NCBI GenBank assembly: GCA_047495785.1
Contig: JBLDXI010000054.1
Coordinates: 310,001 to 374,000, forward strand
Length of the DNA stretch: 64,000 nt
Origin: Lepidodermella squamata
Lineage: Eukaryota > Animalia > Gastrotricha
Direction: 5' to 3'
The notes beneath the pieces were generated by a model. The model ran no database searches, was not told the DNA's origin, and saw only the letters and a list, made by a program, of their open reading frames with translations. Of this stretch, positions 1-64,000 are shown in pieces (position 1 is the first letter of the stretch; each line of letters begins with the position of its first letter). Position numbers and translations under genes: made by a program.

Positions 1-1628
1 CTCCTGGTACTTGCTTCAGCGACGTATATGTCCCAGGCTTGCGGGCTTTGATCGCCACTGGGAACATGAGGGTTAGCATCACAGCCCTTGGGAGCGCTGA
101 CGGCGATGTTTTGCTAAACAAGTTCTACCTGTTCAAGATCGGATGCGGGTCCAGTGGTTGTTACACAACATCATCACCTTCATCGGCTACATCTTCGATA
201 AGTAGCTCAACAACCCTAACAACAGAAGTTTCGGCAACCACGAGCTTAGCTGATAGTTTAACTTCACCAGTCACTTCAACAGGGAATCCTATAGCGAGTG
301 AGACATCGGCATTTGAATTATCATCGACCACCTCAGAATCCACGAGTACCAGTCTCGATAGTCCAACTGTTGACTCTACTTGGCTCAGTTCAGAATTGTC
401 AGGCCTTTCAACGTCCTCTGCCACAGCAACAACTCCATTGGGACAAAGTAGTTCGGGAACCCCTCAGATCTACAGCCTTTCTACAACCGCTGACCAAATT
501 GAGGGATACAGCGAGAACTCATGGTTCACAATGCCAGAGGTGATCAACGGGAACATTTACCCGTTAGTAAATTTCGAAGACCTCCTCCCGTGCACCTACA
601 TCAACCCGAATGTCATGGCCCCTGCTCCTGAAACTGAAATATACGCGACCTTCAGCACGGAAAAATTGATCGGCATAGACGTGATGAAGCAGCAACTGTC
701 GCTTCTCGCCTCTCTCCGCTTGCAATGGGTCGTTCGTACCTGCGATTGCAACTCGACGGCTCCTCATGCCGGCGATGAAGAACGCGTGTTCACAGCCGAT
801 GGTAAACGAGTTTGGAGGCCGAGTTTGATATCACCCAACAGCTCAGACGACATTTTCCTTTCAAGTCTCGACTACTCAGACAGGACAGATATTGTCTACA
901 TACCAACTCGACCGAATCGAACTCTTTATTTTCACTGGGTCCGATTCGGTGTTATTCAAAGTCACTGCGAACTGGATCTGCATAAATTCCCTTTCGATTC
1001 TCAGATTTGTGACTTCGTCTTCTTGATGGAACAGCCTCCTGAATTTCAAAAATTTGCCTCGCTAATCTTGAACGGCCGTGAGAACCTGAAAAGCGATATG
1101 TGGTGGGTTTCCCATGCACATTCAGAGCTTGGACTCACATCGTCTGTGATGCGGCAGAACAAATCATCAAGCTACATCGCTATCAAGCTTCGATTAGATC
1201 GAAACCCGACTTATTACCTTGTGAATATGTTGCCGCCTTGTCTCATAATAATGGCTCTTGTCTACGCATCTTTCATTCTACCACCTGATGACCCAAATCG
1301 AACAGCGTTCAGCGCAACCATTCTACTTTCGCTAACGGTCGCTCAGTCCACTGCGGCTGCAAGTGTCCCAAAAACCTCAGAGCCGATTCTGCTAGGGCAG
1401 TACATCTTCCTGCTAACTTGCATTACAGGTCTGATAACAATTTACGACTGCTGTGTATTAGCTTGGTCTCAAGCCGACGAAATTGCGTCACAAATAGTTA
1501 CTGAACCTTTTCTCCGCATTGTGCGAGGCATTAGGATGGTGAGAGCTATGGACCTGTCTACCCTTCTGCTTTCGATATCGCTGTTCCTAGCAACTAATTT
1601 GTACGCTTATTTCGTCATAATTTGCTAA
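1..1628 (+). CDS. Cys-loop (pentameric) ligand-gated ion channel subunit, non-alpha, with N-terminal Ser/Thr-rich stalk; 5'-partial
   Basis: Frame is open from base 3 (the TTG at 39 is not a true start). Loop A VWRPSL, Cys-loop CELDLHKFPFDSQIC, pre-M1 RLDRNPTYY, M1-M3 hydrophobic segments (LLSLTV, VPKTSEP), short M3-M4 loop and C-terminal M4. No introns in the visible part; AATAAA just after the stop. Confidence 0.9.
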   Translation, partial: PGTCFSDVYVPGLRALIATGNMRVSITALGSADGDVLLNKFYLFKIGCGSSGCYTTSSPSSATSSISSSTTLTTEVSATTSLADSLTSPVTSTGNPIASETSAFELSSTTSESTSTSLDSPTVDSTWLSSELSGLSTSSATATTPLGQSSSGTPQIYSLSTTADQIEGYSENSWFTMPEVINGNIYPLVNFEDLLPCTYINPNVMAPAPETEIYATFSTEKLIGIDVMKQQLSLLASLRLQWVVRTCDCNSTAPHAGDEERVFTADGKRVWRPSLISPNSSDDIFLSSLDYSDRTDIVYIPTRPNRTLYFHWVRFGVIQSHCELDLHKFPFDSQICDFVFLMEQPPEFQKFASLILNGRENLKSDMWWVSHAHSELGLTSSVMRQNKSSSYIAIKLRLDRNPTYYLVNMLPPCLIIMALVYASFILPPDDPNRTAFSATILLSLTVAQSTAAASVPKTSEPILLGQYIFLLTCITGLITIYDCCVLAWSQADEIASQIVTEPFLRIVRGIRMVRAMDLSTLLLSISLFLATNLYAYFVIIC

Positions 1629-2496
1629 TTGATAATAAACAGGTAGTTTGGAGTATTTTTCCAGATAATTGGACAATAAAATGGACTGAGTAATATTTAG
1701 TTATTGTAATATGCTTTTAAAAAACTCGGAGCAATGCAAGCAATGCAAGCCAGGTTCAACACAGCAGACTGAACTCGATTTATAATTCAGGCCCATGGAG
1801 ATTCCCAATTACCAGTCCTTATTTCCACCCAGCTAACTTCTGAATTGCGCGTTCATAATTGTCCATACTTATAGACTTACAAATTTATTCCAACTGGGAA
1901 CTGGATAGGATAATCAATACAATCGGTACAGAAGTCCATGTCTTTCAATATCTATGCTAAACGCGAATCGATGTGCGTTTTATGAACCCGTAACTACGAA
2001 AACTCACATGGGGCTTTAATTGCCCTTTAATTACAGCGCATTGTGATGAAAACCCGTCTGTGTTTAGAAAAGTGAACAATTCGAAAACAACTTGTGGTAA
2101 AAATTCGGAAAAAGACCACAATTAATTAACTAGTCATTTAAATACAAAAGATAAAATTATATAAAATTTTTCGGTTTACATCAAATCTGAGTTATCGCAA
2201 TTTAATGTTTGGGCAATCCACTTGTTTATTCGAAAATGTTTGTGCTTCACCGCGAAAAGGAAGATTTCAGAAGTTCGACTTCGCCAGAGTACACACTAAT
2301 TTCGGATATTTGAAATTTGAACTTCCGGACTCCTATATGAGCTGAATGCAATATTATAAGCTTGCGCGCTTTCGAAATGGAGCGACCTCATTAATTCGAT
2401 CGAGCGATAACTTTTCGTAACCTACACGGGATATGGCTAATCAAATGAGGTCGCAGGTCTCCCGGCAAGCTACGCTTTAGTGTACATGTTTTAAAG

Positions 2497-4870
2497 ATGA
2501 TTGCTAAGATAGCACTCCTCCCCTTCGCGCTTCTTCCGCTAAGTCTAGCTATGAAGCAAGTCATAACATCGAAAATGGACAATTCCAAGTCCTCAATTAG
2601 GCCAAAGATAAGTTTACTCTTCGAAGTAGCTTACAGCGGCCCAATAGGCAGCGGGAATTTGGCTACTGAAGCGATTCAAATCGCCCTTGATCGACTGCGT
2701 TCAATGCAGAACTGGCTACCAAATTATGACGTTGAATTCGAGTTTATTGACGATCAAGGCGAAGATGCTGTTTCGATTTATGAGTTCGTCAAGCGATTGT
2801 ACTTCGATGCGGATTCAGAGGCTAGTTTTCCCCTGATGGCTCTACACGAGGCTGCAACTCGACCTCAAGAATTGCAGGCTTTGATGCTCAAACCCCTGAA
2901 TTATATTGGCGTAAATCAAAGAATTTCCACGGCATAAAATGATCTTTCATTTATTTTAGGTGGCAAACTATATCAGCTCGCTCAAGCTGACTACCGATCG
3001 ATTCAAGTATTCTAATTTTTTCGGGCTTGGAGAGAGGGCAGATTACTTCAGCGCCGGGGTCGCTAGTTTTGTTCGAAAAATGAATTGGAATACGGTAGGA
3101 ATAGTCTCAGAAATCGATCCAACCTGGAATGTGTTCGACCGATGGTTTGTCCAATATTTTGAAGCTAATCATGTCAAAATCGCCCAGCTTTCGAAATTTT
3201 GGTTGGAAGATTCCCAGAGCACAGATGATGCGTTCACCGAGCTTAAGTCCAGTAAATCTCGTATCATTTTAGCTGTTACATGGGACAACGTTTTTGCTAG
3301 CTGTTGGCTACATCGATTCGGCCTCTTCGGACCTAATTTCGTCATAATTTTCGGAGCCTGGTTACAGTTTGATGAAAATTCTCCAATCCCGGAACATCTG
3401 CACTGGTGTAATCAATCATCAATTATTGAAGTTTTAAAGAGCTCTTTCCTTTACGTTGATCGAACCCTAGAGGATGCGTATGGAGTTAGTTCAACGAAAG
3501 ATGTGACTGGTTTCTCTTCAAAAGAACTTGAGAAAGAAATGAGCTTAAGATTCAATGAATATCACACTTCCCCAGTTCCTTACCCATTTTATGAGCGAAC
3601 CCTTTTCATGGGCCTCATTCTCAACCATACAGAGGCAATTCTTAATATAAGAGGCCAAACTCTATCGAATTGGACGACAAACAAGGCCTTGTTCCAGCAA
3701 AATGGATCGAAAATCGTTTCTGTAATGAAAGAGGCTGTGTTAAGGACTGAATTCACTGGTTTGAAAGGAATCTACAAATTCGACCCTCATACTATGCTTT
3801 CAGTGGGAGGTCAGCCAATTGCGTTTTCCCAGATTAAATTCGAGAATAACCAATCCGTTCAGTGCGTTGGGGCCAACTATCTATCCTGGTTGAATGATTC
3901 TATTGTTATGAAGGCTGACTGCCCTTTTGTCTGGCAAACCAAGTCGAAGCTGCCTCCGAGGGGTGAAATTTCTGTTATCGAGGTTAAGCAATCCCTTTTG
4001 ACTAGTGAAGCTGATATAGCTCTCAAGACTATTGCCGGCATTCTCATTGCAGTCCATTTTTGTCTGTTTTTCACTAATAGAGCCGAAACCACTTATCTTA
4101 GGAGAGTGGGTATCTTCGGGAATATCCTCATGGTCAGTCACGTTTTTCTGATACCTTCAAGTTGGTCAGAGGATATTGGGAAATACTTCTCAGCCCTGAT
4201 TTTTCTGGTAATCTCAGGATTTTCAACAATATGGATAGCGACCTTTTTTGGACTTGAAACTCTTCATACTCAGGTTCGTAGCGTGGCGAAATTGTGTGTT
4301 CGCTTTTCGGACCAGCAGCGAATAGCCGTTAAACTCCATTCAGTAGTTAAAAAATTGAGCTCAAAGCAAATTTTTATTGCAACAGTGATTTTAGCTGCGA
4401 TACATGCGATTTTTACTACAATTTTGCTGGCCCTAAACCCAATTCGGAAGCTAAACGTTCTAGCTCAAGTCATTTCGATTCCTGACGAAGATGTATTGCT
4501 GCGAATCATCCGAAATGAAGTCTCAGTTCTCGCTTCTCTAACAGCTTCGAATGGAGAGAAAATCATGATGTCCATCATAATTACTCCACTGATTTTGATA
4601 ATCATTAGATCGGTGTACTTGGCGAAGCAACGCGGCATTCATGGTAACAAGCCGCTGGCATTTTGCACGTTCTGCTCCGCCAGTGTCATTGTTGGCGGAA
4701 TTCTGGTTGCTGTAACACAGGCCTCGAATGGCCGGAATCTCATGATTTCAGTGTCATCAGTTGTTCTCTGCCTGAGTTTCATCAATGCTATTACCTTTGC
4801 TTCCGGCTTACCAATGCGATGTTTTCGTCATATTAATAGGCGACGGGTAACTAGTTCTACGCCAAAATGA
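2497..4870 (+). CDS. Class C GPCR, divergent GABA-B-receptor-like (Venus flytrap + 7TM); exons 2497-2910 and 2960-4870, ~774 aa
   Basis: Signal peptide MIAKIALLPFALLPLSLA; ANF-receptor-like motifs (AIQIALDRL..WLPNY, DRFKYSNFF, MNWNTVGIV, SKSRIIL, FTGLKGIYKFD); 49-bp phase-0 intron 2911-2959 (gtaaat..ttttag) joins the two ORFs in frame; multiple C-terminal hydrophobic helices; no Cys-rich domain. Confidence 0.8.
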
Positions 4871-7800
4871 GATTGCCTAACAATCCTACCTAGCCTCGGA
4901 CACAATAAGTTGCTTTGGAATGAGAATTGCAGGTTCAGGGTCAGGATGTGCCAAAAAGGATAATCCGATTGATTCATGGATGAACCATCTCCAATAATGA
5001 TATTCTCTATCTATGATTCATTAGGTATCACTCCAAGCCTCCGAATCATTGAGTGTTAATTTGGACTGAGCAATAAAGGATTCGTGAGTGTGAAAAATTG
5101 GTGTGATAAAGGGTTGCAGCTCTAAATCAAGCTTTCATCAGAAAGTTAAGTACAGACAGCCATCTCCTAAGTCTGAGTACAGACCCAAACCAAGTTGGTA
5201 ACTTCATGTTAAAAGAACTTTTAACAGGCCCAAGGCTGGAGCCAACTAAACTGAGTAACTATAATGGTCAGATTACGGGTTAGTTTCGAAACCGGGTTGC
5301 TCAAAAAGATCTCCTGGGAATTGCACGTTTTTCTCATTCGAATTGCTCATTTGAACATTTTCCTAAATATTTCAATGAATTTTCTAAAACCAGCCGTCAT
5401 CCCTGAGACCAATGAAGCGTGGAAATATTAGAGTCCGTGCAAAACACTTGGCATTTGGCCAATAAATAAGTATCGCCCTCTTGTCATTGCTGTGTCCGCC
5501 ACTCACTCACTCGCTCGTTGGAGGAAACTAGGTCACGCAAGTAACGCATTACGCACACAGGTAGCGCAAGTAGGTGCTTATACGCGCATTTGTTTGCCCA
5601 ATGGCCTTGTTATTCCGCCACGCCGCGCCGGCCGCCGCTGCACAGCAGAAATATGTCCGCCGACTTCCGCAGTTTTACGCGTGTTTGCTTGCCGCCAAAC
5701 GTCGGCGCCGCGATGTAATTACACCGCGCACAGATACAAAATGGGACGCGGCGGCTAAACCTCAACGGCTCAAAACTTGTTTTTGTTTTTCAGGCCACAA
5801 AAGCCAAGTTTTTCACTCTATCTCTCTGTCAGAGAGCGGCAAATTTACTGTGGAGTGATTTAATTAAACTTTTTTCATTTTGATGAGCAGTTGTCTCTCA
5901 TAAAAATGTGAATAAAATTTCAATTGATGTGAGTCACCTTAAAAATTAACTCACGCATGGCTAAAATTCATCATTAATTATTTCAATATTTTTCCGTCGA
6001 AATTTCAATTTTTTAAGTGGGTTAATTTTTTTTAATATTTTACATAAAAATATTAATTAGCGATCGTTTTCGCATTGAGTCGCGCAATCTCGATACTACG
6101 TTATATTAATAGCGGCCAGCTATGTTTAATTAATCGCAGGTGATAACAATAACAGCCGCACGCACTGATGTAGCATATATTGAAGGTAATAAAGCGCCTC
6201 TTGTAATAATAATTAATAATTATTACCTATAATTGTGTCAAATTTGTTTGTTCAACGCGCGCATAATAACGCCTCTAATACATAACCGGCTTACAATAAT
6301 ATTATCAAATTATTAGCGTCCATCTTATAACCACACGTCAAAAATGTTATATTATGCTATCAAAAGACTTTTACCACACAACCGGTATCCAAGCTAAGGC
6401 TTATAATATAACCAGTGCAGTGTTTTATCATTCGGCTCCTGAAACTGAAAGTGACATTAAATGCGCGAGATGACCCTTATCTGGCCAGCGAGCGTATTAT
6501 TATTATTATTATTGCTGCATTATAACCGCTAGTTTTGGCGTCGTCGCTGTGTGCCGCGGATAAACACGGCGGGATGATTTTGGCGTGTTGACATTATTAT
6601 AGGAACTCTAATACACCACAGGATTACCAGGCATGATATCGTTATTAGTACACAGTAGCCGAAAATTGCAAAAAAAATCAGCGATTTTGTTTATTACGCA
6701 ATAAAAAATTTCTCGCGTGCGCGTAAAATTAAGGCGGCTGTTCAAGTGCGCGCGGGTCGGATGTGCGCGCGATTAATTGCCGTTAAACACGCGACAACAA
6801 TTATTCGAATATTATTATTCCGCGCGCGCAACTTTTGTTCTATTGATAGAGAAGCAGCTCGCACCTCAATTAAATGCTGCTGTGGATTTAGTGCCTTAAT
6901 GTTTGGTCAAATCTCACATCAGGCAAGGCAAGTAGTTAGCAACACGTCCCATTTTAATGTTGGGAAAATTTATTTTAAATAGCTAAACAAATCCCGGTTT
7001 TTTTCAGGAAAGTAATGTCAATGTTGTCAAAATGTGTGACAGCGCATATGGTTAATGGTGTGTAAGGTAATGTGAGAAATTTCTGCCATTAACTTTTTGA
7101 AGCTAATTAACAGCTATATTCATGCACTGTTTTTAGGATTTTATTGTCTAGAGCCATGGAAAAAATATACAAAATGTCTTGACATTTCCTTTGTATTTCC
7201 TAGGGACTTTTCCTAATTTAGAAATTATTTTTGATCATAATAAATTTAATCGGAGATTTTTCGAAATTAATCTAAGCCGCGAAAATCCGAAAAATAATTT
7301 CACAACTTTAGCGGTGATTTTTCGAATAATTGAAGCGGTCCTAATAATTTATTGGACCCCTATTTTGAATATTCAGCTCTTAATAAATGCGGGAATTTTA
7401 CTGCTAATTATTATATATATAAATTTCTTCTATAAGGCTTTGAAATTCGAAAAATATAAACAAGTGAATACAAAATAATTATCAATAATGATCAATTCGA
7501 TTTTGCCTCATCTTGGTTGCGCTATTTTTTGTTCTTTTCAAAGCTTATCCTTAATTCTTAATTTTTCAGATTATTTAAACATTTTAGGAGAATAATTTTC
7601 AAATTAACTGAATTTTCCTGAATTTTAGAAATTTTATTTCCGCGATTAAAGCTGTTTTCACTTCACCAAGTACGAACCACCTGAGGACGTTGTTATCACA
7701 TAATTTGCCCGAGGACCGTTTTATTACGCTCCTCGTATTAACGCATGGTAATTTTCACACCTGAACGCTGTTTTACACCCTATCTATCTCGTATCTTTAC

Positions 7801-10800
7801 GCGCTCGTTCAACTGGTTGACTGCACCTGGCCGCAATTAGCATCACATGTCTCATCTTTCAGCAGAGTAAAAGCATCTCCTACTCGCCCACTTGATCTCA
7901 CTCGGCCATCAAAACGGCAGCTCGGCCATTTAACGCCGCGGTAAAAATAGCGAAACGGTGCCAGTTTTTCTAACATCGCACCTTATTGCCATTTGCGAAA
8001 CGATGATGATGATGAGAGAAAAGGGGCCACTTTATTTACCCCGTTTATTTTCACCGCACACACACGCATATAACCATGTGTTTTTCGCGTAAACGATGCT
8101 TCTGTTTAGCTGCGATATAAAAGAAAACGCGAAACAGGTAAAACTCCTTTTTATTTCCGCCGCAAGTGATAAGTCGTGTCTACCTTAATATTTTTCGCGT
8201 ATTTCAAGTCATATACTAGGTTAACCTACAAATCTCGCTCGTTATTTTGATACAGGTCTTGAAATGCGTGAAAAATTTTTGTTAATAGCCGCTTTTCAGT
8301 TGATAACGGGTGGGAGCGTGCCCCGATTTAAATTACCCTGACCCAGATTAAATGGTAATAGTGCGTGACCCGGATTTATTATTACACGGCGATTTCTGGC
8401 CCGCAGTCGATCGGCGGCGGCTGCGCGGCTTAAATATGGCTCAATTAATGCCTGGCCGGGTGGGCCGCGAAAGATTAATCCCTGTTGCTCTGCTCAGACG
8501 TAAATACGCATCTTATACTTCTTCTTTATCTCGTGGGCGTTGTGTATGATGGTAAAAATAACAATGCGCGCGGGAATCCGTACCCGGTTTATTACATACC
8601 CCAGCACACCTTTTACCTACGTTGCCGGAAAAAAATACCTGTATTAATGTTATTTTTAGCCGCGCCTTACATTTTCTGACAAGGCGGGAAAAATCTCTTC
8701 ACCCGCAAACACATACAAGTTGAAAAATAATGTAAATAAATGTTATTATTTAGGTATGCTTCGTCACTTTTGCCAGCAGTGAGATGTACACAACACAACA
8801 GAGCGTCTTCTTATGCCTTATACGGTCATTTTTATTAGTACCTCGAGCAAAATTTGCTGTGATTTACCTCTCAGGTCATCTTTTTTTCTCACCTGTGGGC
8901 TGTGTTTTTATTGACTTGTGATGAAGCACAGCACAGCTACTGCTCAATTAGGTACTTGTTGTATAGGTATTATTTATTTAAACTAGGCATACCTACCTAT
9001 TGAAAGTGATAATAGTGTCATCATCATCACGCTCGTTCTGTTTTGTCGGCTTCATTTCAGGTACTCGCGCGTCTCGCTTTATGTTTAGGACATTTTTCAG
9101 CGATAGCATAGGTAGCTTTCGGACAGGAAATTTAGTGCAATTTTAGCTCTAATTTTACAATACACTTTTTAAGACTCGGATATTATTACTTTTTAAAGGG
9201 GAATTTTTTAGGTCAATTTCAGGTTGCTAATATAAAAATTATCTATCTAATTTGAGCTAATATAAAATTTGAGAAATCTATCTTAAAATTTGTGATTACT
9301 GATTTTTTATAAGAAAATAACAATTTTTTGGTTTTTCGAAATTTAAGCAGGATTTTTTATTTCGCCCTTTTTGCGGTGATAAACTATTTTTTCGCGCTAT
9401 AATTTTGTTTCGCCTTCTTGCGATATTTTGCTATCAATCGAAAATCCGTTATATCTCTAGTATTTTTTCTCGCATTATTTTTCACGCATTATAAAATATA
9501 TTTGCGGTTTTTATGATTGACGCAATAAGAAGTATATTCTCACAGAATTTGATGGTGTGAAATAAAATTCAATAACAGTCGAATCTTGGCCGGCGCGAGG
9601 CCGAGTAATATTTACGTAGACAACAACGGCGCGTCTCGCCTTATTATTGCATTACTATATATAGGCGGTATACCAAATACCAAAGCAGCGGGTCTATAAT
9701 CATTATCAACTACTGACTATGGCCAGTGGAATTCGGCCGCCGGACAGTCACTGCTGCTGAAAGATATAGGCGCCGGCGCGCCGCCATCACTCAAATATTT
9801 GCGCGTTGACCCTTTTTGCGCAATTTCATTATTAGGTGTGTGCGTGCGCGTTATTATTATTATTGTTACAAAACTGCATGACACCATTTTCACATGTCAA
9901 AATGCGATTTTTTCGAATTTTTTCACGTCATTAGAGACGTATATCATTCGACTCACCGTTATTCCCCGAGTCTACTCGCAAGCATCCTGAAAATGAGAAA
10001 AAAATCAGTTTTTACTTGTCAAAGCCTGGTAGCTATTCTTCCTGAATTAATTTGCGGCCAGGTATTTACGCAGCTTATTTAATTATTTATTCATTAATTT
10101 TCCGTGAGTTTAGGCACGTGAAAAAATTGTAATTTTTCTCGCACGTGTTTGAAAATATGTTGCATAGGCTAAAAACGCGTAAATTAAGGTGAATTAATCC
10201 GATTTAAGACTTCCATCAAAGGGCCACGGCTCATTGAGCCCAGGCCATTAGGGTAATCGTTGAAAATGTCTTGACACGATTATTATTTCTTTTGTTTCGA
10301 AGTAGGAATTACTCATATTTTACATTTTAATATTTAGGCCACGATATATTTTTGAAATTTTTTTATTTTGATGGGGAACAAATCTAGCAATATTTTTAGA
10401 AAAATTCGAACGATTACATCTTTAATGTAAATTTTTTCAAGTGCTTCTTAAATATTGTCGCACCTAATTTTCCACTTTATTTGCCGATTGCTTCGCTATA
10501 CACGCCGCCTTGCTTTTGTCAATCCAGCAATGCCCAGTGTCCAGCGTGTAATTTTCTAAGCGCTTTATTATATTACACCCTTGTATTTGTTTTGTATAAT
10601 AACAAGCTATAAATAAATAGCCGTGCAGTAAAAAAGGCCGGAATAATGCGCGCTCACGCTCGAACGTGTGATTACTCGTGCTGTAATATGACAAGTTCAC
10701 ATTGCGTTCGACCGCTATTTTAGCGCTCTCGCACTTTGCTAATAAAATATTAGTAGCAATGCGATTATGGCAGTAGAAATAAAATGCCCAGTAATAGCCA

Positions 10801-13177
10801 CGCCGGTTTTTTCGGCCGAAGTATGACCAGTCGCGCTGCTTATTGCATTACATCATCTTGTCTTTATATTGAATTATGCGATAAAATAAAATGTTTATCG
10901 GCTATTTTTGTTTGTATTTCGCGACGACAACGGGTGAGCACTGAAAATGGCCGCTTTTTCCTCTCAAAATCTCGAGTGCTGCATTCTGAAATTTCCACAA
11001 AATTTTCACAAAGCAACCCAATTTCAAAAATAGTTCAGCAAATATTTAATGAGTTCAAAGACATTTCAGTGCTAATATTTGTCATCATATATATCATGTA
11101 CAAGGATGCGTCTATGATAGTAATAAAAAACTAAAGCTCGAGAGAGCGTAAAAAACGCGCACACATTAGAAAAAACCAACTCGACTCGTTAATTTATATG
11201 CGCCTAAATATGTCAAGTGAAAATGGGCTATTACGAAATTTTTTCACGTTACAAAAGACATGCATCAATCGATTCACCTCGTTGAGCTCATCAGTTTGAT
11301 ATAGGCCGGAAAATACGCGAATTTTTTAAGAAAATCGTCCATTTTAGGCTGGATTGTTGGTTTATAATCTTTATTTCTCTACCGAATTGCCTACTGTCAC
11401 ACGCTCGTTACGCGACGCGATGATGCGTATTAGTACATCAGTAGTATAGGCGTGTTTATTTTTCATTATTTTTGCCATTCGCTATATACACATATTCGTC
11501 GTATAGCACGAGAAGCGTGTGTTTTTTCGCGTTCATAATTTTTTTAAATAATCGCTGGTTAAAACCCGGCGAAAAATACGTGTACCGGCTGTTGTTGTCT
11601 GCTGCTATAGTATTTATCCTTGTTAACTTTTCTATTTATTATGATTTTTTACATTATATTTACCAGTAATAATACTAATAATAATAAGCATCAGTTCAGA
11701 ATCGCTCACCTCATACGCAGTGTATAAGAAACCGGCGTTGGTTTTTTTTTTGCTGCCTTTATTTCTCAGGTCGACTTTTTTCCACTCAGCCTTTTGATGG
11801 ATTTTTAGCTACAGTAATTTTTTTGCGTTATATAGAGAGCCGACTACTGGATTTTTTACTCACCCTGCGTATATAGCATATAAGATGGGGCGTATAAATT
11901 GGCTGCTAAAATTGTTTCGATACAATTTTTATTGCTTACAATATATATATTGCGGGCCCTTGGGGGGCTGTGCTAAATGCAATAATAATAATAATAACGC
12001 GCATCTTTCATGTGCTATCAATATTTTGCTATGAAATTGCATGCTGATGCATGCGGTTATTTCTCTCCTTAAATTTATACGAAAAATATTTTAGCGTTAG
12101 TTTGTGGTTAATGTTATGAGAAACTCCCAGCTTGAAAGATTCCTTAGATATTTTAAGGAATTTTTATTTTATCTAATTTTTCTCTTCCTTATAATTTTTT
12201 TTGGAACAGTTACGCTTTTTAGGGTTCAAATTCGATAGAGCACGTGCCTGTTTTTTCATTCATTCATTCTTCTTCTCATCCGGGATTTTTGTAGGATTAT
12301 TTACTCATGGTTCTCCATTGAATTCACTATCGAATCTTTTGACCTTGAAGAGGTTGAAATACTATTGCTTGGAACCTTGAGCTGCTTCGCTTGCTCTGCT
12401 AATAAATTCTATCTTCTAGATAAAGATGAATCTGAATTATAAATTTCGAGTAATTTGTTATTCAAAAAAAAATTAATATAAACATTCATTTAAGCTTATT
12501 CCAAAATCAGTAAAAATCAGAGCAAGATTAGTGAGACCAGAATTTCGGAATTTTCTTTCGGAATTTCTTTGGATAATTTTTTCTAATTTTTTTAGGTAAT
12601 TCAAAAATACTAGAAATTCAAAAATTAGGAATGGGGCAGTTTAATTTTTCAGGAATTATTTTCCCATGAATTTCCCATTTTTAAAAGGTTTTCTAGAACT
12701 TTTCCAAAAAAATATTTCCATAATTTAGCTAGAGCAGTTGAGCTCAAGGTAACCTTGGAAAATTTGAGCTTGAGCTTTTAGAAAATTTAATTTTTCGCCA
12801 TTCACTTCCCCGCCTCTTCAGCTTTCGTTTGGCATTTATTTCAGGGTGATTAGAGTGAAATTCGAATTTTTGTAAAAAGGAGAAGTCAAGTCGTCGGAAA
12901 ACGGGTAATTTTGGAAAAAAAAAATCATATATAATTTCATCCAGGTAAATCATAAATTTCAAATTTTCTAAGAAAATCAGGAATATTTTTAATTTTTTAA
13001 AAATTCAGAATATTTCATTAACTAATTTTTAATTTTAGAAAAAAATGGCTATTGATAATTTTTTTTCATGTTGTCTAGAAATTATGTAATAACTGTGAAA
13101 TTTAATTTATATTATGGAACTCGATCAATCTTGAAGTCACATCCGAAATTTCAAAAATCAAACTAAAAAACTCAAAA

Positions 13178-16100
13178 ATGGCCGCAATAATTGTCAATGA
13201 AACATCGGCATCCAGCACCCAGCCGCTCACCGAGCTGTCGCTAAATCACGAAAATCTCGTCGACGACGAGAGAGACTCAAGCGAACAACGGCTGATCGTC
13301 AACGCGACGCTCGACTCGCCGAACCATGTCGAAAATAATTCGGCGGCATCGATCGATCACGTCAAAATCGAAGTGTCGAACAACCACGAATCGGTCAATC
13401 GCCACCACTCAGTCCAACTTCTCGACAGTAATTCAGCCGTGAAAAATCACCGAAAGCAACGAAGATCGGTCCCGGCTGTTATGACGACGCAAAACGCGCT
13501 CGTCGCCGAGTTGAAGGACGTGCTGAGGCGAAAGTCGAAATTTGTCGAGGTCGTGCCAGACCGGGACGGCATGTCGCCGGAGGACGGCTTCGACGAGGAC
13601 GAAGACAACAATTTCGAGGACGAAGGCGCCGAATTTTCCGGCGATGACTTGGATGATTTGAACCATGTCGCGTCGTCGCCGGAGACGAGTCGGAATAACG
13701 CGGCCGCCTCGCCGTTTTTTAACGGCTCGTCGTCCGGCTCGACGTCGGGCGCGGCGAGTGCCGTTGAAGTGGCAACGGCTACGGCGAAATCGCCTGTGCC
13801 CATGATGCAGATGGTTCGCGTTGTTCGCTGTGCGATTATCGGCGATGAGGCGGATCAGTTTTTCGCCGATTGCCTCAACGCGAATCACTCGAGTAAACGA
13901 ACGTTCGAAATTCAACACGACGGTGCTTTGGTAAATTTCTTTCGATAATTTTTTATTCGATGTTTTTTTACGAATTTTTAAAAATTAATATGATTTTTTC
14001 GCAATATTTATCGGGACATTAAATCGCGAAAATTTCGTCGATTTATGTAACGCTGAATTTGTTCGTCTAGCAATGATTTTAGTGGGGAGATTACCCAAAA
14101 TTCGAAAATTGTCATTTAATTTTTTGAAATTTTTGAAATGTCGATGTGTGGCAATTTTTTTTTATTTTTCGCTTGGAAATTTTACAACAGTTCCTAAAAT
14201 CTATGGCATATTTGGATATTTAATTTAGAATAATTTTTTTATATTGACCCGGAATATATTTCAGGGATCTGTTCATTTTTTGGGATGGTTATTTAAAAGA
14301 AATGAAATTTAAAATTAAAATTATGATTACTCGGGTATTTTTTTCTTCGGTGTGTTTTCCATTTTTTCTGAATTTTCCGGATTCGTTCCATCATGGATCC
14401 ATTGAAATATTCAACTCGGTAAAACTTTCGCATTTTTTTGGGTTGGAAGTTAGAAGCTTGAATTTCAAAGCCCAATTCTGACTATTTTTCAAATTCCTTG
14501 ATTTGCAAAATTTACAATTATTTCCTGGATTTTTCATTGGTTGTTGGATCTTGATAATTTGAAGCTTTGCTTTAGCCAATTTTCATTCAATTTAATTTGA
14601 TTTAATCATAATTTAATTTGACCGAAATGGGAACTAAATTCAGAACAATTCAAAAAAGCCTTTTTCGAAGGCGAATTTAGTTTCAAAATTGATGCAAAAT
14701 TAATGCAAAAAATTAAAATTTAATGACCAATATTTCAAGAAAATTTCAAGATTTTCTAGTTTCTAAAATTTTAAAATGTTACCGATCCTACAAGAAATGT
14801 GTTACAAGTCTTGAAAAATGTCCCATGACAGAATCAGCCATCCACAAGTTCATGAATGACATCCTTGTTACGACCTCACGATTTTAGAATTTTATTTTTT
14901 AATTTCAGGTAAATGTGCAAATAGTGGCGGTGATTGGCGTTGAGAATCGGGACGAGTTGCCGCGTTTCCGCGTCGGTAACTCCAACTGCGATGTCTTTCT
15001 GACCGTGTTCAAGGACGAAGCCAGCCTCAAAGACCTATGGCTACCACAGGTTCGTTCACTTCAAACTCTTTTTTGAATTATTCTGGAATATTTTTTCCGA
15101 CTTTATTTCGGAAACTACTTTTTCGTGCAGCATTTTCAATTTTCTATGCAGCAAAAATTTTCTTAAATCGCATGTTCGAATATTTCCGCGAAATTGAAGC
15201 TAATCATGTATTCTATAGTGAAGAGTGCGATTTAAACAGAATTTCACGCTGAATTCAAAGATAATTTTTTTTTAATTTTTCCACTCAATCTTGACATCCT
15301 TTAAAGCTTCGAAAACTGGGTTTTAGGCCCGTTGTAAATTCCAAAATGATTAAAAATAATTTGTAAATCTAAAGTAAGACGCTTTAAAATTGTCGAAAAT
15401 TGAAAGCTATTTTATATAGCTTGAATAAGTTAATTTGGGCGAATAGAAAGCGATTTTCACGAATGTCTTAATGTCTATAACCAGTTGGGATATAGGTTTC
15501 GCCCATCGTACTTGGCCTATTAACAAAGAGCTGTATACATATAGGCGAGGTCATAGCTGTCCAGGCAGTCGGCACCCTTTGCACCAAGACATGGGTGAAT
15601 CGTTCCCAAGAACACCTTGAACCACCCAAGAACAATTCACCCACATTGATAGCACCTCTCGGCATTACCATATTTAGGCTTGGCATGCACACGGATGCCC
15701 GGTCGCAGTTCTAAATATTCCTATGTATAAAGATCCGAGAGCCACGATACGTAAACTTGGATTCCACGAGAGTATAGAGTTCACTGGCTTTGACTGGCTG
15801 GTTCCGAGTTGGGCCACGGCCTTTGAGAAGACTTCGTCGAACTCACTTACTGACCTTGTTGGCTGGTTCCGAGAAGATGTCGCTGGATTGTCCGGTTCAG
15901 GCTCGCTGATAGATTTTGAAGTACCTGGCAAAGCTTCTCCAGTAAGCGAAATCGAGAGCACTGAGTTGTAGTATTCAAAAATCATCACTTCGCATTTTTC
16001 GATGTTTAAAACCAGGCGCCATTGCTCGCACGGTGGCGTCCAGTTGAGCTTAAATTCGGCGGGTTCAATCGAGCAGCGACTTGCCAAAGGCCCAGTTCAC

Positions 16101-16734
16101 GGCTTCGTCGGGCGGCATTCCCATCGCCGTGAAAAAGATGAAAAGCTGTGGGCTCAGCGGTGACCTTGAGGTACACCGCAGCAGATCGGGTGTTCTTCGC
16201 TGATTTTCATTTTTTGCTGCATTAAAAAGTTGAAATGCTGCTGTCCCACATTTCCATTAATTTGTTGTGGCAAAAATCGAAAAAAATTTGCTCGAAATTG
16301 CTGGAATAATTGATGATTTTTTTTCCTAATTTTAGCTTCGACGGATAAATAACGAAATGCCAATCGTGATGGCGGGCGGTTTGCCGCAGCCGGACGGCCG
16401 CAACCTCGCGCAACAGGTGGGCGCGCGCGACTACGTCGACCTGACCGCCTCGGGTGACCACAAGCCCGTCTTCGAAAGCGTCGTCGCCGCGATTCTCGGC
16501 CCGCCGCGCCGCCGCCCGGCCTCGTCCGAGATGGCCCCACCCCAACAACAGAACGGCCTCGTCGAAATCGACCTGGAACCGCCGCCGGCGAAAGCGCCCG
16601 CCACCCTCGCCTCACCGCCCCCACTCGCGCACACGGTTGAAAATTTGAACCCGAATCCGCCTCAAAATTTAAATTCCCAACAGCAACAACAACAGCAGAA
16701 AAAGGCGAACAAGTGTTGCTGTGTAATTTCTTAA
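13178..16734 (+). CDS. Atypical Rho-family small-GTPase-like protein (probable pseudo-GTPase) with long N-terminal extension and CAAX; exons 13178-13930, 14909-15049, 16336-16734, ~430 aa
   Basis: Two phase-0 GT-AG introns join the exons in frame. Rho-fold landmarks: VRCAIIGD, DGALVNVQI, CDVFLTVF, LWLPQLRR...PIVMAG, GRNLAQQVGARDYVDLTA, KPVFESVVAAIL. Ends KKANKCCCVIS* (CAAX = CVIS). Confidence 0.8.
15470..16210 (-). mobile_element. Degraded non-LTR retrotransposon (LINE) RT fragment inside intron 2 of the Rho-like gene
   Basis: Minus-strand remnants GVPQG..PLSPQLFIFFT (RT motif) and CEQWRLVLNIEKCEVMIF (RT C-terminal motif), broken by frameshifts and stops; boundaries approximate. Confidence 0.7.
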
Positions 16735-17851
16735 AATTTTGCTTGATTTTTTTTAATTAATTAATTAGTATTTAATTAATTATATGCCGCACGCTCAATA
16801 ATTAATTAGGCCGTCAATAAAATTGCTTGCGTTATATTGAATGGTATTATACGAGATAAAATCAGTCGAATTTTCTTGAAAAAAACGATTTTTTGTTGAC
16901 TGATTGAATAAATATATTTTTGCTATTTTTCCTGCCTCTCGAATCTTCTATGCTATAAATATGCAAAATTTACGATAGGAACCTCAGCAATTTTTCAGGT
17001 TACGAAAAAATCGCCGGCTTCGATGAAAATAAAATATTGTAAATATCATTGAATTGCGCTTGTTTCTCTCTTTTTTCTCTCGTTTTTTTCCGCTCTGTTT
17101 TTCGTTTCTTTGTGCAACTTGAATGATGATGTATTTATTGTCCATTATTACTACATATTTCTTTTCATTTATTATGACAACGCAGCTGAGGCTAATAAAA
17201 TATTTCAGCCTGCGTTCTCTTCGTGTATACACCTTGATTGAACTGAAAAAATACACGTTATTGATATGCGACTTTTGGCCGCGCGAATTTTGACAATAAA
17301 ACAAAGAGGTGCGATAATTTAATATTTTCATCTTTTTGCAGATATTATTTGAATTTTTTTGTCGAGTTTAATAGACACCTTGATACCTTCCTGTTTCGAG
17401 ATGGATGAAGATTCAGAAATTCGGTTCTGGAGTACTTGGACTTGGTCCTGAGTCCTGATATCCAGTGAAAGCTCTCGAGATTCGTTATTCGAGCTCGATT
17501 CAAGGTTCGACTTATCCCGAATTTTATACAGGCCGGAAATTCGTTGGAATCTATATTCATCGAGATCAATTAAATTTATCAATTAAATTTTACTGGAACC
17601 GAATTTCGAATATTTTACTGGTTAAAATGTGAATTTTCGAATATTTTGAGATTGGCAACAAGAAATTCGAAAAAATTGCCTTGAGTGGTTAAAGTTTTGG
17701 AAAATGCAAAATTTGTTGCTCAAAATAATTTCCATCCGCCTGAAATGAGAAATGTTCACGCTGCGAGTTGTTAACTGGATCTGAAAATTTGAACGCTAAT
17801 AAGCAAAAAATCGAAATTTTCCGGTAGTTTCAATCCGAGACTAAACCTATA

Positions 17852-18031
17852 CAGGGCGGCCAAAAAATTCCGTAGAGAGGGAATTCGCTGCGCATCAATT
17901 TAATGAGGAGTTTTAAGAAGTTGAAGAATTACAAGCATTCTTTTGCCAATGGAACTCCTCAATTTCTTGAAACTCCTCATTAAAATGATGCGCAGCGAAT
18001 TCCCTCTCTGCGGAATTTTTTGGCCGCCCTG
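17852..18031. mobile_element. Tc1/mariner-type MITE (180 bp fold-back)
   Basis: TA|CAGGGCGGCCAAAAAATTCCG...CGGAATTTTTTGGCCGCCCTG|TA; about 70-bp near-perfect terminal inverted repeats flanked by a TA target-site duplication. Confidence 0.85.
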
Positions 18032-18595
18032 TAGATCTCCTATATTTGGAAATTTTTACGTGAAACTCAATTCATGACGCATGATGATTCATCGTTGTGT
18101 GCTTGAAATAACTTGAGAAAGCCAAAAAATTTGAAAAAATTTTAATCAAATTTCAAAAATTTTAATAAGATGAATCTTGTAAAATATTTCAAAATTGTAG
18201 ATAGGTATTCCATGCTGAATTTTTCAAATTTTTTAATCCATCGCCCTGGGAAGTTATTATTCGATCGAAATTTCCAGTGAAATTTGGGCATTAAAATCGG
18301 AAAATTTGCTTTATTTCAATGGAAAAATTTACCGATATGTAACTGTTTAATGCGCAATTTATTTTAACTCACCATTTTTGCCTCAAAATTCCCGCTTGAA
18401 ACCATTTTTTATCAGTAGCTTATCTCGCTGCATGAGTTCAAATTCCAATTAGACGTAAAATAGTATCTGTGATAATGTTCATTACTCACCGGACTCTCCT
18501 AATATTTCAGTATTTTATTAATACTAATAATTTTTTTAATACAATTAAAATATTTTTATAGAGCCTTTCTTCAACTTGTTGGTTGCATTTTCGGC

Positions 18596-21431
18596 ATGGA
18601 CACAGTATTGCTGCTTGGCGGCAGCGGCTTCATGGGCAGTCACGTGATCGACCACCTGCTCGCCTCGCCTCGAAAATGCCGAATAATGACCGTGACCCGG
18701 TCTACAAACTGGTCGAACCGCTGGGGCGGAGCGAAAAATCAGCAATTAATTGACCAAAAATTCACATGCGACCGCGATTCGCAGAAGCTATCGCAAAATC
18801 ACGAATTGATGAATTTCGATTTCGGTGAAAATGGCGTCAAATTAATCGTCGATTTCAGCACATTCACACCCGAGCAAATGCGGGACAGTCTTGAATTTGT
18901 GCAATTTAAATTCGGTTCTCAAGCTAGAAAACCGATTTACATCTACTTAAGTTCGGATTCTATTTACGAGGTGGCGAAAAAATCGAACGTGGACGACGGC
19001 AAAAATTGGTCGATTTTGAAGGAGGAAGATGCGGTGAGGCCGAGTGATGAAGCCGAGCGAGACGAATTGGCCGAGGCGGATCCGTACGGCGAGGCGAAAT
19101 TTGCGGCTGAGGAGATTCTAGCCGCGGAACACGGCGATATTCCCTTCGTTGCCCTGCGATTGCCTGATGTAATCGGACCACGCGACCAGCTTGGAAACAG
19201 GTAATAAATTGTAAAAAAAATCGAAATAAAAAATTAAATTAAATTAAATTAAAATGAGAAAAATAATTGAGAAATAAAACTTATAATAAAATGTGTGAAA
19301 AATGGGAATTCGAAATGGCTAGCGGGAAAATTTTGAATTTAATTTTGTAACCGCTGTTAAACTTGCGCGACTTCAAGGGAAAAATTGCTGAATTTACAGA
19401 TTTTAAGCTGATGTAAAGCGTGTCCTAGAAGTTGCGTTTTTTAATTTTATAAGAAATTCAACTACTTTTTTTTATATTGAACCTACTGAGAGAAAATTCC
19501 AACTATTATTCGTGATTTAACCGAAAAAAATAACCGAGTTTCCAGCATCAGAACGGCTTCGGACGGGTTGGCTCGACCTTCAACCTAGAAAATAGATGAA
19601 GACATTATGTGGAGAAGTTAACAATAGCTAAGGCGATACAAGGATCGCTTGATATTCTCGTAGTTCCGAATCTTCGTCGTCAAAGACTCAGACCAAGACA
19701 TTCACGAGACACTTAGCTCAGTTTCAGCTCTCGCATCTTGGATATAGCGATTGCCGATTCAACTTGGAAGTAATCTCGTGCTGTTTCTCGTGATGTTGTA
19801 AAATCTTTCGGGAATCTCAAGCGGGTTTGGCGCAGCCGGCCTTGGCGGAGCTTGAGCTGTTGGAACCAGAGTCGGTGCCGAGGGATTGATTGATGGAACT
19901 GCTTCCGCTTGTTGCCAGAATGAAAAGTAGCTTGTTGGTTGAATTTAGCCTGCCTGCATTTGATCTTATTGACTTTTGCAGTTGCCTGAACTTTGGTCGA
20001 TATTAAGGCCTTAATTTGAGCCTCATCGTTGTTGTGAACTGTTATGAAATGATTTCCAGTCCGGATCAGCAGTTGAGAGATATAGCTCTGTGACGATGTA
20101 TCGCCATATTGACCTCTTATTCGAAAATTGCACGGCTAGCGAGGCGTTTCGGTATGTTCACCGGGGTGGCGAGCTCGGTTGGCAAATCAGAGGATTGAAT
20201 AGCCAGGTGCTGGTATTCTTGGAATATCTTTGGCTGGCTTTTCAGGCGCGATAATCGCTGTATCAGCGTGAAACGGAACCCCTGCCAGGTTTCTGTGGGA
20301 ACAACTCCATCAACTGGGTTAGCATTGCATTTTCCGAGGGCGTATCATCAAAGTAATTTCAGAGACGGAGCCAGCTTTCGGGGAACCTTTCCAAGGTCCA
20401 GTAGACTTGGCGTTGACGATAAGAGCAGTTTCCCCAAGCTTTAACCCATTCTTGAAGTAGATTGTGCCGAATGAATAAGTAATCTTGAGGTATGATATCT
20501 GTGTAAGTTTCACTTTCGGTTTCCTGATCGGATCGAATCAGTTTGCCTTGAGCTATAAGAAATGGCGTAGTGTCCCATGAACCTTGAAAATTGGTAGTTG
20601 GAAAATGGCTGCTTTGTTAGCCTGAGGAACCGTTTAGATATAAGTGTTTGAAAATTAAAAAGTGCATTGAATTTTTTCGAAATTTCCAACTTCAGAATAA
20701 TTCGTATTTATTCTGGTGATCAAAATTTTTTCAAGTTGGGTCAGTTATGACGAAGTATTTACAAATTTTGATCATAAACATCAAAATTGTTTGATGTTCT
20801 TTCTCTAATTTGTTTTAGCCCGATTTACGGCCAGTCCTCGCATGAACAACGCTGGTGGATATGCCAGATATGGGCGAAAATGTCGCCACCGGGTTCGAAA
20901 AACCCGAAAATCGCCCCGGTCCACATTCCGAGCTGGCTCATGCAACGGCCCCTCAGTTTTGTCTACGCAGCTGATGTCGCGAGGCTGGTGACCCAAATCT
21001 ACGAAGAAAACCAGTCAACCGTGAAATTGCTCAACCAAGTCTTAAATTTCGCATTCCCGACACCTGTCACCCTCCCGGAATTATTTAACAAAATTCTGAT
21101 TGCGATCGGTAAAAACCCGGTACCGGTTTCGGAATTTTCGGTTCAATCGGAATTTTTCGATGAAAAATACCCGAATTTGAACCCGTATTTCGCGTATCCT
21201 TCCGTTACACGCGGGCCGCTTGACGTGGCGAAATTTCAGAATTGTTTTCCCGATTTCGAATTTACGAACTTCGACAGGGCGGTTCAGGAAACGGCGGAAT
21301 TTTTCGAAACGGCCGCAACCAATCAAGCGGAACGGGATCGATACGCCGCGACTCTGAAATACATCCTAGAGTTATTTAAAGAGCATAACATGGTTAATGA
21401 TGATTCCGCTTCTTTAGCTGAAAGGATTTGA
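18596..21431 (+). CDS. Extended SDR / NAD-dependent epimerase-dehydratase family protein; exons 18596-19200 and 20819-21431, ~405 aa
   Basis: Rossmann GGSGFMG, YIYLSSDSIY, catalytic YGEAK (YxxxK), LRLPDVIGPRD, LSFVYAADVA; phase-2 intron 19201-20818 (gtaata..ttttag) restores frame. Confidence 0.88.
19530..20640 (-). mobile_element. Degraded coding-like insertion (probably retroelement gag-like relic) in the SDR intron
   Basis: Balanced-GC block inside an AT-rich intron; minus-strand protein-like stretches with stops (e.g. IRHNLLQEWVKAWGNCSYRQRQVYWTLERFPESWLRL*). No diagnostic motif recognised. Confidence 0.35.
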
Positions 21432-21555
21432 AAATAAAATGAAAAATAACTAATTACTATGGCTTATGTGCGACCTATGTATGATAAATTTAAATTCATA
21501 TAATAATTTTATGAATATTTATCCCAATTATTAATATTTAAGAAAAGGGAGAATT

Positions 21556-21697
21556 GGTTTGCATCACCAAAACGACTATTTAGATCACCAAAAAGACCAT
21601 TTAGATCACCAAATGAAAACTGTCAAAAACCATCACCAAAACGACCATTTAGATCACCTAAGTTTAAATCACCAAAAGGCAGTTTGCGACACCAAAC
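21556..21697. repeat. Array of degenerate ~21-bp repeats (CACCAAAA.GAC.ATTTAGAT), probably an orphan DNA-transposon end
   Basis: Six to seven ATCACCAAA-type cores, similar in style to the subterminal arrays of the MULE at 42319; no matching opposite end found. Confidence 0.5.
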
Positions 21698-22393
21698 GTA
21701 AAAATGGCTCATTTTGCTCATTTTACTTACAGGGCACGCTTTATCTGGCGAAAACTAAAGCAGATACATGAAAGTACTTTATATCATCAGACTCACCTCA
21801 TTGATAGCAATCGTTTGATATTAAATTCGAGGCAATATTCGAATGGCAAAACCTCTGGCCATATTATATGCACATATTTTATTCGTTGCATCAGGAATGT
21901 GATCAAACCTTAACCCTCGTAAGACTTATTGTTAGCAGTCACGTGATTCATCAAGCCAGATTTTCTTATTGTAGTGCAAATACTGGGGTGACTTTCGCGG
22001 TGGGGGCCAATATGCCATGCAAAATGGAGTGATTTTGGCATGGCAAATCTCGAAGGTAGCCGGGCTAGTAAACTTTGATTGGGGCACCGTTGGATAGCTG
22101 ACATAGAATGCAGCCCGAATATGACAGTGTTTATTCCTTTCGACCCCTTTTTCTCAACTGCGAGTCATCGAAGTTTCGTTAAAAATCGAAATTACCCAAA
22201 AACATGGCAAACGTCTAGTATAGACATCAATGCTTGCCTTTTCCTGGGCTATCCAATATCAAACGGTACCCCTCTCAACAAAGGCATGAACAAAGGGTAT
22301 TAGCCCGATTACCTTCGAGATTTACCATGCCAAAGTCAACCCAGTTGAAAGTAATTTAAAAAGTTTTCAAGCTTTATGTTATAGCCAGTTAGC

Positions 22394-23274
22394 TCAGAAT
22401 CCGCAGGTATCGACGTTGAAGCCGGTAGCGATGTTGCCGTTTAACGAGAAGCTTGAAGGAGGTCCCATACCGGCAGCGGGAATGCTGGCACAGCAAGACG
22501 GGAAATAGCTGAAAGCTGTTGTGGGCCATGTTGGCTGGAGTTTCAAATTGTATAGAAAATTACAGTATATTAAAAGACAAATAATTCTAAACGTACACTG
22601 CCACCTCCAGCAGGGGCCTGTTTCGTCTGCCCTGACGTTAGACAAGAATTCGGAAATCGCACGCAGCGACCGCCTGATCCAGCGGAAGGAGTACACACCT
22701 TGTAGGGATTGGCGTCAGTCGCAGCCATGCAGTACCACAGCGGAACTGTCGCCTGTACGTACATATCGTAGAATATGTTAGAGGCTCCGAGGGCATCACA
22801 GCAGGCCTTGAATGAGTTGAACGTTGTCGCCGGAACACCGGTCGCAGTCTTCAATAAACAGCCGATGTCTAATCGCACATTTCAAAAGATGTGTTAGCCT
22901 TACCATAGCTGTTGGCGTTGTCGAGCATGCCGTAGCAGCGACAGAAGTGCAAAATTTGATGGTTTTGGCAACATCGCTGCCTGTGCCGGCCGTGGTTAAC
23001 TGGCACATGGTGAATTGGTTCTAAAGGTGACGAAAAATTGGTAGAGCAGTAGTTACTCGTATGTTATCACGCAGTTTACGTTATCGGCGCAAGATTGAGT
23101 TGCGGTGCACGCAGTTGCGGCGCACGTTGTTCCGGTAGCGCAGGTTGCTCCACAAGTCGGGCAGGATGGGCAGGCTGACGAGGCTGGGCATGGTGTCGTG
23201 GTGCTGGTGGTTGACGTGGGAGGGCAAGCGTAGCATCCAGCAAGCAAAGCAGCAACAAAGAAGACAGCCTTCAT
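22394..23274 (-). CDS. Secreted Cys/Thr/Ala-rich protein of unknown family; exons 23274-23080, 23020-22904, 22848-22597, 22534-22394, ~234 aa
   Basis: Signal peptide MKAVFFVAALLAGCYA; three phase-0 GT-AG introns of 59, 55 and 62 bp join four separate ORF-track fragments into one open frame ending VDTCGF*. The first donor could alternatively be at 23070. Confidence 0.75.
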
Positions 23275-24879
23275 GTCGAATTCAGAAAAATTATGAAAGA
23301 AAAAATATATCAAGAGGAGAAAGTGTAGCTGTTATTACTTGAGAAAATAAACAAATGAGACCGCGGGGCCAACTCGTGAGTTGTTACTTCTCATCCACCG
23401 CCCTGCTCATGCTGTTCTCATATCATCGTTAAATTTTAATTGCTTTTACCGCTCTCGCTTACAGCCAATATATTTTCATTCGACACGCAGGCGATATCAT
23501 AGCTTCACATCACCGCCTAATGACTGCGTAGGCCCTTTCGTGCTCATAAGCGTCTCATGCGAGCGGAGGGTTTTTTTCACGATTTTGTTGACCTGTTCAA
23601 TTATGGAATAAAACATCATAATCACTACGAAAAAAGCTGGCTTATCAGCTCAAAACCCAAAAAATGCTCATTTTCGCTGAATAGCAGCTAGAAAGTGAAC
23701 ATTTTATTGCGCAAAAATTAAAAATTAGCTTTTTAGTTGCTATGCAGCTAAATAAGGATGATAAACACTTTGGCGACGGTTGTATCAGCAGGAGCAGTTT
23801 GTTGGCTTTTGAGCTATTAAACCATATTTTTTTCCTAGTGATCATCGCTGTGCGATGGATGTAGATTCAATCCGTGAATGAAACGTGTATAGATGTAAGA
23901 TGCCGAGAATCCAAGATTGCTTTATTCTCCTCTGTTGCATTCAGCAGCCCTTCAGCATATTCATTCGACAGTCATTCAATAGCTCATCTTGCTGAGCCCA
24001 GGTGTGCAAGAAATCTCGAACACTAATCATGTGGAACTACGATGAAACACATTCCCCTGTGATTGAAGCCAAAAATACTGTGCAATAAACGGTGTTCTTG
24101 AACGCTCAGATATGAAAATTAAGGTGGATTAGACTCAAATCAATTTCGGCTGGCCGCGGGACCTTGTTTCTTCCAGGCAATCATGCAAGAAAGCCATATA
24201 CCTGAAAACACGCCTTTTTGGCCAATCCTGAGGAGAAAAGCGAAAGGAAGCAGCTCGCAAGATTGACTGGAAGAGGCGTGGTTCCGATGGAAAAATCACA
24301 GAATAAAATACTTTTCTCGTGTCGCGTTTTTCTAAGTTCAATTTTAGGATGCCTTTTCAAGAGCATTGTCAGTTTGACCTCGCTGATTTACGACACATCT
24401 GCACTCCTTCCACAGGTTTTGCCAGGTTCTGCTTTTTGCCAGGCAGATATTCGTCGTATCATGACTGTTTCCATTCTCTTATTTTTCTATTTCTACATAA
24501 TTAAGAGCAAGCTTTTTTCTCAGTCAAGGTATGACGACTGTGCATCGCGGCGAATCCACACTTTGTAGTAATTGAGAGAACTTGGGTGTGTAAAGACAGC
24601 AGTGGCTGTAGCTGCGGCATATACAGCGGCAGAGCTGACTGCTCACTCCGCTTTCGTGTGGTGACGACGGGTGTAATAGCCGCATCCATTTCATTGCCTG
24701 CACTATACAACAGGCCGCCGGCAAATTACGTATGTTGTTTACAATTAAGTGTGAATTTCAACACGCTTGCCAACATTTGAGCATTCTAATTTTCTTGGTT
24801 TTTCAAGAACTGTTTTTTTTACTTGAGGCTTATCTGAATTTTTCATTCTTATTTGCCCATGGTATAGTCAACCAATTCT

Positions 24880-25410
24880 CAACCAGTCCTCGCATCAGCA
24901 GCTATGGTGGATTTGCCAGATATGCGGAAAACGTTCACGCTCCGAGCTGGCTCATGCAAAGAACCGTCAGTTTCGTCACGCTGCTGATATCGCGAGGCTG
25001 GTGACCCGGGTCTTCGAAGAAAATCAGCCAACGTGAAATTGCTCAACCAAGTCTTCAACTTCGCATTCCCGACACCTGTTACCCTCCGGGAATTCTTCAA
25101 CGAAATTCTGATAGCGATTGGTAAACATCCGGTACCTGCTTCGGAATTCGGTTCAATCGGAATGTTTCGACGAAAAATACCCGAATTTGAACCTTAATTT
25201 CGCGTATGCTTCCTTTACCCGCGTCTGACATGGCGAAATTTCAGAAGTCATGTCCCGATTTAGAATTTACAAGGCGGTTCCGGCAGATTTTATCGAAATG
25301 GCCGCAACGAGTCAAGCGGAACGGGATCGATACGCCGCGACGCTAAAATATGTCCTTGAGATATTTAAATAGCTTAACATGACTAATGAGGATTCCGCTT
25401 TTTAAGCCGC
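24880..25410 (+). pseudogene. Decayed duplicate of exon 2 of the SDR gene (20830-21431)
   Basis: Collinear similarity (ccagtcctcgcat.., ccgagctggctcatgcaa, cgcattcccgacacctg, gaacgggatcgatacgccgcgac) with deletions, frameshifts and stops; no exon 1 copy recognised. Confidence 0.85.
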
Positions 25411-27077
25411 TATATGAGTTAAAAATAAAATGAGAAGTAATTAATTAAATCCGTGACTTTCGAAGTTATAATGAAAAGGTCAAATCGACTTATTTCTCTT
25501 TGGAACATATTTTTTTGTCTCAACTCGGGCGTAAAAAAAGTGTTTTCGGTCATTTTGCGGGCGGAGAACAAACGAGCGGATATGAGTGATTTCAACGGAA
25601 AAAAACACGCAGTAAAACACGTTGGCGGTTGAGAGGACGTGGACATTTTTTAAGCTTCCTGCCACTAATTTCCCGAATAAATTTGATTTTAATTGATTCC
25701 TAATGCATCATTTCATAGTCTGCTCTCTCACGAACTCAGTTATTTTGTTACTTAATCAAAAGGACTTGCTTTATTCTCCCAGAACAGTCAAATTTCTGGG
25801 AAATTTTTGAATGAAGTCTTCATGTCTTATACCGATTTTTAGATGAATAATTTTAATATGCTTGGTTTCGCGATGTTATTTATATCAATAACGTTGAACC
25901 TGATTTGTGCCACTGATTCATTCAGCTTCGTAAGAAGTGAGCTATTTATCAATATTTTCGGGATAAAATAATGAAAAAATGAGAGATTTCCATTTAAATT
26001 CTACCGTTTTCATGAATATTCTGAATATTGATCTAAATATTGAATTTGCATTTTTGAATTCGTGGAGAAAATTAGAAACATTTATTTCAATTTTCAAATT
26101 TATTACATTTTTTCGGAATTTTCTAGGAAGCAATAGCGCGGCAGCAATAGCAGAAAACATGGTCTCACAAATGCTGTCCAGACGCCGAAATGAAACAATG
26201 AATAATCAGGCATCGACACCGAAACCGCGGTCGAAAATGTCCCAAAAGCTGGGTGTCTACATACGATCACGACTGCCCATGAGTCCTATTGAGAATAGCT
26301 ACGACCTGACCCAGCGAAAAATGCACCTGTCGCAGCAATTGCGAGAACATTTCAATAGAAATCAACAATGAGAGCGCCGAATTTATTTCGATTTTTTTTA
26401 TTTTGAAAAAAATAAATCAAGGTAGGAAAAAGCTACCGGTTATTTTTACGAATTATTCACCGTCCAACAGAATTATGAATTATTCATGATATAATATAGC
26501 AGCCTTTGAACCAGAAAAAATTAACTTAACAATCATTTTTTTCCGATATTGCTCTCGTGGGCCGGTAAAATCGAAGAGCGTTTTAACCCACACATGTTAT
26601 GATCGCAAAAAATGCGCGAATAATTAATATGATCCTGACCCTCGCTGCAGCTATATGCATGTTTTTTTCGAATTTATTTAGCATTAAGTGCGGTTTATTT
26701 GCCATTTTTTTCTTTCTAACATGTAGAGCGCAGTTAATCGATTTTGAGCTACGTCAAGCGGAAAGCGGTGAATCAACAATAAAAGAGGTTGACCTCATAT
26801 TTTTGAAATACTACCTTCAGATAACCTTAGCGTATTGATAACGCTCAAGTGACCCTTGATGATGTTATCTTTGGCCAGCGAGGACATGATGATATCATAA
26901 TCACCTGAATTTCTTATCTATAGACAGCATTTCTTCTTTCTTTCATAGCATAAACAGCAGCATAGTAATACACATATTATGAATTAGCTAAATCCAAAAT
27001 ATTCCAACGATGGCAGCTACTATGTAAGGCTTCAACAATTCAACTTTAGCCCTATCTTTAACATTTTTTTTCCACAG

Positions 27078-28290
27078 ATTTGAGGCTCAAGGAGTCCCAC
27101 ACTGCCCTAGTAAATTTCTCGATCCAATATCAAACTACCCGAAATTATTGCAAGCCATACGCTTAGTTGGGAATTTTCCTAATGAAGGTAGGCTTGCGAC
27201 CAAAAAATTTTCACATAAATTCTCAATATTTATTCCAGGTATTATTGTGGTAGCAGGAGGTCCAGGAGCGGGTAAAACTGCAACAATATCCCATTTACTG
27301 AACTCGGAAATTTTCAACGATTTTTTCCTGTCAAAATGCAATCTTAAATCTGTCGCCTGGTTCAACTGTTCGGAGTGGAACGCTGAGAAACAACATAATA
27401 TGAATTCAGCAATCAGCCAAGAAAAATCAAGCCTCATCGTTCTCGACGATGTTTACAGCGTTGAGATCGTCGAAAGTTTGCGAGAAAATCACCCGGATAT
27501 ACCGTGTTGCGTTATCACCCGAGATCCGGTGCCATTACTGCGGAAAAGTCGCGAATCTGACCGGAAAATTATTCGCGATATCGGAGTTTACTGGCTGAAA
27601 GAATTCTCTGACGACGATATTTCCCAATATCTCGAGCCAGAATTAGGCCCCATGTTCGCCAAAAGCTGCTGCGGGTCTATTATGGTAGCTAATGCCATCA
27701 AGGAGTACTTTAAAAATTTATCATCGCTCGGCTGCGACCTTCGAATCGTTGATTTACCTGTCCCTAGAGCTTATTCGAAAGCTGGAACTATCTCAGAGCT
27801 TTACCAGGGTAGTTTCAATAGCTTGGAAGATGATCGAATCCGAAGCCAGTGGTACACTTTCCTCCTTTTCCAACCTGGCGATTGGGTTCCTTTTGTTGAT
27901 TTGGCGATTTTATGGCGATTGGAAAATCAACGTAAAACAGTCGAGGCCATCTGTCTTCAGTTCGAACAAAGGTCCCTGATCAGGCGGACGAAGGCGATGA
28001 ATTCGTTTGTAGTCAACGATTTACTATACGAAGCTGGTTTGGATTCAGCTATCAAATACTACAGCAGCCTGGTGCAAGCTGATCATTTTGACCGCTTATC
28101 TGGTTTCGAGGCTATTCTAATGATGAAATTGGGCTTATTGGCCGAAGATAAGCTGGCGAAGGTTCCGCTGTGGGAGGTAAAAGCCATACTGCACGAAGCG
28201 CTGAACCTGAAAAGGGACAAATTGGTGCAGAAACTATTCAAACTAGTTCCCGAACTGAAGGATGTCTATTCTAGTAATCCGGAAGTTTGA
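27078..28290 (+). CDS. Apaf-1/CED-4-like NB-ARC (STAND ATPase) protein; exons 27078-27187 and 27239-28290; 5' exons unresolved
   Basis: GVPHCPSKF (cf. Apaf-1 GVPQRP), Walker A GGPGAGKT, Walker B LIVLDDVY, sensor-1 VITRD, GxP-equivalent CCGSIMV, winged helix VPFVDLAILW..RSLI..VVNDL; in-frame 51-bp intron 27188-27238. Confidence 0.8.
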
Positions 28291-28771
28291 ACTTGGGATG
28301 CATAATGAAAATAAAATGTAACAGAAATGCGTTCGAAAGGCCCATTATCCTTGTTTCAATTGATGAAGTTCACAATTTCAGCTTTAGCTTGAGAAGCGTG
28401 AAAAGCGTAAGAGAGTTTTTCTCAACAATCTACTACCTTCATCGAATTATCGCGAGGGAAGGCTTGGCTAATCTTGTCCTCCTTACTGTTATCATGTCTT
28501 CGGAGAAAGTCTGAAGAGCGAAGATAAGAAGACAGCTAGTATTTTTGAACAGAAATATGAAGGGACTCGAATTCTCGCCCTGAATTAGAAGGATTGGTTG
28601 TTTGCTGTTTTTCTCGAACTTTACTATTCAGTGCAATTTTTTTCTTGGGTCACTGTCACTTTTTTCGAGGCCAACCACGAGCGAAACCTGAGCGCCTCAT
28701 TGCATGCTAAACAACATATTTTCAATCTCTAAATATCCGAGCACTATTTTTTTAAGGAATCACTCAAAAAA

Positions 28772-29617
28772 ATGTTTTCCCCTCAAGCCGTGTTCTTTGC
28801 TTTGGTGCTAGGTTCAGTCAACTGCTGCCCGCACAACAGCGTTGGCTACCTGGCATCGAACAACACCGATAACGCCGGATCAGTTGTCGATGTCAGTGAC
28901 ATACTGTCGTTCTACGAAACTGGTAGTAGCAGCTCTTCAAAAGCCATCATCATCGCGACCGATGTCTACGGTTGGAACGGCGGCCGAACGAGGCAGATTG
29001 CGGACTACTTCGCCACGAGAGGGTTCTACGTCATGGTACCGAAGTTGCTACAACCGCCCTTCGAAGGCGGGACAGATGGAGATGGTCTGCCTTCGAATTT
29101 TTCATTCAGCAGATTTGCCGCACTCAACGCTTACTTGGCTAACATTACCTGGGAGGGGACAGTTAAACCTCGTGTTGAACAAGCAATCGCTAGAGCCAAG
29201 TCATTCAGCATTCCGAAAATTGGCATGCTCGGGTTCTGTTGGGGCGGTTGGGTGGTCACAAAAGCTGCCATTGATTTCGAAAACGATTTGACAGCCGTGG
29301 CTACAGCTCATCCTTCATTCCAGATAGAGGAAGCTAGTTTCAAACGAAACGTGACTCAGATGATAGGCAAGGTGAAGATTCCGTCGCTTTGGCTGCCGGC
29401 TTCGAATGATCCGCCTGCTCTGCTGGAGAATGGGGCTTTGTTCAAAACGCTGAAGACCAGTAGCCCGGCTTCTAAGGTGATCTTCTTCCCGCGGATGCAA
29501 CATGGCTGGGTTCCGAGGAGCGATATTACAAACGCGACTATTAAAGCTGATGTTGAAAAGGCTGTTAACGACGTCGCTTCCTTTTTCAATGACCTCATGG
29601 ATTCTGAAGATGAATGA
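28772..29617 (+). CDS. Dienelactone hydrolase family (alpha/beta hydrolase, CMBL-like), copy 1, predicted secreted
   Basis: DVYGW, RQIADYFA, nucleophile motif GFCWGG, AHPS, ASND, MQHGWVPR; hydrophobic leader MFSPQAVFFALVLGSVNC; intronless coding region. Confidence 0.9.
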   Translation: MFSPQAVFFALVLGSVNCCPHNSVGYLASNNTDNAGSVVDVSDILSFYETGSSSSSKAIIIATDVYGWNGGRTRQIADYFATRGFYVMVPKLLQPPFEGGTDGDGLPSNFSFSRFAALNAYLANITWEGTVKPRVEQAIARAKSFSIPKIGMLGFCWGGWVVTKAAIDFENDLTAVATAHPSFQIEEASFKRNVTQMIGKVKIPSLWLPASNDPPALLENGALFKTLKTSSPASKVIFFPRMQHGWVPRSDITNATIKADVEKAVNDVASFFNDLMDSEDE

Positions 29618-29929
29618 ATACTGGGCAAGAGAGAAGACTGCGAACTTCATCATTTATTTTCACCATTTCACCATATCACAAAATACAAAATGAAATAAAC
29701 AGTGAAAGGGCAATTGAACGACTGTAGTTGTAAAATTCTTAACCGAGGCTGCCTGGCTTGAACGGCGGTTGGCGGGATGCTGTGAGACCTTCGAAGTGAC
29801 ATTGAAAAAGGAGAAAACAAAGATTCGCGGGCTTAGACGCGACCGAAACACAAAAGCATGCAGTAATAACGACTGACAGGCACAGATATAATTTACGTAA
29901 GGGAGCAGCACAGCATTCGGTTTACAGAC

Positions 29930-30357
29930 TCATCCAGCCATGGCGCCGTGGCTGATTTCGCCCTTAAAATTTCATAGCAGAAGCATGATGAAAAAATTGA
30001 TAATTTAAAATGTAATCCGCACAAGCCATGGTTGGAGACCTATTTCCAGCCAGCTTTAACATCGCTACTGCTGGTTGCTCCCCTTCGAAAGGAGCGACAA
30101 CTTCGCTCCGAATTTCGTTTGTTCCCTGTTGTTCGCCTCGTTGCTGTGGTTGTTGCTGTTGCTCGTAGAAATGACTGGAATCGAGAAAAAATTGAATTAT
30201 GCTCAGAGTAACTGCTGAGTAGATCGTAACTTCTAACTTACAGTTTCACCTTTGGCTCGGTGACTTGGGTCACAAGCGCCCGGATCTGTTCATGTAGCTC
30301 ATCGACCATGTCAATTAGCCTGTGGACTATCTTGCTGTTATTGCGAAAACAATTCAT
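29930..30357 (-). CDS. Small coiled-coil/poly-Q protein, family copy A (exons 30357-30242, 30174-30027, 29962-29930; ~98 aa)
   Basis: Splices in frame to MNCFRNNSK...EPKVKL/HFYEQQQQPQQ...NRSPTM/GEISHGAMAG*; same exon phases as the copy at 46192-46689; second donor is GC. Confidence 0.55.
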
Positions 30358-30809
30358 TACAACGCGATTGAAAAATAATCGTTCGAGGTTGGGGCAGTGA
30401 CTCAATATTACTAGAAAATCAAAGCAACTTTAGCATATGTGAGAAATAGTTGGATAGCTGAAATTTGATCAACACGCAGGCACTTGTGTAGCCACCTAGT
30501 CGCGTGGCTTCAATGAACTTTAATTGTTGCAGCATTTGAAAAGTGCCGCTCTTGTCCTTCCATCAATCGAATGGATTTCAAACAATTCTAACAAGTTGGA
30601 TTCAACAGGAAAAAGCTAGCTGTTTAGCTCCAGGCAAAACACTGGCAACTGGTTTTCGGTTTGTTATTAAAACCTGTTGATATTCATTTTTCATGGATTT
30701 CTAGTTGAAATCAAAATAGGATATCGTGCAATCTAATATCAAGTCTTTATACATTAGGTCAATGTGCTTTCTCTGTCTCGCCACCAGCCGACTTGACCGA
30801 TTTAGTTTG

Positions 30810-31945
30810 CCGATGAGGGCAGTACGTATGGCACAAGAACAAATCATTCCGCCGGGGGCAAGGTCAACCGTGCTGTGTAGCGTTCCAATGGTTAAGGACG
30901 GCGAGACGGTCCTCTTCAAGCCGGAAAACTCCATGGGCAACGAAGAACCGACCTTGGTTTACGGACACACGGTGGACACGGTCAAGGACGGGAAGGTGCG
31001 CGTAACAGTCTTTAATATCGGCACCAACCCAGAGAAAATACGCCCAAGGACAGCCATCGGATGCGTGGAAAAAGTCGACAACAGCCAAATAAGGGCGACA
31101 AGGCGAAACGACACGCAAGGAAGTGGGGAACCCAAAGTCGACCTGTCATCAAAAATGCTGACGGAGGACCAGCGCCGCCAGGTCAGAAATTTGATAAAAA
31201 GATACGCTGACATTTTCAGCAAGGACGACGACGAGGTCGGACATTGCCCCTTCATCGAGCATAAGATCCGAGTATCAGGACCTCCGTTTCGACAACCACT
31301 CCGGCGCTCCACACATGAAGAACGCGAGATCATGCGCCGCGAGGTAGAAAGAATGGAACGAATGAAGGTCATAAGACCAAGCAACAGTAGTTGGGCAAGC
31401 GCAGTATGTTTGGTAAGAAAGAAGGACGGCAAGTACCGTTTCGCGATCGATTACCGCGTCCTAAACAAGCGGGTACACGAAGCAGGGTACGCAGACCCAT
31501 TCCCATTGCCAAGAATCGACGACACTCTCGAGGCGCTGGGCGGAGCAGCCTACTTTTCAACGTTCGACCTTCAATCAGGGTACTGGAACGTCCCGATGGA
31601 AGAGAAGTCGAAGGCGTATTCGGCGTTCATAACACCATGGGGCCTATTCGAATGGGAAGTCATGCCCTTTGGATTGTCCAACGCCCCGGCAACGTTTCAA
31701 CGACTAATGCAGTACGTATTCCACGGAATACTCTTCGAAGAAGTCCTGATCTACTTGGACGACATCATCGTCTTCTCTAAATCATTCGAGGAGCACATGG
31801 TACGCCTCGAGCATACGTTCGAAAGAATCCGAAAAGCGGGACTCAAAATGAAGCCGTCAAAATGCCACATCGCTCAGGAAGAGGTCGAATTCCTGGGATA
31901 CCTGGTATCCGGAAAAGGCGTCCGACCCGACCCTAAGAAGACAGC
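30810..31945 (+). repeat. Inverted duplicate (1136 bp) of Gypsy pol segment 35012-36147 (post-protease linker + RT)
   Basis: Reverse complement of 35012-36147; four ORF-track entries (157, 84, 129 and 63 aa) recur with identical translations on opposite strands; sharp junctions tttg|ccgatg and acagc|atct. Confidence 0.95.
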
Positions 31946-32815
31946 ATCTATCTTAGCTCTAGCGAAGTAGTTGGAGCAAAACCAAGAAACTGACCTTTTG
32001 ACCCCTTTCCGTTTTGTTGGCGCGTCCGTGCTCGGCGTGGTGGTCCCCGGGACGGTTCTGGACCCGCCGCGCTCGCCCTGCGCCTTGGTAACCGCCTTTG
32101 CCTCGCTACTTTGAACTCTGGTCGTACTACGTCGCGCAGTTGGCGATTCGACGCCCGTGACGGTTTGCGTCGTCGCTGTCTTCGCCGTTATTCGGACCTT
32201 ACGGGTCGCAGTAGCTTTCGGCGTGCTTGTCCTTTGTGTGCCGGTTGTTACGCCGGCCGTTACTGTTGTTGGTGTGGTGACTTTTGTGATTATTAATGTG
32301 GCGTTCACCGCGGTTGCCGGCGTTGGTGGGGTTTCTGGACCGATTGTGGTTTCGTTGCCGGTTTCGCTCGACTCTTCTGCTAACGTGTGAGCTGCTCGCC
32401 GCACCCTTTGTTTTCTTGGTGTCGTCGTTGGGTTTCCCAGTGCGCATTGTTTAGGGTATTTAGTTCGTTTGACGATACATTCTTTTTCGGAGAAGCCGAC
32501 CAAGTTGAAGCATGTTGATGTTGACGGAAACGATGAGCATCGCTTTAGCTCGTCCAAAGGTGGTGGCATGAGAAGGTGCTCTGTTTCCAGAAAGTATTCT
32601 GCGAATGCTCGTACTGACGGATCTGGCTCGTTCCATATTTCGCGAAATGGTACTTCTTCCCCGCCCGCGAATAGCAGCGTGTGCTTGAATTCGAACAACG
32701 ACCCTTTGTGCACGCCTCTTACTAGTGCTCTAGGGAACAAAATGGGTGGTAGCTCCGCACCCTCGGTGTGGTGCCAGAGCGCGAATACTATTACTAGGTT
32801 ACTAGGTTTCAACAT
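31946..32815 (-). CDS. env: Env-like third ORF of the Gypsy element, 3'-truncated by the inversion
   Basis: Starts 35 nt after the pol stop; splice acceptor ttttgttttatag just before the ATG (32815); hydrophobic leader MLKPSNLVIVFALWHHTEGA; Cys cluster, Thr-rich segment, basic sites RKQRVRR and KRKGVKR|SVSWF. Confidence 0.6.
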
Positions 32816-32850
32816 TCTATAAAACAAAAGATTAAGGGGTTGACTAAAAG

Positions 32851-35800
32851 CTACTCTTGCCCCGCCTGATAGAAATCAGGCTGTCTCCTTGCTCGTTTGG
32901 GTCGCTCGCCACCCACCTCCTCGGGCTCCTCTGCTATCCCCGCGTCTGGGCACTGCTGCCTCATTTCTTCTACTGTGGCGTCTGCCGTTACCGGTGCCGT
33001 TATGATCTCGCCGTTCGGGTCCTCGATACCTAGGGGTGGCCCTTCCCCTTCTTCGATTTCCTCAGGTACGAGTCCCGCGGCTTCTCGAATTGTTTCGACT
33101 TCGTCCGCGTTGAACGGTTTGAGTCTAGCCAGGTTAACTATTCGGCTAGGTGCCCGCCCGTCCAGTAACCGAATGGCATACGTCACCGGCCCTGTCTTTG
33201 CGACAATCGTATACAGCCCGGTGTATGGGCAGTGCAGTTTTCTGGACAGGTGAAGCTGCCGTAGTGGCTCGTGGAGGAGGACGAGCTCGCCGATCGTAAA
33301 GCCCTCTCGCTCCTTCCTTCCTTTGTCGTGTTGCGCCTTCTGTTTTGTACGGGCCGCTTCCGCATTTGCTCTTGTGTCGGCGTAAGCCTTTCGCAACCGT
33401 TCGTTTATCTCGATTGCGTACGCGTCCGTACTGCGGAATTTTGGCGCGTTTTGGAGGAGGACATCCGTTGGGAATCGGAAGGGCCTTCCATGGAACAGGA
33501 AGTAGGGTGTATAGCCTGTTGAATCTTGCTTTGCCGCGTTGTAGGCTTGTAGCTTCCACGGTAATTGCACATCCCAGTCGCGTTGCTTTTCGTCGATCAC
33601 TTTGGCTAACATGGCTTTCACCGTTCGGTTAAATCTTTCGATGAACCCGTTACCCTGAGGGTGGTACGCCGTGGACCTTGTCCTTTCGATGCCGATTGCT
33701 TTGCAAAGTTCCGTGATGGTTCGGCTCTCGAAGTTCCGCCCTTGGTCGTTGTGGATGGACTCGATACAGCCGTGCTCGCTCACGAAATGAAGGAAGTGTC
33801 GTACGATCGTTGCCGTTTGCTCGTTTTTCATGGGGTACCCTTTGACATACTTTGTGAAAATGTCCCCAATAAACAGCACGCAGTTGTTTCCGCTGTAAGA
33901 CGTGATTAGTTTTGCGACGTCCCAACATACTTTCTGCAGTGGGTACTCTGCTTCCGCTATATGTTGCATGGGTACGACATCGGCTTGCGGCTCTTTCCTC
34001 CTTTGGCATGGTACACAGCAGTCGATTGTCCGCTTTGTCCTTTCTTCCATCTCTGCGAAGTAGAATCGGTTCTTGAGGTGCTCGCACGTTTTATCGGCTC
34101 CCAAATGTCCCAGCTCTAAATGGGCTTGCTTGATTGCCGATTGAATCAGTGTTTCCGGCAGTACTACTACCTCTGCCGGTCCCTTTTCTCGCCTTGATTT
34201 GAATCGCAGTAGCTGATTTTCGAACGTATACATCTTAGTTCGTCCCGCCTTGCAGTCATTTATGAGATTTTGGATTTTCGAGTCCTGCTGTTGCTCTCGT
34301 GCAATGTTTTCCGTACTTAACTCATTCGCGAATTGAAGGCTGAGGATTGCCGGTATTGTTTGTTCGCCTTCCTTGCCACTCGTGTTCGGTGGAGTCCGCG
34401 ACAACCCATCGGCATTTGTATGAGTCTTGCCCGGTTTGTAGATGTACTGGATGTTGTACTCTTGCAAAAGCATTTTGTACCGAGCCATCTTCCCGGTGCT
34501 GTCCCGCGCCTGGTCCAGCTGCACGATGGGGTTGTGGTCGGTGTAAAGGTAGACGATGTCATTTATTCGGATGTAGGGTCGGAATGTCTTTACTGCCCAA
34601 TATATTCCGAGAAGTTCGCGTTCTGTCGCGCAGTAGTTTCGTTCGGTTTTGGTCAGCTGTCTCGACGCGTATGCTATTACCACTTCTCTTATGGTGCCGT
34701 CGGCGTCCGCCTGGTCTTGTGCCAGTACCGCTCCGATGGCCCAATTTGATGCGTCCGAGTAGATTTTGAATGGTTTTTCAAATTGCGGGTAGCCAAGAAT
34801 TGGTGGGCTTACTAGGAAACCCTTGAGTGCCTCGAAGGCTTCTTGGGTCGCCTTATTCCACTCGAACTTTTCTTCGCTTTTCCTTGTGAGTGCGATCAGT
34901 GGTTCGGCGATTTTCGCGAAATTTTTGATGAACCGTCGATAGTAGGAACATACGCCCAGAAACGACCTTACTTGAGACACGTCTTTAGGTACCGGGTAGT
35001 TGATGACCGGAGCTGTCTTCTTAGGGTCGGGTCGGACGCCTTTTCCGGATACCAGGTATCCCAGGAATTCGACCTCTTCCTGAGCGATGTGGCATTTTGA
35101 CGGCTTCATTTTGAGTCCCGCTTTTCGGATTCTTTCGAACGTATGCTCGAGGCGTACCATGTGCTCCTCGAATGATTTAGAGAAGACGATGATGTCGTCC
35201 AAGTAGATCAGGACTTCTTCGAAGAGTATTCCGTGGAATACGTACTGCATTAGTCGTTGAAACGTTGCCGGGGCGTTGGACAATCCAAAGGGCATGACTT
35301 CCCATTCGAATAGGCCCCATGGTGTTATGAACGCCGAATACGCCTTCGACTTCTCTTCCATCGGGACGTTCCAGTACCCTGATTGAAGGTCGAACGTTGA
35401 AAAGTAGGCTGCTCCGCCCAGCGCCTCGAGAGTGTCGTCGATTCTTGGCAATGGGAATGGGTCTGCGTACCCTGCTTCGTGTACCCGCTTGTTTAGGACG
35501 CGGTAATCGATCGCGAAACGGTACTTGCCGTCCTTCTTTCTTACCAAACATACTGCGCTTGCCCAACTACTGTTGCTTGGTCTTATGACCTTCATTCGTT
35601 CCATTCTTTCTACCTCGCGGCGCATGATCTCGCGTTCTTCATGTGTGGAGCGCCGGAGTGGTTGTCGAAACGGAGGTCCTGATACTCGGATCTTATGCTC
35701 GATGAAGGGGCAATGTCCGACCTCGTCGTCGTCCTTGCTGAAAATGTCAGCGTATCTTTTTATCAAATTTCTGACCTGGCGGCGCTGGTCCTCCGTCAGC

Positions 35801-37878
35801 ATTTTTGATGACAGGTCGACTTTGGGTTCCCCACTTCCTTGCGTGTCGTTTCGCCTTGTCGCCCTTATTTGGCTGTTGTCGACTTTTTCCACGCATCCGA
35901 TGGCTGTCCTTGGGCGTATTTTCTCTGGGTTGGTGCCGATATTAAAGACTGTTACGCGCACCTTCCCGTCCTTGACCGTGTCCACCGTGTGTCCGTAAAC
36001 CAAGGTCGGTTCTTCGTTGCCCATGGAGTTTTCCGGCTTGAAGAGGACCGTCTCGCCGTCCTTAACCATTGGAACGCTACACAGCACGGTTGACCTTGCC
36101 CCCGGCGGAATGATTTGTTCTTGTGCCATACGTACTGCCCTCATCGGGAGTCGTAAAGCTGCGGGGCCTTGTGTTGCCTTGCAGGGTATCACCGTGTCGT
36201 TCCACAACAGTCTGTTCCGTGGTATGTCGACTATGATACCATTGTCTTTGATGAAGTCGAACCCTAGGAGGCCTTCCGCATTTAGCGCCTCCATTACGAC
36301 GAACGGTTGTTTTGTTTTGAACGGTCCCGCAGCCAGTTCGACAGATGCTTGTCCTTTTATCGTGGCTTCTGACCCATCCGCGTTTACTGCCGCCATTTCA
36401 CGTATTGCCACTTTTCTTGGATCAACCAGATCGGCTCTGATTGCGCTAACCGCTGCTCCCGTGTCGACCACGAATCGCACGGTTTTCCCATTTGCTTGAG
36501 CATCCAAGGTCATACTTCTGTCCCCCAGGCTATTTACCGCTAGCATGCGAACCGGGAAGTATCTTCTCTGACCTTGTGGTTGGTTTCTTCTTGGCGTTGT
36601 GGTTGGCTGTCGAAACCTTCCGTTGCCGTTCTGGTTCCCCGAGGCTCTGCAGTCTTTTGCGTAATGTCCCGGCCGCCCGCAGTTGTAACAGCAGCAATCT
36701 TTTGTTGTACCGTTTCGGTAGTTACTCGTTCTTAATTGGTTCATTGGCCATCGAGTCTGCCGAGGGGGTCCGCTGCGCGCAACTTGCTGCCTTTGGTTTG
36801 GGCAATTCCGCCGTATGTGTCCTTTTTGTTGGCACCCGTAGCAGGTTTTCTCCGAGTCTGTTATTGACAATTGATTGATACCAAGCAGTTCCTCGCCCAC
36901 GATCTGCTTTCTTTGATCGTATTTGTCGCATTGTTGGAGCAGCCAATTGGGATCGTCATTGTTGATCGGCTCGTCCTCATCTGGATGGTCGTAGATGAAC
37001 GCGCGGTACTCTCGTTGGAGTCCCGCCTTAAACGTGTCTGCTAGCAGCTTGCTGAAACCCGCGTCGTCGGTCATCTCCGCCCATTTCCCCAGCCGCTTCA
37101 GCTCTCGTTGAAATTCTCTTGGTGTCTCACCTTTCTGTTGGCGTCGTTTGACGAATGCCTCGCGTTGAGCTTGTTTATTGACGTTCAGTCCCACCACTTC
37201 CATAATTTTCTGCCGGATTTTTGAGTAAGTCGTGAGTTGGTCCAGAAAGCTGTCCTGCCAATCTTCCTGGTACTGTACCGGCAGGAGGCAGCGGACCATT
37301 GTTCGTGCGCCTCCAAATGTCAGACGTTTGTCACCTTCGGCGAACGGGTCGGTGCCCGCCGCCGGCTCTTTGGCCCCAGCCGCTCTTGCTGCGGCTTCGA
37401 ATTTTGCGAATGATTCCTCGAATCGTGCCACTGATGAAACGTCAAATGGTTCGATATGTTTGAAAGTTACTGACGCTGGTATTTTGTAGTCTGCCATTGC
37501 CGTCTTCTTTACTACTTTGGACGATAGACTTTTCTTTCCTTTTGGAGTTGGTGGGTTGATAGTTGGTTCGTTAGCGACGTTCGCGACCTTGGGTGACTCG
37601 TCTTCTCTGACCGTGCTCGATCGCTTTAAGCTGTTTGCTATAAATTTTCCTGCTGCTTGCAAGAAGCTAGGCCGCTGTTCCTGCGGGTTCGGTGAGCTTT
37701 TGGTTAAAGAAGAGTTTTCTGTGGGGAGCAATAGATTCTCTAGGGTTCCCTCTTCCAAAGGTTCTTCTTTAAGGTTATCCACTGCCCGTTTGTTAGTCTT
37801 GGGTTTTGCTGCTTTTGGAGGTGTCTTACCGTCCTTCAAGGGAATCCCTTGTTCCTGATACTTTGCCCTAGTGGTCAC
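32851..37878 (-). CDS. gag-pol: Ty3/Gypsy gag-pol polyprotein (single intact ORF)
   Basis: Two CCHC knuckles (CYGCQQKGHIRRNC, CYNCGRPGHYAKDC), protease VVDTGA, RT YLDD, RNase H SDASNWAIGAVL, integrase HHCC + DDE core and GPY/F-like module; order PR-RT-RH-IN. Confidence 0.97.
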   Translation of the reverse strand: MTTRAKYQEQGIPLKDGKTPPKAAKPKTNKRAVDNLKEEPLEEGTLENLLLPTENSSLTKSSPNPQEQRPSFLQAAGKFIANSLKRSSTVREDESPKVANVANEPTINPPTPKGKKSLSSKVVKKTAMADYKIPASVTFKHIEPFDVSSVARFEESFAKFEAAARAAGAKEPAAGTDPFAEGDKRLTFGGARTMVRCLLPVQYQEDWQDSFLDQLTTYSKIRQKIMEVVGLNVNKQAQREAFVKRRQQKGETPREFQRELKRLGKWAEMTDDAGFSKLLADTFKAGLQREYRAFIYDHPDEDEPINNDDPNWLLQQCDKYDQRKQIVGEELLGINQLSITDSEKTCYGCQQKGHIRRNCPNQRQQVARSGPPRQTRWPMNQLRTSNYRNGTTKDCCCYNCGRPGHYAKDCRASGNQNGNGRFRQPTTTPRRNQPQGQRRYFPVRMLAVNSLGDRSMTLDAQANGKTVRFVVDTGAAVSAIRADLVDPRKVAIREMAAVNADGSEATIKGQASVELAAGPFKTKQPFVVMEALNAEGLLGFDFIKDNGIIVDIPRNRLLWNDTVIPCKATQGPAALRLPMRAVRMAQEQIIPPGARSTVLCSVPMVKDGETVLFKPENSMGNEEPTLVYGHTVDTVKDGKVRVTVFNIGTNPEKIRPRTAIGCVEKVDNSQIRATRRNDTQGSGEPKVDLSSKMLTEDQRRQVRNLIKRYADIFSKDDDEVGHCPFIEHKIRVSGPPFRQPLRRSTHEEREIMRREVERMERMKVIRPSNSSWASAVCLVRKKDGKYRFAIDYRVLNKRVHEAGYADPFPLPRIDDTLEALGGAAYFSTFDLQSGYWNVPMEEKSKAYSAFITPWGLFEWEVMPFGLSNAPATFQRLMQYVFHGILFEEVLIYLDDIIVFSKSFEEHMVRLEHTFERIRKAGLKMKPSKCHIAQEEVEFLGYLVSGKGVRPDPKKTAPVINYPVPKDVSQVRSFLGVCSYYRRFIKNFAKIAEPLIALTRKSEEKFEWNKATQEAFEALKGFLVSPPILGYPQFEKPFKIYSDASNWAIGAVLAQDQADADGTIREVVIAYASRQLTKTERNYCATERELLGIYWAVKTFRPYIRINDIVYLYTDHNPIVQLDQARDSTGKMARYKMLLQEYNIQYIYKPGKTHTNADGLSRTPPNTSGKEGEQTIPAILSLQFANELSTENIAREQQQDSKIQNLINDCKAGRTKMYTFENQLLRFKSRREKGPAEVVVLPETLIQSAIKQAHLELGHLGADKTCEHLKNRFYFAEMEERTKRTIDCCVPCQRRKEPQADVVPMQHIAEAEYPLQKVCWDVAKLITSYSGNNCVLFIGDIFTKYVKGYPMKNEQTATIVRHFLHFVSEHGCIESIHNDQGRNFESRTITELCKAIGIERTRSTAYHPQGNGFIERFNRTVKAMLAKVIDEKQRDWDVQLPWKLQAYNAAKQDSTGYTPYFLFHGRPFRFPTDVLLQNAPKFRSTDAYAIEINERLRKAYADTRANAEAARTKQKAQHDKGRKEREGFTIGELVLLHEPLRQLHLSRKLHCPYTGLYTIVAKTGPVTYAIRLLDGRAPSRIVNLARLKPFNADEVETIREAAGLVPEEIEEGEGPPLGIEDPNGEIITAPVTADATVEEMRQQCPDAGIAEEPEEVGGERPKRARRQPDFYQAGQE

Positions 37879-38004
37879 CTTGAGGAAGGATAACTATCTT
37901 ATGAATGGCGAAGTTGATGCTTTTGACGAGAAGACAAGTAGGGACTAGAGAGTTATCGTGGTTTTAAAATTTCTGAGAGCTGAGAGCGGAGGGCTACTAG
38001 ACCA

Positions 38005-38017
38005 ACCGCTGCCACCA
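38005..38017 (-). promoter_or_regulatory. Primer-binding site complementary to tRNA-Leu 3' end
   Basis: Minus strand TGGTGGCAGCGGT, 4 nt after the LTR-terminal CA; complement ACCGCTGCCACCA matches the 3' end of animal tRNA-Leu(AAG/TAG) as recalled. Confidence 0.85.
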
Positions 38018-38021
38018 GTTA

Positions 38022-38306
38022 TGTAACTGGGTTCGGGGTTACAAGAGACTGGATTGGCTAAGCAAGTGCTTTATTAATATACTCCGGTGAGTACTACTTT
38101 ATCACACAAATGAGGAAGTTTATATAGGCAGCGGATGAGGGGGCTGGGAGCTTCTAGAAGCTTCTGTTGTTGGATTGTTGTTGGTTTGTTATTGGTTTGT
38201 TGTTAGCGTCTCCTGGTAGCGCGGCATAAACAGTTACCGTTGCTTAGCTCTGCCTGGTGATGATCCCTCAGAATAGACAATTAGTTGTCCATGCGCCAGG
38301 GTCACA
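38022..38306 (-). repeat. 5' LTR (~285 bp)
   Basis: Minus strand TGTGACCCTGG...CCCAGTTACA (TG..CA with imperfect terminal inverted repeat), TATA-like TATATAA near 38120-38126, AATAAA near 38070-38075. The outer boundary is inferred without a second LTR. Confidence 0.7.
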
Positions 38307-39959
38307 TAATTTAGCAGGAGCTCATATTTTACGACTAGCACGATGAAGCAATTGTTTTGAATCTTGCTACGATCGAACTGGGAGGACCAAAATCTCAGTC
38401 TCAGGTGTTTTCCACTTGTTTTCTAGGACCCAGCCGAAGAAACCAAAGGGTCCCCCCCCCTGTGGTTTTATCAGCCTTCCTATGGTTGGAGTCCTGGAGC
38501 TGGGGTGTCGCGACACCCCAGGCCCCCCTGTACTTCGCACCCTGCCCGCGAGCGACCCGCGAGCGGGCAGTTGTGTCGCTGTGATTTAAAGCTGTGATTT
38601 TCGGGGAAATTTCAATGATACTGCTTCAGATGGTTGAATAGAGCGTTAGCTACTGGCTTTTACGACTACGGTTCATCTACAGCCGATGAAAACTGTCTTT
38701 GCAACGGCAGGGTAGAGTGAGGCTAAAACTGGATTATTTTTTAAAAATTATCTTGAAAATGTGCATTAGGAGAATTTTTCAATTTAATTCAATTTAATTT
38801 AATTTAATCTTTTTAATTTAAATTCGAATAATTTTCTCAATATTGAAATGGCTTGAGCGTCCAGTCTCTTATTATTTTTGCAGAGTGGTTACAATGGTCA
38901 TTTCGTTACCCCTTGGCCCTTGGTTGTTCATAAACCAAGGTCGACGTAGGTACCTATAATTTGTAAAAAAACAATGTTCCCGTCGCATCACACGATGATC
39001 AGTCTAGTCTAATTCTGTATCGGCTGGCGTATTATCATAATTCAGCTGCAATGGGGCAATTAGATACTTTCGCCGTGTTTATATTGCAAACATATGTATA
39101 CTTCTGATTGTCTCTGAAGAAATCAATCACTAATATTTTTTTCAGAGCCGAAAGATCTCGGATTCTCACCGTCGTCATTCCAATTTTCGATACTCGAAAA
39201 ATTCCAAAATAAATCGCGTTAAGCGAAAAAAAGCTTAATATCATTTTATTATTGAACCTCAGAGCTATGCCCAAAAATTCAAATAAATCAGAAAAATTTA
39301 TGAAATTCGGCCAGTGAAAGCATCAACAAAAATTAAAATTAAAAGAATATTCACCACATAATATTTCGACAATTTATTCTTTTTTCAATATGCCTATCCA
39401 AATAATGACTCTCGCAGTCGGGACCAGCTGCAGCCAGAACTCAGCACCAGTCGGCAGATTTGGCTAACATCGCCGTGTACCACCTGTTCAAGCGATGGTG
39501 GCCAAGGTTTGACGCCGAAAACAGAAACTGAGGTTCGAACTCGGAGCACCGACCGAGGTTGGTTGAGGCGTGTCGTGGTGTTTGGTTTGTTACCGGGAGT
39601 GGTGTTTCTACGCGACCTGAAAACATAACGAAAACCAATTTTTAGAAAATTTCAAGATTTAAAAAAATTATAAAATTATAAAAATTATGAAATAAATTTT
39701 AAAACAATTTCAAATTTTAAATTTTAAATGAAATTGAGAATTTTAAAAATATTAAATAAAATCTTGAATTTTGAATTTTGAATTTGAATAAAAATGGAAA
39801 ATTTTAAAAATTCTCAAAAAAATGAAAATGAACTGCAATTGAAGTCGATGATTGATTTGAGAGTTTGAATTTTACGGAATAAAGAGGCGACGTTGCCGAG
39901 CAAGCTCAATTTTTCCGTAGCATAAGGATATTGAATAACTTGATAATTCAAAATTAAAT

Positions 39960-41173
39960 ACTCACAAACCATGGCTGGAGGATTTCAAATCGATGGCTAC
40001 TTCGCTACTGGTCGACTTTGCCGTACGGAGTAACGATTCCTCTCCACTGTTGATTTGAGCGGATTTGCATTTGATTCGAGTCTCCAGCTTATTTGAACAA
40101 CTCGTCGCTTTTTCTAAAATTGAGAAAAATTAAATTTTGTTACGCTCGAAGAAATAGATTCGTAACTTACGGTTCGCCTCTTGACTGCCCCGTCGGATCG
40201 GCAATCTGCGCCGCTCCAGATGTGGTCTGCGCCGCTTGGGAGGCGGTCAGCTTCTCAAGGTCAGCGAGTTCTATCGATTCGAAGGCTTCGTCCGGGACGG
40301 CAGCAGCGGTGGAAGCAAGTCATAGCTATGTTAATGAGAATATTACTTTACTCGCTTTACTGATATATATTACTGATAAATTAACTGGCTAGCTGAAATT
40401 TTAGCAACATATAGGCGCCTATACAGCCACCAAGTCGTCGCAGCAATAATAACGACAAACAGGTAGAGAACTCACAAACTTTGCGGCAGAAGCGATTTCG
40501 ACGCACCCGGCACACCCGTTTGACACGTCTTGTGAGCCAGCTCTGGCGGGCAGCTCGTCGAGCGATTGGGACGCTAAAATTAAGAACAACAACAAAATTA
40601 GTGAGCAAGACACCTCTAGGCAAGACCGAAACACAAAAGGCAAGCAATAATAACGACTAAGAGGTAGAGATAAAATCTACGCAAGGCAACAGCACAACAT
40701 TCAGATTACTAACTTATCCAGCCGTGGCGCCGTGGCCAATTTCCTCCTTAATTGTTTTCACAGCAGAAGTATGATGAAATAACTTGATAATGGAAATTTT
40801 AATATTCACAAACCAGAGATTTCTTGCTGGTAGAAGACGCCACTGCAAATTGACGGCTCGTGGACGCGGCAGATTTGTTGCTGGTCGCAAAAGCAACTCG
40901 ACTGCGTTGCAGCTGCGCCTCGACCTCGAGATCGAGGCTTCTCCACTTCTTCAATATTGTCGGGCTTTGCAGCCTATCGACAATTCGCTGCGTTGCTACA
41001 CTGAAATTAGAGAAAATACAACTTCGCTCGAAGAAAAAATAGATTCGTAACTTACAGCTCGCCTCGCAGCTCAGCCACCTGCGCCTGTAGAAGCCTCGGG
41101 AGCCGCAATGCAGAAAACAGTGCGCAGACATCTCATCATTTTGTCGATGATTTTCAAATTCAAATAATGACAT
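39960..41173 (-). pseudogene. Two further diverged, partly disrupted copies of the small coiled-coil gene family
   Basis: Shared donors (GTAAGTTACGAATC; GTTTGTGA), last exon EEIGHGATAG* at 40746-40714, and downstream homology 40570-40810 with 46050-46290 and 29800-30030; in-frame stops in upstream exons. Confidence 0.5.
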
Positions 41174-42318
41174 GGGATCCTAAGAAAAAAATATCGTTAA
41201 ATTGCAAATAAAATGCAAAGTGTCAGACGGCAATAAAATTAAGAAATTTCGGGCGAGATTTCTTGCACTTTTTATTACTTGAAGAACGCGTGCGTTCATC
41301 TAAATCGCATTCATCTATTACGAACGCGTGCTCTAATTTGTTTGTTAGCGTAAAATCTCATTCATAAAACAGCAACGCACAGCAATAATTTTTATTGCTC
41401 CGACAGCACGCGTTCAAAACACGACACGCAAAACGGTATAGCGAAGAAGGTCGGTGGCTTTGCCTCAGGTGAACAAGCTTTGCAACACAAAATGATAAAA
41501 ATGCGCAGGTTGTCGTGTAAAATTCCTCGTCTTCAGAGCTTTCGAATGGCCCTAGGCCAAGGGCAATCGGAGAAATACTCGAATTTTAAGAGAAAAACAA
41601 AGCAGAACAACTCAGAAGTCGATTTCAGAACTCCTTGAATCTGTCTAACAAACAGTCATTTTGGCACGGGAATCGAGCGACAGAATTAAAATAAATTGAC
41701 GATATGACGTTTGGTTGTTAGCAGGTTCAGTCGGCTTAATTTCGGACTGTATAGAAATGCGAAACGTATTTTTCCTCAATTTCTTCCGAAAATAAATTTT
41801 CCTGAATTTTTTTCGAAATTCGACCCAAGGGTCAAGAAAAACCTTCAAAACCCGAAAATCAGTATGCAAAATAAAGTGAAAACTTCCAGCTAACCTAATT
41901 CGAAAAATTTTCGATTGCCAAAATTCTGGTAAAAATCGTGAGATCAGCAAAATTTGCAGACAAATTGAGAACAACTCCAAATTTTATTTCCGACACTTCG
42001 ATTTCTAATAGAAATCTTCAATGAGAAATTGAAACGTCGGAAATAAACTGTTAGCGCTAAATTTCATCAATCGTTTTTACTCCAAAAACTGATTTTAAAA
42101 TGATAATAATTTCGCAGAGCTGGAAATTCTAGGCGAGGCAATTAGTAATGAAGTTCCAGCAGTGGCCAGAAACTTGCGGCAGAAAATTGAAATGAAATAG
42201 AGTAAGATAAAAGTGGATGAAAAATCACTCGAAAATAACTAAATTCCCGGGATCATTTGAATTAACCGGGACAAAAAAATCAGCTATAATATTCATATTT
42301 AGGATAGATTCGCCTTTC

Positions 42319-44775
42319 GGCCGGCCGACACAATAGCTAATCCACAATAGCGAATCCACAATAGCACGCGACTAAATAGCGAGAATATAGTGGTAACCAT
42401 TATAGCGAGCGACTTAATAGCAAACAAGAAATAGCGCGCGACACAATAGCGAAAATATTAAGATAACCGAAATAGCCAACAACATAATACCGATTTTAAC
42501 CATCTCGCGCCCATATTTTTATTTTTTCAAAATTAAAAGCTAGTTTCGCTTAACATTAAGCCAACGAGATATCTCGTCCAAAAACGTAATGCTCGATTTT
42601 AGAGAGTAAGTAGGCGTAAGTTTCATCAGAGCCTCGTTAGCGGCCAAATATTTTTTTTCGGAGCATCGCGAGACGTCGCGGCAGAGTCGAAAGTCGGCTA
42701 CCCTTTCCTCCATCAGGTTCTGCTCCTTTTGAAGACCCATGATGAGGCGCCACAGATGCGGGTGGTTCTTGGCATTGCTGGCCGTGAATTGCTGATGCCA
42801 AGCCTCGTGATAGTTGTCGGTGCGAGGTAGCGAATTTTCCACGCGCTTCACCATGTTCCAGAGCTCGAAGTCAAATTCCGGAGGGACGCTTTGCTGGCCG
42901 TGTCGCCACACGCCGATCCAATTCTTCTCGAAGTATTGGTAGAGCTCTGCCATTTTCGGGTACTTTGCCACGACAGCCGCGAGATCGGCATCGAGAAGGG
43001 CGAAAACACGGGGCACCTCGCAAGTCGGGACGAACGCCAGTGCCACGAGGCGTTTGATGCGAACTCGCACCTCTTCATCGTCCGAGTAGACTAGTTTCAG
43101 CCCAAGAACGCAGGTGTGCCTCCAAACACATTGCGCAAGGTGAAAGACACAACCCGATAGGAGGCAGTTAGGGAAGACGATGATGATAGCTTCGATAACG
43201 GCCTTCTCGAAATCGACCATCCAGGTGATAGGCGACAACGTTGGACACACTGATCGAAGCTTGTTAAACAGTAGACAGTAGGCATCTTTCGTTTTTCGCT
43301 TCAACAAAGCATAGACAACTGGAATCGTAGTAGTTCGCTTGCTTATTTGTTGAGGCGTTGAACCAGTCGACTCAGCGGGGCGGGGCTTGAGCAACACGTG
43401 AATTGTGTACAGCTGGTAGTACATATCCGGCGAAGCCTCGAAGGTGCCATCCGACGACCAGTCGCGGAACTCGCCCATGAGATGAATGAACTCCATAGAG
43501 GCGAACACCAGGACGCGCTCAGGATCTTCCTTGCCGGAGTCATGCAGTAGAAAGGGCGCCCCTCGCGAGGTGATACAAAGCGAGTCCGGAACCGCATCAA
43601 ACTCATTAGTCGCAGCGGGTTCCTTTGGTACGTCGGCTCTAAGCTTCTTACGCACGCGCTCGAGTGCCTTTTGAGTTGACCTAGCCGATGGTAAACACGT
43701 GGTCACGCTGAGCGGGACACCAATTGTAGCATCTTGACGAATGTCGCGGTGGTTGCCTCTTGAGTCCAGTGCTTTATCCTAAAATAAACAAATCAAATAA
43801 AGTCAATTAAAATGAATTAAAATAAATCCTCACCTTCATATGCGCAACGAAGTCATGTGCTTCCATAGCTTGCGGGTCAGGCTCGTGGTTGTGGTCTCGC
43901 CATGATTCGCGATCAACGGACAGTACAGCGCCATCGGGGCCATCCCTAGTTTTAGCAGTCGCGCGGCAATTCGAGGTGACGCACTTCCAATTACCCGTAA
44001 TTTCTTTCGTCGTTGGTCGAAAGCGATAGCCGTAAGCGATGACATGGCGCTTGCCACGCTGCGACGTAGTGTAACGAATGGGCACAGGGGTGATTCGAGT
44101 GACTTGAGGCTGAGCCGGTTCCACCTCACCTTCGCTTGATGATGAGCTCGATGATGGTTCCTCCGCTTCATCCTCGCTGTATTCGTATTCCTCGTCGGCT
44201 GCCTGCAGCTCGAGATCTTCGGCGATAGCACGCGTGAGATCGAAGTCAACATCCTCATCGTCAACCTCATCACCGAAGACACCGTAGACTGCAGCAGTTG
44301 CCAGCAGATGACCCTCATTTTGTTGCTGTTGATTGCCCTGCTGATCATCGTTCACGGCTGCCGGCTGAGTTTCGACTAAAAAAGTAATAATTAAAATATG
44401 CATATATAGAAATAATAATAATAATACCTTTGTGCTTTCGCGATACATGGATTTTCAAGCCTCTGGACGATGAGCTTTGGAATTCACAGCCGTCAACTTG
44501 ACACGGAAACATTTTCGCCTCGTAATAAAAAAGGCGAGCAAATTGCCGTTTAAAAGCAATGATGCGCGTGCTCACCTTACCCGCACGTGTTTTATTCCGC
44601 GCGTGGCTATTCGCTATAGCGTCGCTCTCTATTGTGTCGCAACATAATATTTCGCTATTAAGTCGCGTGCTATTTCGGCCCGCCTTAATTTTCGCTATTA
44701 GGTCGCTTTCTATTTTGTGCCTCGCTATTTCGGGTGTTCTCGCTATTGTGTCGCATTCTATTGTGTCGCCCGGCC
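42319..44775 (-). mobile_element. Full-length Mutator-like (MULE) DNA transposon, 2457 bp
   Basis: TIRs GGCCGG(C/G)CGACACAATAG; perfect 8-bp TSD CGCCTTTC (42311-42318, 44776-44783); subterminal AATAGCG arrays at both ends. Confidence 0.93.
42540..44512 (-). CDS. MULE transposase with N-terminal C2H2 finger and FLYWCH-like domain; exons 44512-44428, 44375-43834, 43778-42540, ~621 aa
   Basis: CQVDGC..HVSRKH; YRF..WKCVTSNCRATA..HNH; catalytic SDGTF, VDFEKA, GCVFH, RTDNYHEAWH; 52- and 55-bp GT-AG introns give one open frame. Confidence 0.9.
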
Positions 44776-46191
44776 CGCCTTTCAATCGCAATCGAATTAA
44801 TAACAGTGGAAATGATTTTCTATGAAAAAACGATCTCGTTTATCTAAGTCTCAGCTGTCGGAAGGAAATAATTTAAATTATTTTAAGTTTTCAATTATTT
44901 TAAGTTTTTAATTCAATTGGGCATATCGACCATGATGTGGCGTTTTTCATGAATTTATTTTATTTAAGATATGCAGAATCTTGAATTTTCAGCAAAGTTT
45001 TATTTCAGAAAAATTAGGAATTTAATTTGCAAAAATGTTCTGGTCGATAAAAGTCACCATAAAATTCGGATAAAAAAAATTTAGAATTTGGAAAATGAAA
45101 TTCAACAAAAACTGGAGTTGAGAAAAACAGTAAAATGGGAAAACCATTATTCTATAGTGAAAAAAATTAAAACAGGAATTAAATCACATAATTCTTATGT
45201 CATATGGCTGGCCCTGCGGTTTCACCTCGCAGCAACATTTCGATCTATTACCATTAAAAATCCTAGATTTTTCGTTGAAATGACATTTCGCAATGCAGGC
45301 TTTTCATTTTCTGCTGCTTTTTACGAATCGAATAATTCGTAGAATATTTTGGAAAAATTAATTATTGAGCGCAGTAAATGTTTCACGCACAAGCCGATTT
45401 TTTAGCGAATGATTGGGTGAGGGCGTGGGGGCAATGAACGTCGCGCGTGCGCAATTTTTTTCCAATCATTGGCGTCGCAAAACGTCCACCGAAATCGTCT
45501 TACAAGTTGGATACAATTATGACGACGCGACAACCGCCGATGAAAATAAAACTGTCGTTAATTTTATAGATAATTTTTTAAGGAGTGATTTTATCACGCG
45601 GCGCGGCGAAGAAAGCAAAAAATGCTTGAATCATTTTAGAGCACGCGCATTCATTAAATTTATGATGACGTGCGTGAATGCGTGACCTATCGTGGTCGGC
45701 TTAATTATTCTATTCGTTTATCCATACATTCATCAACATGACCTGATTCGTTTGACCCTCAATTTTAACGAGTAATCTCGTAGCAAAATTACACAAAAGG
45801 CTAGAAACACCAAGCAAAACATTTCATTTATTTCATTAATTTGCTCGGCTTCTCCTTCTTCTCCTTCTTCTTATTCACCTTCGTCTTCTACCTAGTGATT
45901 ATAGGAGAAAATTAGTTGAGTCGAAGAAATCAATCACATGTTTGAAACTCACTCATAGGCCTTGCGGCACAATGCCTGGAGAATATAAACTCAGGTTTGT
46001 TTGAATGTTTCTTTGTGGAGTTTGCTCGGGAAGACCCGGCGACCTGCCTCGACGCTAAAAAAAGGAGAACAACAAAATTAGTGAGCATGACACCTCTAGG
46101 CAAGACGGAAACATAAAAGCAAGCAATAATACGACAAACAGGTAGAGATAAAATCTACGCAAGGCAACAGCACAACATTCAGATTACAAAC

Positions 46192-46689
46192 TTATCCAGC
46201 CATGGCGCCGTGGCTAATTTCCTCCTTAATTGTTTTCATAGCAGAATTATAGTGAAACAAATTGATAATTTAAAAATCAATCTTCACAAACCATGGTGGG
46301 CGACCTATTGACAGGCAGCTGCAACGCGGGCAGTGCTGGGCGTTCCATTTCAACATCAACCATGATTTCGCCCCACATTTCATTAGTTCGCAGATCGGTT
46401 CGCTGTTCGCCTTGTTGCTGTTGCTGTACGCCTTGTTGCTGTTGCTGTACGCCTTGTTGCTGTTGCTGTTGCTGTTGCTCGTAGATTGCGCTGGAATCGA
46501 TTACAAAATAGAATTAATCTAAAAGCAACTGGGTAGGTCGTAACTTCTAACTTACACTTTCGCCCTGAGCTCGGCGACTTCCGTTGCTAGCAGCAGGTTT
46601 TGTTGATGCTGCTGAACAATCGTGTCCATCAGCCTTTCCATGTGCCTTCCGACCACCTTGCTGAGACCGCCGAAGCAATTGCAACTCAT
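46192..46689 (-). CDS. Small coiled-coil/poly-Q protein, family copy C (exons 46689-46556, 46490-46292, 46224-46192; ~121 aa)
   Basis: MSCNCFGG...EVAELRAKV/AIYEQQQQQQQGVQQQQQGVQQQQQGEQ...NRSPTM/EEISHGAMAG*; canonical GT-AG introns; block 46050-47070 is homologous to 29800-30780. Confidence 0.6.
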
Positions 46690-48269
46690 TGCACAAGATT
46701 AAAAAATCGAGCAATAAAAGATTTAAAACGACTAGAAAATGGCAGAGAAATTCTGGCTAGCTGAAATTTTAGCAACACGGTGGCGCCTATATAGCCACCA
46801 AGTCGCGTGACTTGAATGAACGCCAATTGTTGCACCATTATTTGGAAAACGCCGCTCGTGCCTTTCCATCAATCGAGTGAATTTCAAACAATAATAAAAA
46901 CCTGGATTGAACAGGAAAAAAACTAGCTTTTTCAGCTTTTTATCTCGTGGCGAAGAACACTGGCTTAAAGCTGAGGCGTTTCATTTTTCATGGATTTTTA
47001 TTTGAAATAATATAAAAATAGAACATGCAGTCTAATATCGAGCCGATGTGCTTTCTCTCTCTCTCTCGGTGCGACATTTTGTTTACTAGAATAAGCTATG
47101 AATAGTTTCTGTACTGTGCATCGGCGGTGCGGGAAATTTATACAAACAATCAATATTTATCGATTTATACGCCGTGCCTTGATGCCAATTGAATGAGCGC
47201 AATATAATGCTATAGCCTTCATAACGGTGCCGCGCTGCAAGCGACGTAAACCCTGTCGGAAATCTATACGCCAACTAAGGCTAAAATTAGGGTTCAAAAA
47301 TCGACTTAAAACTCTTCGCAACTGCTCTTCGCAACTATTTCTTAGTCCCGAAATAAGACATTAAATCCACATTAATACTTTTTATTTCATAAATTGAACG
47401 ATTTCAAATTGTTTTCACAAGTTTTTATATAAAAAGGTGAATAAAAACAACAATCAATAGTTGGGCATCAAAGCCTGTTGCATAATGTTCTTGCTCCGAT
47501 TAGCCGCTCGTTGCCATCGCTGTTGAAGAACAGAAGCCTTGAGATGCTTGGTAACCATATCCGTATCGCTCCATTGCTAGATGCCAATCGAGCCATTCTG
47601 AGCCAATCTGAAATAAACCGGAATTATTTCGAGTGAATTGTCAAACAATGAGAAAATAACTTCCTGCAAAAAGTGTTCGAAAAATTTCTTTCTTAATTTA
47701 ATTGAAATTTAAAAGAAGAAAAATTGACAAAAATTGACAAACCGAAAAAATATTCGAACTCAGAATTTTTAAAATATTCTCGTCAAAATCGCAAAATTTT
47801 GAGTTTGATAATTTCCTGAAATTTCTAAGCATCGCCTTACTTCAATTAGAAGATCGCCATGGCTTGATAGCTCGGATAAACATAAAAACATAAAAATCTT
47901 TATTGTTGTCCTCTTTCCAAATAACAAAACACACAAAATAACTCTCTAATAATACTATGGAACAAGAGGCGCGTGCTAGTAAGATGTATCCATGCTCATC
48001 ATATTGATGGGGCACGTAAGAGACGGAGAGGGAGATGGCGAGGGTTTTATCAGTTGCAGGGTAGTTATCGACAGCAGAGAGACACACATTACAGAGAATT
48101 GCGGTAAGAGTAAAAAGGAGAAAATATGGCGGAGACAACGGTAGCTAACGGAGGAATTTTATAAAAAAGCAAGGCAGCCTGTAGAGGAAAGAAAAACAAC
48201 ATGAAAGAAGAGGTGAAGAAAAAAGAGGGAAGATATAGGAGAGAAGATGGGAGAAAAGAGAATAACAGC

Positions 48270-51143
48270 CTAGCCTATGAAGTCGGGCAGAGGACCACGA
48301 GGAAGTCTGTTGCTCAACAGCACGAAGGGCGAGCGCGGAGGGGGGCGGGCCATCAGGCGGACGCTCTCGAGGTCCTCGCGCAGCGGCAGGACAAACTGAG
48401 CGGCTTTGGCGACATAACGGCGCTGGCACTGTTCCAGAAACCGAGGGACACTCGGGATGCGGCAACGAGATTCCAACTCCGACACGCGGACCCTGTCGTC
48501 CCGACGAATGTGGAGCATTGCACGCAGGCTATCATTTTGGATGACTGCGAGACGAGTAAGCTGTTGCTTCGAGGCGGTAGCCAGACAAATGGTTCCATAA
48601 GACCAGCACGAACGGACCAGAGTCAAGTAAAGGGTGCGGCGCCAGCGGCGCGACAGCCCAGGGGTGAACATGAGATGTTTGAAAAAACCCAGATTTCTGC
48701 GGCAACGGTCAGAGACCTTGTCCACATGAACTTTCCACGTCAGTTTAGGGTCCAAGTGAACACCAAGAACTCGTAACGACTCGACTTGCGGAATTACGGC
48801 GCCGTTGAGCCTAACATCAACGGACGCGTTACCAAAGGGCATAACTTCGCTCTTCGCGGGATTAAACTTCTGTCGCCACTTCTTGGCCCATCCGGAAATA
48901 CGGGTGAGCTCCAATTGGAGGCGGCGCTGAGCAGCAGGGAACGTGCCACCCTCACCGACCACAGTTAGATCGTCCGCGTAGGCCTGCAGCAACGTGCCAT
49001 CCGCGCTTGGGGCGGACAGCAAATCGGCGGTGTACAGAATGTAGAGAAGCGGCGACAACGGGGAACCCTGCGGCACCCCGCAATGGACGACGACTTGACG
49101 ACTCAGCGAGCCCGCCACGCGAGCTTGCAGACGACGGTCGCGAAGATAGTCGGCCAGCCAGCCGACCAAATTTCGCGGGAGAGGCAGCTGGGCCAGCTTA
49201 TGGACCAGCCCGGCGTGCCACACGGAATCGTAGGCCGCCTGAACATCCAAGCCGGCCACGACAGTCTTCTTGCGCAGGGAGCGGTTGACGTGGACGCGAT
49301 GAACGATGCGAAGTGGGACATCTGGCGCGGAATGGTGCGGACGGAATGCAAACTGATTCTCAGGGAGAAGGTGTTGACTTTCGAGAAACTGGGTCATCCA
49401 CCGAGCCACGATCGACTCCAGGAGCTTGGCGTCAGTCGGCAGCAAGGAGATGGGACGCTGTGACGAGACATGGTTCTGCGGCTTGCCGGCCTTTGGGATA
49501 GGCACAACAACCGCTTCTTTCCACGCTTGAGGCACGTAGCGACTGCCAAGAGACATGTTGAACAGCCGACGAAGGTGGGTTTGCAGGACAGGGCCACCCC
49601 ACTTCAGGTAGATGTTTTGAATACCATCCAAGCCAGGGGCCTTGAAGGACTTTAAACGGCTAACAGCATCAGCGAGCATCCGTTGACTGACAGAAAACTC
49701 GCCGAGAGCAGGCAAGCGGATCACATCGGAAGCACGAAGGGCAGGATCTGCAACGACATCGTCCTCGACTTGTTGCCACCACTGGCGAGTGGCAGCGTCC
49801 GCATCGGGGTCGACGTAGGGCGACATCGGTTTGACGAAATGATCAAGCAGTGTATCAGCAAGGGCAGTAGAAGGCGGCAGGACACTGCCATCATCGAGCT
49901 TCATGTAGGTCAGGCGATCAACAGGGGTAGGGCGAAACTTATCGAGACGACGGAGGCGGGCATAAGCCTCTCGGTAGCGGTGCTGGAACGACAGAGCTTC
50001 AACATATCGCAGGTTGGAGATATCCCGCCGCAATTGCTGAGCCGCTTTCGCAGCGCGGAACTGGGCGTCCAAGGCGTTGATCCTATCGACAAGCCCGGCA
50101 TCAACTCGATTGCCGAGCCCACGTTCAAGAATCCTCTTTCTTTCGAGCAGGCTACGCATGTCGCGGGTCATTGAAACTTTCCTCAGCTGAGTGCGGTCGA
50201 GCAGAGGGACGTGAACACGGCGAGATTCGGCGATTGCCGCACCAACCTGGCGCCGATACGAGTCGATCCGAATCACTGGGTCGCCGACATTAGGCAGCGG
50301 GATTTCGGACAGCAGCCGGATCAGGGTACGAGAGAATCCAAAACGATCGGCTCTGGAGATGTCGTAGCGAGGAGCAGGGTCCACGAGTTCGTAGACGTGA
50401 GCAGGGCCAGAGCCGGACGGAAGACGAACCCTGACAGACGTGCAGAAGTGATCGCTGCTAAGTCGGTCGCCAACAGACACGCCACCATCGAGAAGGCGAA
50501 GCGCCGCGTCGTTGACAATCCAGATATCGAGCGTAGACAGGGTCTTGTGAGCTTTCGACAGGTGCGTGGGAGGCGAGGAGAGAACAGTCAGACCGAGACG
50601 GGTGACGAAATGATGGACGGAATAGCCGTGAGGGTTCCATAAATCGTGGGACTGTGAACCCCACAGTGGAGACTTGCCATTGAGATCCCCGCTAAAGATA
50701 CAGGGGAGGCCGGAGGCGGAGGCCCCAGCGAACTCGGTTTCCAAGAAGCTGAGATCCAAGGACGACGTCGGCGGACAGTAGCCGGTAAGAAGACGAACAA
50801 CAGACGAGCCAGCGAAAGGGACAGCATCCAAAGCGAGCCACTCACTAAGCTTGCGACCAGTCAGAGCCAGCCGCCGCTCGGCGACCACGAGAGCGCCCTC
50901 CCGAACAAACAGAGCAGCGCCGCCACGAGCGCCGTTGAGCAACAGATCCTCGGAGTCCTGTACCCGATCACAACGAAAAATTGCATAATCCCTAGAGGTT
51001 ACACGCAAAAGAGAGAAAAGAAAGGATTCACTTATGAAAAGAGCAAAGGGTTTATAAGTCTCTAGCTGTTGACAAGTTTCAGCTTCCTTGCCGGGGAGGC
51101 CGCACGGATTCCATTGTAGTAGCGTACGCAGCGTATTAGCCAT
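48270..51143 (-). CDS. LINE ORF2 (APE endonuclease + reverse transcriptase), ~957 aa
   Basis: QWNPCGL, ISESF, GDLNGKSPLWGS, SSDHF; KAPGLDGI, RPISLL, AAYDSVWH, GVPQGSPLSPLLY, YADD, LGVHLD; ATG overlaps the ORF1 stop (ATGGCTAA). No RNase H recognised. Confidence 0.93.
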   Translation of the reverse strand: MANTLRTLLQWNPCGLPGKEAETCQQLETYKPFALFISESFLFSLLRVTSRDYAIFRCDRVQDSEDLLLNGARGGAALFVREGALVVAERRLALTGRKLSEWLALDAVPFAGSSVVRLLTGYCPPTSSLDLSFLETEFAGASASGLPCIFSGDLNGKSPLWGSQSHDLWNPHGYSVHHFVTRLGLTVLSSPPTHLSKAHKTLSTLDIWIVNDAALRLLDGGVSVGDRLSSDHFCTSVRVRLPSGSGPAHVYELVDPAPRYDISRADRFGFSRTLIRLLSEIPLPNVGDPVIRIDSYRRQVGAAIAESRRVHVPLLDRTQLRKVSMTRDMRSLLERKRILERGLGNRVDAGLVDRINALDAQFRAAKAAQQLRRDISNLRYVEALSFQHRYREAYARLRRLDKFRPTPVDRLTYMKLDDGSVLPPSTALADTLLDHFVKPMSPYVDPDADAATRQWWQQVEDDVVADPALRASDVIRLPALGEFSVSQRMLADAVSRLKSFKAPGLDGIQNIYLKWGGPVLQTHLRRLFNMSLGSRYVPQAWKEAVVVPIPKAGKPQNHVSSQRPISLLPTDAKLLESIVARWMTQFLESQHLLPENQFAFRPHHSAPDVPLRIVHRVHVNRSLRKKTVVAGLDVQAAYDSVWHAGLVHKLAQLPLPRNLVGWLADYLRDRRLQARVAGSLSRQVVVHCGVPQGSPLSPLLYILYTADLLSAPSADGTLLQAYADDLTVVGEGGTFPAAQRRLQLELTRISGWAKKWRQKFNPAKSEVMPFGNASVDVRLNGAVIPQVESLRVLGVHLDPKLTWKVHVDKVSDRCRRNLGFFKHLMFTPGLSRRWRRTLYLTLVRSCWSYGTICLATASKQQLTRLAVIQNDSLRAMLHIRRDDRVRVSELESRCRIPSVPRFLEQCQRRYVAKAAQFVLPLREDLESVRLMARPPPRSPFVLLSNRLPRGPLPDFIG

Positions 51144-52647
51144 TACGGGTCGAGCTGGTTTGTGGCGGCAGCGGGGAGGCGAAGAGCCGGTCGAATAAGC
51201 GTCCGACAGTGTCGAGTCGGCGCTCGAAAGCGGCTTCCATACGCTGGAACCGCTCTTCCATAAGACTAAAGAGCCGGGCGCCATCGGGCGACAGAAAGTG
51301 ACCGCGGAGTGCAGGATTAACAGGCGGAGTAGCAGGAGGCACCCACGACGGAGAAGTGGATGACCACGGAGCAGGCGTTGGTCCGCCGACAAAGTCACGG
51401 GTGGAGAGAAAGTGCGTGGGGCCACCCCGTAGGTGCTCGGGGACCTTCGCTTGTTGACGACGCTTTTCACGTTCGGCGGCTTTCGCTTCACGGGCGACGG
51501 CGATGGCACGGCGACGGGCCACCTCGTCAGCCTGGGCGGTCTTGAACGCAGGGCAGCCCCGCCACGAACCAGAATGATGAGGCTCACCGCCGCCACTGCA
51601 GTGGGGGCAACGACGATCTTCAGGCTCAGCGAGACAGGTGGAAATCGTGTGATCAGTCGCAGCACAGCGGCTGCATCGTTGCGTGGTGTCCGGAGAACAA
51701 TCGACAGCGACATGGCCGTAAGCGGCGCACTTCAGACAGGTAGGCGGGAGAGCCGTGCTTTTCAACTTGTGGACTTTAATGCGACGATTCAGAAACTTGA
51801 CACCGTTAGCCATGGCATCCTCGTAATGCTCAGCCGATCGAAAGACGAGCACCATCGGCGACGTCTGCTTACCAGGGAGCGGGGGAATCTCGCGGATTTC
51901 CTCGATATACTCGGGCCGGAAAAGGGGGCGCAGAGTATCGCCAGTGTAACAGGAGGGCAGGCGGTAGCATATGGCCGAGCGTTTGTCTTTCAAAATGCGA
52001 TCTGATTCGGTCACAGTCGGGTCAGGCCGGCCCGGATAGTGAATGCGGAAGTCTGAGTCGCGAAACGCACCCTTAGGGAAGCCGGTACGCTTGAGTAGCT
52101 TGTCAGCGTCCGTCGCAGTGGCGCACTTCACGCGGAGGCCGCCGCTGCTCATGACATCGACCGCGACGGGCGCCAGCCATGGCGCAACGCGGACCAACTC
52201 TGGCTCGAGCTCTCCACGAGTCATGCCAGTGACGCGGTCGATTATCACGACCTTGTAGTTGACAGGCGCCTCTTGAGGTCCAATAGACGGGTGGGGAGCA
52301 GATGTACGAGTCGGGGGCGGAGGCGGCGGGTCTTCCTTGCGCGCCACTTTACGCTTGGGCGACGCTTGCTGCCAGGGCTGGTTCGACGCCCCGCTTGACG
52401 ACGGGGGTGGGGAGGAAGGTGGACTGTCAACAGACATCTGAAGGTCACCGAACGAAGACAGGTGAGGAGGGGACTGCCCAGTCGGCGGGCAGGGAGACGA
52501 CGGAACGGTGTCAGCATTCTCCGAGCGTAACTGCTGGATTAGCTGCATGACGAGAGCAACTTGATCGACCGTAAGATCGTCGACCCGCAGCTTCTTCGCT
52601 CGCTCTTCGACAGTCATTCCAAATGGCTTCTTCGCTGGTGTAGCCAT
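51136..52647 (-). CDS. LINE ORF1 (gag-like, three CCHC-type knuckles)
   Basis: First ATG at 52647 (MATPAKK); CLKCAAYGHVAVDC, CSRCAATDHTISTC, CPHC..H..C. Confidence 0.9.
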   Translation of the reverse strand: MATPAKKPFGMTVEERAKKLRVDDLTVDQVALVMQLIQQLRSENADTVPSSPCPPTGQSPPHLSSFGDLQMSVDSPPSSPPPSSSGASNQPWQQASPKRKVARKEDPPPPPPTRTSAPHPSIGPQEAPVNYKVVIIDRVTGMTRGELEPELVRVAPWLAPVAVDVMSSGGLRVKCATATDADKLLKRTGFPKGAFRDSDFRIHYPGRPDPTVTESDRILKDKRSAICYRLPSCYTGDTLRPLFRPEYIEEIREIPPLPGKQTSPMVLVFRSAEHYEDAMANGVKFLNRRIKVHKLKSTALPPTCLKCAAYGHVAVDCSPDTTQRCSRCAATDHTISTCLAEPEDRRCPHCSGGGEPHHSGSWRGCPAFKTAQADEVARRRAIAVAREAKAAEREKRRQQAKVPEHLRGGPTHFLSTRDFVGGPTPAPWSSTSPSWVPPATPPVNPALRGHFLSPDGARLFSLMEERFQRMEAAFERRLDTVGRLFDRLFASPLPPQTSSTRNG

Positions 52648-53775
52648 ACTCCAGTAAACTTCCTCAAAGCTGTGGCGCGATGGGAAGCGTCGAGTAAATA
52701 TTATCAATTAAAAAACCTCAGAAAATTTAATATTCAATCGCTCGGAAAAACACGAGATTGGTTCGCAATCTTCGCTAACGCCACTCGTCACTGAATGGCA
52801 GCACCATTCTAAAATAAAAATATAAAACTCATGCCAATTTAATAACTGCAACGAAGTCTCACCTGATTTTCAATCGATTTCGGACGAATTTGATCGATTC
52901 GGTAAAAACTGATAAATTAAAAATGATTTTTTTGTAAGCAGAAGTTTTAATTGAGCAAATTCTCACCTTAAAATTCAAACAATAAGAAATGAACTTCGAG
53001 TAAAAATGAGAAATAATTTGACTTTTATTTTAAAAAGCTAAATTTGAATGAGAAAAAATTGAAAAATATTGAAAAATTGAAACCGAAAAATATTTGACAT
53101 GATTTCGTTTAAATTTCGTAAATTTTTAATTATTTTTCTAAAATTCCAAAAATATTTTGAAGCCCCTCTAAAATTTCCCCTAAATTTTAAATATTTTTAA
53201 AATATTTTAGAATAGCATTTTCAACCATGTTTGACACGTTCTGCTAACTTATTTACTAGAGCGATCTGCTGGGGGAACTCAAACCCCCCGAGCATTTTTT
53301 AGAGCATAATAAGCGGCTGAAAAATTTATTTTTCTAGAAAATTAGCCTAAATCTTTGCTGTTGATGTCTCAGTTTAGTTGTTAATTTAATAATTCCTATA
53401 GAAGACGACCGCTAAATTATTCATTCGTAATTTCGTAATTTCGAGCCAGAAACTTTTGCTCAAGGCCTGCGGTTTGACAATATTTATTACCTACATCGGG
53501 TCCCAGACAGTGTTCCGATTTTCGCCCACTGGACCACGCTCAGTGGCAGACACAAAAAAATATTCCTTATTAAAACCGTTGAGAAAAGGGGTAGGGGTAT
53601 ATTTAATCGGCGTACACTTTCAGACCTTGGAAGCCAGCCAGTTTTAGGGATATCTTAAGTTAAAAATTCGCAATTTTCGTGCTTTTATATCAAAATTTTG
53701 CTCGCTTCGCTCGCTAATATCCATTTTCTAATCTCTTAAGCCAACAGTTTCCATTGTCATTAGACCCAATTTTCA

Positions 53776-54227
53776 GGGACTACTCCAAAACAGCCAAACA
53801 AAAACGAAAGAGACCAAAACAGCCAAAAAAATCCGATAGTTCTCGTTGCGCAACAATCGAAAAGTTTGGCTTTTTTTTTTTATTTACTAAGAATGTTCGG
53901 CCACATCACAATTTTTAATATTTAAAGACTTAGGCCTAGAGCGTTCATCTTCTGTTTGAAGAAGGGAATGTCGAATTTCGGAGGGAAGCAGTTAATTTGT
54001 AAGTTGTTCCAGGTTGTAACAATATTTTGTAATCTTGAGAATATTTCGGTGTCGCGGCCAGTTGCTCTAGGATGATGCGCGTTGACAGGCGAGCGAAGTT
54101 TGACTTGAAAACGATGTTGTTTCGCCGATTCTCGAGATTTTGTGCGTCGCTTGGGTGTGAGCTGGAAGCGGTCGCGGATTTGTTATGGTATCATTTATTT
54201 TAGTGTCATTTGTTTTGGAGTAGTCCC
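53776..54227. mobile_element. Non-autonomous TIR element (probable internally deleted MULE), 452 bp
   Basis: 17-bp perfect TIR GGGACTACTCCAAAACA; TSD AATTTTCA (53768-53775, 54228-54235; 8 or 9 bp); subterminal CCAAAACA repeats. Confidence 0.8.
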
Positions 54228-56859
54228 AATTTTCAATGATCTGCAATCTAGAAACTACCTGGAGTTAAGTTTGAAGGAGATTCCTTCCTATTTCGAGAAA
54301 TACCAGCTTCGAGATGCTCATTTTTCGCATTTTCAGAGGCGAATCACCGAAAAATCGCTTCGCTCGCATTATCATCCTATGGACTATTTTTGTTTCCCTG
54401 ATATTAAACAGCTATAGCAATATAAAAAAGATCATACTCCCCTAGAACAGCATCGAAGACTCAGGCTTCAGGAAATAACGTCTCTGATTTTTAATCGCGT
54501 ATTAACTAGTTTTTGCGAACTTCGAACGAATTGACAGCAGCTAAGAAAAAAATCGAAAAAATTGAAAAAAATCAAAATTGGCGTACACTTTTCTGCAACC
54601 TCTTTCCAGTGGCAGACACTTTCGAGTTACGAAAAAAAATCGGAGGACTGGTCCCAGATGTGGAGCAACTATTTTTGAATTTCTGTATAGGAATTTTACC
54701 TATTTTTTCATTTAAATGAAACCATTTGCGAACAAGTTTCGATTGCAAAAGTATATGTAGTAAAAACATTTCTGGCGATTTTTTAAAAATTATTCTGATT
54801 ATTCTGAAGTCTGTTAATATCGATAGGCTCCACAGCTTCTCTACTACCAACTACCGCCTCATCTTATCCTCATTATTTGAACGATTTTAGAGTTTTTCAA
54901 AATCACGCTTTTGTATGAATTTGACATTAGGCTAGTAGAGAAATTCGCCGCAGTTCGTTGATTTTTTTCAATTTTTCAATATTTTTACTCAGACACTGTT
55001 TTTTCGCATTGACAATTGCCTGGTGGCAAATCCAATCTTATTTCATCCGACAAACGAAAATTTTACTTAAATCATTCGACATGAAAATATCGATTTTCTC
55101 AATTTTCCTAAGCTTGATTTTTCGCTAGGGTCATACCCCTTTCATGCACCATACTTTGGCCATTGAACCGGCAGAATTTTATGTTGAAAGATTTATATCT
55201 GAGCAGTCATTCAATTTTTTACTGTAATTTTTTGAAACTATGAAAAAGCAGGTCGGCAGGTTTTAGGCACATTTTTTGTTGTCGGATGTAATGAGACATT
55301 TGTCGGATGAAAAACGTTTTCCCCATCTAATCTTGAGCTGTGTTTTTTACCAAACGTGTCTCGTTGAATGAGGATGCCGAATGATGCCAGAAAAGAAATT
55401 TCATGATAATTTTATATGATGGCTGAGACCATTTTCTATCGCGGCTGAGGATTATTTTTACTTCCGCATTTGTCGTCGTTTTTATTCCAATATTGTTTCC
55501 ATATTTCACTTGGAATCGCGCGAGGTTAGCAATTTTTCTCGATGCATATTTTCCGAAATTTTATCAAAAATTAACGAATTATTGTTCGCATCGCGAAATC
55601 GAAAAAGCGTATTCAAGTATTCAAATATTCAATGAATAAATTGGAACAGTAATATTTTGATTTATTCGATAAACTTCTGAAATTCCATGCACGGTTTCAA
55701 ACTGGAAATATTTCCGATATTTCACGTGACACAGAAGAAGAAAATATTTATACCTGCCGCATAGAAAGCCGCAGATTTGCTGGAGAAAATCTATAAAAAT
55801 CGAAAAATGCAGTTTCAAATAAAAAAGAAAAATCACAAGTCGTGAAAAACCATGAAAAACACGAGTCGGTGGCTATTTTAGGCCCCTCCAATGCCTAAGC
55901 CTATCTGAAGCCACCGTCGAATTTATCTGCAAAAGGCTGAATTCACAATATTTTTAGCAGGTTACTTGAGCAGTTTCGAGTCATTTTTATTTCATAAAGA
56001 TGTTATATGTGCGACGTTTCGGCCACAAAGTGGCCATCGTCAGGCAGTATCTTAGAATTCGAAAATCGATACGCAGATATTGCCCTACGATAATGCCCTA
56101 CGATTCGATCCCAACATCTATCGGTTCGGTATTCAGCAAGGCTGAATTCGTCTCAAATTTCTGAAAAAATGAGCAAAGCCTAAATAAGGCCAAATACGAG
56201 GTTGTGATTTTCTCTGTCATTTTCACCCGAATCTCAGAAAGCCTATCGAAGCCTAACTTGGAGGTTGCCCCGAGGCCAAGCAAAAAATGTCAACTTTGGA
56301 ATAGCCTATCTGAGGCCAAGTTGGCGTTGAAAAAGAGGGCTGAGGCTAAAAACCCCAACTGAGTCTACGATTTTCCGACAGGGAAATTACATTGCGAAAA
56401 TGGATCGCCCATCAGAGACATATGAGATATACTTATAACACATCAGTATGTAATATTCAATCAAACAATGAGTAAAATATGAATTAAAACAGGATTGAGA
56501 AACGGTATCTGTATATCCTGTATATCGCCTAGCGTGGCCGCAAAGAAAGTCCATAATGAAAATGAAAGTGGACACGCTGAATCGAATGGCTTTTTCAAAC
56601 TTTTCATAGCCATCATAGTTTCAAAGTTAAGATTTGCATCCACTCATTTAAGTGCGCAAGGAATCGGTCACTTAATTCAAGGGAGTAGATGGCTTAATGG
56701 TGCGAGAGGCTGGGTATGGAGCGTGAGAACAATGGTTCAACTCTCACAGCCTTCACAATTTTTTAGTTTTTTTTGGCTGAAATTATTTTACCTTGGATTT
56801 AAGCGTTTCCGAACAAAGGCGAACAAATTTGCATAAAAAACAGCCGAACAAGTCAGTTC

Positions 56860-57780
56860 GATTTCACCCCTTTGTTCGGCGTTGTTCTGCATTGCAAACG
56901 CCGGTCTGGAGTTCTCCGCCTTGGTTGCCGGTTGCCGATGCTGTGCCTCGCCTCCAGCCATTCAGGGCTTCTGGGTTGGATCATGTGGATATCTACTTCA
57001 AATGGTTTGGATGGCATCAATCCTATCTTCTACAAGTGGGGAGGGTCGGTGCTGCAACACTTGTTCAATCAAGGCTCGGATCGCGTTTGGTGCTGCCCAA
57101 TCGAAAGCTGGCCCGTCACAGCTGCCGATCCTGCTGCTGCTCGTCGACGGCAAGCTGTTGAAGACCACCGTGGCGCGAGTTTTTGAAGAGCCACAACGCG
57201 CTACCTGACAACCAATACGCATTCCGCGCTCCGCGCTCTCCACTCTGCACCTGATGTTCCTCTACGCGTCGCTCACACAGTTCACCTCGGCCGTTCTCGG
57301 AACCGCAAAGTGATGGTTTTTGGCCTGGTCGTCTGGGCGGCCTACGACTCGGTAGGGAGTGGGGGCATGGCGTTCAAGCCGGCTGAGCTGCCGCTACCTC
57401 ACAACCTTGTTGGGTGGCTCACGGACTTCTTGCGGGATGACAACCTACAAGCGCGAATTGCGGGCTTCCTTAGCAGGCAGATCTGCTGACAGCGCGAATG
57501 TCCCGAGATGCCTATGCTGATGACCTGAACGTTGTTGGTGAGGGTGATTTTCCCGAAGCTGAGCGTGCGCTAATCAAATTGAGATCGCGCGGAATCGAAC
57601 GTGGGCCCTCGTGATTGGCGACAACAGCCTCAAAGAGTGAGGCGAAGCCGTTTGCGAGGCACAGCTACACCCCCAGACTCACTCTCGATGGCTCGGCCGT
57701 CAAGAAAGTACCCGTCATTCTCATTCTTAGTGTCCACCTCGATGCTAAGCTTACCTGTCGTTACTGTCGCCCACCGCGAC
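56860..57780 (+). mobile_element. Degraded LINE RT fragment related to the LINE at 47878-52794
   Basis: Remnants DAVPRLQPFRASGLD, GLDGINPIFYKWGG, LPLPHNLVGWLTDFLRD, AYADDLNVVGEG, collinear with ORF2 but frameshifted. Confidence 0.8.
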
Positions 57781-59090
57781 TGTCGTTCGAGTACTTACTT
57801 CTAGTTCAAGCCATCGGTTCAATCAATAAACGTGAGATGCATGTTGCGCTAAGGGGACCTTCAACAAAATGGAACTACCTTCTCACTTCCTAAAAGGCGC
57901 CCATCAGAGAGCGAAGTAGGACAGCATAACTGGTTAGGATAAGGAAAATCGACATAGGGTCACCCCCTGGTCTTTGACTGAGTTCACCTTGCGGACTGAT
58001 CGAACTGGTACGGATGATCCCTACCATCCTAAGCGGTACTTCGCTCTTTGGTGCCCAACTTCAAAGCGAAAATAAACTTCCTAGAGTCGAACGATCCTTG
58101 TGAATTATTGCCGAGAATATATATTTCGCAAATTAAAAACAGTTTTTCCCTTTACTCGATGTTCTATTCAAAAGTGATCCAGACCTTAGATTACGATAAT
58201 AATACTGTACTATCGGCCTGAGAAAAAAACTAATGCGGCCGGCAAGGTGGGCTCTCAATAAGCTCTCAATAGAAGGGCGTACATTTTTCTCCAACACTAT
58301 CCCGGGTGCTTGAATATATAAAGTAATTTTAGCTTTGGCGGTCTTAGCTTTCAAATCTCTTTTATTGTACAGCATTTCACACTTGACGAAACTCTGCATT
58401 CAAGACTTAAACCACGTACATATCCACGAGTTTCAGTCATTCTTTCTGCTGTCATTATTCGACTGCTTTTCAACAACTCAGCCTTATTTGAGCAAGCCAG
58501 GTTGTGTTTTTTATCGATTCAAACAGATGACATATCCAAGTATTGAACCTATCTTTAATCAATATTACGTTTAAAACTACCTCAAGCGAGTAGAATTAGC
58601 TCATTTTTGCGAGTAGCAGAATGAGAATTGCGTCTATCGCTTTCAACTGGCCTGTAAATGAATGCTCGTTTCAAAAAACTTCAAAAAGTCTTTTAATGTG
58701 GCAAGGGATTTTGCACAATGCTTCTTCTTACACGCTGTAGCTTCAACCAAAATCATTGCTGCAATGATTTTTGCTACAATATCATCTTGGTGCCCTCGAC
58801 GCTACCCTGAACCCTGAACTGCATTATATTTCTTCCTTTTATCTAATCATGAAAACTCATGGCCAAGAACTCTTTATCTTCCGTAAAACTATTTCCCTTT
58901 ACCTCATTGAATGTGATTAAATACTGTTTGCTCGCCAGTTACGGTGCTACTTTTGCATCAGAATCCACGATGGTTCAGAAAAACGGGCTAACATGATCAT
59001 AGGTTCCATCGCACTGAGGAACAAACAAATTCCCTGATCCATCGCTTTCGAATCTCAAAGACATCTTTTTCACTCTCTTAGGTGATATTA

Positions 59091-59909
59091 ATGGCTTCTG
59101 ACGCAACTTCTGCCACATGCTGCCCGGCGAACAGCCACGGCTACTTGGCGTCCAGCAATACCGATAACGCCGGATCAGTAGTCAATGCAAGTGAAACGTT
59201 TTCGTTTTACGAAACTGGTAGTAGCAGTTCAGCAAAGGCTGTCATTATCGCCCCTGATGTTTTTGGATGGAACGGCGGCCGAACGAGGCAGATTGCGGAC
59301 TACTTCGCCTCAAAAGGGTTCTACGTCGTGGTGCCCAAACTGTTGCAACCACCGTTTGAAGGCGGGACAGATGGCGATGGTCTACCTCCGAATTTTTTAT
59401 TCAGTACTAGGTTTGCTGAAGTCAAGAGTTACTTGAGAGAACTAACCTGGGAGAGCACCGTCAAACCTCGCATTGAACAGGCTATCGCTAGAATCAAATC
59501 TTTGAATATCACGAAAATTACCATGCTTGGATTCTGTTGGGGCGGTTGGGTTGTAACGAAAGCTGCCGTAGATTTTGCACCAGATTTAACATGTGTGGCT
59601 TCGGCACATCCTTCCTTGAATGCAGAACAGAATTTCAATCGAAATTTGGAGGACATGATTAACGAGGTAAAGATTCCATCGCTGTGGTTACCAGCTTCAA
59701 ATGACCCATCCGAACTGTTGGAGGACGGGGCGTGGTTCAAATTACTGATACAGAGCAGCCCGGCGTCTAAGGTAATTCCGTTCCCGCGAATGCAACACGG
59801 ATGGGTTTCGAGGGGTGATGTTACCAACGCAGCTATCAAAGAGGACGTTGAAAAAGCAATAAACGTCGTCACAGATTTTATCAACGAATGCATTGATAGT
59901 AAAAAGTGA
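59091..59909 (+). CDS. Dienelactone hydrolase family, copy 2 (no signal peptide), 272 aa
   Basis: ATG at 59091 (GTG at 59082 follows an acceptor-like AG); GFCWGG, ASND, MQHGW intact. Confidence 0.9.
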   Translation: MASDATSATCCPANSHGYLASSNTDNAGSVVNASETFSFYETGSSSSAKAVIIAPDVFGWNGGRTRQIADYFASKGFYVVVPKLLQPPFEGGTDGDGLPPNFLFSTRFAEVKSYLRELTWESTVKPRIEQAIARIKSLNITKITMLGFCWGGWVVTKAAVDFAPDLTCVASAHPSLNAEQNFNRNLEDMINEVKIPSLWLPASNDPSELLEDGAWFKLLIQSSPASKVIPFPRMQHGWVSRGDVTNAAIKEDVEKAINVVTDFINECIDSKK

Positions 59910-61528
59910 TATGTAGTACTGATTAGAATAAACAATCATTAATCATCATAACTACCGCTACTAAATAAATACAAAATCGTTGCCTGCGTTTGCAAGGCTG
60001 TTTTTGTAGGCGCTAGACTAATTTGGAACACTAATTGTTTTGTGTTCAATGCGATTTATTTGTGAGGGTGGGAAGGGTGAGAATCTAAGCTCCGAAATAA
60101 AAGAGTTCCAATTGACATATCCAACAATCGCCAGGAAATTCAGAAGAAATACATCATGAGGCGATCAAGGGTGAAGCCCTGTTCAAAGTGATCAACTTAT
60201 AACGAAACATCGAACACGACTGCGACACCACCGAGACCGGCCGCCGGTCGTTTACGGGTAACCGAAAGTCCAATTTGGTGGCAGGTGACCTGGTCGGGAA
60301 CTGAATCTTTTCGATTCCGCAAAAATAATTGCCGATGGTAAGTACACCGCGCAGACAAACCAGCGTTGACAAGCGAAAATCTCAGTCATTTACCACAGGT
60401 CCTTCTCGCTTTTCATTGCTTCCCATAAGAGTGCCCACCTTGAAAGCGAAAATTAACTCATAAGAGTCGATAAGGGAAGAAGGAAGAATCCCGTCAGCTG
60501 AGTGGGGCCACATTGTCTTCAAGGTAATTTAAGGAATTTCTTCTTTCAAGAACGAATTATGATTTTTCCATGGCTAACAGTTTACAGATTCAGACTACGT
60601 TATACTTTACACGTCTGGTGTGAACAACGCCATTGCTTGGTCCTATCTTGCTTGTACCTATCTTTAATCGAAATGACAGTTAAAACTCCCTCGGGCGGGT
60701 AGAATTGGCGGGAGCTGACCCTTGCGAAGCAGAATGAAATTTCCGTTCATCTTTTTCAAGGGTCTGTGAATGAATACTCATCATATGCGCGTTTCGATAA
60801 AATAGATAACTAAATGTGTAAATAATTATGTTTCAACTAGTAGTACAATACGATGTGTACTAACCTATGCCAATGATAGTGTGGAGTGTGAAAGTACATG
60901 TTATTTCATTTCATGTAGCTAAGGATTTTACTCAATGCATTATTTTACATGCTGCCGCTTTAATCACAGCAGTTACCCAATCGTCTTGCGGCATGAGATC
61001 AATTTGGCTCCACCCGGCGCTGGACTTAACCGCATTATACTTCTTCAGATAGGTTATCTTATCAGAAAAATCCTTAGCAATGACTTGTTTATCTTTGAAA
61101 AACCATATTCCCTGTCACATGCCGGTTTATTTGCATGCCGGTTACTGTGCTGATGTTGATACTTAGGTTAGACACTTAGCTTCAAAAAACAGTAGCATTA
61201 ATAGTTCCAACGGGACTTGGAGGTTAACAGTTAACAGCCGTTTGGAATCAGAAATCAGAATCCCTCGAAGATTCCAAAAATTACTGTAAGTGTTGACCTT
61301 GAGTTTGTATTGGGTTTGTTTTTTCTCCTGAAACTCATTCTTTTATATCCTACTGTGAATGTTCACTTCCACCTGGTCCCTGGGTCAAAAAACATAATTT
61401 CTTTTATCCAAGTAGACTCGATAAATGCAACCAAGCTTTGAGTGGAGGGATGGGAAATATCAACCAGGCATCGCTATTAGATCGCTTTCAGTCTCAAATA
61501 ATCGTTTCGCTCTATTAGATCGTATTAA

Positions 61529-62348
61529 ATGACAACCGCAGTCACTTCAGCCAACTGCTGCCCGCCGAACAGCCACGGCTACTTGGCGTCGAGCAACGTC
61601 GAAAACGCCGGATCAGTTGTCGATGCAAGTGAAGCTTTCTCGTTTTACGAAACTGGTAGTAGCAGCTCATCAAAGGCTGTCATTATCGCCTCAGATGTTT
61701 TCGGATGGAACAACAACCGGACGAGGCAGATTGCGGACCACTTCGCCGCGAAAGGGTTCTACGTCATGGTGCCTAAACTGTTGCAACCACCGTTTGAAGG
61801 CGGGACAGATGGCGACGGTCTACCTCCGAATTTTTCATTTAGTAGAGTTGCTGAATTCAAGAGTTACCTGACGGGCATACCCTGGGAGGGTAGCGTCAAA
61901 CCTCGCATTGAACAGGCAATCGCTAGAATAAAATCTTTCGGTATCACGAAGGTTACTATGCTCGGGGCTCGGGTTCTGCTGGGGCGGTTGGGTTGTGACA
62001 AAAACTGCTTTTGACTTTTCAGCCGATGTAATGTGCGTGGCTACGGCCCATCCTTCCTTCCATCCCGAGCTGAATTTCAATCGAACTGTGGAGGACATGA
62101 TTAGCAAGGTAAAGATTCCATCGCTGTGGTTACCAGCTTCAAATGACCCACCCGAACTGTTGGAGGATGGGGCGTGGTTCAAATTACTGATACAGAGCAG
62201 CCCGGCGTCTAAGGTAATTCCGTTCCCGCGAATGCAACACGGCTGGGTTCCAAGGGGAGATCTTACGAATCCAGCTATCAAAGAGGACGTTGAAAAAGCT
62301 ATAAACGCTGTCACAGATTTCTTTAACGAATGCGTTGATATTAAGTAA
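61529..62348 (+). pseudogene. Dienelactone hydrolase family, copy 3, frameshifted
   Basis: 7-bp tandem duplication GCTCGGG (61960-61966/61967-61973) just before the FCWGG codons splits it into ORFs 61529-62014 and 61995-62348. Confidence 0.85.
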
Positions 62349-62594
62349 TGATGTGTATTCACTTGTGATTTGAATAAACAATCATTCCACTTTTTTGTGC
62401 ATTTTTTCTTCAACTTTAGTACTCAAACATAGGGTAAAAGCTAGTGTCTGAAAGATTACGATCTGGAGAGATCGTTCAGAGAAAAACAATAAAAATTTAT
62501 TAAATTGATGAGATATTAGGTAGATAGGTATTCCGTCAATTTTGGGGTTTCGAAATTCACATCCATTGCGGCGTTTATTGGCGAGCCCTGCGGT

Positions 62595-63150
62595 CTTAGA
62601 TTAGATTACGCTGAAAGACTTATTTTATTTAGTTTTAGTGATGCCTTGATCTCTCGACGCTCGACAATTCGGGTGTTGAGGAAGGCGGAGGCAAGGCAAA
62701 CAAAAGAATCAGTCACCCGCTTCCACGTCCGAGAGTATCTCGCTTTTGCTGTAAAATTCAAAATCTTCCAAAGTCTCGACAATTTTACGCCATTCGTCTC
62801 GATCTAGTGCAGTTGTTTCGAATGACCAGTCAACAGTTATTTTGATAATTTCGGTCATGTTGCTACCATCTTTACGAGGTCTGCCACGGGACCCGTCGGT
62901 TGTTTTCCTTACTTTATTTTCGGTTGTAAGCCCCACTCTTCTTAGAATTCTTTCTACCGAGTCGAGCCACCTAGTTCGAGGTCTTCCCACTGGTCTCTGC
63001 TATTCCTTAGGCGCTACCCACCTGTAAAGATCAAGACTGGCCCCGGTGATATCGGGTCACCTTTATCATTGACATACGTATCCATCCTTGTTATGTGTCC
63101 TAGGTAATTAAGGCGTTGTTTTTCAATTAATCTACCTTCAATTATTCCAG
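62595..63150 (-). mobile_element. 5'-truncated RTE-like LINE 3' end
   Basis: RLNYLGHITRM, RPVGRPRTRWLDSV, DRDEWRKIV; AATAAA and short (TAATC) tail near 62600. Confidence 0.75.
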
Positions 63151-63429
63151 CACACATTGATAGTCATGAATTAATCAGGAAAAATTCAAATTTCCGCATT
63201 TTTGGTAGAAGGTAGAAAGTTAAAACCTAAGATAGGGTGAACTGTTTTAGCACTTCTAAATTTTAGATAAGATAAAGCTTTGCTAAATCAATATATTACC
63301 GCGCCTGCGGTGAATTAGAGATAACGTATAGGTGTTTGCAAAGTGGTTTTGACAAGTTGAGTTAAGAAGTTATTGTTTTACCAACAGACTTAGCTGTGGA
63401 CCAACGCTGACCTCGTCATTTGCAGTGAA

Positions 63430-64000
63430 ATGGCACAAACAAAGGATTCCGTTATACCAAGGCGCCCACTCCCTGAAGGATCGCCATTGATTGAACTTCG
63501 AGCGCAGAAAGATTCCGATGAGTTATATGATAACCCTGAGGACCCACCGGTTCCAGAATGGTACAACGCAGAGCTGTACCAACGAGGTCGTCAAGTTTGG
63601 AGGAAAAACATGTTCTCTGAATCAATCAGCCTCGTTAACGCTTTGGTCATGCTATTTTCCGTTGAATCACTAGTCCGGCCACTTCTTTTTACCGGAAGAA
63701 GCTCAGGGGCGAAAAACTCACGTCGCCGCTATGTCGAAACCGGCATCCACCTATACAAATGGCACATGATGTTGGATCCGTTTTCCGCTGATGAAAATGA
63801 AGGCCTCAATTCGTTACGCAAGGTCAGGAGACTTCACGCATATATTCGGAAGCTTATGCAAAATAGGGGCCAATCTAGCTTTGGCCAGTACGAGATGAGT
63901 ATTACTCAAAGTTTCTTCATAATGCCAACCATTCTTCACGCTAAAGAGTGGGGATGTAACCCTTCTGAAGCTGACCTTGAAGGATTCTTGCACATGTGGG
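63430..64000 (+). CDS. MpaB/DUF2236 (rubber-oxygenase-like) haem oxygenase domain protein, 3'-partial; absent from ORF track
   Basis: Open from ATG 63430 to window end: PEWYNAELYQRGRQ, LLFTGRS...RRYVET, SLRKVRRLHA, QYEMSITQSFF, LEGFLHMW. Confidence 0.8.
   Translation, partial: MAQTKDSVIPRRPLPEGSPLIELRAQKDSDELYDNPEDPPVPEWYNAELYQRGRQVWRKNMFSESISLVNALVMLFSVESLVRPLLFTGRSSGAKNSRRRYVETGIHLYKWHMMLDPFSADENEGLNSLRKVRRLHAYIRKLMQNRGQSSFGQYEMSITQSFFIMPTILHAKEWGCNPSEADLEGFLHMW

Follow-up and report, generated by a model that had tools for sequence, protein, structure and literature searches.

Acidic tails without an actin-delivering WH2 motif are found in Arpin- and cortactin-type proteins, which recruit or inhibit Arp2/3 and do not activate it. 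The atypical or pseudo Rho proteins (RhoU/RhoV, Rnd, RhoH, RhoBTB) keep the Rho-family fold and a lipid anchor, have lost or relaxed the nucleotide switch, and carry extra N-terminal sequence that, in RhoU, is reportedly used in partner binding. In the central-acidic (CA) module of N-WASP, residues I463, V464, L467 and M471 face the Arps, a conserved Trp of the A region is crucial for Arp2/3 binding, and the C helix of WASP also docks intramolecularly on the GBD (PMC7274804). In Ena/VASP proteins, the FAB segment of the EVH2 region has been proposed to be WH2-like (PMC3034019). We describe here a gene of the gastrotrich Lepidodermella squamata in which a basic amphipathic helix followed by an acidic tract precedes, on the same polypeptide, a degenerate Rac-like domain with a prenylation signal, and we compare it to each of these systems.

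The window, i.e. the whole stretch of 64,000 nucleotides that was analyzed, is animal DNA. Positions 13490-13660 (plus strand, as for all features below) encode aa 105-161 in the frame of an ORF starting at 13178, and the host gene is composed of three exons (13178-13930, 14909-15049 and 16336-16734) with GT..AG at all introns and a product of 430 aa. Exon 1 (aa 1-251), which is supported by a frame open from the ATG, a GT donor at 13931 and colinearity with the homolog P0001, encodes the entire N-terminal arm together with strand 1, helix 1 and strand 2 of a G-like domain. Exon 2 (aa 252-298), bounded by AG/GT splice sites, extends from strand 3 to helix 3; the intron that separates it from exon 1 is absent in the homolog, where the sequence is continuous. 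The first part of exon 3 (16336-16512, aa 299-357) contains the end of the G-like domain, with AGGLP at the place of NKxD and without the Rho insert, and the exon 2/exon 3 junction is identical in the homolog contig L001. The remainder (16513-16734) encodes a Pro/Gln-rich tail, then KKANK and finally CCCVIS with the stop codon, the CAAX box lying at 16720-16731. The sequencing runs were available as contigs, none recorded as RNA, and gave no proof of transcription; those of run X2 (“RNA?”) match exons 1 and 3 in part only and could equally well derive from the DNA of a diverged relative. The same window also harbors genes for a Cys-loop channel and an ANF receptor, together with a LINE reverse transcriptase and a MULE transposase.

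A first-pass annotation of this DNA had proposed that a basic helix and an acidic tract are fused upstream of a pseudo-Rho domain. Both elements are present, encoded in one uninterrupted exon that continues into the strand-helix-strand of the G-like domain, and the arrangement is likewise found in the homolog. Because exon 1 is a single open frame from Met1 into the G-like domain, the fusion is not an artifact of the gene model.

The canonical nucleotide-binding motifs G1 (GxxxxGK[ST]), G3 (DxxG) and G4 ([NT]KxD) are all absent from the G-like region of both species, as judged by a pattern check. GDEADQFF and AGGLP occupy their places, the loss of DxxG falling in exon 2. AGGLP aligns at the expected position of G4 and the Rho insert, a region from which ~22 residues are lost. 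The final third of the domain matches PDB chains of the Rac-like ARAC7, Rac3, Rac1 and RhoG (E 0.01-1.4), always at chain residues 140-183 and running into a common LGPP(R) end, whether a single sequence or a two-species profile is used. The first two thirds gave 0 PDB matches with phmmer or profile, and Pfam returned no Ras, WH2 or other credible family match for any of the exon pieces or for P0001. The order of strands and helices in AlphaFold models of low confidence fits a G domain, and the C-terminus (KKANKCCCVIS) carries a CAAX prenylation box, the homolog contigs stopping before this point. This evidence is weak but consistent, and a fair reading of the sequence is that the host domain is Rac-derived, nucleotide-blind and CAAX-tagged; the earlier description of a dead Rho on a membrane anchor is supported in this form, the host being Rac-like, degenerate and terminated by a CAAX box. 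Note that a hidden G4 exon in the 1.3-kb intron 2 is excluded, the homolog having the same junction with an intron of 245 bases, and that a TPR match returned by the G-domain profile search is an artifact of weak repeats that were summed.

This product shares with the atypical or pseudo Rho proteins a putative Rho-family fold, a predicted lipid anchor, a nucleotide switch that is probably lost or relaxed and the additional N-terminal sequence. It differs from them in that G1, G3, G4 and the Rho insert are all lost, with no Pfam Ras match, and in that its arm bears an acidic/helix module instead of proline-rich SH3 ligands. It also differs by its isolation: when 1.84 billion protein representatives were searched exhaustively with a profile, P0001 was the only match and no other orthologue was returned. 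P0001 belongs to the single relative that was found, a cluster of four near-identical proteins (P0001-P0004) on ENA metagenome contigs L001-L003. Word-index searches with exon 1, the motif region or exon 3 gave the P0001 cluster or nothing, protein-pattern and back-translated DNA-pattern scans of JGI metagenome contigs gave no match, an ESM Atlas feature search gave no usable match, and phmmer with the motif against the PDB gave 0 matches at E up to 10.

Identity was computed for each region from the spliced sequences of the two genes. P0001 is 38% identical to exon 1 overall, a figure that, like all conservation figures below, rests on two species only, and this identity is very unevenly distributed. 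The N-terminal arm, ~210 residues long and mostly disordered, is 26% identical over aa 1-100, where a first island of invariant alignment columns, QPLxELSxNxEN (aa 15-26), is found at 13220-13255. A basic cluster, RKQRR (aa 92-96, at 13451-13465; KKRRAK in the homolog), lies directly upstream of a block of 27 residues, VMTTQNALVAELKDVLRRKSKFVEVVP (aa 101-127, at 13478-13558), which is identical in the homolog at every position (27/27), a conservation that no other part of the protein equals. Identity then falls to 17% over the acidic tract (aa 128-162, at 13559-13663), rises to 80% (8/10) over a further conserved island, HVxxSPETSR (aa 163-172, at 13664-13693), and is 16% over aa 173-210, the G-like domain being 53% identical. 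The invariance of the block concerns all faces of its helix, polar residues included.

The codons of the block tell at which level this constraint acts. Synonymous changes affect 14 of the 27 codons, with 17 nucleotide changes, among them TCG/AGC (Ser) and CGA/AGG (Arg), and 0 replacements. Since synonymous codons differ without any replacement, the constraint acts at the protein and not at the DNA level; a nucleotide-level constraint on the block is excluded, its synonymous sites differing freely. A second allele or copy, present in the DNA run X1, displays 6 replacement differences against 27 synonymous ones (codon 86, with its two changes, being counted once), with 0 replacements in aa 93-395 and no difference at all at 13460-13545. 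The block is thus very probably a real and strongly selected docking motif.

The acidic tract behaves differently. In the window protein, it contains 17 D/E out of 35 residues and three Phe, for a net charge of about -16; in the homolog, it contains 14 D/E out of 31 and three aromatics, so that composition is kept and sequence is not. F138, F146 and S154 occupy invariant columns when the two proteins are aligned, although alignments are soft in such sequence. The view that the motif is conserved against a variable background is therefore borne out for the helix, whereas for the acidic tract it holds for composition only.

The helix itself was characterized from predicted structure and from composition. 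AlphaFold models from shallow alignments place the sole helix of the arm on the motif, at aa 104-119 of the window protein (13487-13534) and aa 98-113 of P0001, with a mean pLDDT of 38 in both models, which include only partial G domains. The other parts of the arm are coil, except that in the P0001 model a short strand forms at VEV after the helix; the corresponding hydrophobic stretch of the window protein, FVEVV (aa 122-126, at 13541-13555), is possibly a strand. Ranked by helical hydrophobic moment, the top six 18-residue stretches of the whole protein start at aa 106-112 and cover the helix and FVEVV. L108, V109, L112, V115, L116 and F122 lie on one side of the helix, with K113, R117, R118 and K121 on the opposite side, and the helix counts five K/R for two D/E, i.e. 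a net charge of about +3. The amphipathic helix with a basic end that had been noticed at first reading is accordingly predicted to be helical, and no other stretch of the protein is as amphipathic.

At the end of this helix lies RRKS, a site of the basophilic-kinase type (S120) kept in both species. A scan of common short-motif patterns gave four candidates shared by both species: RRKS (S120), VEVV, S154 as a CK2-type site and SP at 167. By the same scan and by inspection, the patterns for CRIB, GoLoco, LIR, AP-2, clathrin, WIRS, EVH1 ligands and SH3 ligands are either missing or fail to be conserved.

We compared the arm to the CA sequences of N-WASP (from PDB 9dlx_H) and WAVE1 (from PDB 3p8c_D). 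The best ungapped match of the 18-residue N-WASP C region in the whole protein is found at aa 107-124, with a BLOSUM62 score of 31. This score is reached by 0.08% of protein shuffles (p 0.0008), a value that overstates the weight of the match since the comparison with N-WASP was picked after reading the sequence. The match at aa 107-124 is also the top of the 57,347 stop-free 18-residue stretches in the six frames of the window, the runner-up scoring 23. In this register, the N-WASP residues I463, V464, L467 and M471 correspond to L108, V109, L112 and L116, and KRSK of N-WASP is aligned with RKSK of the block. The full N-WASP CA aligns colinearly, as helix, 8-residue gap and acidic tract, with a score of 57 for the window protein and 65 for the homolog, the acidic part of this alignment being flattered by whole-protein shuffles. 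No such alignment to the block is obtained with the WAVE1 C region (p 0.66), and the likeness is thus limited to N-WASP.

The two modules are alike in their amphipathic helix of four turns with equal hydrophobic spacing, in its basic K/R-S-K end, and in an acidic tract with aromatics about 15-25 residues downstream. They differ in several other features. No Trp is present in the arm of either species, the sole Trp of each protein being inside the G domain (W295 and W279), and the arm contains no Phe flanked by acidic residues on both sides. Neither is the helix preceded by a WH2 motif, with no Pfam match at E up to 10 and no L[KR][KR][TV] pattern in the arm. The module is located in an N-terminal arm here and at the C-terminus in WASP. 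The helix, QNALVAELKDVLRRKSKF (aa 105-122), and the acidic run, EDGFDEDEDNNFEDEGAEFSGDDLDD, which starts at aa 135, are separated by a spacer of 12 residues, VEVVPDRDGMSP, that was missing from the quotation of the motif in the first-pass annotation. Lastly, the Pfam and PDB phmmer searches give no statistical homology with WASP or N-WASP CA. Of the initially suggested likeness to the WASP central-acidic module, the register of the N-WASP C helix and the acidic tract with aromatics are retained, but the Trp, the WH2 and the match to WAVE1 are not found. Overall, the pattern of the arm is that of an acidic tether attached to a C helix of the N-WASP type, but the features tested do not place it in the CA family.

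The helix gives an ungapped score of about 24 with a putative VASP FAB sequence, for which, used as a probe, no PDB chain was found. On this tentative basis, the EVH2 FAB/GAB of Ena/VASP likewise has a hydrophobic helix that leads into an RR/K cluster bearing a kinase-site Ser/Thr. In contrast to Ena/VASP, the present protein has no EVH1 domain, proline-rich region or tetramerization coil, and its pieces give no match to Pfam WH2, EVH1 or VASP_tetra. LRRKS is here continuous with the helix, whereas in WH2 and VASP GAB-FAB a spacer precedes LKK[TV]. An acidic stretch without a WH2 is shared with the Arpin- and cortactin-type proteins, but those depend on a DDW/EW tryptophan that this arm does not contain.

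From these comparisons, we propose that the helix would be a docking element of the WASP-C/WH2 class. Its hydrophobic face (L108, V109, L112, V115 and L116) would insert in the hydrophobic cleft that Arp2, Arp3 or actin has as an actin-fold protein. The acidic tract would provide a loose tether of electrostatic nature, and S120 in RRKS could serve as a phosphorylation switch. Without a WH2 to deliver actin, Arp2/3 or actin would be recruited or sequestered at the membrane and nucleation would not be activated, the protein acting like a CA peptide though outside the WASP family. Taken as a whole, CA-like docking on a membrane-anchored pseudo-Rac is the explanation we retain as best, on a tentative basis. 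Its central element, an actin-fold protein (Arp2/3 or actin) as the docking partner, is doubtful when considered by itself, and a CA-like function toward actin or Arp2/3 may be called plausible from the sequence, with low confidence. The actin-fold reading is weakened by the invariance of all helix faces, because one-sided binding in a cleft does not require it. The strongest version of the proposal is a long shot: a farnesyl-anchored, nucleotide-blind descendant of Rac would engage Arp2/3 or actin with its own N-WASP-type C helix, with Phe in place of Trp, the relay from GTPase to WASP/WAVE being condensed in one constitutive, phosphorylation-gated protein.

The block could instead serve a partner that is not recognizable from sequence (a kinase, a scaffold, an importin reached via the two basic clusters, or a lipid) with no link to actin, which we regard as a genuine possibility of limited probability. 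No search returned any other relative or any family match, as would be expected in that case, and the two additional conserved islands (aa 15-26 and 163-172) suggest that the arm carries several short binding motifs. This is not, however, a positive hypothesis, and the N-WASP-like register would then be a coincidence.

The full invariance of the block, polar residues included, is what is expected of a segment that is buried or used twice, and it is consistent with an intramolecular role, which we hold to be unlikely on balance. The helix and the FVEVV strand would dock on the protein's own nucleotide-free G-like domain, stabilizing or masking it, either on what was the switch/effector face or by replacing the deleted G4/insert region, and would be released by phosphorylation of S120 or by competition from the acidic tract. 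The loss of ~22 residues from the G domain around G4 and the insert, the VEV strand that the P0001 model places behind the helix, and the precedent of the WASP C helix on the GBD (PMC7274804) all point in this direction. Such docking would also be compatible with a second, external partner, as for the WASP C helix, which engages the GBD and then Arp2/3. Against it, the block lies ~85 residues of low complexity away from strand 1, the AlphaFold models, with their partial G domains and low confidence, carry no contact information, and two sequences are too few for covariation.

Calmodulin binding has precedents among small GTPases, in the extensions of RGK and Ral proteins and in the K-Ras4B tail. 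A site for calmodulin, or for another reader of basic amphipathic helices, switched by a basophilic kinase, would agree with the net charge of about +3 and the highest hydrophobic moment of the protein, with the conserved RRKS site inside the segment, and with hydrophobic anchors V109, L116 and F122 at 1-8-14 spacing. This pattern is nevertheless loose and common, and such a site accounts neither for the fixed VMTTQN residues nor for the acidic tract; we consider it improbable. Least likely is a SUMO-interaction-type element, in which the conserved VEVV core and the Ser/acidic tract (with its conserved CK2-type S154) would pair as a strand, as modeled for VEV in one of the two proteins, with a SUMO/ubiquitin-like fold while the helix has a separate role, given that a core of four residues often occurs by chance, that the acidic run begins only past PDRDGMSP, and that the helix, the most conserved part, is left unexplained.

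Pseudo-GTPases are a small and recently recognized class of proteins that signal without a nucleotide switch. The protein described here offers a clean handle on them, with one element of 27 residues under near-absolute selection in the disordered arm of what is probably a dead Rac anchored to the membrane. If this element binds another partner, or its own G domain, it would show how a dead switch can be regulated, through the RRKS site. If it binds Arp2/3, it would be a ligand of the complex without the canonical tryptophan, and if it binds Arp2/3 or actin, this would be the first Rho-family protein with its own effector-output module.

The introns of the pseudo-Rac gene differ between the window and its homologue on the metagenome contig L001. 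Intron 1 of the window gene spans 978 bases (window 13931-14908), whereas exons 1 and 2 are continuous in the metagenome homologue, which lacks this intron (L001 2300-2450), and intron 2 measures 1286 bases in the window gene versus 245 in the homologue. The DNA run X1 contains a second version of the window gene at ~2.5-fold higher depth; its exons are 95-99% identical to those of the window gene, two segments of intron 1 are missing from it (311 and 607 bases; window 13953-14895), and the two versions diverge completely over intron 2 (window 15057-16319). By this pattern, the two versions look like haplotypes or homeologues that differ in intron content. Within intron 2, the stretch at window 15208-15331 is a dispersed repeat, as its contig depth reaches ~405 compared to ~44 in the surroundings; Pfam searches with the ORFs of this intron returned no credible family.

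Elsewhere in the window, part of a Cys-loop ligand-gated channel (39-1628) and part of an ANF-receptor-type ligand-binding protein (2960-4870) are each encoded by a long stretch of a single exon, and these stretches establish the genome as intron-poor and of animal origin. Two mobile-element ORFs lie on the minus strand, a MULE transposase (42540-43706) and a GC-rich LINE-type ORF of 1147 aa with endonuclease and reverse transcriptase domains (48270-51713). The window also holds a paralogous pair of intronless dienelactone-hydrolase ORFs ~30 kb apart (28772-29617 and 59082-59909; Pfam DLH, E 5e-21 and 5e-20, respectively).

Besides the invariant 27-residue block, the pseudo-Rac arm contains two islands conserved between the window protein and the homologue, both encoded on the plus strand: QPLxELSxNxEN (aa 15-26; window 13220-13255) and HVxxSPETSR (aa 163-172; window 13664-13693), the latter identical at 8 of 10 positions and containing an SP site. 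Their conservation alongside the block suggests that the arm carries several short binding motifs.
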